Assembly (NCBI RefSeq): GCF_036321535.1
Contig: NC_087436.1
Span: 17,670,001 to 17,734,000, forward strand
Source: Camelus dromedarius
Lineage: Eukaryota
Length of the DNA stretch: 64,000 nt
Direction of reading: 5' to 3'
The notes under the pieces were generated by a model. It saw nothing but the letters and a program-made list of their open reading frames with translations. It was not told the origin of the DNA and ran no database searches. The position numbers and the translations under genes were made by a program. Of this stretch, positions 1 through 64,000 are shown in pieces. Each line of letters starts with the position of its first letter. Position 1 is the stretch's first letter.

Positions 1-269
1 ATTCAGGCACCTAGGCATTGCCCCCAACAGTTCTGAAGCAGAATCTTTGGGAGCAGAGCCCAGAAACCACTGAGATAATCTGATCATATCTGAGTCCTAG
101 GGCTCTGCAGGGGTAGTTCCAGGAGTGCTGTAGGAGTGACGAGAAAGCTTCATGAGGATTCCCCATTCCACTTTAAAATCTTGATGTATTAGGTTTCTAT
201 TTACAATTTCATTTGAAGGAAAAATGGGATGGATGTTCCACTGTCTTCAAAAAAAAAGAAAAAGGCACC

Positions 270-385
270 TGCAGTTTTCAGATGAAGAACCCAGTCCCAT
301 AAAGGCCCAAGGTCAACCAGCTCATGAGGACAAATCCAAGTTCTGATGCTTGTTCCAGGGTTTTTTCCATTACATCACAGTGAAT
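270..385 (-). mobile_element. MIR SINE remnant
   Basis: cagttttcagatgaagaa...cccaaggtc...ttttttccattacatcacag resembles the reverse-complemented MIR core and 5' end. Confidence 0.55.
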
Positions 386-1234
386 CTTCCTGCTGTTGAG
401 ATATGCTCTGGCCAGAGCCTTGGCTGATGCAGAAGATTTACAAATACCAGATGCGTTTACATAAATACAAAATTAGCACTTCAATGGAGCTTTTTCAAAC
501 CGGAGTATTATGGTTTTCACATGAACCACTCGGTTAATCAGGCAGGCTGCAGGAACTTGAAAGCAGGTAGAGAAGGACTTGGTGGTCTGGATCCCTGACC
601 TCCACCTCCATCCATGGAAGCCCTGCTCTGGAAGGAGCTGGACCTCTTGCTGTATCTTTCCACTTGTCCTATTTCTCCAGCACTTCTGGGCTTTTGAAGG
701 CCCAGAGTGGTGGGGGCAGCCCTCTCATTTTCAAAATTTTTCTTCATTCATTTTCTACAGCCTGTTTGGAAAAGCATGGTCCATGAATTGCAGTGAAAGG
801 CCATAACTGCACCAGGGATAAGCTCAGCATTCAGGCTGCCTCTTCCAGGGATTCAAATCTAGGCAACTGAAAATTGTTAGCTAAGAGAAGGAAGTCCCAA
901 GGAAAAGTCTGCTAAAAACAGTGGAGGAACCCCTGATCTCAAAGCTCATCTGATAAGACTCACCAAATATTTCTACCTTTGTGTACATGCATTAATCAAA
1001 GTAAACAAACATGTGACAATTTGAGTTCCTTGTTTCTCTTAAAAAAAAAAAGTATTCTCTACCCAACCCACTCACCCTAGTGAAATTGTAAATAGAAACT
1101 CCTTAGATGTAGTGATGTGTAGCAACTGTATATGCTGAGATTTATGCAATGTGTCATATATAAACATACTGTAATAATATCCAGGTAAGAGATTCATAAT
1201 AAATACCTCTGGAAACTATTTTAGACAGTAGTAC

Positions 1235-1318
1235 TATATATATATATATATAATATATATACATATTATATATATTATATATATACTCACATACACACAC
1301 ACACATACATACACACAC
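1235..1318. repeat. Compound (TA)n/(CA)n microsatellite
   Basis: Directly visible dinucleotide runs. Confidence 0.95.
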
Positions 1319-1767
1319 TATTACTTTTGACATCTTGGAATAATCAGGTGAGGTTCCCAATAACTATAATTTATGATAACTAGATGGACATGGTAATGTA
1401 TAGGTATCCACTTGTCATTCCTGGTTAAATATGTGTATATGTTCATGTTTGTTCTAGAGACATAAGGAACTCTGCAACCACAGCTGGTACATGAGTTCAC
1501 TGCGCCTACCTGAAACCAGGTGCATCAAGGTGGACACCTATGGGACCTGTGGGTGGATGGTTTCTGTTCCCCAAACAAAAAGTGGAGAGGAATAGTCATG
1601 ATGTATTGGGAAGCCAGAGACTGGTGACCTTGTATACATCGAGGTAAAGAGGGAGCAAAAAATTTAAATAAACAAAAGAATCTGCTAGAAGGAAGAAAAG
1701 GGCCAAAACAGACACTTAGAGAGAAGCTAAAACTCCATGAATGAGATAAAAACTGAACAAACAAAAA

Positions 1768-3167
1768 CATGTGGTAAGTCTATTTTCAGTCTTTTGAGGA
1801 ATCTCCATACTGTTTTCCATAATGGCTGCACCAAACTGCATTCCCACCAGCAGAGAAGAAGGGTTCCCTTTTCTCCACACCCTCTCCAGCATTTATTGTT
1901 CATGGACTTTTGAATGATGGCCATTCTGACTGATGTGAGGTGATACCTCATGGTAGTTTTGATTTGCATTTCTCTGATAATCAGCATACTGAGCATTTTT
2001 TCCTGTGCCTATTGGCCATTTGTATGTCTTCACCGGAGAATTGCTTGTTTAGTTCTTCAGCTCATTTTTGGATTGGGTTGTTGTTTATATATTCTGGAAA
2101 TTAATCCCTTGTCAGTCTCATCTTTTGCAAATATATTCTCCCATTCTGTAGGTTGTCGTTTTATTTTACTTATGGTTTCCTTTGCTGTGCAAAAGCTTGT
2201 AATTTTAATTAGGTCCCGTTTGTTTATTTTTGCTTTTATTTCTATTGCCTGGGTAGACTGCCCGAGGAGAATATTGCTAAAATTTATGTCAGATAAGGTT
2301 TTGCCTATGTTCTCTTCTCAGAGGTTTATAGTATCTTGTCTTGTGTTTAAGTCTTTAAGCCATTTTGAGGTTTTTTTGTTGTGTATGGTGTGAGAGTGTT
2401 CTAACTTCATTGACTTACATGCAGCTGTCCAGTTTTCCCAACATCATTTGCTGAAGAGACTGTCTTTACTCCATTGTACGTTCTTGCCTCCTTTGTCAAA
2501 GATTAATTGATCAAAAGCTTGTGGGTTTATTTCTGGGCTCTCTATTCTGTTCCATTGATCCATATGTCTGTTTTTGTACCATTACCATTCTGTTTTGATT
2601 ACTGTAGTATAATCCAGCAATCCCACTCCTGAGTATATATCCAGAGGAAACCTCAACTCAAAAAGATACATGCACCCCAATGTTCACAGCAGTACTATTT
2701 ACAGTGGCCAGGACATGGAAACAACCTAAATGTCCATTGACAGATGACTGGATAAAGAAGCTGTGGTATATTTATACAGTGGAATACTACTCAGCCATAA
2801 ACAAGAATAAAATAATGCCATTTGCAGCAACATAGGTGGACCTGGAGAATGTCATTCTAAGTGAAGTAAGCCAGAAAGAAAAACAAAAATACCATATGAT
2901 ATCAGTTGTATGTGGAATCTAAAGAAAAAGACAAACAAACTTATTTACAAAACAGAAACAGACTCACAGACATAGAAAACACACTTATGGTTACCAGCAG
3001 GGAAGGGGATAGGAAGGGATAAATTGGGAGTTCAAGATTTGCAGATACTAATTAATACATAAAACAGATAAACAACAAGTTTATACTGTATAGCACAAGG
3101 AACTATATTCAATATCTTGTAATAATATGGCGAAAAGAACTTGAAAATGCATATATGAAAAAAAAAA
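1768..3167 (+). mobile_element. Young lineage-specific LINE-1, 5'-truncated with 5' inversion (1768-2607 minus, 2608-3167 plus)
   Basis: Minus frame gives the ORF2 C-terminal motif [44 protein letters not shown]; plus part has the ORF2 end and 3' UTR with an A-run at 3158-3167. Confidence 0.93.
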
Positions 3168-3944
3168 GTTCCATGAGTGAGATCAAGAAAGAGCAGTTCC
3201 ATTTTCAATGGCTTTCCTCTTCTAGTTCAGACCACATGCATTCTCCCAAAAAGCCACCGTTGCATGGATTGTTAGAACAGTTCTCTATTCCTCCCAATAG
3301 AAGCAAAAATTCCTAAGTAAATATTCAGCAAGAAACATTGAATTTGTATTTTATTTCATAGAGAGCCTTAAATTTGAAAACCCCTGACTTTATGATGTTC
3401 AAATGATTTACCTAATACAAGTTTGTGTGTGTGGTTCTGTTGCTGTTAGGGCTATTAAAAAAAAGAAATAAAAATAAGTGGGCATGATGCTTATTTGTAT
3501 TTTCAATTAATTAAAAATTATGTGGCATACAGTTTTTAATTATTCGACTATTTTATGATTTTCTTCCAATTGAATGAAGGATTTAAGGAATGTTACCAGT
3601 TTCACAAGTTGAGAGTTAGATAAAAGCTAAGAAGTATGTGAGATTTTACTAATTCTTTTCTTCTTTAACTTTCCACTAAGCTGATGTATCTCAAAAGAGT
3701 CTGCCCAATTTTTTTCAAAGTAAAATTACCTCTGGACTCTGACCATGCATTTTTCAAGCATGGATAATTTAAATCTAAAAGAGATTATTTCAGAAAGCTT
3801 TGAACAATGGAAAGGAATGGCTTATAATGAAAATTACTTTCTCCATCTAACACAGAATCGTATTGTAATAAGGGATTCTCATATACTCGGATGTAGCTAT
3901 TTCCTCACACGGTCTTACATGAAATAGAATCTAAATAGGAGCCA

Positions 3945-4110
3945 TTATGGTTCCAGGGACTGGGCACTGAAACAGGAGTCAGAACTCAGGATCCAGCCTT
4001 GGTTCTGCTTCTAACATGCTACATGAGCTGGACCATAGTCACCTTCTCCACCTAGTTCTGTTTTTTTCTCTGAAAAACATGGACTTCAACTAAATCAGAT
4101 ATCCCTTATT
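3945..4110 (+). mobile_element. MIR SINE remnant
   Basis: caggagtcagaactcaggatccagccttggttctgcttctaac...gtcaccttctc resembles the MIR 5' end and core. Confidence 0.6.
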
Positions 4111-4479
4111 ACACTGAAGGGCTACTTGCCTTTTATCTGAAAATTTCTGGAAGCTCATTTAGAGATAGGAGTGACACTAAATATACCACATAGAGTAGCT
4201 AAGCTTTGTAATTACCTGTATTCCTTTTCTATAACTTGGGTACGGTGGGAACAACCTGCTTAGACAGCCACAAGAAAATGACTCTGTATCTACTAAATAG
4301 GGACTGCTATACTAAATGATCTCTAAGGCCAATTTCTGCACAAAAAGAATATGATTCTCATTCCAAATAGACAAAGTGTATCATTGCTGTCCCTACCAAG
4401 TGATACACAGGATAGAAATTGGAGCTTTGGCCAACCGAATGTTAGAGCAAAAATTTTTCAGTACCCGATAAAATGGCAA

Positions 4480-5005
4480 GTAGCATGGTGGGTGGCTCTC
4501 TCACCTGAACTTAAACCTAGAGAGATACCAACATACAATATCTGAAGGCAAAGAGCATAGAATGTTGGTAATGATAAACCAGGGTAGTTGGTGGGCAGAA
4601 GTACTTGTTTAATTCAGGAAGAAGATAGGCTATAGAAACTTAAAAATGAATAAGGAAAATAAATTTAGGCATGAGCCCTAATAGGTTAGGAGGAGTCTGC
4701 CAAAAAATAAAAATAAAAGAGTAACTTTAAAGTCAGTGACTAGAAGACAGGAAGGAAAACAAAATAGAAGCAAACAGAATATATACAGTAACATGAAAGA
4801 ACATATATTTTAGCAGTAACTACAATAAATGTAATTTTTTTAAATTCACAGATCAAAAGAAAGACTTTTAGATTGGACTAAAAAGGACAAGTTCCAGCAA
4901 TACATCCAACATGGGAGGCACATTAAGAGTAGCAGAGTATAGAAAAGCTGAAAATGATAAAATGGGGGAGGGTGGTAATGCATCAAATAAAGATGTAAGG
5001 TGTAA
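4480..5005 (+). mobile_element. Ancient L1M remnant (inter-ORF/ORF2 start)
   Basis: A-rich; gtaactacaataaatgtaa...aattcacagatcaaaagaaagacttttagattggact resembles a degraded ORF2 N-terminus. Confidence 0.5.
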
Positions 5006-5009
5006 TCTG

Positions 5010-8000
5010 AACTTTGTTTCAGCTCCCACGTGTGAAGTCATGTCCTCGCAACAACCAAAAGGTGAACAAACAGAAAATCAGTGACTTTTCTTGAATAAAT
5101 TAGAGAACTGAGTTTGCAGGGCAAACTGCCATCTCAAAATCTAGGAAGACAGGCAAACCCAGAGAGTCACAGCCAAGATCTGCTCACCTGGAACAGAGCT
5201 GTGGAAGCTAAAAACTGATAGGAACACTTAAGTGGTAATTTTGATTAATTTCTGAACGTTGAGTGTGTACTAGTTTAAGAATGAAAGAATCCTAGAGCCA
5301 CATGGTCTTTATCTCCAGGAATCCCACCAGGTTCTCAAGGTGAAGATCCAAGTAAGATCCCCTCGTGGTTCTCAAGGAAATGGAGGAATAATCCTTGGTT
5401 AATACACCCAGAGCCTTCTCTATTTAAAATAAAATCCTACTTTCCAGGAAGAAATACTTTAGCAGAGCCTGTGAAATAGCTGTAGGGGGAGGATGGTCCT
5501 CTCACTCCGGTCTTCCTGTCTCACCTAACCCGAGTGGGGAGCTATACAGGAAGAAATGCTTGTGAAGGTCACAAACCAAAGACACTGGTTCACCAAAAGA
5601 CTGAGACTTAATTGGAGTGTTACAGAATACTCTTCCACCCCTGTACCTTACAACCATACCAGTAAGGTTCCAGGATCATAATAGTAGATTACAGCTGAAA
5701 GAAACAGATTCTTTCTGAGGAGGAATACTAAAGGAAACCAAAAGTCAAAAGAAGAGACAAAACCAAGATATAGAGGAATTTGCAGGCTCTGACACCAATA
5801 CCTGCAGAAAACGTTAAATAAAGCCTAACTCCTAACCAGATGAACATATATTCTTAAACTGGAAGCCTTTTTACCTGTTTCTATAACCAGTTACATGTCC
5901 AGCTTTCAATCAAAAAAAATATATAAGACATATCAAAAAGTAAGAAAAATACAATCCAAAGAGACAAGCAATCATTAGAAGAATGAGATATGACACATAT
6001 TTTGGGATTATCTGAAAGGGAATTTTAAAAGTCTGTAAATAATATGTAAAGGGCTATCATTAACAAAAAAAAAAAGCAGAAAACGTGCAAGAATAGAAGA
6101 ATAATGCAAGAAAAGAGATGGAAATTCTCAGAAAAAAATCAAAAGTAAATGCTGGATATCAAAAACACTGTACCAGAAATGAAAAATTCCTTTGATGAGT
6201 CCATCAAAGTCTACCCATCAGCAGACTGGACACAGCCAAGGGAAGAATCAGTGAGCTTGAATATATGCTAATAGAAACTTCACAAACTAAAATGCAAAGA
6301 GAAAAATGAACAATAAAAAAAGAAAATATCCAAGAACTTTGGAAAAATTATTTTTGAAACACTGATTATCAGAATAAGAACAAGAAGAAAAAAAGGAAAA
6401 GAAATATTTGAAGTAATAATGGCTAAGAATGTTCCAAAATTAATGACAGACACCAAGGCACAGATCTATAATGCTCAGAAAATGCAAAAGAGAATAAATA
6501 CCAAAAAATTCAAAAATACACCTATACATATATTTAATTATAGAAAAAATAAAAACAGAGAAAACAATCGTGAAAGAAGCCATGTCAAAAACATGTTATC
6601 TACGGAGCAATAAGGATAAGAACTTCCCCAGACTTCTTATCAGAAACCATGTAAGCAGGAAGAGATTGGAAAAGAATATCTAAAGTGTTGGAAAAAACCC
6701 ATCAACCTAAGATTCTATATTCATCAAAATTGTCTTTCAAAAGTGAAGGAGAAATAAATACTTTCTTAAATAAAGATTCAGGGAATTCATTGCCAGCAGA
6801 ACTGCCCTGTAAGAAATGTTAAAAGATTTTCTTCATGCAGAAGGAAACCTGGATTTATATAAATAAAGATCATCAGAGAAGAAATAAAGGTAAAATAAGG
6901 TATTTTTATTATTATTATTAGTTGATCTGAAAATAACTATTTAAAGTAATAATATAACAATGTGTTGGGTGACTATAGCATATATATAAGTGAAATGAGT
7001 GATCACAATGTTATAGAAAGACAACAAAGAGGAACAGAAATACTCTAAGATGCCTGCATTATACATGAAGCAAAATAGTGTTATTTGAAGATGGATTTAG
7101 AATAGTTTAAAATGAATATTATAAATTCTAGGCATCCACTAAAAATTTTTTTGAGAAAAATAGTGTAATGCTGAGAGGAGATAAAATAGGATCATATAAA
7201 ATACTCAATCAAAAACAGAAGGAATAAAAAGACAGTTCTGGCAACAAATATAAAACAGTTTAAAACATTAATATTAACCCAAATATATCACTTTAAATAT
7301 GCATGGTCTAAGTGCACTAATTAAATGACAGAGACTATCAGAGTAGATTAAAAAAACAAGATCCAATTGTAGTTATCTGCAAGAAACACACTTTAAATAT
7401 AAAGACACAATCAAATTAAAAGCAAAGGGAAAAAAAACTAATTAATAGGAAGTTGGAGTAGCAACATTAATTTCAGACAGAGTAGACTTCAATACAAGGA
7501 AACTTATCAGAAATAAAAAGCAGAATTACATAATAGGAAAGGATTAATACCACAAAAAGACATCACTTCTAAACATATATTCACCTAAACACAAAATGTC
7601 AAAATACGTGAGATTAAAAACTGATAGAACTGAAAGGAGAAATAGAAAATGCACAGTTATAGTTGGAGAGCTCAACACCTCCCTCTTAATAATTGATAGA
7701 TCAAGCAGGCAGAAAATCAGTAAAGATACAGTTGTCTTGAACAGCACTATCAATCAACTTGATCTAACTGACGTTTATAGATCACTCTGTCCAACACCAT
7801 CAGTTAACACATTCCTCTCAGGCTCACATGAAACACCACGATAAATGACATTCTGGCTATGAAATATACCTTAGCAAATTTGAAAGAATAGAAATCATAT
7901 AAAGCATGTCCTCAGACCACAATAAAATTAAACTAAAAATCAAAGAAAGATATCTGGAATATCTCAAAATATATGGAAATTAAACACCACACTTTAAAAT

Positions 8001-10643
8001 AGTACCTGGGTTAAAAACTTCTCAAGAGAATTGAACTAAATGAAAGTGAAAATGAAACTTTTGTAAAAATCTGTGGAATGCAGTAAAGGCAGTGCTTAGA
8101 GGGAAATCACTAGCATTAAATGCATACATTTTTATAAATAAAGAAAAATTTTAAATCCATAAACTAAACTTCCACCATAGAAAAATGGAGAAAGAATATT
8201 TAAGCCTAAAACCAGCAAAAGAAAAGGAATGATAAAAGTAGAGCCAGATTCTATAAAACTGAAAACAAGAAAAGAGTAGAGAAAATCAATGAAACCAACA
8301 GCTGGTTCTTCAAAATGATGAGTGAAATTAATAAACCTCTAGTCAGACTAACCAAGAAGAAGGCAAAGACACAAATGACCAATGTCAAAAATGAAAGAGG
8401 GATCATCATTACTAATCCCATAGCCATTGAGAGGATAATAAAGAAATATTATGAGTAACAAACTTGATGATTTAGATGAAATGGAGCAATTCTTGCAAAG
8501 ACACAAGCAACTAAAACCCACACAAGGAGAAGTAGCCTTAATAAATATATATATATTATATATAATATATTTAATTAATATTTAATAGCCTCCCCAGAAA
8601 GAAAATACCTGGTCCAGATGGTTTCAGTGGTGAACTTTACAAAATATTCAAGAAAGAAAGGATATCAATTCTCCACAATCTCTTCAAGAAGATAGAAGCA
8701 GAAACAATACTTCCTAATTCATTTTTTTGAAACCAGTGTTACCGTACTACCAAAGTCAGATACAGACAAAACAAAAAACAAAAAACGGACCATGTCTTTC
8801 AGAAACACAGATGGAAGAATCCTTAACAAAATATTACCAAACTGAATCCAACAATGTGTACAAAAAGTTACATACCACAACTAAATGATACTTACTCCAG
8901 GCATACAAGGCTGGCTCCACATTTAAAAATAAATCAGTGTAGTCAATTACATCAGTAGATTAAAGAACAATCATATTATCATATCAATTGATACAGAAAA
9001 ATTACTTGACAAAATCCAACATCTATACGTGATTTAAAAAACTTCAAGCAAAGTGATAATAAAGGAAAATTCCTCAACTTGATAACAAATATCTATTAAA
9101 AACCTATAGCTAACATTACACTTAATGGTGGGAAATTGGATGCGTTCCTCCTAAGATAAGAACAAAAGAAGTATGTCCTCTCTCCCACTCCTATTCAATG
9201 TTGCACTGGAACTGAGCAATAAAATAAGAAAAAAAAGAGTCATAGCGATTGAAAATGAAGAAATAAAACTCTCTGTTTACAGATGACATCATTGTCTACA
9301 TAGAAAATCCCAAAGCGCAACAATAAGAAAAATCTCTTGGAACTAATAAGTGAGCATGGCAAAGTTGCAGGACACGTGGTTAATACAAAATAGTTAATAA
9401 AATGCCAACTGAGTTCCTATATACTAACAATGAATTTGAACATTTTATTCAAAAGCATTTATGATAGCACCTAACAAACTGAAATACTAAGGTATAAATC
9501 TAAAAATAAATGTACAGAATGTATATATGAAAAACTACAAAATATAAAAAATTACTACTGATAAAAGAAATCAAAGAAGCCCTAAAAAACGGAGGAAGAT
9601 ATTCTGTGTTCATGGATTTGAAGACTCAGTATTATTAAGACGTCAATTCTTCACAACTTGATTTATTGATTTAGTGCAATCCTAATTAAAATCTCATCAA
9701 TCTATTTCATAGAGAGTAGACAAATTGATTCTACAGTTTATCAGGCAGGACAAAGAATGGCAAACCACGTGAGCCAGATTTTCTCATTGCCAGAGTTACA
9801 GATAAGCAGGGGGAGAACTCTAGAATGACGGTGTAATGCACTAGAGTTGGAGACATCAATATGAACTCATATTTAGCTGAATATAGATACAGATGGTAAC
9901 ATAGAAATATTTATTGTTATGCATATATATATGGTTACTATACTCACATATATTTTCTTGCTTTGTCCACTGAGCGGTCCTAGAAGCAATGACACCCATT
10001 AGCAACAAGAACACCTAGGACCAAAATCTTGGTTTCTAATACCATTCTCCAATTAAAGAAACCAGCGTTCCTTGGAGAAATGGTTGATTCTAGGACTGGA
10101 TCAAGAAATCTGCAAGATGAGCCTGAAATATCTTTCAGCAGTAGAAAATAAGAAAATACTTAAAAAAAAAAAAAAAAAAAACCTTCGTTGATAAGATACA
10201 GCAAAGGAATACAGGAGCCAACTGAAAGGGTTCCCAAAGGCCAGAGTTAGAATAACTTTAGTAACAAAATGAAGTAGTATTGGATTATAACCCAAAGTAT
10301 ATATATACTTGAGTCCATACTGACATAAATAAATAACTGAATAAATAAATGCGGAGAATAGATAAGTCTCCCACGCAGAACTCCAAATAATTTACGTTGA
10401 TACTCCACCCTTAAGGAAGTGGAGCATAACTCTCTACCCCTTAAGTGTGCGCTGTGCATAGAGGGTACAGTAGGGAAAGAGAGAAAAGGGTAACTTCACA
10501 ACGGAGACACTTGACAAGCACTATTTCAAGACAGTTGGTCAAGGTTAATATCCACACTGATGGGTTATACTGATAAAATGTCCCCTTGATATGATGCGAG
10601 GAGAATGCCACTTTACCTCTGTGTCTTCCTCTCAGACACACAT
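5010..10643 (+). mobile_element. Near full-length ancient L1 (L1MC/L1MD-type): 5' UTR, ORF1, ORF2 EN+RT, 3' UTR; heavily decayed, ORF2 C-terminal part missing near 9750
   Basis: ORF1-like MAKNVPKLMTDTKAQIYNAQ (6419-6613); EN-like IVGELNTSL (~7660) and SDH (~7912); RT-like LFTDDIIVYIENP (~9272-9310); L1MC/MD-like 3' UTR (cctagaagcaatgacaccc...ccttggagaaatggttgattctagg). Confidence 0.88.
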
Positions 10644-10814
10644 TCTAGTTTTTAGTAAGTATAAACAATGCTGCAACAAACATCCTTGTAAATTGTAAAT
10701 TCATACAAATTTGTACTTCTATTTTTATGGGCAAGATTTTACTTTTATTTCTATAATAAAGATTCTGGAAGCAGAAGCACTGAGTAGAAGAGAATATGTA
10801 TTTTTTTTCCAGTT

Positions 10815-12275
10815 TTCCTGGGAAATAATTGACATACACTGCAATTTAAGTTTAAAGTGTACAGCATGATGGTTTGATTGACATATATTGTAAAATGACT
10901 ACCACAATAGTTTAGTTAACATCCATCATCTCATATGGATAGAATAAAAAGAAAAAAGATCTCACCTTGTGATGAGAACTTGTAGGATCTATTCTCTGAA
11001 CAGCTTTCCTATATATCATAACTGTAGTCATCATGTTCAATATTATATCCCTAGTACTTAGTTATCTTAAAACTGGAAGCTTATAGCTTTTGACCACTTT
11101 TCTTCAATTTCAGCTCTCCCCACTCCCTGCCTCTGGTAACCCCATATCTGATCTCTGTTTCATGAGTTTGGTGTTCTTGGATTTTTTGTTCATTTGCTTT
11201 TCAGATTCAACATATAAATGAGATTATACAGCATTTGTCTTTCTCTGTCTGACATTTCATTTAGCACAATGTCTTCAAGGTCCATCCATGTTGTCACAAA
11301 TGATAGGATTTTCTCATCTTTTGTTGCTGAATTATATATTTATACCACAACTTCTTTATCCATTCATCCACCAATGGACAGTTAGGTTGTTGCCATGTCT
11401 TGGCTATTGTAAATAATGTGTCTCTGAACTCAGGGGTACAGATATTTTTCCGAGTTAGTGTTTTCATTTTTAAAAATACATTCCCAGTAGTAAAATTGCT
11501 GGATTATATGGTAATATTTTTAATTTTTTTAGGCACTTCCATACTGTTTCCCAAGGTGGCTGTGCCAATTTACAACCCCACCAAGATTGCACAGGCTTCC
11601 CTCTTCTCCGCATCCACCCAACTTTTGCTATCTCTCGTCTTTTTGATAATAGCCATTCTAACAGACACGAAGTAATGTCTCATTTTGGTTTTAATTTGCA
11701 TTTCTATAATGACTAGTGATGTTAAACATCTTTTCATGTAATTATTGACCATTCATATGTCTTGTTGGAAAAATATCTATTCATATCCTTTGCCCATTTT
11801 TTAATTGTATTACTTGGGTGTTATTTTTTTTCTTTCAAGTCGCATGAGTTCTTTATATATTTTGGATATTAACCCTTTATCAGATATATGCTTTGCAAAT
11901 ATTTTTCCCCTTCTGCAGGTTGTCTTTTCAGTTTGTTGATGATCTCTTTGGCTGTGCAAAAGCTTTTTAGTTTGATGTAGTCCTACTTGTTTATTTTTTA
12001 TTTTGTTGCTTGTGCTTTCGGTGTGTTTTCCAAAAATTCACTACAAAGACCATGTCAAGGAATTTTTGTTCTGTGTTTTCGTCTAACAGTTTCATGATTT
12101 CAGACCTTACATTTAAGTCTTTAATCCATTTTGAGTTAATCTCTGTGAGAGGTGTAAGATAGGGTCAAGTATCATTCTTTTATGTGAGAATATCCAGTTT
12201 TCCCGGGAAAATTTTTTTAAGAGACTGTCTTGTCTCCATTGAACATTCTTGGCTCCTTTGTCAAATATTAGTTGA
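10815..12275 (-). mobile_element. L1 (L1MA9-like), 3' UTR plus ORF2 C-terminus, inserted in an older minus-strand L1
   Basis: Minus ORF MQIKTKMRHYFVSVRMAIIKKTRDSKSW; 3' end ttaagtttaaagtgtacagcatgatggtttg. Confidence 0.88.
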
Positions 12276-12530
12276 CTGAGAGAAGATTTGTTTTTAGTTT
12301 CCATAGACATTGCCATATTTCTTTCCCAAAATTCTACACATTGTAACATTCCCACCACCAAAATGTATCATACTGCTCTTTCCTCTGTATCCCTGTCCAA
12401 TGAGTATAATGTATATTTCATTGTCTCTTTAATGTGGCTTTCTCTGTCTTCTTGAATGTACACAACTATTCACATTTGTTGGCTATTTAAATTTGTCATT
12501 TTCTGAATTATCTATTAATATCTTACATCT

Positions 12531-13790
12531 ATTTTTTAATTGAAGTATAGTCAATTATAATGTGTCAATTTCTGGTGTACAGCATATTGTCCCAGTCATG
12601 CACATATATACATATATTTGTTTTCATATTCTTTTTTGCTAAAGGTTATTATAAGGTATTGAATATAGTTCCTTGTGCTATTCAGAAGAAATTTTTTATC
12701 TATTTTTATATATAGTAGATAACATTTGCAAATCTCAAACTCCCATTTATCCCTTCCCACCCCTTTTCCCCAGTAACCATAAGATTGTTTACTATGTCTG
12801 TGAGTCTGTTTCTTTTGTAGATGAGTTCATTAGTATCCTCTTTTTTCTTTCTTTTTTAGATTCCACATACAAGTGTTATCATATGGTATTTTTCTTTATC
12901 TCTCTGGCTTACTTCACTTAGAATGACAATCTCTAGGTCCATTCATGTTGCTGCAAATGGCATTATTTTATTCCTTTTTATTGCTGAGTAGTATTCCATT
13001 GTATAAATATACCACAACTTCTTTATCCAGACATCTGTTGATGGTCATTTAGGTTATTCCTTGTCTTGGCTACTGTAAATAGTACTGCTATGAACATTGG
13101 GGTGCATGTATCTTTTTGAATTAGAGTCCCCTCCAGATATATGCCCAGGAGTAGGATTGCTGGATCATATGGTAAGCCTATTTTTAGTCTTTTGAGGACT
13201 CTTCATATTGTTTTCCATATGGCTGCACCAAACTACATTCCCACCCATGGTGCAGGAGGGTTCCCTTTTCCCCACACCCTCTCCAACATTTATCACTTGT
13301 GGACTTTTGAATGATGGCCATTCTGACTGGTGTGAGGTGATACCTCATTATAGTTTTGATTTGCATTTCTCTGACAATTAGCAATATTGAGCATTTTTTC
13401 ATGTGCCTATTGACCATTTGTATGTCTTCACTGGAGAATTGCTTGTTTAGCTCTTCAGCTCATTTTTGGATTGGGTTGTTTGTTTTTTTCTTATTAAGTT
13501 GTATGAGCTATTTATATATTCTGGAAATCAAGCCTTTGTCAGTTCCATCATTTGCAAATATTTTCTCCCATTCTGCAAGTTGTCATTTTGTTTTGCCTAT
13601 GATTCCCTTTGCTATGCAAAAGCTTATAAGTTTAATTAGGTCTCATTTGTTTATTTTTGCTTTTATTTCTATTGCCTGGGTAGAGTGCTCTAGAAGAACA
13701 TGGCTAAGATTATGTTAGAGAAATTTTTCCTATGTTTTCTTCTAAGAGTTTTATAGTGTCTTGTCTTACATTTAAGTCTTTAATCCATTT
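12531..13790 (-). mobile_element. Young lineage-specific L1, 5'-truncated
   Basis: T-run then ttgaagtatagtcaattataatgtgtcaatttctggtgtacagc; minus ORF 13184-13417 [35 protein letters not shown]; close similarity to copies at 1768 and 41694. Confidence 0.93.
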
Positions 13791-14149
13791 TTAATTGAAT
13801 TGTTTATTTTGAGTAATGTAGAAGTTAATACTTTGTCATCTGAGTTACAAATGTTTTTTTCTTGTTCCATCATTGCCTATTGATACTTTACAGAATGTTT
13901 TGCCATACAAAATTTTAAATTTCTATGTAGTCAGTTATTTCTATCTCCTATTTTATAGCCTATAGATTTCCAGTATTGCTAGGAAGATCTCAGTTAATCC
14001 ATCTGTTCTGCATTTATTCTCATAGATTTTTGGCCAAGTTTTTTTTTTTATTATTATTTCTAAGCTCTTACTTGTCTGGAGTTTTTTATTTTGTATAAGA
14101 GGGCATATTTTCCTTTCTTTCCATATGAATAGCTAGTTGGCCGTTAGGT

Positions 14150-15170
14150 CAGTTTCAGAAAAAAAGGGAAAAAAAAGAGCAAGGACTTAATCTCACAGAT
14201 ATTAAAGCATGCCACAAGCTACAATAATTTGAAGCAGTGTGGCATAGGTACAAAAACAGACAGATCAAGGGAACAAAACAGAGTGCTTAAAATATATATG
14301 TGACCTGCTGTACTATTAAATTGACACCAAAAATAACTGAGAAATGATGAAAGATGGCTTATTTAGTAGATGGTCTTGAAAAAACTAGTTTACATGGAGA
14401 AAGGCAAAATTAAAAGCAAATATTTATTTCAAATGGAGTTAAAAAGACAAAGCAAATAGAAGAAAGTATAGGGGAACATCTTGGTGATCAGGGGCAAAAA
14501 ATACATGTATATATAAAATGTATATAAATATATGTCGCTATTTCTATATGTGTAAATGTACATATTTAGAAAGTTGAATAACACCAAGTTTTGAAGAGAA
14601 TATGGACAAATAAGAGCTTTTATACAGAACTGATGGGAGTGGTTAAGTGTAAGATCTTTCTGCAAAGTAGTTTATACTTAGTGAAATTATGAATTTTCGT
14701 ATCTTAATCTCACTGTAATAGGAACTTCCCCAAAAAACTCTTGAAAGTCCAACAAAATACATGTGCAATCAAGAGGTTTGTCATTGTTGGTAGGATTTGG
14801 CACTGCTTTATATATTTATCACTAGAAGAATAGATAAATACAGTAACAGTGAATGCATGTAATGAAATACTACAAAGCGGATGTAATGCATTAGATATAC
14901 ATGGGCCATGTGGCATGAGAATAACTTGAAAAAAACAAAATTAGATTATTAGCTAGTTACTAGTACAAACAACTAATACTAGTTACAAACAGCTTAACTA
15001 TATATATAATGAATTTATATCATGTATATATATATACACACACCAAAAATACTATATATTTTATACACACAAGAACATGTATTGAAAGTATTAGATTGGT
15101 TGTGAATGGAGGTGAAAAGAATGGAGATCAAGGATACAGCAGAAAATAAAGTGAAACAAGAAAGCCCCCT
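14150..15170 (+). mobile_element. Ancient L1ME-type 3' remnants
   Basis: aagcagtgtggcataggtacaaaaacagacagatcaagggaacaaaacagag resembles ORF2 (TVWYW...DQWN region); degraded 3' UTR follows. Confidence 0.6.
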
Positions 15171-18100
15171 TGCTTAGAAGAATGTGATGATGTGCTACAC
15201 ACTGAGGTGTTGAGTAATAGTTCTTTTCAGATGGCGGAAGCAGATACTCCTGTCCTTCTCAAAGTCTGCTGGTGTAGCTCTTTCTTAGGTTATGTGGGCT
15301 CTCCAGCTTCCCCCCAAAATATTTTGTTGATTAAATTAGTCTGTGTTGTTTTCTGTTGGCCTGTCTAAAAGTAATATGCTAATTACAATAAATTTCCAAC
15401 ATGCAATATTCAGACTTTTTTTCATGGTGCTTTGGAATGTGCCTGGGCATTGGAGGGGGTTGATCTGGATGACCTATGTTTCTTAAAATGGATTTCCATA
15501 AAACTGTGATTTAAAAAAAAAAAAAAAGCTTTTCATTCTGTTGCAGAGAATTCAAGTCCATTACACTGATGGGTCATTCCAAAAGAGACATTTCAGTGTG
15601 TTAAAGTTTGGAGGCATTTTGAGCAGGTTGAACACTAGGAGACAGGAATCACTTAAATATAAATGAGTCTGACATTACCCTCTCATTGCTCTCCCCTCGG
15701 TGACCACCGCTCCCACCTCCCTCCTCATTGGAAGGAAAATATAAATGACAATAGACAGCCTGGTGGTGGTAATGTAGTCATGATATGCAATATTTATTGG
15801 ATGCCTGTATATTTCCTTGGGAATTTGTTTTAAACACAATCTCTTTTTTCCACTATTGAACCAGTGCCCATGTGGAGTCTGCTATAGAATTAATAAAGTG
15901 AATAAACATGCTAAGTAAAATACAGCTTTAGACACATAAATCATTGTAGCTCAAATGCACACACTGCTTGTGTTTCATGGAACTCAAAACTTTTCAAACA
16001 TGTGATCTCACTTAGTTCATAACATCCCCATGAGATAGGTAGACAACCTGTGGGATGCAGTACCTCTTCCCTGGATGTCTTGAACATTCTGTGCACACTT
16101 TCTCCTTCCTCCTCAAATTCTTATGAGGCAGCAAGAAGGCAAGGACTAGCCTCCTTGCTTTAGAGTGATGAAAGGGGTCCTTAAGAGCGACCGTGATTTT
16201 CCTGCTGTCAAACAGCAATTTGGCCACAGAGGTAGATGTTGTGGGACCCAAAACATGTCCCATCAAAATCACCACCAGGAAATGAGAAGGAAGATGCTTA
16301 GATGGAAAGGAACAAAGAGTGAGACAGAAGAGGGGAGGAAAGGGATGGTCGCCGCAGCCTGGCTTCCCACCCTCTCCCTTACCAGGGTTCTCCATCATTT
16401 AGAGGACAGAGATGCTGCTGTCACTTCTAACATCATTTTCACTCCACTTGGAAGGCACAGTGTCAATAAATATAATTGTCCACGGGCAACTCGGGGCCAG
16501 GTGTGGTGTCTAAGTCCATTTCCGTCATTTGTCTAAGTCCATTCCACTCCACCATTCTGCATCAGTCGTATCACTTCCCAATCACCTTTTCCCAGCCTTT
16601 AGATGAGAGACCTTTCACATTTAAAGTCTTCTTCTGAAAGGTGTGATTTCTGATTGGAATTTCGAAAGAAAAGGCCAGAATGAGCGGGGATAAACTGAGC
16701 CAAGTTCCTTCCAGCTTGTGTCCCATTCTTCTGGTCAGAGGGATCAGAGACTGATGGCAGAGGAGGAAAGAAACCAAAATAAGTTTTCTTTCACCTTCAC
16801 TGATAACAAGTCCAAAGTCAAGTACATCATCCTGGTGTCGCTGAACCACTCACCTCAAATATCTAGAAGATTTTGCCCTCTGCTCCCTCTGCTGCTTTGC
16901 AGTGGTCTCCATCCCACCCTATCCTGCAATATCTTACTTGGCACCTACAATTTTGGGCAATAAGAAGGGTATGCGATTGGTGTTTTTTAAAGTCATTTTT
17001 GCTAACATTTGAGGGTGAGGAAAAACAGTCAACAAATAAGAAGAAAACCTTTTTGCTTCAAGTAAGTGCGTAAACTCCCTGCACAAAACAAAATGGAAAC
17101 ACTCTCATGCAAGCTAAGACAACGTCATGTTTTCAGGAGAAGAAATGAATTTAATTTCTTCTGAATGAACTTTCTTCTCTTTCCTTCCTCTTGCACCAGA
17201 TAAATATGGGAAGGAGCAAGGGTGGGGGAAGGAGAGAATGCGATGGGATTGTATCATCACCCTAAGGGGTAAATCAGACCTGACTTGACGTTTGTTTTGT
17301 GTAGTAGAAGGCAGGAGAAGATGACCAGGGCTTACTGTGATAGAAGTGACTGCCCATCTCCAGTGTGGATTGCCTGTTGTCTGTGGTTTGTCAATGCAGG
17401 AGTGAAATACTTGAATCTACAGGTGTTCTCAGTGGAAGCAACAAATACCAGCTATAATCTTAAGATCTCGTGGTATTTTCTTCCATCAAAATTTGAATTG
17501 TTTCCAAGGACACCGGAGCTCAGAATATCACTCTTTTCCCAAAAGCAAAGCTAGCACATCTTTTAAATGACTTCTCTTAATCCTCCCAGCAGTTACTCCA
17601 AATCATGAAGGAAATTTTGTGCCCACTAACTTCTCATACTCTTAATAAAGAGAAATGAATGATGTAGAGATTTTTATGAAGTGCTTTTGAGCTAAACCAT
17701 CACCAAATGCTTTTCTGTGACTTTTTTATTTTATTTATTTGTACCAACAAATATCCTAGCAAAACGAAGATAAGAAAAGTGATCGACCATAATAGAAGCA
17801 AAACAAACTTCGTGTGGATCTGGGAAAAACTCTGCTGAATGAGAAAAATGGCCACTTGTCAATATGGAAGTTATCTCGGTGAATCACGTACCCATTTCTG
17901 CTTCGGAAACACGTCACGTGGGCTAGCTTGTGCTAGGACGGGGAAGAGCCTCTCTAAATAAAGATGGAACAACAGCAAACAGCTCCTGCTAGCCGGCTAG
18001 TGTGTCTCTAAGTGCATTTCTACCTGGTTTTGCCTGTAAAGAAAAGAGAACATTTTTAACTGTGCAACCAAGCAACAAATACACTGTTAGTCGTTATGGA

Positions 18101-18289
18101 AAACTTTGTTGGGGTGGACTTTTGAATCAGAAACTAACCTGAAATCAGAGAAACTGGGAAATCTGAATATCTTCAAGCCAATTGGGTTTGACTGTATAAA
18201 GCATATTGTTTTTACTCCACTGAGATCACCTCAAAAATCCTCTACCATTTCTTACCACCCCCCCCACCCCCTAGACAGGCCCCTCTTGA

Positions 18290-18682
18290 CTCCAATGGCC
18301 AGGGCCCCAGACTCTCCTCAAAGGCCAGTCCTCAGTCCACTGGAAGCAATGCTTTGCCCAAATAAAGTAGAAGAAAGTTTTGGGGGTGCATTCCCCTTGC
18401 CTTCCTGTTTCCCCCACCCTCACCACTGCCCTTAGCAAATATCTAGCTGATACCGAACTAGACCACCCAGATTTTTACCTTGGGTAAGGTGTACCAGATA
18501 CTGCAGAGCTCCCCTTTGGGGCTGGGGCCAAGACAGACACTGCCTGAAACCCTGCCTTGGCTTGCCCGGCCCCCTCCCCTGCCCGCTGCCTTGCCAGCTT
18601 CTCCCAAAAGTCCCTCCTTAATAAATCACTTGGCCACAAACACTCTTCTCTGAGCCCATTTCTGGAAAAACTAACCTAAGAG
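18290..18682 (+). mobile_element. Old ERVL/MaLR-class LTR remnant
   Basis: End ccttaataaatcacttgg...tttctggaaaaactaacctaagaga resembles the polyA-signal/U5 end of old ERVL-class LTRs; 5' boundary uncertain. Confidence 0.5.
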
Positions 18683-19642
18683 AGTAGCTCAAACCACTAT
18701 TAAAACGATGCCATCTGCGTTCCCTACTAATCTACAATTGGTAGTATATGTGTATATGGAATATTCAAAACCAGAATGTTCTCTGAATTAGTTTATGTTA
18801 GCCAACTAAAATTTCACATAGTCTATTCATTAACTCCATAAACCTCTCCTTCAAAGAGAATCTAAGACTGAACATTATCTGGCTGAATGTGAATATTAAG
18901 TGGAAAATCAAAAGAGTGCAAATTAATAATACAGATTTAAACATCGTATTTTGTTTGCAGCAGTTTTGAAGAGACTTTATGAAAAAAAAAGAGTAAGTCA
19001 AATTCCTTTCAAGTGATATATATTTTTTAATAATCTATAAATTATTGCTTTAGGCCCCTTGAAAGACATTTGGCTACTTTCAGATTAATATGACAGTTGA
19101 TCAGCTAATAGGATTTAATTTTGATAGAGGACAAACTATGAAAATGTTAGGGAGAAAGTCATGATAAATCAGGAGCATTTTTGAAAATGAGGAGTAAATG
19201 TTTTTTGACTCACTTCCAACTCATTAAAATCTTTTTGAATCCAACCTAAATCCTTGCTTCAGAACCTTAATAGCCTTTAGTCAGAAAATTGAATTAACTT
19301 TTGAATTTAACTTGTAAAGGTCAAAAGGAACATACTTCTAATGACATAGGAAATTAAATATGTGCTATTTCATCTTCCATTGTTTAATGCATAATATATC
19401 ATTTATTTGAAAAATGGGAAAAAACCCTTTTTCATGCAAAAGAGTGCCCATTTTTTTAACTAGAAAAATATGGTTGTGTTCCTCTTAGATTAATTCTGTC
19501 TCCTTTCTTTGAAAACCAGAGAAATATCCATGTTTAATATGGGTTACATTTTGAAAAAATAGGTAATCTAATCTACAGGCAAGAGTAAATTTGTGAACAG
19601 AAGCAGTAGGCATGCCTTAAAGTAAATCCAGAATGTCCACCC

Positions 19643-19730
19643 ATTCATTCATTCCAGAAATATTTACTGAGCACTTAATATGTATCAAACACATATATGG
19701 TCCCTGCTTTCATGGAATTTGGTCTAGAGA
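19643..19730 (-). mobile_element. L2 3' end
   Basis: cattcattcattccagaaatatttactgagcact...atggtccctgctttcatggaattt. Confidence 0.7.
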
Positions 19731-19846
19731 GTGTTTTTTTTCCCCAGTTTTTTAATCATCCTTTACTTCTTTTCAGTATTTAACATTGTTCCCCAATCCA
19801 TTCCTCTTGAAACATTCTTCTCACTAATGTCTAGAGAGAGAGAGAA

Positions 19847-19881
19847 AGAGTGCCGAATCCTAACCACTAGACCACCAGGGA
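19847..19881 (-). pseudogene. Tailless 5'-half tRNA-Glu retropseudogene
   Basis: Minus strand reads TCCCTGGTGGTCTAGTGGTTAGGATTCGGCACTCT, 34/35 to the recalled 5' end of vertebrate tRNA-Glu(CTC); flanked by 16-bp direct repeats ctaatgtctagagaga (19824-19839) and ctaatgcctagagaga (19883-19898). Confidence 0.85.
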
Positions 19882-19949
19882 GCTAATGCCTAGAGAGATT
19901 CTAGACCTCTGAAGTGTTCATCACTGCCTTATTTCCTCCCATTTTTCCT

Positions 19950-21120
19950 AGTATTCTTCTATTCCCTTCTTTTGTTCCTCTCCAACTGTTGATTTTCGCC
20001 AAGGGTCAGTTCATCTCTGGCTGTTTACTGCGCTTCATCTTTCCCCTACAGGCTGCTGGCACCAAGTAGTCATTTTCACTCTAGACTAATCTATGCTCTA
20101 TATGCATATTTTCGGCAGTCCACTGCTCCACCTGGACCACCCAGATACCTCAAACTCATGGTGTCCTCCTTCCTCTCACCAAAAAGAATGCAAAGGAAAA
20201 AATTCTCCTTCCTTGTCTTCCCAAGCCCCATATAGTACAATATCCATTAATGACAAAACCTGGCTGCCTTGGATCAGAAAACCTCTTATCTGGACTACTT
20301 TAATAGTCCTCAGCTGGTCTTTTGTTCTCCAATCTCTCTTCCCACCTTCCTGTCAAGTCAAAATTCATATCATACCACCAAAATTATCAGTTATAAACCA
20401 GTTATGAACCATGTTAATCATCACTCCAAAATCCTCATAGACCCTTGTTAATCATAGCACAAAATCCAAGCTTCTAAATATGGTAGACAACAGTTCCAAT
20501 CACATTTCAATCTGCTTTTTAAGATGTATCTTCATTCATCCAGCTGTCCTGGACTGTCATCATTCCTTGAAGTCACAGGCGTTGTCAAGCCTCTGTGTTT
20601 TTGTCCCTGTAGTTCTCTCTGTCTGCAGTGCTTCCCTACACCACTTTGTGTAAGTGAGAGCATCTTAAAAATACGTACTGACTTTTATTCATTTTTGTAC
20701 CTTCAGAACCTAGCCGAGTGCTTGGATTCTCATCAATGTTCACTTTATGTTGAATTCAAAACCCTTTATAATATGATTCTCACTTTCCCCTTCTGTCTCA
20801 TCTCTAGCTTTTCACCCAAATCAACCAATTTCCTAATCGTATAAACTATGCATCATGACTCAACATATCATGCTTTTTCATGCTTCAGGCTCTTTGTTAA
20901 AAGCCTATTCATCCTCCAAGAATCAACTCAGTGTAGACTAATCTTCTACACTCTAGGTGCATATTTTCATTTGTTCTGTGAAGGTTTCCCTATATATCTT
21001 GGTCTCTCCTATTGAATCATAAGGTATTTATCTTGTCTCGTTTATATCTCCAGCACCAAGCCTATTGTCAAGTACCCAGCATATGTCTAACTTTTTGAAT
21101 TGAATTAAATTGAATGGAAT
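19950..21120 (+). mobile_element. L2 remnants (two or more fragments)
   Basis: Pyrimidine-rich; tatctggactactttaatagtcct..., aaaatccaagcttct..., ending ctccagcacc...gaattgaattaaattgaatggaat. Confidence 0.6.
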
Positions 21121-21161
21121 ATTAGACCAGATGAGTTGGGGCATTGGATTCCCTCACAGCA

Positions 21162-21310
21162 CATGGTTCATAACTTTGGCTGACATTAGAATATCATGGG
21201 GAGCTTTTTAAATATACCAATGCCCCTGTCCCGTCTCCACATAATCTCATTTAATTGATCTGGGAGGAATCTAGCACTATGTTATCTGTAGTGTTCCACA
21301 GGTGACTGGT
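21162..21310. mobile_element. MER5A-like hAT-Charlie MITE
   Basis: ggctgacattagaatatcatggggagctttttaaatataccaatgccc...atttaattgatctggg. Confidence 0.7.
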
Positions 21311-21561
21311 AATGTTGGCAGGGAATGGTGGTGGGCAGCACTGGAGAAGTGAGGACAGGTCAGATTGCAGAGCTCCACGGATGCCAGCTCAAGGCAATTA
21401 AGGATTAACGTGCTCTGGGGCCACATCATCCCTCACTGTGCACTCTGATTGACCAAGGGTCTTGGGAGATTTGAACAGGTGTGGGTTTTCCATCATGAAA
21501 TTCTACAGTGTCCTGAGAACTGCTTACCTTCTTTTAGTCAAGATACACAGTACAAAAAGTC

Positions 21562-21573
21562 CTCTCTCCCGCG

Positions 21574-21639
<66 letters not shown>
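21562..21639. repeat. Compound microsatellite (GC)4(TC)23(AC)7
   Basis: Directly visible. Confidence 0.97.
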
Positions 21640-22095
21640 ACTCAGCTGCTGCAAACTAAAACAAGTATTCCCTGTCCTCCTCTTGGAGTATTGGCTTGGA
21701 TCTCTATGGGTTCTCAGCCACCTTCCCCAATCTAGGCTCCTTCACCACCACAGTAGTCACTGACGACCCTCCCTGCCAGCCTCAGATCCTCCTCAGCTTC
21801 TGAATCACTTTGACAGGGACGACAATAATTGCAACAGCTTCGGTCCAACACTTCGCAGGCTATGTATTCCTGCCGTAAATCTGGCAGCCAAACCATTAAG
21901 TTCCAGGGAAATGCCTCCAAGACCGCCTCTGAATCCCCGCACCACATGTGACTCATGCTTCCCCCACAGGGCAGTCACCGTGGCTAATCCTATCTGGTAG
22001 CACCCCACTGGCCCGAGGACGGACAGACAGATCTCACGGAACCACTGATTCTGCCCTGTTTCTCTAACTTCAAACACCACCGTGTAGACCCTGTC

Positions 22096-22710
22096 TGTGC
22101 TAGATATTATGCTGCGGTTTCTCACCTTCAAACCCATCCTTCTGGCCTCTGCTTTGTGATGCTGAGACTAGGACTCTGCAAGCTGCACTTCTGTTTCGCT
22201 GGCTGGCCCTGTTAGACTTTCAGCTGGGCTGCTAGAAGCAGACTACAGGGCTGGAGAAGGGGAACGGGGCTGCTGCTTCCCGTTCACACCCTGGGCTCTG
22301 TTTCTGACAGCACCAATCAGCAGTGCCCCTTCTTCACCTTGATCGTGGCAGTTAATCCCGGGAACAGCTGTCAAATCCAGTTTGCAGTTTTTTCCAACTT
22401 TACTGTGCCCGCTCAGAGACACCAGCAGCAGCCAGTGCCCTCTCTTTAGGAATCTGGGTCCCAGGTCCACAGGGCTCCTCCTCGGACCATCCAAACACCA
22501 GCCCTCTCCTCCAAGCTTTTGTTTTAATAACTCCAACCCCCTCCCTCTGTGTTCTCAGCCTCTCTCAGCCCCAGGGTTGATAGCTGTTCCCTGCAGTGGT
22601 TACCTTGGAGATCCCTTCAGGATATCTTTCAGCCTTGTCAATTCTCTTCCATTGTTAGTTAACAATTCTTTATGTTAAATGCTCACTATTAAAATAACCA
22701 GTGTGATTCC
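22096..22710 (+). mobile_element. ERVL solo LTR (LTR41-like)
   Basis: Starts tgtgctagatatt; ctgctttgtgatgctgagactaggactctgcaagctgcacttctg; ends ttaaaataaccagtgtgattcc. Confidence 0.65.
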
Positions 22711-23334
22711 TTTTTTTTTTTTTTTTTATTGTAGCCTATTATTATAGGCCTGGCTCAAACAGCAACGTTTGCCTGAATTATGTCTCATCCAGTTCTGTGC
22801 CGGGAAGCTCTTAGCTGTTCTTGTTGGAATGTGACTCTGAAACCACCAACAAAAATGTTTGAGTTGTAATATTCAGTCCACCACCGATGTAGGATGTAGG
22901 ATAGCCAAACATTATGGACTATTGAATTTGAATTTTATTTATTTGCAAAATAAAAATGCTATTAGCAGCCTGCTTTTTAAAGGAGTAACACATCTAACAA
23001 ACAGACTTCAGCTCTTAGAAGGAATGTATCCATACATCTTCAGATTTGCCAATACTGTTGCCTACATAAGCACCTGGCTTCCTTTCCAGGGTCATCAGTT
23101 GTACCTGACATCAAATGGCAAAGGACAAATTGCATGAGATGTGGATGCTAGGGTGGGCTAAGATTCCTCTCTTGCTAAGCAACTCACTTTCATAACATGT
23201 TTTCACAGGGCACATGACGTAAAACTCTCAGCATGTCTTAACAGGTCATTGATTTTTAGATTCATTCAAAGGCAGTTGAACTTTCAAATAGGTAAACAGA
23301 TGTTGATATGTATAAGACAATTAGAACTGCTGTT

Positions 23335-23560
23335 TATTTAGCAGTTAGTGCGTGATAATCACCACACTTAGGTTTTACATGCAGCATTTTATTTAATCCT
23401 TATAATAATTATATAAGGTAATTTATTTTATTATGTCTCTTATTACATGAGCAAACTGGGACACCAACAGGAAAAGCAAACGTTTGATCTCATATAACTT
23501 GTAAGTGGCACTAGAGAGTTCACACCTGTTGGCCACCCTACTATGTTGTTTCCAAACATA
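23335..23560 (-). mobile_element. MIR SINE remnant
   Basis: ttttacatgcagcattttatttaatccttataataat...tattacatgagcaaactggg...acttgtaagtggca. Confidence 0.65.
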
Positions 23561-24639
23561 CACTTTGCTTGTGATGCACCTTTTATCATAAAGGCTACAA
23601 ATTGGCTAACAGTTAGATGAATAATTGGTTGCTTCTACAATGGCTTAAGGAATTATCTTTTCCAGTTTTTTCAAAAACTTTTGATTTTAGGTTGTAAACA
23701 TAATACTTTATATTATGGTTCCCAGCTTCTGAAAGTTCATTAGCAAATCATGTTTTTTTTTTTAATATAATGTATTTCCCAGTAGGAATTAAGTTTCCAA
23801 GGCCAGTCCACAAAACATGTGAAATTGCTCTCCACATTTTTAGCAGTAAAATTGAATTGAAAACAACAGAGTTGACTTTTCTTTTTAAAATTATAAAATA
23901 CACTTTTAAAATAATGAGCCCTTTTGAAAGCTGTAGAACTCAGCAGGGTTGTGGGAAGGCCAGATTTCTCAGGGGGCCTTTTTACAGGACAGAGAGGTGA
24001 AACATGGGAAAGAACAGAAGTTACTCTGACCCCAAAGCTTCCCCAAAAGGGAAAACATCACTCCATCATTCCCTATCTTTCTGTCTACCCACCCCACCAT
24101 CAACATAGATTATGTTCTTCCATACAGAAAAGGGAGATACATTGGAGGTCTGAAGCCTATCAGATAAATTTAGCTGAGTCAAGCCACCAGCCAATCACAT
24201 AGAGAGAAGGGCATTAAAGTCAAGATTAAAAGGAAAAATTGGCCACATCTCAGGTCCAGGAAGGTGATAGGTGGGAAGTAGAAAGGAAATCCCTCAGCAG
24301 TTTTGCTACAAGAAGTCAAGTGATAGGGTCAGATCAAGGAATGGGAAGAGAAGGGACTCTAAGAGGAAAGCACTTCAGCTGTGACACCATCATAGCTAAC
24401 AGCTGTGAAACCGATGAGCTGCAGGTAAACTGGACGGATTGTTGGGGCCATTCCTTCATAGTCCTTTCAAGAATCACGGTTATCTTTGGCTTCTGTTATT
24501 CAGTTGTTTAGATAAGATCTTGTTTCCAGGGAGAATCCTATTACTCAAAGACATTTCTAGCAAAATGCTACCAATAAGAAATAATCCAAACCATTTAATT
24601 CCTAAGGGACTTCACATTTTCAATCTTTTTAATCTTTTA

Positions 24640-24770
24640 ATTCATCTATTCATTCTGTCAGCAAGTACTTATTATATACCGTGGGAAGGGCATTGTCCTA
24701 GGTGCTAGTGGATACAAAACTGAAAAAAACAGACAAAAATACTGCCTTCAGAGAGTTTATATTCTAGTTT
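24640..24770 (-). mobile_element. L2 3' end
   Basis: ttcatctattcattc...gggcattgtcctaggtgctagtggataca...acagacaaaaatactgccttcagagagtttatattctag. Confidence 0.75.
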
Positions 24771-25716
24771 CACAATAATTTGAGATTCATCTGCAAGAAA
24801 ATTGAATGTCTAAAAAGTGTTTCTTTTTTTAAAGTGGCAGTCTTGAACTTTTTTTAACCTCAGGGTGTATTTATAAATAACTAAGATAAAGGATGCCATC
24901 CAGATAATATTATCTATGCTTAAAGAGACCATAAGGATGCCCAGACTGATCAGTAAATGCTCCTTTTAAAGTGATACCAGGCAAATATGACTTGTACTAT
25001 TTTTATTTTGCCTGATAGTTTTTGGCTTACACATGTTTGAACTACTTAAAGCTGTTGTTTGAAGCACAAAGATAAAAGACAAAGTAGATGTAAGAAATGC
25101 AAAGTATATTCTATAAGTAGTTTTTCCCTGATGCTCTACAAATTCGCTCTGCTTTGAACCAAAAGCTGAAACTTGTCTTTGAATGTGTTTTACCGTATTT
25201 AAGAAATGTCTACCTTATCAAGTAGGTTCCAAATATTGTCAGTTGAACACATATTAGGAGACTTCTGTAAGTTTGTTGGGAGTTCTTAATACAGAGCATA
25301 AAACAGGAGACATAGGTTTCTACTGAGGGCTGGAGGAAATTGTTGAAGACACAGTTAGAGGAAAGAACACAATACGCCAGAGAAAAGGAAACGCCATGAT
25401 GTCAAAACCTCCCTCCAGTAGAATCCTATGGACAAAACCCACTGATGCTGAATAGATTTAAAGAGGATTTGGGCATGACTCCTGCTTTTAATAGATATTC
25501 TTCTCTAAAGGAGATAATTCAAGCCTATGAAATGAGCTATAAGATAAAACATTTAAATAAAAGCAAAATAGTAAAATTTAGTCTACAAATAGAAATGAAA
25601 TTTACTAAATAAGAGCTGATTAATTTTGACCCTACTAATTCAGAATTTGAGGTAATTTCAAAAACAATAATCTGAAGTTTAACTTTTTGGTAATTTGGAG
25701 TGAAAGATCTTCCAGG

Positions 25717-25856
25717 TCAATGTTTCTCAACATTAACGTTCAGAGGAATCACCTGGGGATCTTGTCAAATGCAGATTCTGATTCAGTAGTTCTGGGATGT
25801 AGCCCTGAGGTTCTGCATTTCTACCAACTCTCTGTTGATACTTTGAGTAGCAAGGA
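25717..25856. mobile_element. MER5A/B hAT-Charlie MITE
   Basis: tttctcaac...gaatcacctggggatcttgtcaaatgcagattctgattcagtagttctggg...tctgcatttcta...actttgagtagcaagg. Confidence 0.85.
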
Positions 25857-28839
25857 TCTGAGCAAATCAATATAAGCCAAGCGGCAGAAGGAATGATAAA
25901 CCAACCAAAAACATGCTTCATACTTTCACAATATCGTTGGTGGAAAGAAAAAAAAAAAAAAACGACTACTTACAAATGAGTCTTTGTTATTAATTAAAAC
26001 AGTTTTGGTAGGAGTTCTACTTGGCAACCTGTTGTAAACAGCTAATTGGAGTTCATTCACATTGTTAAAAAAATGAAAACAAAGGTTTTCTTTTAAAATA
26101 GCCTAATCCCTTTTTCATTCTACTTTCATTCACTTCATTTATAGCAGTTTCATCTCAGTTAGTGAACATGTGGGATTTGGGCAACTAAGAGCCCAAATAT
26201 CATTACCCATTTTAATTCTTCTTGGGTTCATTTTCCCATCCAGTTTAGGATCTCCCCCACTGAACTTACTCATTTACTCAGGGGATTAAAAAAAACAGAC
26301 AAATGCTGCTGAGAGCAAGTCCTAAAGAGACTAATTAAGCAGAGATCCTAAGATGTGCCTCCTCCACTCCATTCCCACCCTTGGTAAGATAAACAGTTAA
26401 GAGTTTTAAGGTAAATATTATTATATAACATTCACTATAAATAACCGTGCCTTAAAAGCTCCAGAGTGGTATCTTTATGGGTCACTACCATGGTTGACAA
26501 TTAGCTGAGGTTGTCCAAAAGCCTTTGATGTACCTTGGTCCCTGCCACATTGCTGAAGCTAAAGAAGTTAAGAATTAGTGGTGATTGCACTCTCCTATTT
26601 CTAGAAAATGTAAAGAAACATAGATTCTGTGGGTGCCTTTCTTTAGTCACCAGTGATGGTCTGGTTTTCTATGGCAAATGAACAGACCCTGCACCATAGG
26701 AAAACAGAAACAGAGGCCATGAGGACAGAGATGGAGGTACAACGCCAGGAGTATACAGTAAGGCATAGGACGTGCAGCATGAGAGGGTTCTTTCCAGGGG
26801 AAGAAATAAAAGACAGGAAGATAGAAGAAATGAAGAGAAGTGTAGAAATGCATCATTAAAGCGGCAGAAAGAAAGAGCAGAGAAACATAGAGACACTGAG
26901 AAGGTGGAAGCCTTTTCAAAGCCCAAGCTGTTGCCATATAAACTGTCTGCATCTGGACCCGGGAAAGGAGGATCCCCAAAGTCTACCACACAGAACACCA
27001 GCACCATCCAACATGGCAGAAGCATTCCCGAGCACAAGCATATGACCCGAGTGGAATGCACTTCCCTGTTTCCAAGATGCGTAGCTTCAACAATCAAATC
27101 ATAATTGACTAACTTACATCTGATTCTATGTTTGCTAAGCAAGTTTTCTTTTGCCCATGGGGGAAAAATATTATACCAATCTAACAAAAACAAACACTGC
27201 AATCAACTTGACATTTGTATTTCTCATTATAAATGAATAATTGGCACAGATGGAAAAAGAAACAGGCAAGGAGGGGTGGAGAAGGCAGAGGGCGAGCCCT
27301 GGGCTAAACCACAGCTTGGGAATAACTAGCACATGGAAACCAGGATTCATCAAACAGAGCTTCACTTTGGTAGCCCCACCTTCACAAAGTGGGAGTTGCA
27401 TTGAAGACCAGATGAACAGAGTCAGATAAGAAGTCAAAAGAAACCTACTGGACGTAAGAGAGGAATTTGAGTAGGGACACAAATGAGGGGGAAATGACAT
27501 GGAGATCAAAACTGAAAAGGCAAAGAGAACTGAGACTCGAGAAGAAAGCATGGCATAAAGCAAGCTGTAAATATGGATGGACTTCAGGGCATTCTTTTTA
27601 TGTGGGGCTCAGTGAGATAAATTCCCAGGGCTCAGAATGAAACTGAAGGGAAATTCCCAGACCGAACACTTTAGGGGTCTTTTATTCCCAGCTTTGGGGC
27701 TACCAAAACTTCCCAGGGTATACAAACCCCATTCCAGCTGGCAGGTATGGCTGTTCTCTTGTATGTGTGGAGGAACAGAGTAATGAGTCTTCAGCCTTGC
27801 CTCACTCTCCATCTCTCCTGGCTCCAGCCCAAGCCCTAGCTCTGCTGGGAAGAACGCAGAGGACCATATAAAAGTAGATCAGACAGAAGAGAAAACAACT
27901 CCCTTAAATTTCCTTAATAAGTCACGTGTTCTAACCACTGAAAGAATTACTGCATTTGGAAGGATGGGGTCTGTCTCAAAAGACAGAGGAAGTATCCAGG
28001 GCTATCAAGGAGTTTCCCTGAGCCATGCTCTTCTATGAAGTGGACCTTCCAAGAATTGTGCTGGGGAAAAGAAAAGGTGCCACTCTTAGGTTATGCTGAC
28101 GTTGGATAAGTCACACTGCTACTTCCTACTCTTACCTTTAGTAAAGAACACTCAAGACTGATGTTCCTTAAAGAGAGACGGAAAAAAAGAAATACCTCAG
28201 TCTTTAGCAAGTGAGAGCTGGTGGGTGTTTCTGTAAGTTACTCAGTGTTTTTCGATCCTCGGAAGTTTCTACTCACCCTCCACCCTCCCATTAATTATGC
28301 AATCCTGTGCTTTGACTGATCTTTTCTACCTCTTGTTAGTGACTAATGATCTGTTGTTGAATTGAAAATATGAGTCCTATTCAGCCCTGAAAAAGAAATG
28401 CACTAAAATAAAGTACTCATGTAAGCACAGTGTTCTTATAAATCTCAGTATTTATGTCTTTAATACTCACCAAGTTATTTGGTGCTGAAAGTAACACTTG
28501 ATCTTCCTCTACAAGGACAAATGGCAAAGTCAACAATAAGAACCATACAGAGATCTCAAGGGGAAAGTTGCTAAAAGAAATGAGAACTCTTGTTCCCTAG
28601 AGCTTTTCCCAACAGAGGTGTGAAGATGGGGACCTTTTTCTTTGACCTGTGCCCAGCTCACTTTTTCAAAGTCCTTCTCCCATGATGCCCACTTTCCTCC
28701 CATGCTCCACCCTTCTCCCTGAATCTTGATTGCCCAGAGCACCTTGGAGCAATTCAGTTTGGGTAGAACTTCCTCGGGCAGTGTCCTACCTACATACAAG
28801 ACATGGGGCAACAGCAAGGTTGAAATCAACACGACCACC

Positions 28840-29090
28840 TAGAAATAAAATTCTAATGAAGCAAACTGTCCTGGCTTCAACAAAACTATTCTGTGCTGTA
28901 GCAAGAAGTAAGAATAGTGTTTACCCTCAGGTAAGTACTTAGAGATTGGAAGGGGACATGCAGGGTTTCTAGGTATTGGAAATTTTCTGTTTCTTGGTCC
29001 AGTGCTGGTTCCACTGGGTGTTTTCAGTTCATGCAAACCCACTGAATATGTGCACTTTTCTAAATGTTAAAGGAAATGTTAAAATAAAAT
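28840..29090 (+). mobile_element. L1ME/MC 3' UTR remnant
   Basis: agaagtaagaatagtgtttacc...ggaaattttctgtttcttg...atgtgcacttttct. Confidence 0.7.
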
Positions 29091-29779
29091 ACAATGGCCT
29101 TAGGAATGACACAAAGCAGGAGAAGTTCAGAGGACTCAAAATATAATGGGCTTTCAATTTGTTGGTCTGCAAGGTGTCTGTGAAAAAGGATCTGAGGAGT
29201 GTCTCCCGCACTGTCCTGAGATGAGGACAAGCATGGCAGCGTCAGACCATCGTGGTTGGAAGTCACTAGTTGATTGGATTATCCAACCAATTCCTCTCAC
29301 TCAGATGCCCATACTTAGCTAGCCATCCATGGAGAGGGAAGAACTTAAGTCTGTTGCTCTAAGTTAATAATGTTCTAATTTTACATAAATCTGTGGAGTC
29401 CCAACCTTTTTTTTTCAGTCTGTGGACACTTTCTAATCTAAAAAAGGATTATCAAATTCTCACATAACAGTAACTGTGCAAACAGTGTTTGTAGTAACTT
29501 CCTAAGTTGTGTGGCCACCAACCTGGGACACACACTAATCCCCCCATAAAATCACCTCCAGTAAAGCATTGCCAATCACTGTGACATGTTTCCCAATTGG
29601 GGATATGTGTAGGCTGGACCCCTTTCTCTGGGCCAATCCAATCAGACTCTGTGAGTAACTGCTTGCTTTCCCCTTGAACAACGATGTATGGGACTTCTAC
29701 TGTGTGTCAGCTATAATAAACAGGGTCATATTGAAGCAATGAAAAAAAAATGTTTTGATATTTTTATCAGAGTGATTTT

Positions 29780-30642
29780 TAAAATTATTTTTTAATTAGG
29801 GTATAATTAACAGACAGCATTATATTAGTTTCAGGTGTGCAAAATAATGATTTAATATTTGTATATATTGCAAAATGGTTACTACAATAAGTCTAATTAA
29901 CATCTGTCACCAAACACAGTTACAGAATTTTTTTCTTGTGATGAGAACTCTTCAGATCTACTCCTTAGCAATTTTCAAATATGCGATACAATATTATTAA
30001 CTATAGTCACCACGCTGCACATATCACCTCACACTTGTTAGAATGGCTGATGTTAAAAAGATAAGAAGTGACAAATACTGGTGAAGATGTTGAGTAAAGA
30101 GAGTCCTGTGCAATATTGGTGGGAATGTAAACCAGTGCAGCCACTATAGAAAATGGTATGATAGGTCCTCGAAAAATTAAAAATAGAACCACCATATGAT
30201 CCAGCAATTCTGACTCTGGGTATTTAGCTGAAGAAAATGAAAACACTAACTTGAGAAGATACAGGAACACCCTTGTTCATTGCAGCATGATTTATAAAAG
30301 CCAAGATATAGAAGCAACCTATATGCCCATGGACCAATGAATAGATTAAGAAATTGTGCTCTCTCCCTATATATCTGTGTATACAATAGAGTATTATGCA
30401 GTCTTAAAAATTATGAAATCTTGCCATTTGCAACAACATGGTAGACCTTGAAAGTATTATGCTAAGTGAAATAAGCCAGAGAAAGACAAATACCCATATG
30501 ATCTCATTTATATGTGGAATCTTAAAAAAAACAAAATGGAAAAGAAAACAAGCTCATCGTGAGAGAGAAGAGATTGGTGGTGGTCAGAGGTGGGGAGAGT
30601 TGGCAGGAGGTGGACAAGGTGGGTGAAGGGAGTCAAAAGATA
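29780..30642 (-). mobile_element. L1 (L1MA9-like), 5'-truncated with 5' inversion (about 29780-30021 minus, 30022-30642 plus)
   Basis: Minus 3' end (ttatattagtttcaggtgtgc...ttaactatagtcacc) abuts a plus ORF2 end (tatcacctcacacttgttagaatggct); TSD cagagtgatttt (29768-29779) / cagagtgatctt (30643-30654). Confidence 0.88.
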
Positions 30643-31972
30643 CAGAGTGATCTTACTATACATTCCCAGAGAAGTCTGCAAAAAGATTTGTTATGAAGTT
30701 TGAGTCTCTTGAACAATCAGTATTCTGGCAACAGGTTATGCTCAAGAATTAGAGCAGGTGTTTTGTATTAGTCTTATACCCATGGCAAGGAACACATTTC
30801 ATAATACCTGTCGATTTAATGGGATTTGATAATTCCAAGAAAGAATCACAAATCACTAACGGAGAGAAGTACCTGCCAATGATTGTGAAGGGACAAATTG
30901 AAAAGCAATTTTAAATATTTGTAAACACATAAGGTTTCAAAATTCATCACTAATCTCTGTGTATGTTTTCTAAAAGTACAATTGACTTTTATCTACTGAA
31001 TCAAAATTCTTTGAAGTTATTTTACACAACTGACTTTGCATTTTCCTTAATCTTCATCCTGCTCCAAAATGGAAATGCTCTAGCTTACATATTTCACACA
31101 GACATTTCAAATATGAATTTTCCATTGAGAGGAAATCTTGCGCCTTCCCTTTGGGGAGAATATCTCAGCATCCAGTTCATGCCATTATTTGAAACATAAC
31201 CTAAAACATTCTGTTGTGTTAATCGTCAGCTCCTCAGCAGTCATGAAGAAAACATTTCTGGAAACTTTATGTCCAGCATTTGGTTGTACCTCAGTTCCTG
31301 TTTTCTCATACCTCATTCTTCTACACTTGACAAGAAGAAGGCATCAACTGCTCTCCCAGAGCAAACTTGGAAAAATATGTAAGAAATCAACATCAGCTTT
31401 AGATCAAATGGTAAAGTGAGACCTAGACACAAGTTGAAGTCATCCACATCTGGAGAGGAGGAAAAAGCAAGAAGTACAAATGTCTTATTTCAATTCCTTG
31501 CATTTGCTTTTCTCTTTTACCTTCCGTTACAACTAACCAAACTATTGAGTTAGAAACCAGTTCCACCCAATAACCTCACCTAGAGCACAGCTTCCCTGGA
31601 TGACATGCTACACCAAAGCCAGATCATCGCAGAAGCAAGGGAAAGGGTGAAATCTGCCATCTCACATCTTTAAGTGAAAGAGAGAAAGAGAAGAAAAAAG
31701 CACCCGAGCAAATTTACAGTACACTTGGGAAAATAGAAAGCATAGCATTGTATTCACATGCAAAGTTATTTAGTGCCTAGTAATCTCCACCCTGAAGCAC
31801 AGAATTCTTTTTCACCTAACCACTTAAGTAATCATTCTTTTGGCACAATAATTATGAATGAGCTTTTCTTTGCATTATCAAAAGATGATATTTTTTCTGC
31901 TTTCTGCTTAAGTATATCAGCTAATTTAAACTAGGAAATCAAAATTATACTTTCGCCTTTAGTCCATGTAAC

Positions 31973-32185
31973 AGATTGGTTCTCAGCCAGGAACAATTTT
32001 GTCCACCAAGGGACATTTGGCAATATCTTGGAGACATTTTTAGTTGTCATAACTTGAGGAAGAGGGGGACTGCCACTGGCATCTAGTGGATGGAGGCCAA
32101 GGACCCTGCTAAATATCCTACAGTGCACGGGACAGCCCTCTCCTGCCCCCACTCCACCCCAAGAAAGAATTATTAGGGCCATTAT
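31973..32185. mobile_element. MER20 hAT-Charlie MITE
   Basis: ggttctcagcc...gggacatttggcaatatcttggagacattttt...actggcatctagtggatggaggccaaggaccctgctaaatatcctacagtgcacgggacagccc. Confidence 0.9.
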
Positions 32186-32254
32186 TCTCGTTCATGTATC
32201 TACTTAGAGAAAGTGTGGGATACCTGTGTCATGCCTTGAGGCCCAGATTAGCCA

Positions 32255-32682
32255 AAAGACTTGCGGTGGATGTCGAGATGTGATGCACAAATCCTCTTCA
32301 AGGAAGAAATTGTCATCCCAGCTGCTGGGGATGCTGCCAGCAAAGGACCCCTTATTGCCAGATTCCTCTAGTTGCCTAGTTCCAGCTGTGGAGGCCCTCC
32401 TCAACCAAGGCCATGGCCTTCCAGGGACACACCACATCCAATGACGGATTGCAGCAACAACATAAAGACCTGGCCATTTTGGCTCCTGAGAAACAACTCT
32501 GAAAGAATATATAAGCTCCAGAGTCCCCATGGGATGGCTGGCCAACATTTCAAGTCAACTTCTCCCTCTGCCCAAGCCTCCTTCCTTCCACAGGTGTTGG
32601 CTAATGATACACATCTCTCACTCTGGTCTCTGACTCAGAACCTGCTTCTGAAGAACCCGCTTCTGAAGAACCCAAGCTGGGA
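32255..32682 (+). mobile_element. LTR16-like ERVL solo LTR
   Basis: cccagctgctgggg...ccaaggccatggccttcc...cacatccaatgac...tcaacttctccctctgcccaa...ctcagaacctgcttctgaagaacc. Confidence 0.75.
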
Positions 32683-35600
32683 CAAGGCTCTTTGGATGGG
32701 AATCCCCTAAGGAAAAAAATATGGTGGAAAAAATAGGCTCCCCTAGCACTTCACATAGGAAACAACTAGAAGGGGTTTGTGGAGTCCACAGAACCCCTGG
32801 GGCAGAGTGAGGCTGGAAATCGGGACGTGGGATCCATCTTTCAGCATGAAGAACTGTGCTGTGGTGGCCAGTTAGAAATGCTCCTGAGATGATGAAAATG
32901 GCTTGTTCAGAGTAAAAGAATAAAAACAATACAACTTCTAAAACTCAAAAAACTTCTAGACACTGACAAAAGACTTCCTCCAAAGTAAACTTTGAGATTT
33001 AAAAACAAACCATAAAGTGCAGTGTTGTACAGGTAAAAAAGAAGGTGCGAATTGAACCCTGAGCTTCCAGGCTGCTCTTCCTCACTTCTCCCCACCTGGA
33101 CTGAGTCACCTCTGGCCACAGCTTCACACCTTAAAAGGCGAGGACAGCCAGAGGTCCCGCTGTGGTTGGCTGCGGGCTCGGGAACTCTGGTGGGGATTCA
33201 AGTAAACTGGATCACAACGTGCGGACACGCCCCTCAGTTCCTTACAAGAGAGTGAAACCACAGACCAACAGGCCATGAACCATGGCTACTTTTAGCAGTG
33301 AGCCATCACAACACAGCTGCACTGTAAAACCTCGAATTTCACCAGTGGTTTTCATCCATGAGAAATAAAAACTTAAATGCATTTGTTGTCAGGATAAGAA
33401 GGGCCACAGAAACTATTTAAAAGTTATTTGATACTGCATAAAAACTGCACGTGATGGTTTGCAAAGAACTGTGTTTTATGGGTCATTATAACTTGCGTTC
33501 TTACAGAAACTCATTTTTCAAACACTATTTTTCTATCTCTTCGGTTGAGCAGATAGGCGTTTATTTTTGACAGATGATTCCAGCTTTTACAATGCAAAAC
33601 ACTTCTGGAAATTATATCTTAAATGAATCTTCATGAGAATGAGCATAAGCTTTTGCAATTGTCAGAAAATATTTAATATCAGTGAGATAGTCAATAAATG
33701 AGCAGGTAACGGTGAGAAGCAATACACAGGGATGTTTATTAAGCAATGTCAAACATGCAAAGCAGAGAAAAGTACAGAGCTTCCAGCGTGCTGCTTCTTA
33801 TATCCATCTCCAAAGAGAATCTGGTAAATAAGCATCATTCCAGACTCCAATGTCCAAATGTCCTAAGTAGTTTACAGTCAACACGGCCATAGTTGTAACC
33901 CTAAACCTAGCATTGTAGGGCTCAAGGTCCAATTGTGAGGACTTTTTTCTTTACAGGCACACAAAGGCAGCCCTGTGGAGACCCGCACTTACCTAGCCCA
34001 AGTCACTGAGTGAGGGGTCCAGTCGGAAAGAAGAGATGCCTAAGAAAAATGGATCACCATAATAGGACCCAGATCCCACTGGAAAGGGAACAAGCAGAGG
34101 AACAAAGAGGAAAACAAATGCTTTGTTGGGGACAGAAGGGAACCAGGCAGCCATCCTAGAAATGCTCCTGTAGATTATAAAGAGGAAGATCTCACTAAAG
34201 GAGTGGAACCACTAAATATGACAGCCTCTGAAAAAGAGAAAGCCAGTCTGAACTTTCTTACCAGAAAGTCTGAGATGCATGTATATATCATATGAGATTA
34301 GATCTCACTGTATAGACCTAGATATCAATGGTATAGATATAGATGGTACAGATATAATCTTGTATAGATGTTTGGTACCTGAAATCTTGCTACATTTTTC
34401 ACGGTTTCTAAGCACGCTTGGTATTCCTTGGGTAAATGACAAAACAAACGGAGACTGGCCTCTCATTATGTATTTTTACTTTTCTATATTCTGTTCGTGG
34501 TGGTAAAAGTAGAAAAGGATTTAGGAGATGCCATGTTAACATTTGCATTAATTCACACTTTCTTTGGAATTTTAATCCTATCAGTCAGGAAATGCAAAAT
34601 TTAAGGTTCTTCCATTTATGTAAATGTATATGCCTTTAATTGGCTGCATTTTTAATTACTAAGGAGCAATTATTATTTTATTGTCCCATTTTTACAAAAT
34701 AGCAAGTTCAGTTTTCTTTGGAGCAACTAATTGTCGTGTAGCTCATGGATTTCAAGCTCCGACTGGATGCATTACTATTGCTTGATGGAGAATATTGTTA
34801 CAGAGGACACGGTTTGCACCTCCAAAATGACATGCACGCACAATGATTTCCCAACTTACAATGCTAAATGAAGTTATAGAGCAATTGGAGAAAGCAGATT
34901 GGTAAGCCAGAAACCTAAAGCTTTTACAAATGCGTGAATGTAGCCTCCAATTTATCCACACCCCTGACTTCTCCATCTCCCGCTGTCCCCCTCTCCTTTG
35001 GGGATTTCAGTGATCATTATCACCTCCACCTGCAAGGGAAAAAGAAAAGACACAAAATTCAAATCAGCGTGTTGCTTTTTTCTAGACTCTTTGAAAGGTT
35101 TATTGGAGAAAAAGTCAAAACTAATAGCCAAAATGAGGTTTGGAGACAATGCTAGATCTCGTTTGTTCCAGCTCTTCCTCAGTCGGCCACCCCATTAGCA
35201 CAGATAATTGAAAGTTTGCTTCATTTATCATAGCATACAAAGCACTTCTGTCATTTTAAGTCAAGACCACAAAAAGAAAACAGGATTTTAAATTGCTGCA
35301 GGAAGGACTATTACAGAGGTAAACTAAATTACTTCAAGGAAGACAAAAGAACTGGTTACCAAAGGAAGTTATGGAATCGTCCCCTTTGAAGATTTTTTTA
35401 CAGTCAGGTAAACAACTCCTTCAGTAAGTTCCTGGTTGGAGACAGAGAAATCAGCCTGTAACTTGTCAAGGTCCTATGCTTCATAGTTCTTTATTAACTC
35501 ACTTTTTAAATGTGATAACTATGGATTTTTTGAAAAACAAGGGAAAAATTGGTGTGAGTTAATTAATGGTATACAACTCAGAAGTCCCCAACCTTCCCCA

Positions 35601-36309
35601 AACTGTGGTTACAAAATATGATTGCATTACCTTTAAAATCCAATGAGCAGTGACCCCAATTGCTACATCCTGCAAGTAGTAATCGTGCTCCTGTCCCCCA
35701 TACATAACACAAACCATGAAGAATCCCCAGGTTTGTTTATTCTGGTTGGTGAGTCAGACACATTCTGTGCAGATCTCCACAATGGGTGACTTCCAGGGAG
35801 CATGACCCACTGATCTTGGTTCCCTCGGGTTCCTTTAATGGTAACTATGAGAATTTGAATACACTGCAGAAGTGACCCTGTCCCCGGGGCCATGTTCACT
35901 GTTTGCACAGCTACTCAGGAAAGGTTCTGTTGATTAACCTAAAATTTAGTGGTTTCTTGAGAAATAATGAAGACACCCTTCCCAAGGACAAATGAAATAA
36001 AAAACGAACTGCTTGCAGCCCAAGTATTAATTGGTTTTGCATCTCTTAGTGATTTGTCTTTTCGAATCCATACCCACAATATTTTAGACAGGGAATTGTT
36101 AATCTTACCCCCTGAAAACTATGCTTCAAATCAAGTTGTATAAGAAATTTTAATGTACGCATCCTGGGGTGGGAATATTTAGCCTCAGTGCTCACCTGCT
36201 TCCCTCCAGTTCCCACATGCTGTTTGGCCACGTGGTAAAACATTGCCGTCAACGTCCAGCTTGTACGTTTCGTGAGGGAAATTATGGTGGCTCAGCTCAA
36301 CATCCTCAA

Positions 36310-37130
36310 CTAAGCATTCATTGAATGCCTGTTGCTGGTACCTGTTGCATGTGAACATGACAAGGTGCCTTTATGCACTTTGCCAGGGGAAATACAAGCC
36401 ACTATGGGAACAGGTAGGAGACACCTGAACCCACCTTCAGGGATCAAGAAGGTTTCCTGGAAGTGACGTCGAAATAGAACCCTGAAAGAAAAAGGAAATG
36501 GGTGTATTTTAGGAAAATAAAATAGTTTGTGCAAAGGATTGCTCGTGCAGGAGGACACACTACACTCAAGGAAAGTTACACAATTCTGATTGGCTGGGGC
36601 AGGAGTCGAGTCATAAAGGATCTTGGATGCCGTGCTGAAGACCCAGAACTTCATCTTACAGGGACTTACCGAAAATCATTAACAGGTTTTAAATGGAGTG
36701 ACAGGATCAAATTAGTGCTTTAGGAGAACATTCTGATAATTAGTTGTAGGAGGGTGAGGCTGGAGGCCCTCAGTAGCAATACAGTACAATGTTGGATCAT
36801 AAAAAAATAAAATAAAATAATTCCCTGAAGAAGGAAGAATTTGAGCTGTGCCCTGGAACTGGAAAAAGTCTTTTCAGGACTAATGGAACAGCATGAATAA
36901 CGTTCAGGAGACAGGAAAATACAAGGACCAAATGTACAAGAAGCAGAAAGTAGGTCACTGGGCTAAAGTGTGAGCCTTGAAAAGGAACATGGTGCACAGT
37001 GAGGCTACAAGAGTCACTGAGGCTGAACTCAGAGAAGATCTCAAATTGCACACTGACTAGTTTTATTCTGATAGCCATGTAGACAGACCGCTTGAAGAGT
37101 TTTGACATGATTCAGTTTTAGAAAACTAAC
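36310..37130 (-). mobile_element. L2 remnants
   Basis: aagcattcattgaatgcct...acctgaacccaccttcagggatcaagaaggtttcctggaag...aacaggttttaaatggagtgacaggatcaaatt. Confidence 0.7.
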
Positions 37131-37289
37131 TCAGGGAGTGAAGCAAATGTTATTTTGCATGACTATATTGACCCATGAGTTTTCCAGAAGCAGAGATCAT
37201 TTCATTCATATTTGAATTTTCAGGACTTATACTGTGTATCTTTGGCAGGTGCTCAATGCATATATTTTTATGTATTAGTTAATTAGAAA

Positions 37290-37345
37290 ATGGTTGGATG
37301 GGTGGATGGGTGGAAGGATGAATGGACAGATGGATGAATAAACAG
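37290..37345. repeat. Degenerate (TGGA)n simple repeat
   Basis: tggttggatgggtggatgggtggaaggatgaatggacagatggatgaat. Confidence 0.8.
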
Positions 37346-38629
37346 ATAAATCATTTGCACCACAAGGATAAATAAGCTTTGGGTGAAATAATTTATCAGA
37401 ACAAGTGAAAAATCTAGGAATCCTATGAAATAGGCAATGGGATTCTCACCATGCCCTGCAGGAGTTAACAGAGAAAATAAACCTTCATCCTCTCTAATGA
37501 GCTTTAGATCTTGATTCTCATCAACTCTTGCAAGTGTGCCTCCCAAAAATCTGCTGGGTGAACAACCTGAGACATTGTTTCCTTCAAAATTGTCTTCAAA
37601 GCCTTGAGCTTTTACAGTGATGGGTTCCCACTTGCCCTGAGGAATAGGATAAGGGGTGTTCCTTCCTTGGGATTGTATACAAAGCCCTGAAGATGGACGT
37701 GAAACATAGTAGATATTATAGGGCAACCACGTAATTTTTTTCCCAGAAATCAAGACCCTGTCTCACACCTAAAATAAAACTTTTAGAATGAGCTCCTTAA
37801 TTAGAAAGAATAAGTTGTTTCCTTGATTAATTGCACATTACAGAAAAAAAGACTATCTAGGAGGTAATAATTTATGGTAGCAATTTGGGGTGATTTTATC
37901 ATAAACTTTCCATGGTTTCATATTGTAGATTTTGGAAAACATAGTACTTTGTCAAAAAGGGAGGGGGGTTGAGGAAGTAAAATAAATATTTAAGCCCAGA
38001 GAGATCATTCCAACAAATGTTCATTCTTAGATCATCTGTTCTTCATTTCATGATATACGTTATAAACAACAGCCTCACTCCAACTCTCACATTGCTGCAT
38101 ACTTTAAAATTCAGCAAATATGTTAGCGCACATATATAATGTATTGTTGTAGTTTGCATTCACAGATAGCACTACTAATGGACTTGTTTGCCATATATAT
38201 GGTTAAGGTTAAAAATCTCAGAGGGAAACTGACAGTCTTGCCACGTGGGCAGACGCATAGGAGAACTGTCCTATTTTTGTAGCTCTAGAGACCATTTTAG
38301 AGCAAATCATTTCTCATGACTCTGTCTCTTTGCTCAATGGGTTACTGATATCTTTGCTCTAAAAGAGCTACACGAATTTACTCACTGCCAAGTGGGTCTT
38401 TTGGCTGCTGCTACATCCAGAATATCTTAACTATACGGCAAGGCTTTAAATTGTGTTTCAGGATGTCAATTTAACGTTTCTTCTTCTGCAAACCTGCAGT
38501 CATCTCTTGCTGCAGTTTTCCAAACAGCTGCTAAGGATTTTTCTATCTTTTGGTAGGGAAGCAATGTAGCATTAGACAGGGGTAGCAAATAATCTTCCAT
38601 GGTTAGGGGCTTTGTTTTGTTTTTGTTTT

Positions 38630-38915
38630 GTATTTTAAGACTTGGTAATTTTTTCAGAGCAGTTTTAGGTTCACAGCAAAATTGAGTGGAAACGACAGCA
38701 ATTTCCTATATACTCCCTGCCCCTACACATGCATACCCTCCCCCACATCAACATCCTCTACAGAGTGGTACCCTTCTCACAACTGATGAACATACATGGA
38801 CTCCTCATGGTCACCCAGAGTCCATAGTTTACTTTAGGGTTTTCTCTTCCTCTTATACGTTCCGTGAGTTTGGTTATGTGTATAATGACATGTATCCACC
38901 TTTATAGCATCATAC
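38630..38915 (-). mobile_element. L1MC-type 3' end
   Basis: agagcagttttaggttcacagcaaaattgag...cagagtggtacc...cacccagagtccatagtttactttagggtt. Confidence 0.85.
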
Positions 38916-39094
38916 CATGGGTTAGCTTTACAGTGTACAGAAAATCAAACAGGCGAATCAAAAATACACACATACACACACTACTCATTGCCAAGAGCTA
39001 AATTTTATTCAATGTAAAAGACTAAACTTTTGAAGTCATGTCCTTTCTACATATTTTTTTCAATAAAATATACTTTCTCCTGTGGAATGATAAA

Positions 39095-39235
39095 GGCAAA
39101 ATGAAAATAATAGTCCTTACTTTGCGGGAGAGTGTGAGGATTAAACAGGATAATCCATGGAGTCGGTGGCACAGTGTCTAGCTAATAACAAATGATTTTA
39201 AAAATGTTAAGCAGGATTGTTATTATTGGTGTGAT
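39095..39235 (+). mobile_element. MIR 3' half
   Basis: aaaatgaaaataatagtccttac...gtgaggattaaacaggataatcc...ggcacagtgtctagc. Confidence 0.7.
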
Positions 39236-39439
39236 TATTCATTACTTTTTGTTGGTTTTGCTTTTTTTCTTTTCCTTTTGCTGTTTTCCAAGTAAAGATA
39301 CTGTTTTTTAAATCATCTTACTTGGAATAAGAAAAAAGCTTGAAAAATTATGTCAGCTCTTCTTCCTTTTTTGCTTAAAACTTAAAATCCAAACGTTTGG
39401 AAATGACCAAGCGGAAGGAAAGCAGACCTGAAGTGTACT

Positions 39440-39690
39440 ACTCTGGAAGCCTGTGACCAAGAGTTGACCCTCCTGGTACACTGATTATGGGACTGTAATC
39501 ACTTAAGCTCCGTGTGGCTGAGTATCCTCGCTGAACTAGGTTAACACCAGAGTATCTTGGAGTGCCAACATGTAATTGCAATACCTCATAGGGTTTTTGT
39601 GAAAATTAAATGCATTTAAAAGTAAAGCACTTAGAACAATGCCTCGCATGTGATGTAAGTACACACAATACAAGTATTAGCTGTTACTCT
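39440..39690 (+). mobile_element. MIR remnant
   Basis: aatcacttaagctccgtgtg...tacctcatagggtttttgtgaaaattaaatg...aaagcacttagaacaatgcct. Confidence 0.7.
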
Positions 39691-40932
39691 CGTCTTTGTT
39701 ACAGGTCCTACGTGTGAACAGTCAGCATCCCTTCTGTGATATAATCACCATGTTTAGGTGCTATTTCTTAGTGATAATATTTCATTCATAATTTTTTTTG
39801 TTGTTAGGGCCCAGGATAACAGATATTTAGCCACAGTAGACATAAGGCTGATAGCCATTAAAATATAGAAAATGAACTATTTAAAGGCATATATCACTTT
39901 ATAAGATGGTTAATTTATATAATTTTCCCATAGAATCACATGGTCAATTGTAACAGACCTTTTTACAAATCACTCATATTTTTTCACTAGTTACATATGG
40001 GAATGGACTATTTTATAAAAACCCATTCATTGAAGGCTTACATATCTAATTATCTGTCTACATGGATGTTTAACCTGAGATTCCTCCCAAAATTTATAGT
40101 TTTCTTAGATGATAAAGCAACAAGCATATTCAGTCCTGCTAACAGGAATGGCCCTAATTATCAACAACAGTAAATAAGACAATTACTTCCTGGTCAAGCT
40201 AAACTGCTAAATTCATTATTCTTCGACTGCCAACTACATGCTAGCTGCCCTGTTAGGTGACAGTTTCAGTCTTCACAGCTCTCAAGTTCAATGAGGAGAT
40301 GAACAATTAACCCAAATACACAAGATAGGATATTAAATGAAGGTGACAGGGACATTCCTAGGTATTATTTAAGCATGAAAGTTTAAGTGTAGAAACATCA
40401 AGGCAGCCTCCTTGGAGGGGCAACATCTAAACTGAGTCCTGCAGGAATACTGAGCACTATCCAGGCAAAGGGCAATGTGTTACAGAGAAATTGTCTTCAA
40501 ACACAGCTACTCAACTATCACATACTCCACTTCTCTTGCAGATTTGCCTTCTCCCCTGACTTGTCCAGTGTCCTCATTATGTCCCTAACTTTGAATGTCC
40601 AGTCAAAACTCCATTGGCACAAATCAAATCCCTTTATTCATCATAAAATTCCCAAATGTTCTCAAAATAGTATATGTCTAAAATACATTTTAAATTTAAA
40701 GGTTCTACCCAAGATTCGATTCTGTAATGATGAACTTCTCTATATTGGTTTATTGCGAGTATGTGTTTGGTTTGCATGAAGCACAAAGTTTGAACTTGAC
40801 TTCTTGTTGATTAATCTTAACTTGAATGTAAATGTAGCTTACTATTATGAGTTTAATTACGGTTGAGGTATTAGTCAGATTAAGTGAAGTTTTTGTTTAT
40901 ATCTGTAAAAAAATAAAATAAAATACATTTTA

Positions 40933-41279
40933 GGAGTTGGGAGATTGCCAAGATGGCAGCAGAATAGAAGGGTGCTGTGCTCACCTCTCCCATGAATACA
41001 GCAAAAACTATGCATACAGAACAAATCTCACAGTGTACCTATTGAACTTTGGCCGAATATCTCTTACAATAGGAAATAAAAGGAAATCCTCACAAAACCA
41101 GATAAACAAGTTTCTACTGTATAGCACAGGGAACTATATTCAATACCTTGTTGTAACCCATAATGAAAAAGAATATAAAAAGGAATATATGTGTATGTAT
41201 GTCTGACTGAAACATGCTGTGTGCCAGAAATTGTCACAACATTATAAACTGACTATACTTCAATTTTAAAAAAGTGCTT
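40933..41279 (+). mobile_element. Bipartite mini-L1: L1 5' terminus (40933-41101) joined directly to L1 3' terminus (41102-41279)
   Basis: Starts ggagttgggagattgccaagatggc (L1 5' end with YY1-type aagatggc); 3' part matches the 3' UTR of the young L1s in this window; perfect 11-bp TSD aatacatttta (40922-40932, 41280-41290). Confidence 0.85.
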
Positions 41280-41693
41280 AATACATTTTAAATATCAATT
41301 TATAAAGAGCAATGATAAAGTCCAAGGATAAATGTAGTTCAAATGCATCAGCAAAAAAGCAATGACAAGATTATCTCAATATTGAAAAAAATTCATCTTT
41401 ACCTCTAAATCAACAAAGTATGCCTTTCACACCTATTGAATTGACAAAAATTTTTAAAGGGAAAATTTGAAAAATCAAGGACACGAATTTTTGGTATTAG
41501 TGTCCACTATTTCCCTCCTTGGTGATGAAATCTGGCACCATGTTTGAAGAGTTATAAAAATAATCATAACTTTTGATCTAACGATCACATTCCTAAGAAT
41601 TTAAACTAATGAAATGATTTTTTTAAAACAAAGGTAAGAATAGTTTATGGACAAAAATGGTGATGATAAGAATGTTAATATAATCCTGTTTTT

Positions 41694-43325
41694 TTTAATA
41701 TATATTTTTATTGAAGTATAATCAGTTTACAATGCTGTGTCAATTTCTGGTGTACAGCATAATGCTTCAGTCATACATGAATATACATATATTTGTTTTC
41801 ATATTCTTTTTCACCATAAGTTGCTATAAGATATTGAATATAGTTCCCTTTGGTATACAGTATAAACTTGTTTATCTATTTTATATATATTAGTATTCAC
41901 AAATCACAAATTCCCAATTTATCCCTTCCCACCCCCTTACCTACTGATACCCATAATTTTGTTTTCTGTGTCTGTGAGTCTCTTTCTGTTTTATAAATAA
42001 GTTTGTTTGACTTTTTTTTTTTTTTTTACGATTCCATGTATAAGTGATATCATATGGCACTTTTCTTTCTCTTTCCGGCTTACTTCGTTTAGAATGGCAA
42101 TCTCCAGGTCCATCCATGTTGCTGCAAATGACATTATTTTATTCCTTTTTATTGCTGAGTAGTTTCCATTGGATAAACATACTGCAACTTCTTTATCCAA
42201 TCATCTGTCAATGGACATTTAGGTTGTTTCCATGTCTTGGCTATTGTAAATAGTGCTGCTATGAACATTGGGGTGCATGTATCTTGTCGAATTAGAGTTA
42301 CCTCTGGATATATGCCCAGGAGTGGGATTGCTGGATCATATGGCAAGTCTATTTTTAGTCTTTTGAGGAATCTCCATACTGTTTTCCATAATGGCTAAAC
42401 CAAACTACATTCCCACCAGCAGTGTAGGAGGGTTCCCTTTTCTCCACACCCTCTCCAGCATTTAGTTTGTGGACTTTTGAATGATGGCCATTCTGACTGG
42501 TGTGGGGTGATACTTCATCATAGTTTTGATTTGAATTTCTGGCGATGTTTATTGAGCATGTTTTCATGTGCCTATGGGCCATTTGTATGTCTTCATTGGA
42601 TAATTGCTTGTTTAGCTCTTCTGCTCATTTTTGGATTAGGTTGCTTGTTTTTTTCTTATTAAGTTGTATGAGCTGTTTATAAATTCTGGAAATTAAGCCC
42701 TTGTCAGCCTCATCTTTTGCAAATATTTCCTCCCATTCCATAGGTTGTCTTTTTGTTTTGTTTATAGTTTTCTTTGTGGTGCAAGAGCTTGTAAGTTTCA
42801 TTGTTAATTTTTGCTTCTATTTCTATTGCCTGGATAGACTGCCCTAGGAGAACGTTGCTAAGATTTATGTCAGATAATGTTTTGCCTGTGTTTTTTTCTA
42901 GGAGTTTTATAGTGTCTTGTCTTACGTTTAAGTCTCCAAGCCATTTTGAGTTTATTTTTGTGTATGGTGTGAGGGAGTATTCTAACTTCACTGATTTATA
43001 TGCAGCTGCCCAGTTTTCCCAACACCATTTGCTGAAGAGACTGTCTTTTCTTCATTGTATGTTCTTGCCTCCTTTGTCGAAGATTAATTGACCAAAAGTT
43101 TGTAGGTTTATTTCTAGGCTGTCTGTTCTGTTCCATTGATCCATATGTCTGTTTTTGCACCAGTACCATGCTATTTTGATGACTGTAGCTCTGCAGTATT
43201 ATCTGAAGCCTGGGAGGGTTATTCCTCCAGCTTCATTCTTTTTCTTCAGTATTGCTTTGGCAATTCTGGGTCTTTTGTGATTCCATCTAAATTTTAGGAT
43301 TATTTGTTCTAGTTCTGTGAAAAGT
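41694..43325 (-). mobile_element. Young lineage-specific L1, 5'-truncated
   Basis: Minus ORFs [15 protein letters not shown]...[22 protein letters not shown] and MKLEYSLTPYTKINSKW; TSD atcctgttttt (41683-41693) / atcctattttt (43326-43336). Confidence 0.93.
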
Positions 43326-44409
43326 ATCCTATTTTTAAAAGATGAATGATTCAGCATTCAGAAAATGAGTAAATTGTGATATATTATCTAGAAAGAAATA
43401 GGAAGCAATTTAAATGTAGGAACATAAGATCACAGAGATACAAAAAAAGTGTCTACAAAAAAAATTAAAAGGAAAAAATATACAATTGTATAACCTGACA
43501 ATGACAGCAAGAGATTTAATAAATACATAAAAATACTTATGACGTATCAGGTGAAATAATTATGGGTTTAATTTTTTATAGTTTTTATAAGTAAATGCCA
43601 GTTTTAAATTTCTTTTTGCATACACACATGCATACATAATTTGACCTAAGTGTGTAAATATAGTCTTATCTACATACAATGGGACTTGTTTGATTTTTTC
43701 CTGTTTTACTTACCTTCCTAGTCAACATCACCAAACCCCCATTACCCATCTCACCATCTTATCCATGTTTAAAAATCTAGTATATTCTTCCTTTTTTCCA
43801 TATTCTTATAACACACAGATATGTGCAATTATGCATAAACATACAATTTCATGCAAACATGTATTTATGAATTTTTCTCCTTTTTTGATATATAATAAAA
43901 ATATATCCATGTCTCTGTATATTCCATTTCTCAGTCATATCCCTCCATGTCAGCTTATATAGTTCTAATTAGCCCCATTTAATTATTGTTTACTATGGTA
44001 TGATGTATATTGTATATACATCAAAAATTTTGAAATCAACAACTCTACTTGAATATTAACTTTGTTTCCATTTTTATCCTCTATAAACAATGTTGCAACT
44101 TTTATAATTATCAACTAAGTACTAGAGTTCTTATTCCTATGAGATTATCAGAAGTGATATCTTTGGTCAAAAGTGTATGTATATTTAGTTTTAATAGATC
44201 TTATCAGATTGCATTCCTAGCTATTATAATAATTCACATTTCTACCAACAGTGTGTTGCCTGCTTTTTAATTTTTTGGTAGTCTCATACGTCTAAAGTGA
44301 TGTTTCGTTGTTACTTTAACATACATTTCCTTATTTGTAATTTTGAGCATATTTTCCTTTGTTAGCCATTTGGATTAGTTTTTCAGAGAATTTCCTGTTT
44401 ACTTTTTTA

Positions 44410-45850
44410 AACATTTAAATTGAGTAATAGCATGCATATAGTAAAGTGCATAAGTGTTTTTTTATTTATTTTTTTAAATTTTTTATTGATTTATAATCAT
44501 TTTACAATGTTGTATCAAATTCCAGTGTTCAGCACAATTTTTCAGTTTTACATGAACATATAAAGTGCACAAGTCTTACGTGTACAGCTGGATGGATTTT
44601 TGCATAAGCATACACTTCCCAGATCCAGATGCAAAATAATAACAACATCTCAGAAGGATTAATTTTTATTGTTCTTGAATTTCATGCAAATAGTTAATAT
44701 AGAACAAAGTCATTATTTTCTACTTTTTTACTCAACATTATACGTATGAGAAACAATTATATTGTAGGGGGTAGAAGTAGTTCCATCTTTTCATTGCTTT
44801 TTATATATGAGTGTTATACAACTTATATAAAAATTTAGATCATTTCACTTTGACGCTATTATGAATAAAGCTGTTAAAAGAAACATTATTTTATGTGTCT
44901 TTTGGTAGATATACACAATCATTTCCCTTGGGTATACACTAGGTTGAGAACTACTGGGCCGTGATGTATATACATGGTTAGATATTGCAGGGGTTGTACT
45001 AATTTACATTCTCTTGAAGAATACAAGTGAGTTCCACTCGCCCATAGTCCATATGTGTTATTTTAGTCCATATATGGTCCTCATTAACAATCTTTTTAAT
45101 TTGGCCATTCTGGTGTACATGAAATGATGTCTTACTTGCTTTTAGTTTGCATTTCCTTGATGAATAATGATGTTGAGCTTTATTCCATGCTCTTGTTGAG
45201 TTTTATGGAGCCAATTTTATGAAGTGCCTATTCAAATCTTTGGTCCATTTTGTAAAGAGATTGTTGTCTTTTAATTAACAATCTGTAAGGCTCTTTGTGT
45301 ATTCTGGATTCAAGCCTTTGTTGGATGTATGTATTGTGAATATCTTCTCTCAGTATGTGGCTACCCTTTTCATTCTTTCAATGATGTTTTGAAAAACAGA
45401 AGTTCTTAATATTAATGAATTTGATTTATCAGTCTTTTATTTTATAGTTAGTGCTTTTTTGTATTCTGTTTAGTAAAGCTGCATGCCCTAAAATAATGAA
45501 AATATTCTCCTGATTTTTTAAGAAGCTTTACTATTTTGCCTTTTATATTTAGATTTTTCATCCACCTTCAACAGAATATTTTGTAAAGACTCAAAGTTTA
45601 TTTTTTCCATATAGATATCCAATTATTCCACAATCATGCCTAAGACATCTTTTCCCTCTGAAATGCAGTGGAACATTTGTAGCAAATCAGATAAACATTA
45701 AGGGGTATGATATTTCTGCATTTTGTATTTTTTTTTCCAGTTGGGCAAATTTATATCCTTGGGGAAATACCACACTCTTAATTACTTTAGCTTTTTAGTA
45801 AGTCTTGGTTTCTAGTAATGCATGAATTCTTAAACTTTATTTCTTAAAAA
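44410..45850 (-). mobile_element. Ancient L1 (L1MB/ME-type) 3' UTR plus ORF2 end; host of younger insertions
   Basis: ttggccattctggtg...tttgcatttccttgatgaataatgatgttgagc...aagtgcctattcaaatctttg. Confidence 0.75.
44456..44560 (-). mobile_element. Very short (~105 bp) 3' end of a young L1 subfamily
   Basis: T-rich tail then ttgatttataatcattttacaatgttgtatcaaattccagtgttcagcac; TSD taaagtgcataagt (44442-44455) / taaagtgcacaagt (44561-44574). Confidence 0.85.
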
Positions 45851-45854
45851 TTGC

Positions 45855-46270
45855 CCATATAATATTATATTACTTTCAGATGTACAACAAAGCAATTCAA
45901 TAATTTTATAGATTATACTCCATAAAATGTTATTATGAAACAATGCCTATATTCCTCTGTGCTGTATAATATATCCTTGTTGCTTATCTACTTTATACAT
46001 AGTACTTTGTGTCCCATAATCCCATCTTGCCTTTCCTAACTTCCCTCTCCCCACTGGTAACCACTAGTTTGTTCACTATAGCTATAAGTCTATTGCTGTT
46101 TTGTTATGTACACTTATTTCTTTTCTTTTTTAGATTCCACATGCAAGTGATAACATAGAGTATTTGTCTTTCTCTATCTGACTTATTTCACTAAGCATAA
46201 GACTCTCTAGCTCCATTCACATTGTTACAAATGGCAGAATTTCATTTAATGTTTAAGGCTGCATAATATT

Positions 46271-46312
<42 letters not shown>

Positions 46313-49300
46313 TATCATACCTTCTTTATCCATTCATCTTTTGATGGACACTTAGATTTATTCCATATCTTGGCAATTGTAAATAATGCTGCTATGAAGC
46401 CTGAGGTTCATGTATCTTTCTGAATTAGTGTTTTCATTTTTGACAGATGTATACTCAGGAGTGGAATTGCTGAATCATATAGTAGTTCTATTTTTAGTCT
46501 TTTGAGGAACTTGCATACTGTTTTCCATAGTGGCTGCACTAATCTACATTCACACCAACAGTATACAAAGGTTCTCTTTTCTCCACATGCTGGTCAACAT
46601 TTGTTATTTATAGATTTTTATGACAGCTATTCTGACAGATGTGAGGAGTTATCTCTTTGTGGTTTTGAGTTGCATTTCTCTAATGATTAATGATGTGTCA
46701 CATCTTTTCATGTGCCTGTTAGTCATGTATGTGTCTTCTTTTGAAAAATGTCAATTTAGATCTCCTACCCAATTTTTTATGAGGATATTTTTGCGATGTG
46801 TAGTTGTATGAGCTATTTATATATTTTGGGTATTAACCCTTTATCAGTCATATCATTTGCAAATATTTTCTCCCATTCAGTAGTTCAGTATATTCTCTTT
46901 TTGTTTTGTTGATGGTTTCCTTTGCTGTGCAAAGGCTTTTAAGTTTAATTAGTTCCTATTTGTTTATTTTTGCTTTTTTTTTTTTTTGCCTTAGAAGACA
47001 GATCAAAAATATTGTTATGATTTATGTCAAAGAGTGTTCTGCCTAAGTTCACGTCTAGGAATTTTATGGTTTCAATTCTTACATTTAGGTCTTTAATTTA
47101 TTTTAAATTTATTTTTGTGTATAGGTGAGAATATATTCTAATCTCATTGTTCTACATGTAGCTGTAAAATTTTCCCAGCACCACTTGTTGAAGAGACTGT
47201 CTTTTCTCCATTGCATATTCTTGCCTCATTTGCCATAGATTAGTTCACAATAGCTGTATGGGTTTATTTCTGGGCTATTTTGTTTCTTTAATCTTTGTGT
47301 CTTTTTTTTTCTAGTACCATACTGTTTTGATGAATATAGCTTTGTAGTATAGTCTGAAATGAGGGATTGTGACAGCTCAGTACTTGTTCTTTTTTTATCA
47401 AGATTGTTTTGGCAATTTGGGGTATTTTGTTCCATACAAATTTTACATTATTTATTCAAGTTCTATAAAAAGTGCCATGGGTATTTTCATTGGAATTCCA
47501 TTAAATCTGTAGATTGCTTTGGGCAGTATAGACATTTTAACAATACTAATTCTTCTAATCCAAGAATGTAAAATATTTTTCGATTTCTTTGTATCATCTT
47601 CAAATTCCACCATTTTTTTTTATAGTTTTCAGAGAATAGGTCTTTTACATCCTTGGTAAATTTTATTAAGTATTTTATTCTTTTTGAAGTGATTTTAAAC
47701 TGCATTGTATTCTTGCTTTCTCTTTCTAATAGTTCATCATTAGTGTATAGGAAAGTAACAGATTTATGTATATTAATATTTTATCCTGCAGCTTTGCTGA
47801 ATACATTTACTCTAATAGTATTTTGGTGGAGACTTTAGAGTTTGCTATATATACAGAATCATGTGATCTGAAAACAGTGACAGTTTTATTTCTTCCCTTC
47901 CAATGTGAATACCTTTTATTTCTTTTTTTAGTCCAAATACTGTGACTAGGACTTTATAATACTATTTTAAATGGGAGTGGTGAGAGTGGGCATCCTTGAC
48001 TTATTCCTTATTTTAGAGGAAAGGCTTTCAGTTTTTTACCATTGAGTATGATGTTAGCTGTGGGTTTGTCATATATGGCCTTTATAATGTTGAGATATGT
48101 TCCCTCTATACCCACTTTTATGAGAGTTTTTATCATGAGTGGATGTTGAGTTTTGTCAGTTGCTTTTTCTGGATCTACTGAGATGATCATTTTTTATCCT
48201 TTCTTTTGCTAATGTGGTGTATCACACTGATTGATTTCTGAATGTTGAATCAACCTTGCATTCTCTGGAATAAATGCCACATGATCGTGGTGTATGATCC
48301 TTTTTATATATAGTTGAATTTGGTTTGCTAATATTTTTGAGGGTTTTTGCTTCTATACTCATCAGAGATATTGGCCTGTAATGTTCATTTTTTATAGTGT
48401 CTTTGTCTGGTTTTGGTATCAGGGTAATGGTGACCTCATAAAATAAATTTGGAAGTTTTTCATCCTCTTCAATTTTTTGGAATAGTTTAAGGATAGGTAT
48501 TAGCTCTTCTCTATATGTTTGTTAGAATTCCCCTATGAAGCCATCCAGTCCTAGACTTTAGTTTGCTGGGAGTTTTTATTACAAATTCAATTTCACTACT
48601 AGTGATTGGTCTGTTCAAATTGTCTACTTCTTCCTGATTCAGTCTAGGAAGGTTGTATAATTCTAGAAATTTGTTCATTTATTCTAGGTTGTACAATTTG
48701 TTGGCCTATAACTGTTTATAGTATTCTTTTAAGATTTTTTGTGTTTCTGTTGTATTACTTGTTATTTCTCCTCTTTCATTTATTTTTTATTTGTTGTGTC
48801 ACCTGTCTTTTCTTCTTAGTAAACCTGACTAAAGGTTTATCAATTATGCTTATCTTTAAAAAAAAAAAAAAAAAAAAGCTCTTGATTTCATTGATCTTTT
48901 CTAATTTTTTGTCTCTATTTTATTTATTTCCTCTCTTATCTTTATTAGATTCTTCCTTCTGCTGACTGGCCTTTGTTCCTCTTTTTTCTAATTCCTTCAG
49001 ATGGTAGGTTAGGTTGTTTATTTGTGTTTTTCTTGTTTCTTTAGGTTGGCCTGTATTGCTACAAACTTCCCTCTTAGAACTGTTTTTGCTGCATCACAGA
49101 GATTTGGAAATTTATGTTTCCATTTTATTTGTCTCAAGATATTTTCTGATTTCCTCTTTGATTTTATTGTTGATGATTGTTTTTTTCATAGCATGTTGTT
49201 TATTCTCCACATGTTCATGCTTTTCCCACTTTTCTTTAATTATTTTCTAGTTTCATACCACTATGGTTGGAAAAAATGATTGATATAATTCCTATCCTCT

Positions 49301-50425
49301 TAACAGTTTCAAGACTTGTTTTATGGCCTAGCATGTAATCTATCCTGGAGAACGTTCCATGTGCACTTGAAAAGAATGTGTATTCTGCTGTTTTGGGATG
49401 GAATGTCCCATAGCTATTACATCCAATTGGCCTGTTGTGTCATTTAAGACAACTGTTTCCTTATTGATTTTCTGTCTGGATGATCTGTCCATTGATGAAA
49501 CTGGGGTGTTAAATTCCCCTATTATTATTGTATTATTGTCAATTCTGTTAACATTCTTTATGTCTGTTAATATTTTATTTATATATTAAGTACTACTGTA
49601 TTGAGTGTATATATGTTAATAATCATAATATCCTCTTCTGGTATTGACCCCTTTGTCATTATATAATGCCCTTTTTTGTCTTTTGTTATAGATTTATTTT
49701 AAAGTCTTTTTTGTCTGATGAGTATTGCTACCCTTGCTTTCTTGTCATTTCTATTTGCATGAAATATCTTTTGCCATCCCCTCACTTTTGGACTGTGAGT
49801 GTCTTTAGCTCTGAAGTGAGTCTCCTATAAGCAGCATATAGGTAGGACTTATTTTTAATCCAATCAGCCACCTTATGTCTTTTGATTGGTGTATTTAGTC
49901 CACTGACATTTAGAGTAATTATTGATAAGTATACGATTATTATCATTTTGTTACTTGTTTTCCAGTTGTTTTCAAAGCCACTGGGCACATACAGGCTGTA
50001 TAGGAATGCTCCCACATAAGTACACCACTTCAAGACAGCAATAGATAACTGTCTCACCTAATTTCATAGAGACAGAGTTAAGCAAAGTAAGAAGACAAAG
50101 GAATTGGTCTCAATTGAAAGAAAAGAGAAAACCCTTGAAAAAACAACCATTGAAACAGAAAAAATTTGCCAGATAAAGAGTTAGTAATAAGAATGCTAAG
50201 TGAATTAGGGAAAAGAATAGATGGACACAGTGAGAATTTTAACAAGGAACTAGAAGATGTAAAAAATAACTAGTCTATTCTAGAACTGAAGAATACAATA
50301 GCTGAAGTAGTTCTGCCAGCCTCCAGTTTTCAGTGAGACTTGTTCTACGTGTGGACGTATTTTTGATGTATTTGTGGTGATAGATGAGTTCTGCAACCTT
50401 CAAGTCTGCCATCTTGATCTCCTCC
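45855..50425 (-). mobile_element. Long L1 (L1MA9-like) with ORF2, an inverted ORF1-start segment and a retained 5' terminus
   Basis: Minus ORFs [51 protein letters not shown] (RT) and YLSIITLNVSGLNTPIKRHKVADWIK (EN start); 5' end gccatcttgatctcctcc at ~50408-50425. Confidence 0.88.
46273..46308. repeat. (TG)n microsatellite inside L1 3' UTR
   Basis: Directly visible. Confidence 0.97.
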
Positions 50426-50429
50426 AATA

Positions 50430-53400
50430 ATTAACATCTCCAAGACATTGAGTCATCCATTCCATGAGAATGCTATATTATTCTAGTTATTTAGATCTTC
50501 CTTAATTTCTTTAAAAATATTTTGTAGTTTCCAACGTAGAGCTCTTGCACATGTTTCACATTGCTAACTTATTTCCAAAGACTTTTATGATTTTTGGTGC
50601 TATTTAGTGTTTATTATCCACTACTAGAAATATATTAGAAACACAAGTACATTTATATATATTTTATAATAAATAATAAATAATTTTATATTGCATCAAA
50701 AGGCCTTGCTAAATTCAAATATTAAATTTAGAATTTTGTTGATACTTTTAGGTTTTTTACATATATATTCATGTCATAAAAAAAAAAAAAACAATAGTTT
50801 TAATCCTTTCTTTCAAGTATTTGCCCTTCAATTTCTTTCTCTTGTTCTTTTTTCCTGGATATGACTTCCAGAATAATGCTGAGTAGAAATGGTCTTAATG
50901 GCTATCTTGTCTTCTTCCCAAACTCAATGAGGGGGAAGCATTCTATATTTAATACTAATTATGTGCTTAGGTGTACATTTTCTACATATGCTTTTTATCA
51001 GGTCAAGGATGCTCCTTTGTACTCAGTTTCCTGTGAGTTCTTATTATGAATATGGGTTGAATCTTACCAAATGTTTTTTTCTATATGTATTAAGATGACT
51101 TTTTTCATTCTGTTAATGTGATGAATTAATTGTTTTTTTAATTGGTTGATTTTTTTAATGATAAACTGACATTTCTTGAACAAACCTCACTACTCAGTCA
51201 TGATTTATTATCCTTTTCACATTTAATGGATTCAATTTGCTAATCCTATGTTTAAGAATTCACATCTATTTTCATAAGAGATACAAGCCTCTAATTCTAC
51301 CCTTTTTTTTTTTTTTAGTGTTATTTTCAAGTCTTGGGATTATGTTGGTCTCATAAAACAAATGTTATCTCTTTCTAAAATCTCTGAAAGAGTTTATGTT
51401 AGATTGATTTTTTTTTCTTTAAATGTTTGGGAGTATTCACCAGTGAGGCCATTCTCTTCTTGGAGTTTTCTTTGTGGGAAGGGTTCAATTTCTTTTAACA
51501 GATAAAAATGATTGATATAGTTCAATTACTTCCTATGTCAGTTTTGGTAAGTTATGTTTTTCAAGGTATGTTTCCATTTCATTTTAAGTTTTTAATTTAT
51601 TTTTTACAGAGTTGTACAAAATATGCTTTTTTATATTTTAATTTAATGTCATATTTACTAAATGTGTGATGACAAAAACTTTTTATTTCTAGTAATAATT
51701 GTTGTTTTATTTCTTTTTATTTCTTGATCAATCTTGCTAGATGTTAATGAAATTTTACTGAAATATTCAACGATGCAACTTGTTCTCACCAGGGTTCTCC
51801 AGAAATGCAGAACCAATAAGGGAAAATACAAAGAGATTTATTATAAGAAATTGACTTACTGGATTATAAAGGCTGCATGGCATCCCACGAAAAACCACTC
51901 TTGTTACCAAAATTTAATCAGAGTTCTCCAGAGAAACAGAAACAGTAGGCACTGACTCCCATGATTACAGAGGCTGGAAAGTTCCAATATCTGCAGTCAG
52001 CAATCTTGAGACCAAGGAGAACTGATGATATAGTTCTAATCTGAGTCCAAAACACTGAGAAGCAGAAGAACTGATGATGTTAGGTCCAGTCTGAGTCCAA
52101 GTGTGAAGGTGGGATGTCCCAGCTTGAAGACTGTCAGAGAGAGGGGGAAGGAATACTGTATTATTTAGCCTTTTTGTTCTTTCAAGGCTTTTACAAAATT
52201 TAAGGCACACCAACTCTGAGAAAGGCAATTTGCTTTATTCCATCTACTGATTCAAATGTTAATCTCATCTAAAAACATCACTCACAGACACACACAGAAT
52301 TAAGTTTACCTAAGTATCTGGGCATCCTGTGGCCCAGTTAAATTGACACTTTAATCATCATACAGCTTTTGGCTTTGTCAATACTCTAGACCATACCTTT
52401 GCTTTCCACTTCAGTTCGTTTTCTTTTTCTATTCATATATCCTCCTTATCACTTTCTATGTGTTTAATTGACATTTCTTTTTCTAGCACCTTGAAATAAA
52501 AGTTTGATTTTAGATTCTCAATCTCCTTTCTTCTAATACATACATTTAAAGCTAAAATCTTCCCTTTAAAAGCTGCTTTATCTGTGTCCTATAAGTTCAA
52601 GTATGTCATATTTTCATTGTTATTCATTTCAAAGTATTTTATCATTTCAATTGGGTTTTCCTGTTTGGCACAATGAAATATATTGAAATGTATTGCTTTG
52701 AAATTTGAACTTTCTTAATTTTGGGAGATTTTTAGCTATATTTCTTCTATTGATTTCTAGCTTACTTCCAATCTGGTAGGAGAACATATTTTGTTATATT
52801 TTCAATCCTTTGATATTTCTTAAGAATTTTTTCATGACTCAGCATACACTAATTTTTGTTCAATGTTCCACGGCCACTTGAAATGTTGGTGTGCTCTTTC
52901 TTACTCAATTATGCAAGGCTGGCTAATCATGCTGTTTAAATTTTATGTATCTTTACTAATTTTTTCCACTTGTTTAATCTTAAACTATGTGAATTTGTCT
53001 GTTTCTTCCTCCATTTCTGCCAATTTTTGATTACTGAAACTTAAAACTATCTTACTATCTGCATACAATTTTAGAATTATATTTTCTTCTTCTTTTTATT
53101 ATAAAATCTACTTTTTGCCTTAAAGCCTACATTTTCTGGTATGAATATAGTCTCCCTAGTTTCTGTGAGTTAGTGTTTCATGTTACATATTTCTGTATCC
53201 TTTCACCTTCCGCCTGCCATGTTCTTATATTTAAAGTTTATCTCATAAATAGGATACAACTGAGTCTTGATTTTCTTAAAATACAGTCTAATAATCTTTG
53301 TCTTTGAACTAGAGTTTTTGACTGTTTACATTTCATGTAAGTTTTGGTATTGTTCATTTAAGTGCTGTTTTCTATTTATCCCAATGGTGCTTTTTTCCTT

Positions 53401-53935
53401 TATTTCTCCTTTCCTGCCTTGTATAGTATCAACCAACTACTTTTTACATTTTTCTGTTATCTATTTTACTAGAATGTAGTTATAACATTTTGTATTTTTT
53501 CTTTTAGTGTTCACCCTAGAGTTAAAATATGGATGCTTAACTTATTATAGTCTTACTTAAGTTGATACTTTAAGCATTTCCCAAATGGTACAAGAACATT
53601 GAAGTAATGTGATAATATTTAACCCCTCCCATCTTTTGTGTTATTGTTATGATATTTCTAGATGTGCTATAAGCACCACAGACATTATCATTTTTGTATT
53701 AAACAGTTAATATTCTTTTATATTTATTTACACATTTACAGTTCTAGTATTCTTCATGCTACCTTTCACTTCGTTGCTTCCATCTGAGATTACCTTAAAT
53801 TTACTCTGTACACTTCTCTGAGATGGCTTTTACCCAACTTAAATGCCTTTATTTACTATTTCTTACTGTGTACTAGCAACAAGTTTCCTCAGCTTTTTTT
53901 TTTTTTTTTTGGTCTGAGAATATTTTTATTTTACT
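50430..53935 (-). mobile_element. Ancient L1M ORF2 remnant (continuation of the host element), interrupted by MLT2
   Basis: T-rich; gacttccagaataatgctgagtagaaatggt..., attcaccagtgaggccat..., attgatttctagcttacttcca. Confidence 0.7.
51781..52362 (-). mobile_element. MLT2 (ERVL) collapsed provirus: 5' LTR 51914-52362, short internal start, terminal part of 3' LTR 51781-51875
   Basis: cagggttctccagaaa...; tctactgattcaaatgttaatctcatc...tatctgggcatcctgtggcccagttaaattgacac; 5-bp TSD caact/cagct. Confidence 0.85.
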
Positions 53936-54447
53936 ATCTTCTTTTAACTGAGATATAAGTGACATATAACATGTTAGTTTCATGTATACAACATCATGAT
54001 TCACTATTTGTATGTATTGCAAAATAATTACAATAAGTCTAGTTACCATCTGTTATCACTTATACTTACAATTTTTGCTTATGATGACAATATTTAAGAT
54101 TTACTATCTTAGCAACTTTCATATATACAATACATAATTCTTATTTTAAGTCACCATGACTTATTTATATTAAGTCACCATGTACATTAAGTCACCATTA
54201 CTTATTTATATTATATCTGGAATTTTGCACCTTTTAACCACCTTGACTCATTTTGACAACTCCTCAATCACCAATTTGTTCTCTCTATGAATTTGGTTTG
54301 TTTGTTTTTAGGTTCCACACTGAAGTAAGACTATACAGTATGTTCTTCTGTATCTGACTTATTTCACTTAGCATAATACACTCAAGATCCATTTATGTTG
54401 TTGCAAATGGCAATATTTCATTCTTTTTATGGCTGAATAATATTGCT

Positions 54448-54525
54448 ATGTATGTATATATATATATATATATATATACTTTTCACCGTGTGTGTGTATG
54501 TATATATGTGTGTGTGTGTGTGTAT
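54448..54525. repeat. Compound (TA)n/(TG)n microsatellite
   Basis: Directly visible. Confidence 0.93.
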
Positions 54526-55416
54526 CTCACAACTTCTTTACCCTTTCAACCATCAATGAATACTTAGTTTGCTTTGATATCTTAGCTTTTATAAATAAAG
54601 CTTCAATGGGGGTGTAGATATCTTTTCCAGTTAGTGTTTTTGTTTTCTTTGGATACGTTCCCAGAAATGGAATTGCTGGATCATACAGTAGCTCTATTTT
54701 TAATTTTTTGAGAAACTACCATACTGTGTTCCATAGTGGCTATACCAATTTACATTCCTACCAACAATACACAAGGTTGCCTTTTCTCCACAGCCTCTCC
54801 AACACTTGTTATTTCTTATCTTTTTTAAAATATTTATTCTAAGAGGTGTGAGATAAAATCTCATTCTGGTTTTTATTCACATTTCCCTGATGATTAGTGA
54901 TGTTGAGTACCTTTCATATACCTATTGGCCTCTGTATGTCTTCTTTAGGAAGATGTCTATTTAGATCCTCTGCTCATTTTTTAATTGTTTGGTTTCTTGC
55001 TGCTGAATTATTTTAGTTCTTTATACACTTTGGATATTATTCCCTTATCAGATATATGATTTGCATATATTTTCTCCCATTTCCTAGATTGCCTTTTCAT
55101 TTTGTTGATGGTTTTCTTTGCTGTGCCCAAAGCTTTTTAGTTTGATGTAGTCCCACTTGTTTTCTTTTATTTTTGTTGCCTTTGCTTTTGATGTCAAGTC
55201 CAAAAAAATTGCTGCCAAGACTGATATCAGGGAGCTTACAGTGTATGTTTTCTTCTAGGAATTTTATGATTTCAGGTCTTATGCTTAATTCTGTAACACA
55301 TTTTGAGTTAATTATTATTTATAGTGTAAGATAATATTCCAGTTTTATTCTTTTGCATGTGGCTGTCCAGTTTTCCCAGCACCATTTATTGAAGATACTG
55401 CCATTTCCCCATTGTA

Positions 55417-56222
55417 CAGTAGTCCCCCCTTATCTACAGGCAATATGGTTCAAGACCCCCAATGGATACCTGAAACCATAAATAGTACCAAACCCTGCAC
55501 AGACATACCTTGGAGCTGTTACAGGTTCAGTTCCAGACCACTACAATAAAGTGAATATCACAGTAAAGAGTCACAAAGTTTCTGGTTTCCCAGTACATAT
55601 AAGAGTTATGTTTACACTATACTGTAGTCTATTAAGTATGCAATATTATTATGTCTAAAAAATGTATGTACCTTAATTTAAAAATACTTTATTGTTAAAA
55701 AACACTAACCATCATCTGACAACACAGAGTTGCCACAAACCTTCAATTTGTAAAAAGCACAGTATCCGCAAAGCACAATAAAACAAGATATGCCTGTATA
55801 CACTATGTTTTTTCCTATATGTGCATATCTGTGACACAGTTTAGTTTAACAATTAGGCACAGTGAGAGAATATTCAAATTTCAAGCATGACTGCTTTTGC
55901 ACTTAGGGGCCATTATTAAGTAAAGTAAGGATAACTTGAACACAAGCACTGCAATACCACCACAGTAGACCTTATAACCAAGACAGCTACTAAGTGACTA
56001 ATGGGCAGGTAGCATATGCAATGTGGATACACTGGGCAAAAGGATGACTCACATCTCAGGCGGGATGGTGTAAGATTTCATTATAGTACTCAGAATGGCG
56101 TGCAATATAAAATTTATGAATTGTTTATTTCTGAAATTTTTTGTTTAATATTTTCAGACCTTGGTTGACCATGAGTAACTAAAACCTTGGAAAGCAAAAC
56201 TACAAATAAGGGTTGACTATGG
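55417..56222 (-). mobile_element. MER44/Tigger7-type DNA transposon derivative
   Basis: TIR cagtagtcccccct tatc at 55417 and degenerate aataagggttgactatgg at the right end; TA on both sides (55415-16, 56223-24); internal ggggccattattaagtaaagtaaggataacttgaacacaagcactgc. Confidence 0.88.
55500..55796. mobile_element. Internally deleted Tigger1 MITE (Tigger1a-like) nested in MER44
   Basis: Termini cagacataccttg... and ...caagatatgcctg form an inverted pair; ggttcagttccagaccactacaataaag; ttgccacaaaccttcaatttgtaaaaa; TA at 55797-98. Confidence 0.88.
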
Positions 56223-56860
56223 TATATTCTTGGCTCCTTTATTGTAAATTAATTGACTGTACATGTGCTTTATATTCCGTTCCATTAATCTATGTGTTAT
56301 GTGTTTGATTTTTAATGCCAATACCATATTGTTTTGATCACTATTACTTTGTAATATAGTTTGAAAAATAGTTTGCCTCCAGTTTTCTTCTTTCTCCAGA
56401 TTGCTTTGGCTATTCCAGATCTTTTGTGGTTCCATATGAATTTTACAATTGTTTGTTCTATTACCGTGAAAGATGCCATTGGAATTTTCATAGGGATTGC
56501 ACTGAATCTGTAGATTGCTTTGGGTAGTATAGACACTTTAACAATATAAACCTTTGTTTCTTATTAGTATATAGATATGCAACAGATTTTTATATTGATT
56601 TTGTATCCTGTAATTTTACTGAATTTATTTATTGGTTCTGACAGGTTTTTGGTAAATTCTTTAGGATTTTCTATACATAATGTCATCTGCAGATAGTGAC
56701 AGTTTTACTTCTTCCTTTCTGATTTGAATTAATTGCATTTATTTTCTTGCCAAATTGCTCTGGCTACGATTTTCAATACTATGTTGAATAAAAGTGACGA
56801 GAGGGAGCATCCTTGTCTTGTTGCTGATCTTAGAGGATCAGCTTTTCACAGTGAGTATGT

Positions 56861-59800
56861 GCTTCATTTCTGAAAGGTGTTTTAACTGAATATAGGATTC
56901 ACAATGGGCAGTTTTTCTTTTGACGTTTAAAAGAATGTAGTTTTATTATTTTCTGATTTCTACAATACTTTTGAAAACTCAGCCATCAGTTTTGTTTTTC
57001 TTCTTTTAAAAGCAATGTATACCTGCCCAGCTGACTTTAAGATTTTTTTCCCATTATCTTTGTTTTTTAGCTGTTTGAATATGATGTACCTACCTGTGAT
57101 TTTCTTTGTATTTTTTCTGCTTAGGGTTCACTAAGCTCCTTTAATCTGTAAGTTGATGTCTTTCATCAATTTTCAAAAAATTCTTTACCATTAGTTGTAA
57201 AATATTGCTTTGCCCAGTACTCTTCCTTCTCTACCTTTGAGACTATAATTACATGAATGTCAAGTCATTCGAATGGACCCCATATGTCTCTTATATACTC
57301 TGTTCTCTTTCTTTCCACTTGTTGTTTTCCCATAATTCATTTGACTTACTTCTGAGTTTGTGTCCAGCCTACAGTTAATCCAATTAAATGAGTTCTTAAT
57401 TTCAAATATTGTATTTTTTAGTTCCAGAATGTCCACTTAATTCTTTTCATAATCTCTAATTCTTTGTTAAGATATCTACCTTTTAATTTTTTTCATGTAT
57501 TTTTTTAGCATACTCAAAACAGTTTTGTTTAAGTCCTTATCTCCTAATTCCAGTATCTGAATCATTGGTTGGTTGTACTGTTTGCTCTCTTAATTATAAG
57601 TCTCATTTTCCTGTCTCTTAGCATGTATAGATTTTTTAGGATTGTTGTTATTTTATTGTTTATTCATTAATCTTTAATTGATTTGAGATTTAGTTATGTA
57701 TAAGTTGAAGAGAAATATCCAATTTATTTTTTTCCAAGACTATAGCCATTGTCCTTCATTAAGTAATCCATTTACTTCTCACCAAAAGCTACCACTTTTG
57801 TTATGCAGTAAACCTCTGTATATAATATAACATATTTGGATTCTGTATTTTATTCTCTGATCTATATGCCTATTCATATACCAACACAATATTGCTTTGA
57901 ATAGAGTGCCTTTATAGTCTGTTCTTCTGTCTGATAAGGCAAGTCCACTATCACTACTTTTCTTATTTGTATATTTGTTGACAATTCCTAGATATTTTTC
58001 TATAAACATTTTAAGATCTTTTCTAATTCCCAATCTTTCTTAATCACTCAGTTTATAATGTTTCTTGAAAAAAACATATAATAAATAAATTCTGTTTGTT
58101 CACACCTAGTATAATGTTTTTATATATTTCATTCATTTTACTACTTATTTTCCATTTTTCTTTATTATCTTTAGTTTATCTACTACTTGTTCTTTCCACT
58201 TTCCCCCTTATTAACTTCAAAATTCTGCCAGATTATTCTATCATATTAATGATGAACTTTCCTTTCTCTGTGTTCATTATCAGATCTATATTTCTCTAAT
58301 ATTATTCAAAAATAAGATAATTACCATATCTTATCAAATTTAATTTCCCTTGTACTTCTTCTCTGCACTGATAAGCTAAGACTCCTTTCTCAATTTCCAG
58401 TTTTGCTGAGATAATTGAGTATCTTTAGTTCTAGATTATTATTTAGATTTATTTTGTAGAATTCTAGCTAGTGGATCCACTTAGATGTCCATAATGTATA
58501 TATAACAAGGTTTTATGCTCACCATTGTTTAATTTCCTCATCACTTCCCCTACTTCAATGTCTCTCTTCAGTTTTTTGCTTTTCTTCAGAATCCTTTATA
58601 TATGCTTTACTGGACATCTTCAAATATTTTTCTTCCTCCCTAGCAGTGAATGATACTTAGGTTGAACAGAAAACTCTTGAGTTACAACTCCTTTCTTTCT
58701 GCAGTCTATAGATATTATTCTACCATCTTATGCCTTCTGGTATTTCAGATAGATGATTTATGATATTCTAATTCATTTTATTTTGTAAAAAATTATTCTT
58801 TGGTTTGAAAATTTGTAACATTTTGTCTTTATGCTTAGGTTTTAATAATTTTATAAGGATATGCCTGTATGTGTGTCTTTTCTCCCCAATATGGCATTCA
58901 AATCTTCAACTTAGGGAAAATTCTTCTATTATTTGTTTAGTTATTAATTCTCTCTATCTGTTGTATATCTTTCTAAAATGCCTATTTTTTATGATAGATG
59001 TACTGAATCCGTTATACAAGACTTCTTTTTCCTTTTGATTTCAAACTCTTCATAATTTTACTTGTATGCTTTTACTGTTTCTTCAAATTGGTCTTCAAAG
59101 CCATTAATTTGCATCTAAACAGTGACCATCTCCTTCTTCATATTATCTACTTATTTGTAAATGCTATTTTTCTGGCTGAGGAATTTACTACTGTTTGCTC
59201 AGAGCGTTATCATGAATGGGGATTAAACTTTGTCAACTTTCTTCCTCTATTAATATGATCATATGGCATATTGTTTTTAGTTTATTAGTATTGGAAAATA
59301 CATTAGTTGAATTTTAAATGTTAAAGCAACTTTGTATTCCTAGGAATAAACACAGTTTATGATGCTATATTAGCCTTTTCTATATTAATATATTTGTAGA
59401 TTTATTTGCTAATATATTTCTAAGGATTTTTTACATCTATGTTCATGAACAAGAGTAGTCTGTAGCTTTTTATATTCTTGTAATGTGTCATCAACTTTTG
59501 GTATCAGGATAATTCTGGACTCATAAAATAAGTTGGAAAGTGTTCCTGCCTCTCTGTTTTCTCAGAGAGTTTGTATAGCATTGGTATTATTTCTTCCTTA
59601 AGGATTTGAGCAAATTAAGCCATGTAAGCATCTATACCTGGACTTTGGGGACAGCAGGGAGTGGGCATAATTCAACTACAGTATAAATTCAATTTGTTTA
59701 ATAGATATAGGGAATTCAAGTTTTCCACTTGCTTAGATTAAAGTTCATAATCATAATCTTTTATTATCTTTTTAATGTCTGTAGACTCTGCAGTAATTTC

Positions 59801-61010
59801 CTCTTTCATTCCAGATGTTAGTAATTTGTGTCCTGTCTTTTCTTTACTTGATTTGTCTAGTTAGAGCTTATCAACTTTGCTGATCTTCTCAAAGACCTAG
59901 CTGTTGCTTTTGCTTGTTTTCTTTGTTCACTTTCTATTTAACTAATTTCTGCTTTGTACATTTTTTTCAATGTCTTTTCTCTTTCTGCTCTAGTCTGAAT
60001 TGTTTCTATTGCCTATCTTTTCTTCTAAGAATTCTTCTACAGTGTAAATTCTCTTAATCCTGTTTAGTGAATTTTCCATTTCAGATATTGTATTTTTCAC
60101 TTTTAGAAGTATCATTTGTCATTTTTATGTCTTCTATTTCTCTCCTCACAGATAGAATGTTTTCCTTTAAATTCTACAGCTGTTTTAAAGTCCTTGTCTG
60201 AGATTTCCACCATCTCTGTCATTTTCAGAACTCTTTCTATTGATTGACCTTTCTCCTTTATTCTGGCATATCACACCTAGTCATTTTGTTGGATGCTGCA
60301 TATTGTGAAATTTACATTATTAAATACTGGGTTATGTTTTCTAACTTTAAAGAGTGTTGGACTTTGTTCTGGATTTGCAGTTAAATTACTAGTTCATTGG
60401 CATACTTCGTCCTCCAAAGGATTATCTTTAAACTGTCTTATGATAGATCTAGAATAGTTTGTATGCTGGAATAGTTTTATACATTTGTTCTAATACTAAG
60501 GCACGACTCTTCTGAAATTTCTGTGGAATACCCTGAGAATTCAACGAGGACACTGCAGTCTGGCTAGTCAGAGCTAAAATGTCTTCCAAATCTATGTGAG
60601 TTCTCAGAGTTGTCACGGAGTTTCACCCTATTAATGCAACAGAATCAAGGGGACTCTTATGCAAATTTCTGGGGCTCTTCTCTTCATCATTCTCTCTTGT
60701 CTTTTTCTCAGCCCAACTATTAGCTGCCTTGACCTCCCCAAATTATGATCTTTGTCTCTTCAACTCAGTAAAATTACTGTGTTCTGCTTGGAAGGCCCTG
60801 CATGTACTGTGGTCTGGAAAATGCCTGCAGGCAGCCAATCAATGTGATTACAGGGCTCACTGACTTTGTTTGCTTTCTCCCTGGAATCACTATCTGCCAC
60901 GGCCTGCTGCCCACAGTCAGAAAACTTTGTTCATCTATTTTATGCAGGTTTCTGGTTGTTACTGTGGAAGAGTAGGTTAGTCCCAGTTACTACATTATCA
61001 CTGGCAACAG
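56861..61010 (-). mobile_element. Mosaic of ancient L1M remnants (ORF1/5' regions and ORF2 fragments)
   Basis: T-rich; tttgaatatgatgtacct...ttagggttcactaagctcct; ttttggtatcaggataattctggactcataaaataagttggaaagtgttcc. Confidence 0.65.
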
Positions 61011-61230
61011 ATATCCTATCTGCTGATTTGGTTCATTGGAAATTTATGTTTTTTGCTTATGTACTGCATTTAGATTTTTTGTATGTCTGTAGTGCAACTT
61101 TAATTTCTTCAAGCATGTTTATTAATTTTTGGTCTATGTTGTCATCTGTCTATATTTTAGTAGTTCTAATTCACTGGGCACATGATCTACTTTTCATGTG
61201 TCTTTTCTTGGGTTTTTGAACCCACTAAGA

Positions 61231-61242
61231 TATTACTACTAC

Positions 61243-61304
<62 letters not shown>
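61231..61304. repeat. (TAT)n trinucleotide microsatellite with (TAC) interruptions
   Basis: Directly visible. Confidence 0.97.
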
Positions 61305-61307
<3 letters not shown>

Positions 61308-62199
61308 GTTTGGGTTCTTGTTTTTGACTGCTCACAGGGGCTCATAATTGTTGGATTACTCTAAGAGGCAGTATTCCCCAAAATAGTTGAGAGTAAAAGT
61401 GCTCCTTATTGTTGGATCTGTACTTCTGCTAAGAAACCAGTGGGAGCCTCCCTTTTCCTCAGTCCCCCAAGTTCAGGCCCAGGGAATCAGCCGCTTCTCC
61501 ATGGGAAGCCAGAGAGACCAGTCATAGTCATGAAATATAGACAAGATTACATTCCTCCTAAAACCCTGGTCCACAATACTTATAAATCAAGCAATATTCC
61601 AGAGTCTCTCACTTCGCAATCCGTGTCCCAATGCCCCATGCAGATCTCCAAGTGCTCACTGAGCTCACTGGGGAAAACTCCCCTCACTAGTGTTCTCTGC
61701 TAATGTTTCCACAAAATCAAAGGCTTCATTAAATCCAGTAGGTGTTTTCACTGAAAAGATGTAGCTGAATCAAACTTGGACAAGGAAGAAAAGGTGACAG
61801 TGTGCCTATTGCCATTTCCTTGAATCCCCTCTCAATAGTAAAGTTCATTTTTAAGACATTTCGACATTTCTTTTTTTCCTTCTTGTGTGTCCTTCCTCAG
61901 GACTCTGGTCTAGAAGACAAAAGTTAAGCTGATAAAAATAATCCATAGTGCTGGTTAATTTATTCCTCCAGTAAAAGATGTGTGCATTTCAACCATGACC
62001 TTTTATAAACAGTAACTTAATCTGAAGGCAAGCATCTGTAGGACTTTTGAATATCATGCCAAGCTAGGGAGGAAGACGTTTTCTGTGTGGTTTCAATTAT
62101 AATTATCCTGGAAATGGAATTTCTGCATCTCAGGATAGGAACGCATTGAGCTTCACTAAATACTTTACCCCTAGCAGTATATAACTGTTCCTACTCCAC

Positions 62200-62830
62200 G
62201 CTCTCTCCAAATCTTGAGATACTTAGACTTGTGGAAGTCTGATGTGCAAAATAGTAATTCTTTGCATCTTTAATTTTCTGATATTATCACTTGCCATTTG
62301 GAGAACTGATTATTCATTTGATCTGTATCACCAGATTTTTTTTCTTACCTTTTGGTAGATGGCCTTGGAATATTCTGGATATGAATTCTGTGCTAAAATA
62401 TTGCAAATATCTTCTTCAACTCTGTAGGTTGCTTTTGGATTAGAGTTTTTTAATGTTAAGTTGTCATGTTTATCAATATTTCCCATATAGTTAGTGCCTT
62501 TTTGTTTTTGTTTAATTGTATGCTTGTTTAAGAAGTCTTCTCCTTCCCTAAGGTCATAAAGTTATTGTCCTATTTTCTTGTTTTGGGTTTTACTCTTCGT
62601 ATTTAAGATATCTCCATCTTGGAATTTGTTTTTGGGTTTTTTGGGGGGTTTTTTGTTTGTTTTTTTTTTTTGTATGGTATGAGATAGGAATATAATCCAG
62701 GTATACAATTATTTTCTCCTTAAGGGGAAACCAATGCTTAAAGCCCCACTTATTAGATCCTATCCTCACTTATTGCCTACTGATTTATACAAAATTCCCC
62801 AATATGTATCTATTTCTGGGCTCTTGTCTG
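62200..62830 (-). mobile_element. Ancient L1ME-type ORF2 3' remnant
   Basis: tattctggatatgaat...ttgcaaatatcttcttc...ccctaaggtcataaag...tgtatggtatgagatagg. Confidence 0.7.
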
Positions 62831-62899
62831 CTTGTCCATCCCTGAGTTAACCTCAGAGATGAATGCTTTGTTGTTAGGGGACACTGGAATTTTTGAGAA

Positions 62900-64000
62900 G
62901 CATGGTGGTGACTATTCTCTACCATAGAACTGGCAGAAGGCTGTAGGAAACTCCTAACCTTTAGAGGTAAGGTGTATGTAATTAACATCATGGCATAAAG
63001 ATCAGAGATGTATTTTGTGCGCTGGGCACACAGAGACCTCTGGTGATGGTGAATAGATCATGATGTCTGTAGAGCTGAGATATAAGAACAGCTGACTAAG
63101 GAGTCGTTTGATTTGTGTATAAAAGAAATTGATATCTGGTAAGCAGAAGGCTATGTCAGAGCTATAATGGAAGATCACCACCTTCCATCCCGTTTCCAGC
63201 TCTCTATCTATAGTGTTTGAAGGAAAGGTTAGATCCCTTTGAAGAATGAACCTCCAATGCCACCCAGCTATGTAGAGTAAATATTCCTTCTTTCTTGCTC
63301 CAAAGAAACCTGAAGTCATTTCCCAAGGCAAAGGCCTCTGGGGAGTGAGTAATGCCCAGACTTTCCGAGGAGACATAGGATACCATCTCAGTCCTACCAT
63401 AAGAGAGCTCATGGAAGCCAGTTAGGCAATGCAGTTATAGGCCAGGATCATCTAGTAGTGGGTCCATCAGGTCCTCAAGCCCACTCTTTGGTAATTTCCA
63501 CAAGTTCTAAATATACATTGATGCAGATATATGTAGCTGCTCATGTTGGCTGGAGTGAGAGGTGTTATGATGGAAGTCCCTACAATTTGCATCCCCTGGC
63601 AAAAGTAGATAATCAGAAGTAATCAAAGGAAGTAAATCAGAAGAAATGCCACCTCTCATGAAGAATTGCAGAGATATCCATCACCAAAAAAGAACTGAAA
63701 GATGCTGTGGTGGTACATCATATCTCTATCAACTCATCTAGATCATCACAAGCACCAGATGGATCATGGCAGGTGTGGGTGAACCACTGCAACCTTAACA
63801 AAATGGTAACCCTAATCATAGTTCCTTTACTGAAGCAGATCATCACAGCTTCTGGAATTTAGTGAGGAGTTATTTAACAAAATTTCCCTAAGTATGGAGG
63901 ATCAGAAACTATTTATCTTTCCTTTACAAGGACAGCAGTTTATCTCCACTGTCTTGTCTTGGAGCTAGTTAACTCTCCTGCTCTCTATATTTTATCACTT
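62900..64000 (+). mobile_element. ERVL internal region (gag end, protease, start of RT), decayed; runs off the window
   Basis: 63750-63870 translates roughly APDGSWQVWVNHCNLNKMVTLIIVPLLKQIITASG, compared with recalled ERVL RT KTDGSWRMTVDYRKLNQVVTPI...LLEQINTSPG; then QKLFIFPLQGQQFISTVL, compared with QKQFAFSWQGQQYTFTVL. Confidence 0.85.

Follow-up and report, generated by a model that had tools for sequence, protein, structure and literature searches.

How could an L1 element lose its entire coding region and still sit in the genome between target-site duplications (TSDs)? The question is raised by a short element, hereafter the mini-L1, located in the window (the whole stretch of 64,000 nucleotides analysed here), which is AT-rich and dense in L1 pieces. 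An earlier note on this DNA proposed that the start of an L1 5′UTR is fused here to the end of an L1 3′UTR inside a perfect TSD, and that the fusion may stem from a spliced L1 RNA. Our analysis indicates that the mini-L1 is real, is present in more than one copy and is probably spliced.

Structure of the mini-L1

The mini-L1 comprises 347 bases, of which 341 are derived from L1 and six are not, and all its features are given on the plus strand. A 169-nt L1 5′UTR head (40933–41101), the putative exon 1, is fused directly to an L1 3′UTR tail (41102–41273), and 11-nt TSD copies stand on both sides (40922–40932 and 41280–41290). The tail consists of the putative exon 2 (41102–41267) and a residual A-run of 6 nt (41268–41273). 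For the six bases located between the A-run and the right TSD copy (41274–41279), a decayed tail, a tiny transduction or untemplated bases are the candidate origins.

The head matched a profile of five long L1 5′UTRs in the nhmmer search (E = 1.7e-9). Its best local alignment with one long L1 5′UTR, L009, is identical at 105 of 151 positions and ends exactly at 41101; the alignment score was 83, while shuffled sequences reached at most 37 (n = 300). The tail (172 nt) displays 79–83 % identity to three L1 3′ ends within the window. The fusion proposed in the earlier note was thus borne out by the profile, the alignment and the sibling elements, with the correction that the tail measures 172 nt and is then followed by six non-L1 bases. 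Close to the L1 start, at 40949–40957, the head carries an intact CAAGATGGC motif, which we take to be a YY1 site.

An open frame of 90 codons runs across the join, but protein searches matched it to tail-derived peptides only. No convincing head match was found in any of the 71 matches or in the 150 listed of 361 representatives, with 195 of the 213 proteins anchorable and scored, and the frame was treated as a chance ORF.

Regarding read data, 17 of 24 public runs contain 97–98 % of the words sampled from 39900–41700, and setting aside ten possible source runs left seven rows from five studies. Contigs were compared with the locus from four of the 24 runs (X3, X7, X18 and X20), of which X20 leaves the flanks uncovered. 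Those of the locus itself extend beyond the join by 23 (X3), 24 (X7) and 30 letters (X18) with 0, 0 and 1 differences, all below the 31-letter threshold for bridging the join, and X7 is possibly source data of the window.

Other elements in the window

The window holds a second L1 5′UTR head of about 120 nt on the minus strand (within 50421–49935, nhmmer E = 1.7e-12). It is followed by an inverted piece on the plus strand, which presumably translates like L1 ORF1, and then by the start of an ORF2-like sequence. This is a rearranged L1 made of a head, an inversion and a deletion. At 1765–3157 lies an L1 3′ end whose 5′ part is inverted: 1765–2607 runs opposite to 2608–3157, in the pattern of twin priming. 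ARAGORN reported a tRNA-Phe with anticodon aaa at 27623–27718 on the minus strand, with no Rfam match at the gathering score, and the call is likely spurious or a SINE-like relic.

Insertion site and an earlier insert upstream

The TSD had been described as perfect, and the 11-mer is indeed exact at both positions. It also exceeds chance: matches of at least 11 letters turned up 28 times among 58,440 random pairs and 4 times among 2,790 AT-matched pairs. The hallmarks of target-primed reverse transcription are present, namely the 11-nt TSD, the 6-nt A-run and a T-rich cleavage site; the perfect TSD has an exact TTTT/A site 2 nt upstream.

The 11-mer has one more copy, at 40682; the window holds no others, and all three lie within 610 nt. 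The repeats are longer than the 11-mer, with 40679–40692 identical to 40919–40932 and 40682–40695 identical to 41280–41293. Outside the mini-L1, and considered here as its context, an older A-tailed insert, about 226 nt long (40693–40918), occupies 40679–40921 of the plus strand. It has its own left TSD copy at 40679–40695, a TSD of 14–17 nt and an exact TTTT/A site, and its right TSD also contains the left TSD copy of the mini-L1. The simplest and most likely reading is that of two insertions, in which the A-tailed piece would have come first and the mini-L1 would then have entered its right TSD. The reverse order is possible, yet less simple, as it requires two coincidences.

The upstream insert is probably a 5′-truncated retrocopy of the 3′ end of a transcript, with ATTAAG, perhaps the remnant of a poly(A) signal, 23 nt before its tail. 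One contig (X7#26) matches it over 40726–40902 with 14 substitutions (92 % identity) and continues in other sequence beyond that, thereby behaving as a source or sister copy of the insert would. A reading of the insert as a snoRNA was rejected.

The donor side

The earlier note had suggested a donor-like GTAGG after the left breakpoint, which we sought in relatives. Scanning metagenome contigs for the head motif recovered nine loci, comprising five long L1 5′UTRs, which we take to be cetacean-type, and four chance matches. The head-motif scan of genome contigs gave six matches, all by chance, and that of viral contigs gave none; all seven matches of the junction motif in viral contigs cover merely 19–20 letters. 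The readable sheets of nine supplementary files of PMC6675863 returned no match.

In all five long L1 5′UTRs, which are relatives and not the host's own parent L1, GTAGGG comes after the base that corresponds to 41101, and the junction (41101–41102) can be read as G|GT...AG|AT. We scored the site over nine positions against the textbook donor consensus. In L009 it reads CAG|GTAGGG and agrees at seven of nine positions, the top value among 19 GTs. A by-eye comparison with the pig L1 library (PMC6501411, supplement 1, the portion consulted) likewise placed GTAG after the homologous position in 11 L1B consensuses, a family of 12 members. GTAG stands in five of five relatives and in 11 pig L1B consensuses, but the letters before it are less favourable: TGG precedes the GT in four of the five long 5′UTRs and in all 11 pig matches, whereas the element has CAG. 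At the four TGG loci the site scores 5/9, and other GTs there score 6–7. CGG decays to either TGG or CAG, and this would bring the relatives and the element into line; a CGG version was seen in none of the five loci and in no match from the supplement. If the host's parent had TGG, the final CAG of the element would need two changes or an origin on the tail side, and the ends would then be non-canonical.

Sites of the G|GTAxG type are scarce in these relatives, with five matches in 4,719 nt, each the sole one in the first 0.7–1 kb of its 5′UTR, a pattern recognised post hoc. From dinucleotide densities, the probability of finding GT...AG at a random pair of breakpoints is 0.002–0.007. The second L1 head in the window (50421–50304) ends short of the donor position. 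In one of the long 5′UTRs (L007, minus strand), about 40 nt are duplicated in tandem upstream of the donor-like site.

The acceptor side

The first base of the tail corresponds to the base after an AG in long L1s. This AG immediately precedes the tail in all four sibling 3′UTRs examined in the window, and the consensus of the loose ends of long L1 contigs at 41100 (114–420 contigs per run, agreement 0.54–0.63) ends at AG in four of four runs, in agreement with the claim that the junction lies exactly after an AG. The polypyrimidine tract had been called weak, and rightly so, with pyrimidines at only 8–10 of the 20 nt upstream in the four siblings.

The loose-end consensus also contains a motif that the earlier note does not mention, CTAAC or CTAAT in all four runs, with the branch A about 15–19 nt before the join, about 19 nt for CTAAC, and judged by its letters the motif is branch-point-like. 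Among the siblings the situation is mixed: CTAAT is located 11–15 nt upstream of the join in two of the four and the other two have no branch motif, while in three of the four no further AG occurs within 18 nt before the acceptor AG. A good branch point followed by the first downstream AG makes a plausible acceptor despite a poor tract. One sibling has AAAACAG before the tail, where an A-rich microhomology of 4–7 nt is possible.

At 41104, 147–241 contigs per run (X3, X7 and X18) start at the tail start, preceded by A-rich letters of low agreement, which suggests many L1 3′ pieces beginning at or near the acceptor position. One X18 contig connects 40959 with 41104 and so fuses some 27 nt of head start to the beginning of the tail, its short side covering 21 letters; relatives have GTAAGA a few bases from the equivalent of 40959. 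This might reflect another donor used with the same acceptor, but the record is single and weak and was not counted.

The join in contigs from other loci

We searched for the join elsewhere with the likeness threshold lowered to 80 and took a piece as bridging when it had at least 31 letters on each side. Among the 32 pieces listed of about 86,950, nine from other loci pass the join by at least 8 letters and four records from three other loci bridge it. Two of these records, X3#19 and X7#28, are the same 1,891-nt contig with identical figures (87 head and 33 tail letters), and the others are X18#2 (118 and 36) and X18#3 (65 and 48). Near misses were X3#18 (91 and 27) and X20#9 (29 and 79); three further pieces cross the join with one side limited to 8 or 18 letters and were not counted. 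X3#19 continues for 1,767 letters beyond the sequence of this locus and X18#2 for 222. The bridging pieces differ from the mini-L1 by 9–17 % substitutions, which marks the other copies as old and not as alleles, and carry 4–11 gaps. From the aligned contigs we infer that their junction is identical to that at 41101/41102.

Together with the mini-L1 locus, at least four loci carry the join, and perhaps tens do. Head depth near the join amounts to roughly 35–70 single-copy equivalents in three runs. This is not a copy number but an approximate upper limit in which long L1 heads are counted and copies below 80 % likeness are missed. The presence of the join at three or more other loci argues against a one-off deletion. 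At 41069–41077, one head contig in X18 has a depth of about 320, compared with 37 for single copy, and may represent a near-identical multi-copy group of heads.

Origin of the join

The best explanation, to which we give an even chance, is repeated splicing of L1 RNA from the 5′UTR to the 3′UTR, followed by insertion in trans and ending in dead-end copies. A full-length L1 would be transcribed from its own 5′UTR, and the spliceosome would link a donor about 169 nt into the 5′UTR with an acceptor some 170 nt short of the 3′ end. Everything in between, from the remainder of the 5′UTR through ORF1 and ORF2 to the beginning of the 3′UTR, would leave as a single intron. The product would be a polyadenylated RNA of about 340 nt, and since it encodes no L1 protein, ORF1p and ORF2p would have to be supplied in trans by other L1s; insertion would occur by target-primed reverse transcription, in this case with the A-rich TSD of the older insert as the target. 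Several such events from full-length parents would yield a small set of old copies sharing the same join, probably dead ends that did not beget further copies. Taking all splice readings together, including the self-propagating founder and part of the single-copy reading treated below, it is likely that splicing made the join. Repeated splicing covers the GT, the AG, the branch motif and the recurrence with a single cause. The spliced origin proposed in the earlier note has thus gained support from these features and remains unproven, as the GT is seen in relatives and mostly has TGG, not CAG, before it.

One or a few spliced founders, driven by Pol II from the retained L1 start and copied again in trans, could have become a self-propagating, ORF-less, bipartite SINE-like family in a lineage with few young SINEs, a possibility that the earlier note had raised. 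The join at three or more other loci, the intact CAAGATGGC motif and the head depth, rough ceiling as it is, would fit such a family, and the available text of PMC5786205 describes Pol II-transcribed bipartite non-autonomous LINEs from other clades. We nevertheless consider it unlikely. In human, SpIRE97/622 retains a comparable 5′ start of 97 nt but little promoter activity, with about 7-fold versus 267-fold in a reporter (PMC5860796). Moreover, an RNA of 340 nt would seldom be 5′-truncated, so that many of the copies bearing a head would be fused ones even if none propagated itself, and several of them could arise without a master element. A single founder could also have arisen while the RNA was reverse-transcribed, by template switching or internal deletion at short A-rich or AG microhomology, and then have been amplified, which would make it a strict-sense SIDE. 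It would explain the acceptor without a pyrimidine tract and the AG that ends both sides with AAAA just before, and microhomology-bounded internal deletions have been proposed for CR1 SIDEs (PMC6740152, as far as its accessible text goes). However, the left breakpoint would then coincide by chance with the sole G|GTAxG-type site per 5′UTR (again a post hoc pattern), the element's last 11 nt keep the length of the head while a switch within AAAA requires an extra inserted base, and the recurrence would additionally demand self-propagation. This origin appears quite unlikely.

The other loci could also be independent, roughly similar deletions or over-extended alignments, leaving the mini-L1 as a single spliced or deleted L1. 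The small share of pieces listed (32 of ~86,950), the lowered likeness threshold, and the 33–48 tail letters and several gaps of the bridging pieces leave some room for it. Yet these records carry 65–118 head letters, three of the four stop at a contig end inside the high-copy tail core just as the contigs of the locus itself do (the fourth is 3 letters off), and X3#19 was found again with the same figures as X7#28; we hold this reading to be very unlikely. That a full-length L1 stood at the site and was deleted after insertion is hardly credible, as neither breakpoints at the GT and AG of relatives nor recurrence at other loci would be expected from a random genomic deletion.

If splicing is the true origin, L1 splicing can delete the entire coding region and still leave genomic copies. 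It would provide a case outside primates with an acceptor that has no pyrimidine tract, and would widen the SpIRE model (SpIRE, spliced integrated retrotransposed element) to a fully trans-dependent class. The consulted portion of PMC5786205 leaves open why ORF-less bipartite LINEs arise from few clades, and a set derived from L1 allows a direct test: private mutations in the fused copies would point to a family, and their lack to repeated dead ends. Such copies would be easily missed, since repeat annotators would split each into two L1 fragments.

Comparison with known elements

No comparable L1 derivative devoid of ORFs turned up in the literature searched, which left aside Repbase, Dfam and most subscription journals, and an earlier description is possible. 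Camelid genomes contain 1.6–1.8 % SINEs, almost all of them MIRs, according to the accessible text of PMC8605555, and the Repbase name SINE_VV occurs in the portion of PMC6726744 available. A Pol III SINE was rejected as an identity for the mini-L1, its head being an L1 5′UTR and not a tRNA, 7SL, 5S or other small RNA. Rfam gave no match at the gathering score in the window, with three sub-threshold matches in 40600–41400, and ARAGORN found no tRNA at the mini-L1.

Like processed pseudogenes, the mini-L1 would derive from a Pol II transcript that had been spliced and polyadenylated before L1 proteins inserted it in trans, but its source RNA is L1 itself. HAL1 (half-L1), as described in PMC5786205, likewise derives from L1, is non-autonomous and combines 5′ and 3′ parts, but it retains ORF1 whereas the mini-L1 has neither ORF. 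With the bipartite ORF-absent LINEs and SIDEs (Bov-A, RIME, Vingi derivatives, R2 SIDEs and CR1 Persaeus) it shares the reduction to 5′ and 3′ ends without any ORF. In the 2018 survey, so far as its available sections go, such elements come only from RTE, Ingi, Vingi and R2 (PMC5786205), and CR1 is a further source through Persaeus (PMC6740152, in part). Unlike them, the mini-L1 belongs to the L1 clade and has splice-like ends, while theirs are ascribed to internal deletion and they propagate as families.

The closest comparison concerns SpIREs. According to PMC5860796, retrotransposition of spliced L1 RNAs is established in human with 131 copies, one class requires ORF1p in trans, and the elements are judged dead ends; their acceptors at 622, 790, 853 and 976 lie in the 5′UTR or ORF1, and ORF2 is kept. 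The mini-L1 resembles them in its apparent 5′UTR donor, its TSD and A tail, its T-rich endonuclease-type site, the retained first part of the 5′UTR and one join apparently common to several copies. It differs in that its acceptor lies in the 3′UTR and has no pyrimidine tract, that both ORFs are lost and about 340 nt remain, that both proteins would be needed in trans, that its splicing is putative and that its host is not a primate. In the way it works the mini-L1 is SpIRE-like, but since both published classes keep ORF2 it belongs to neither.
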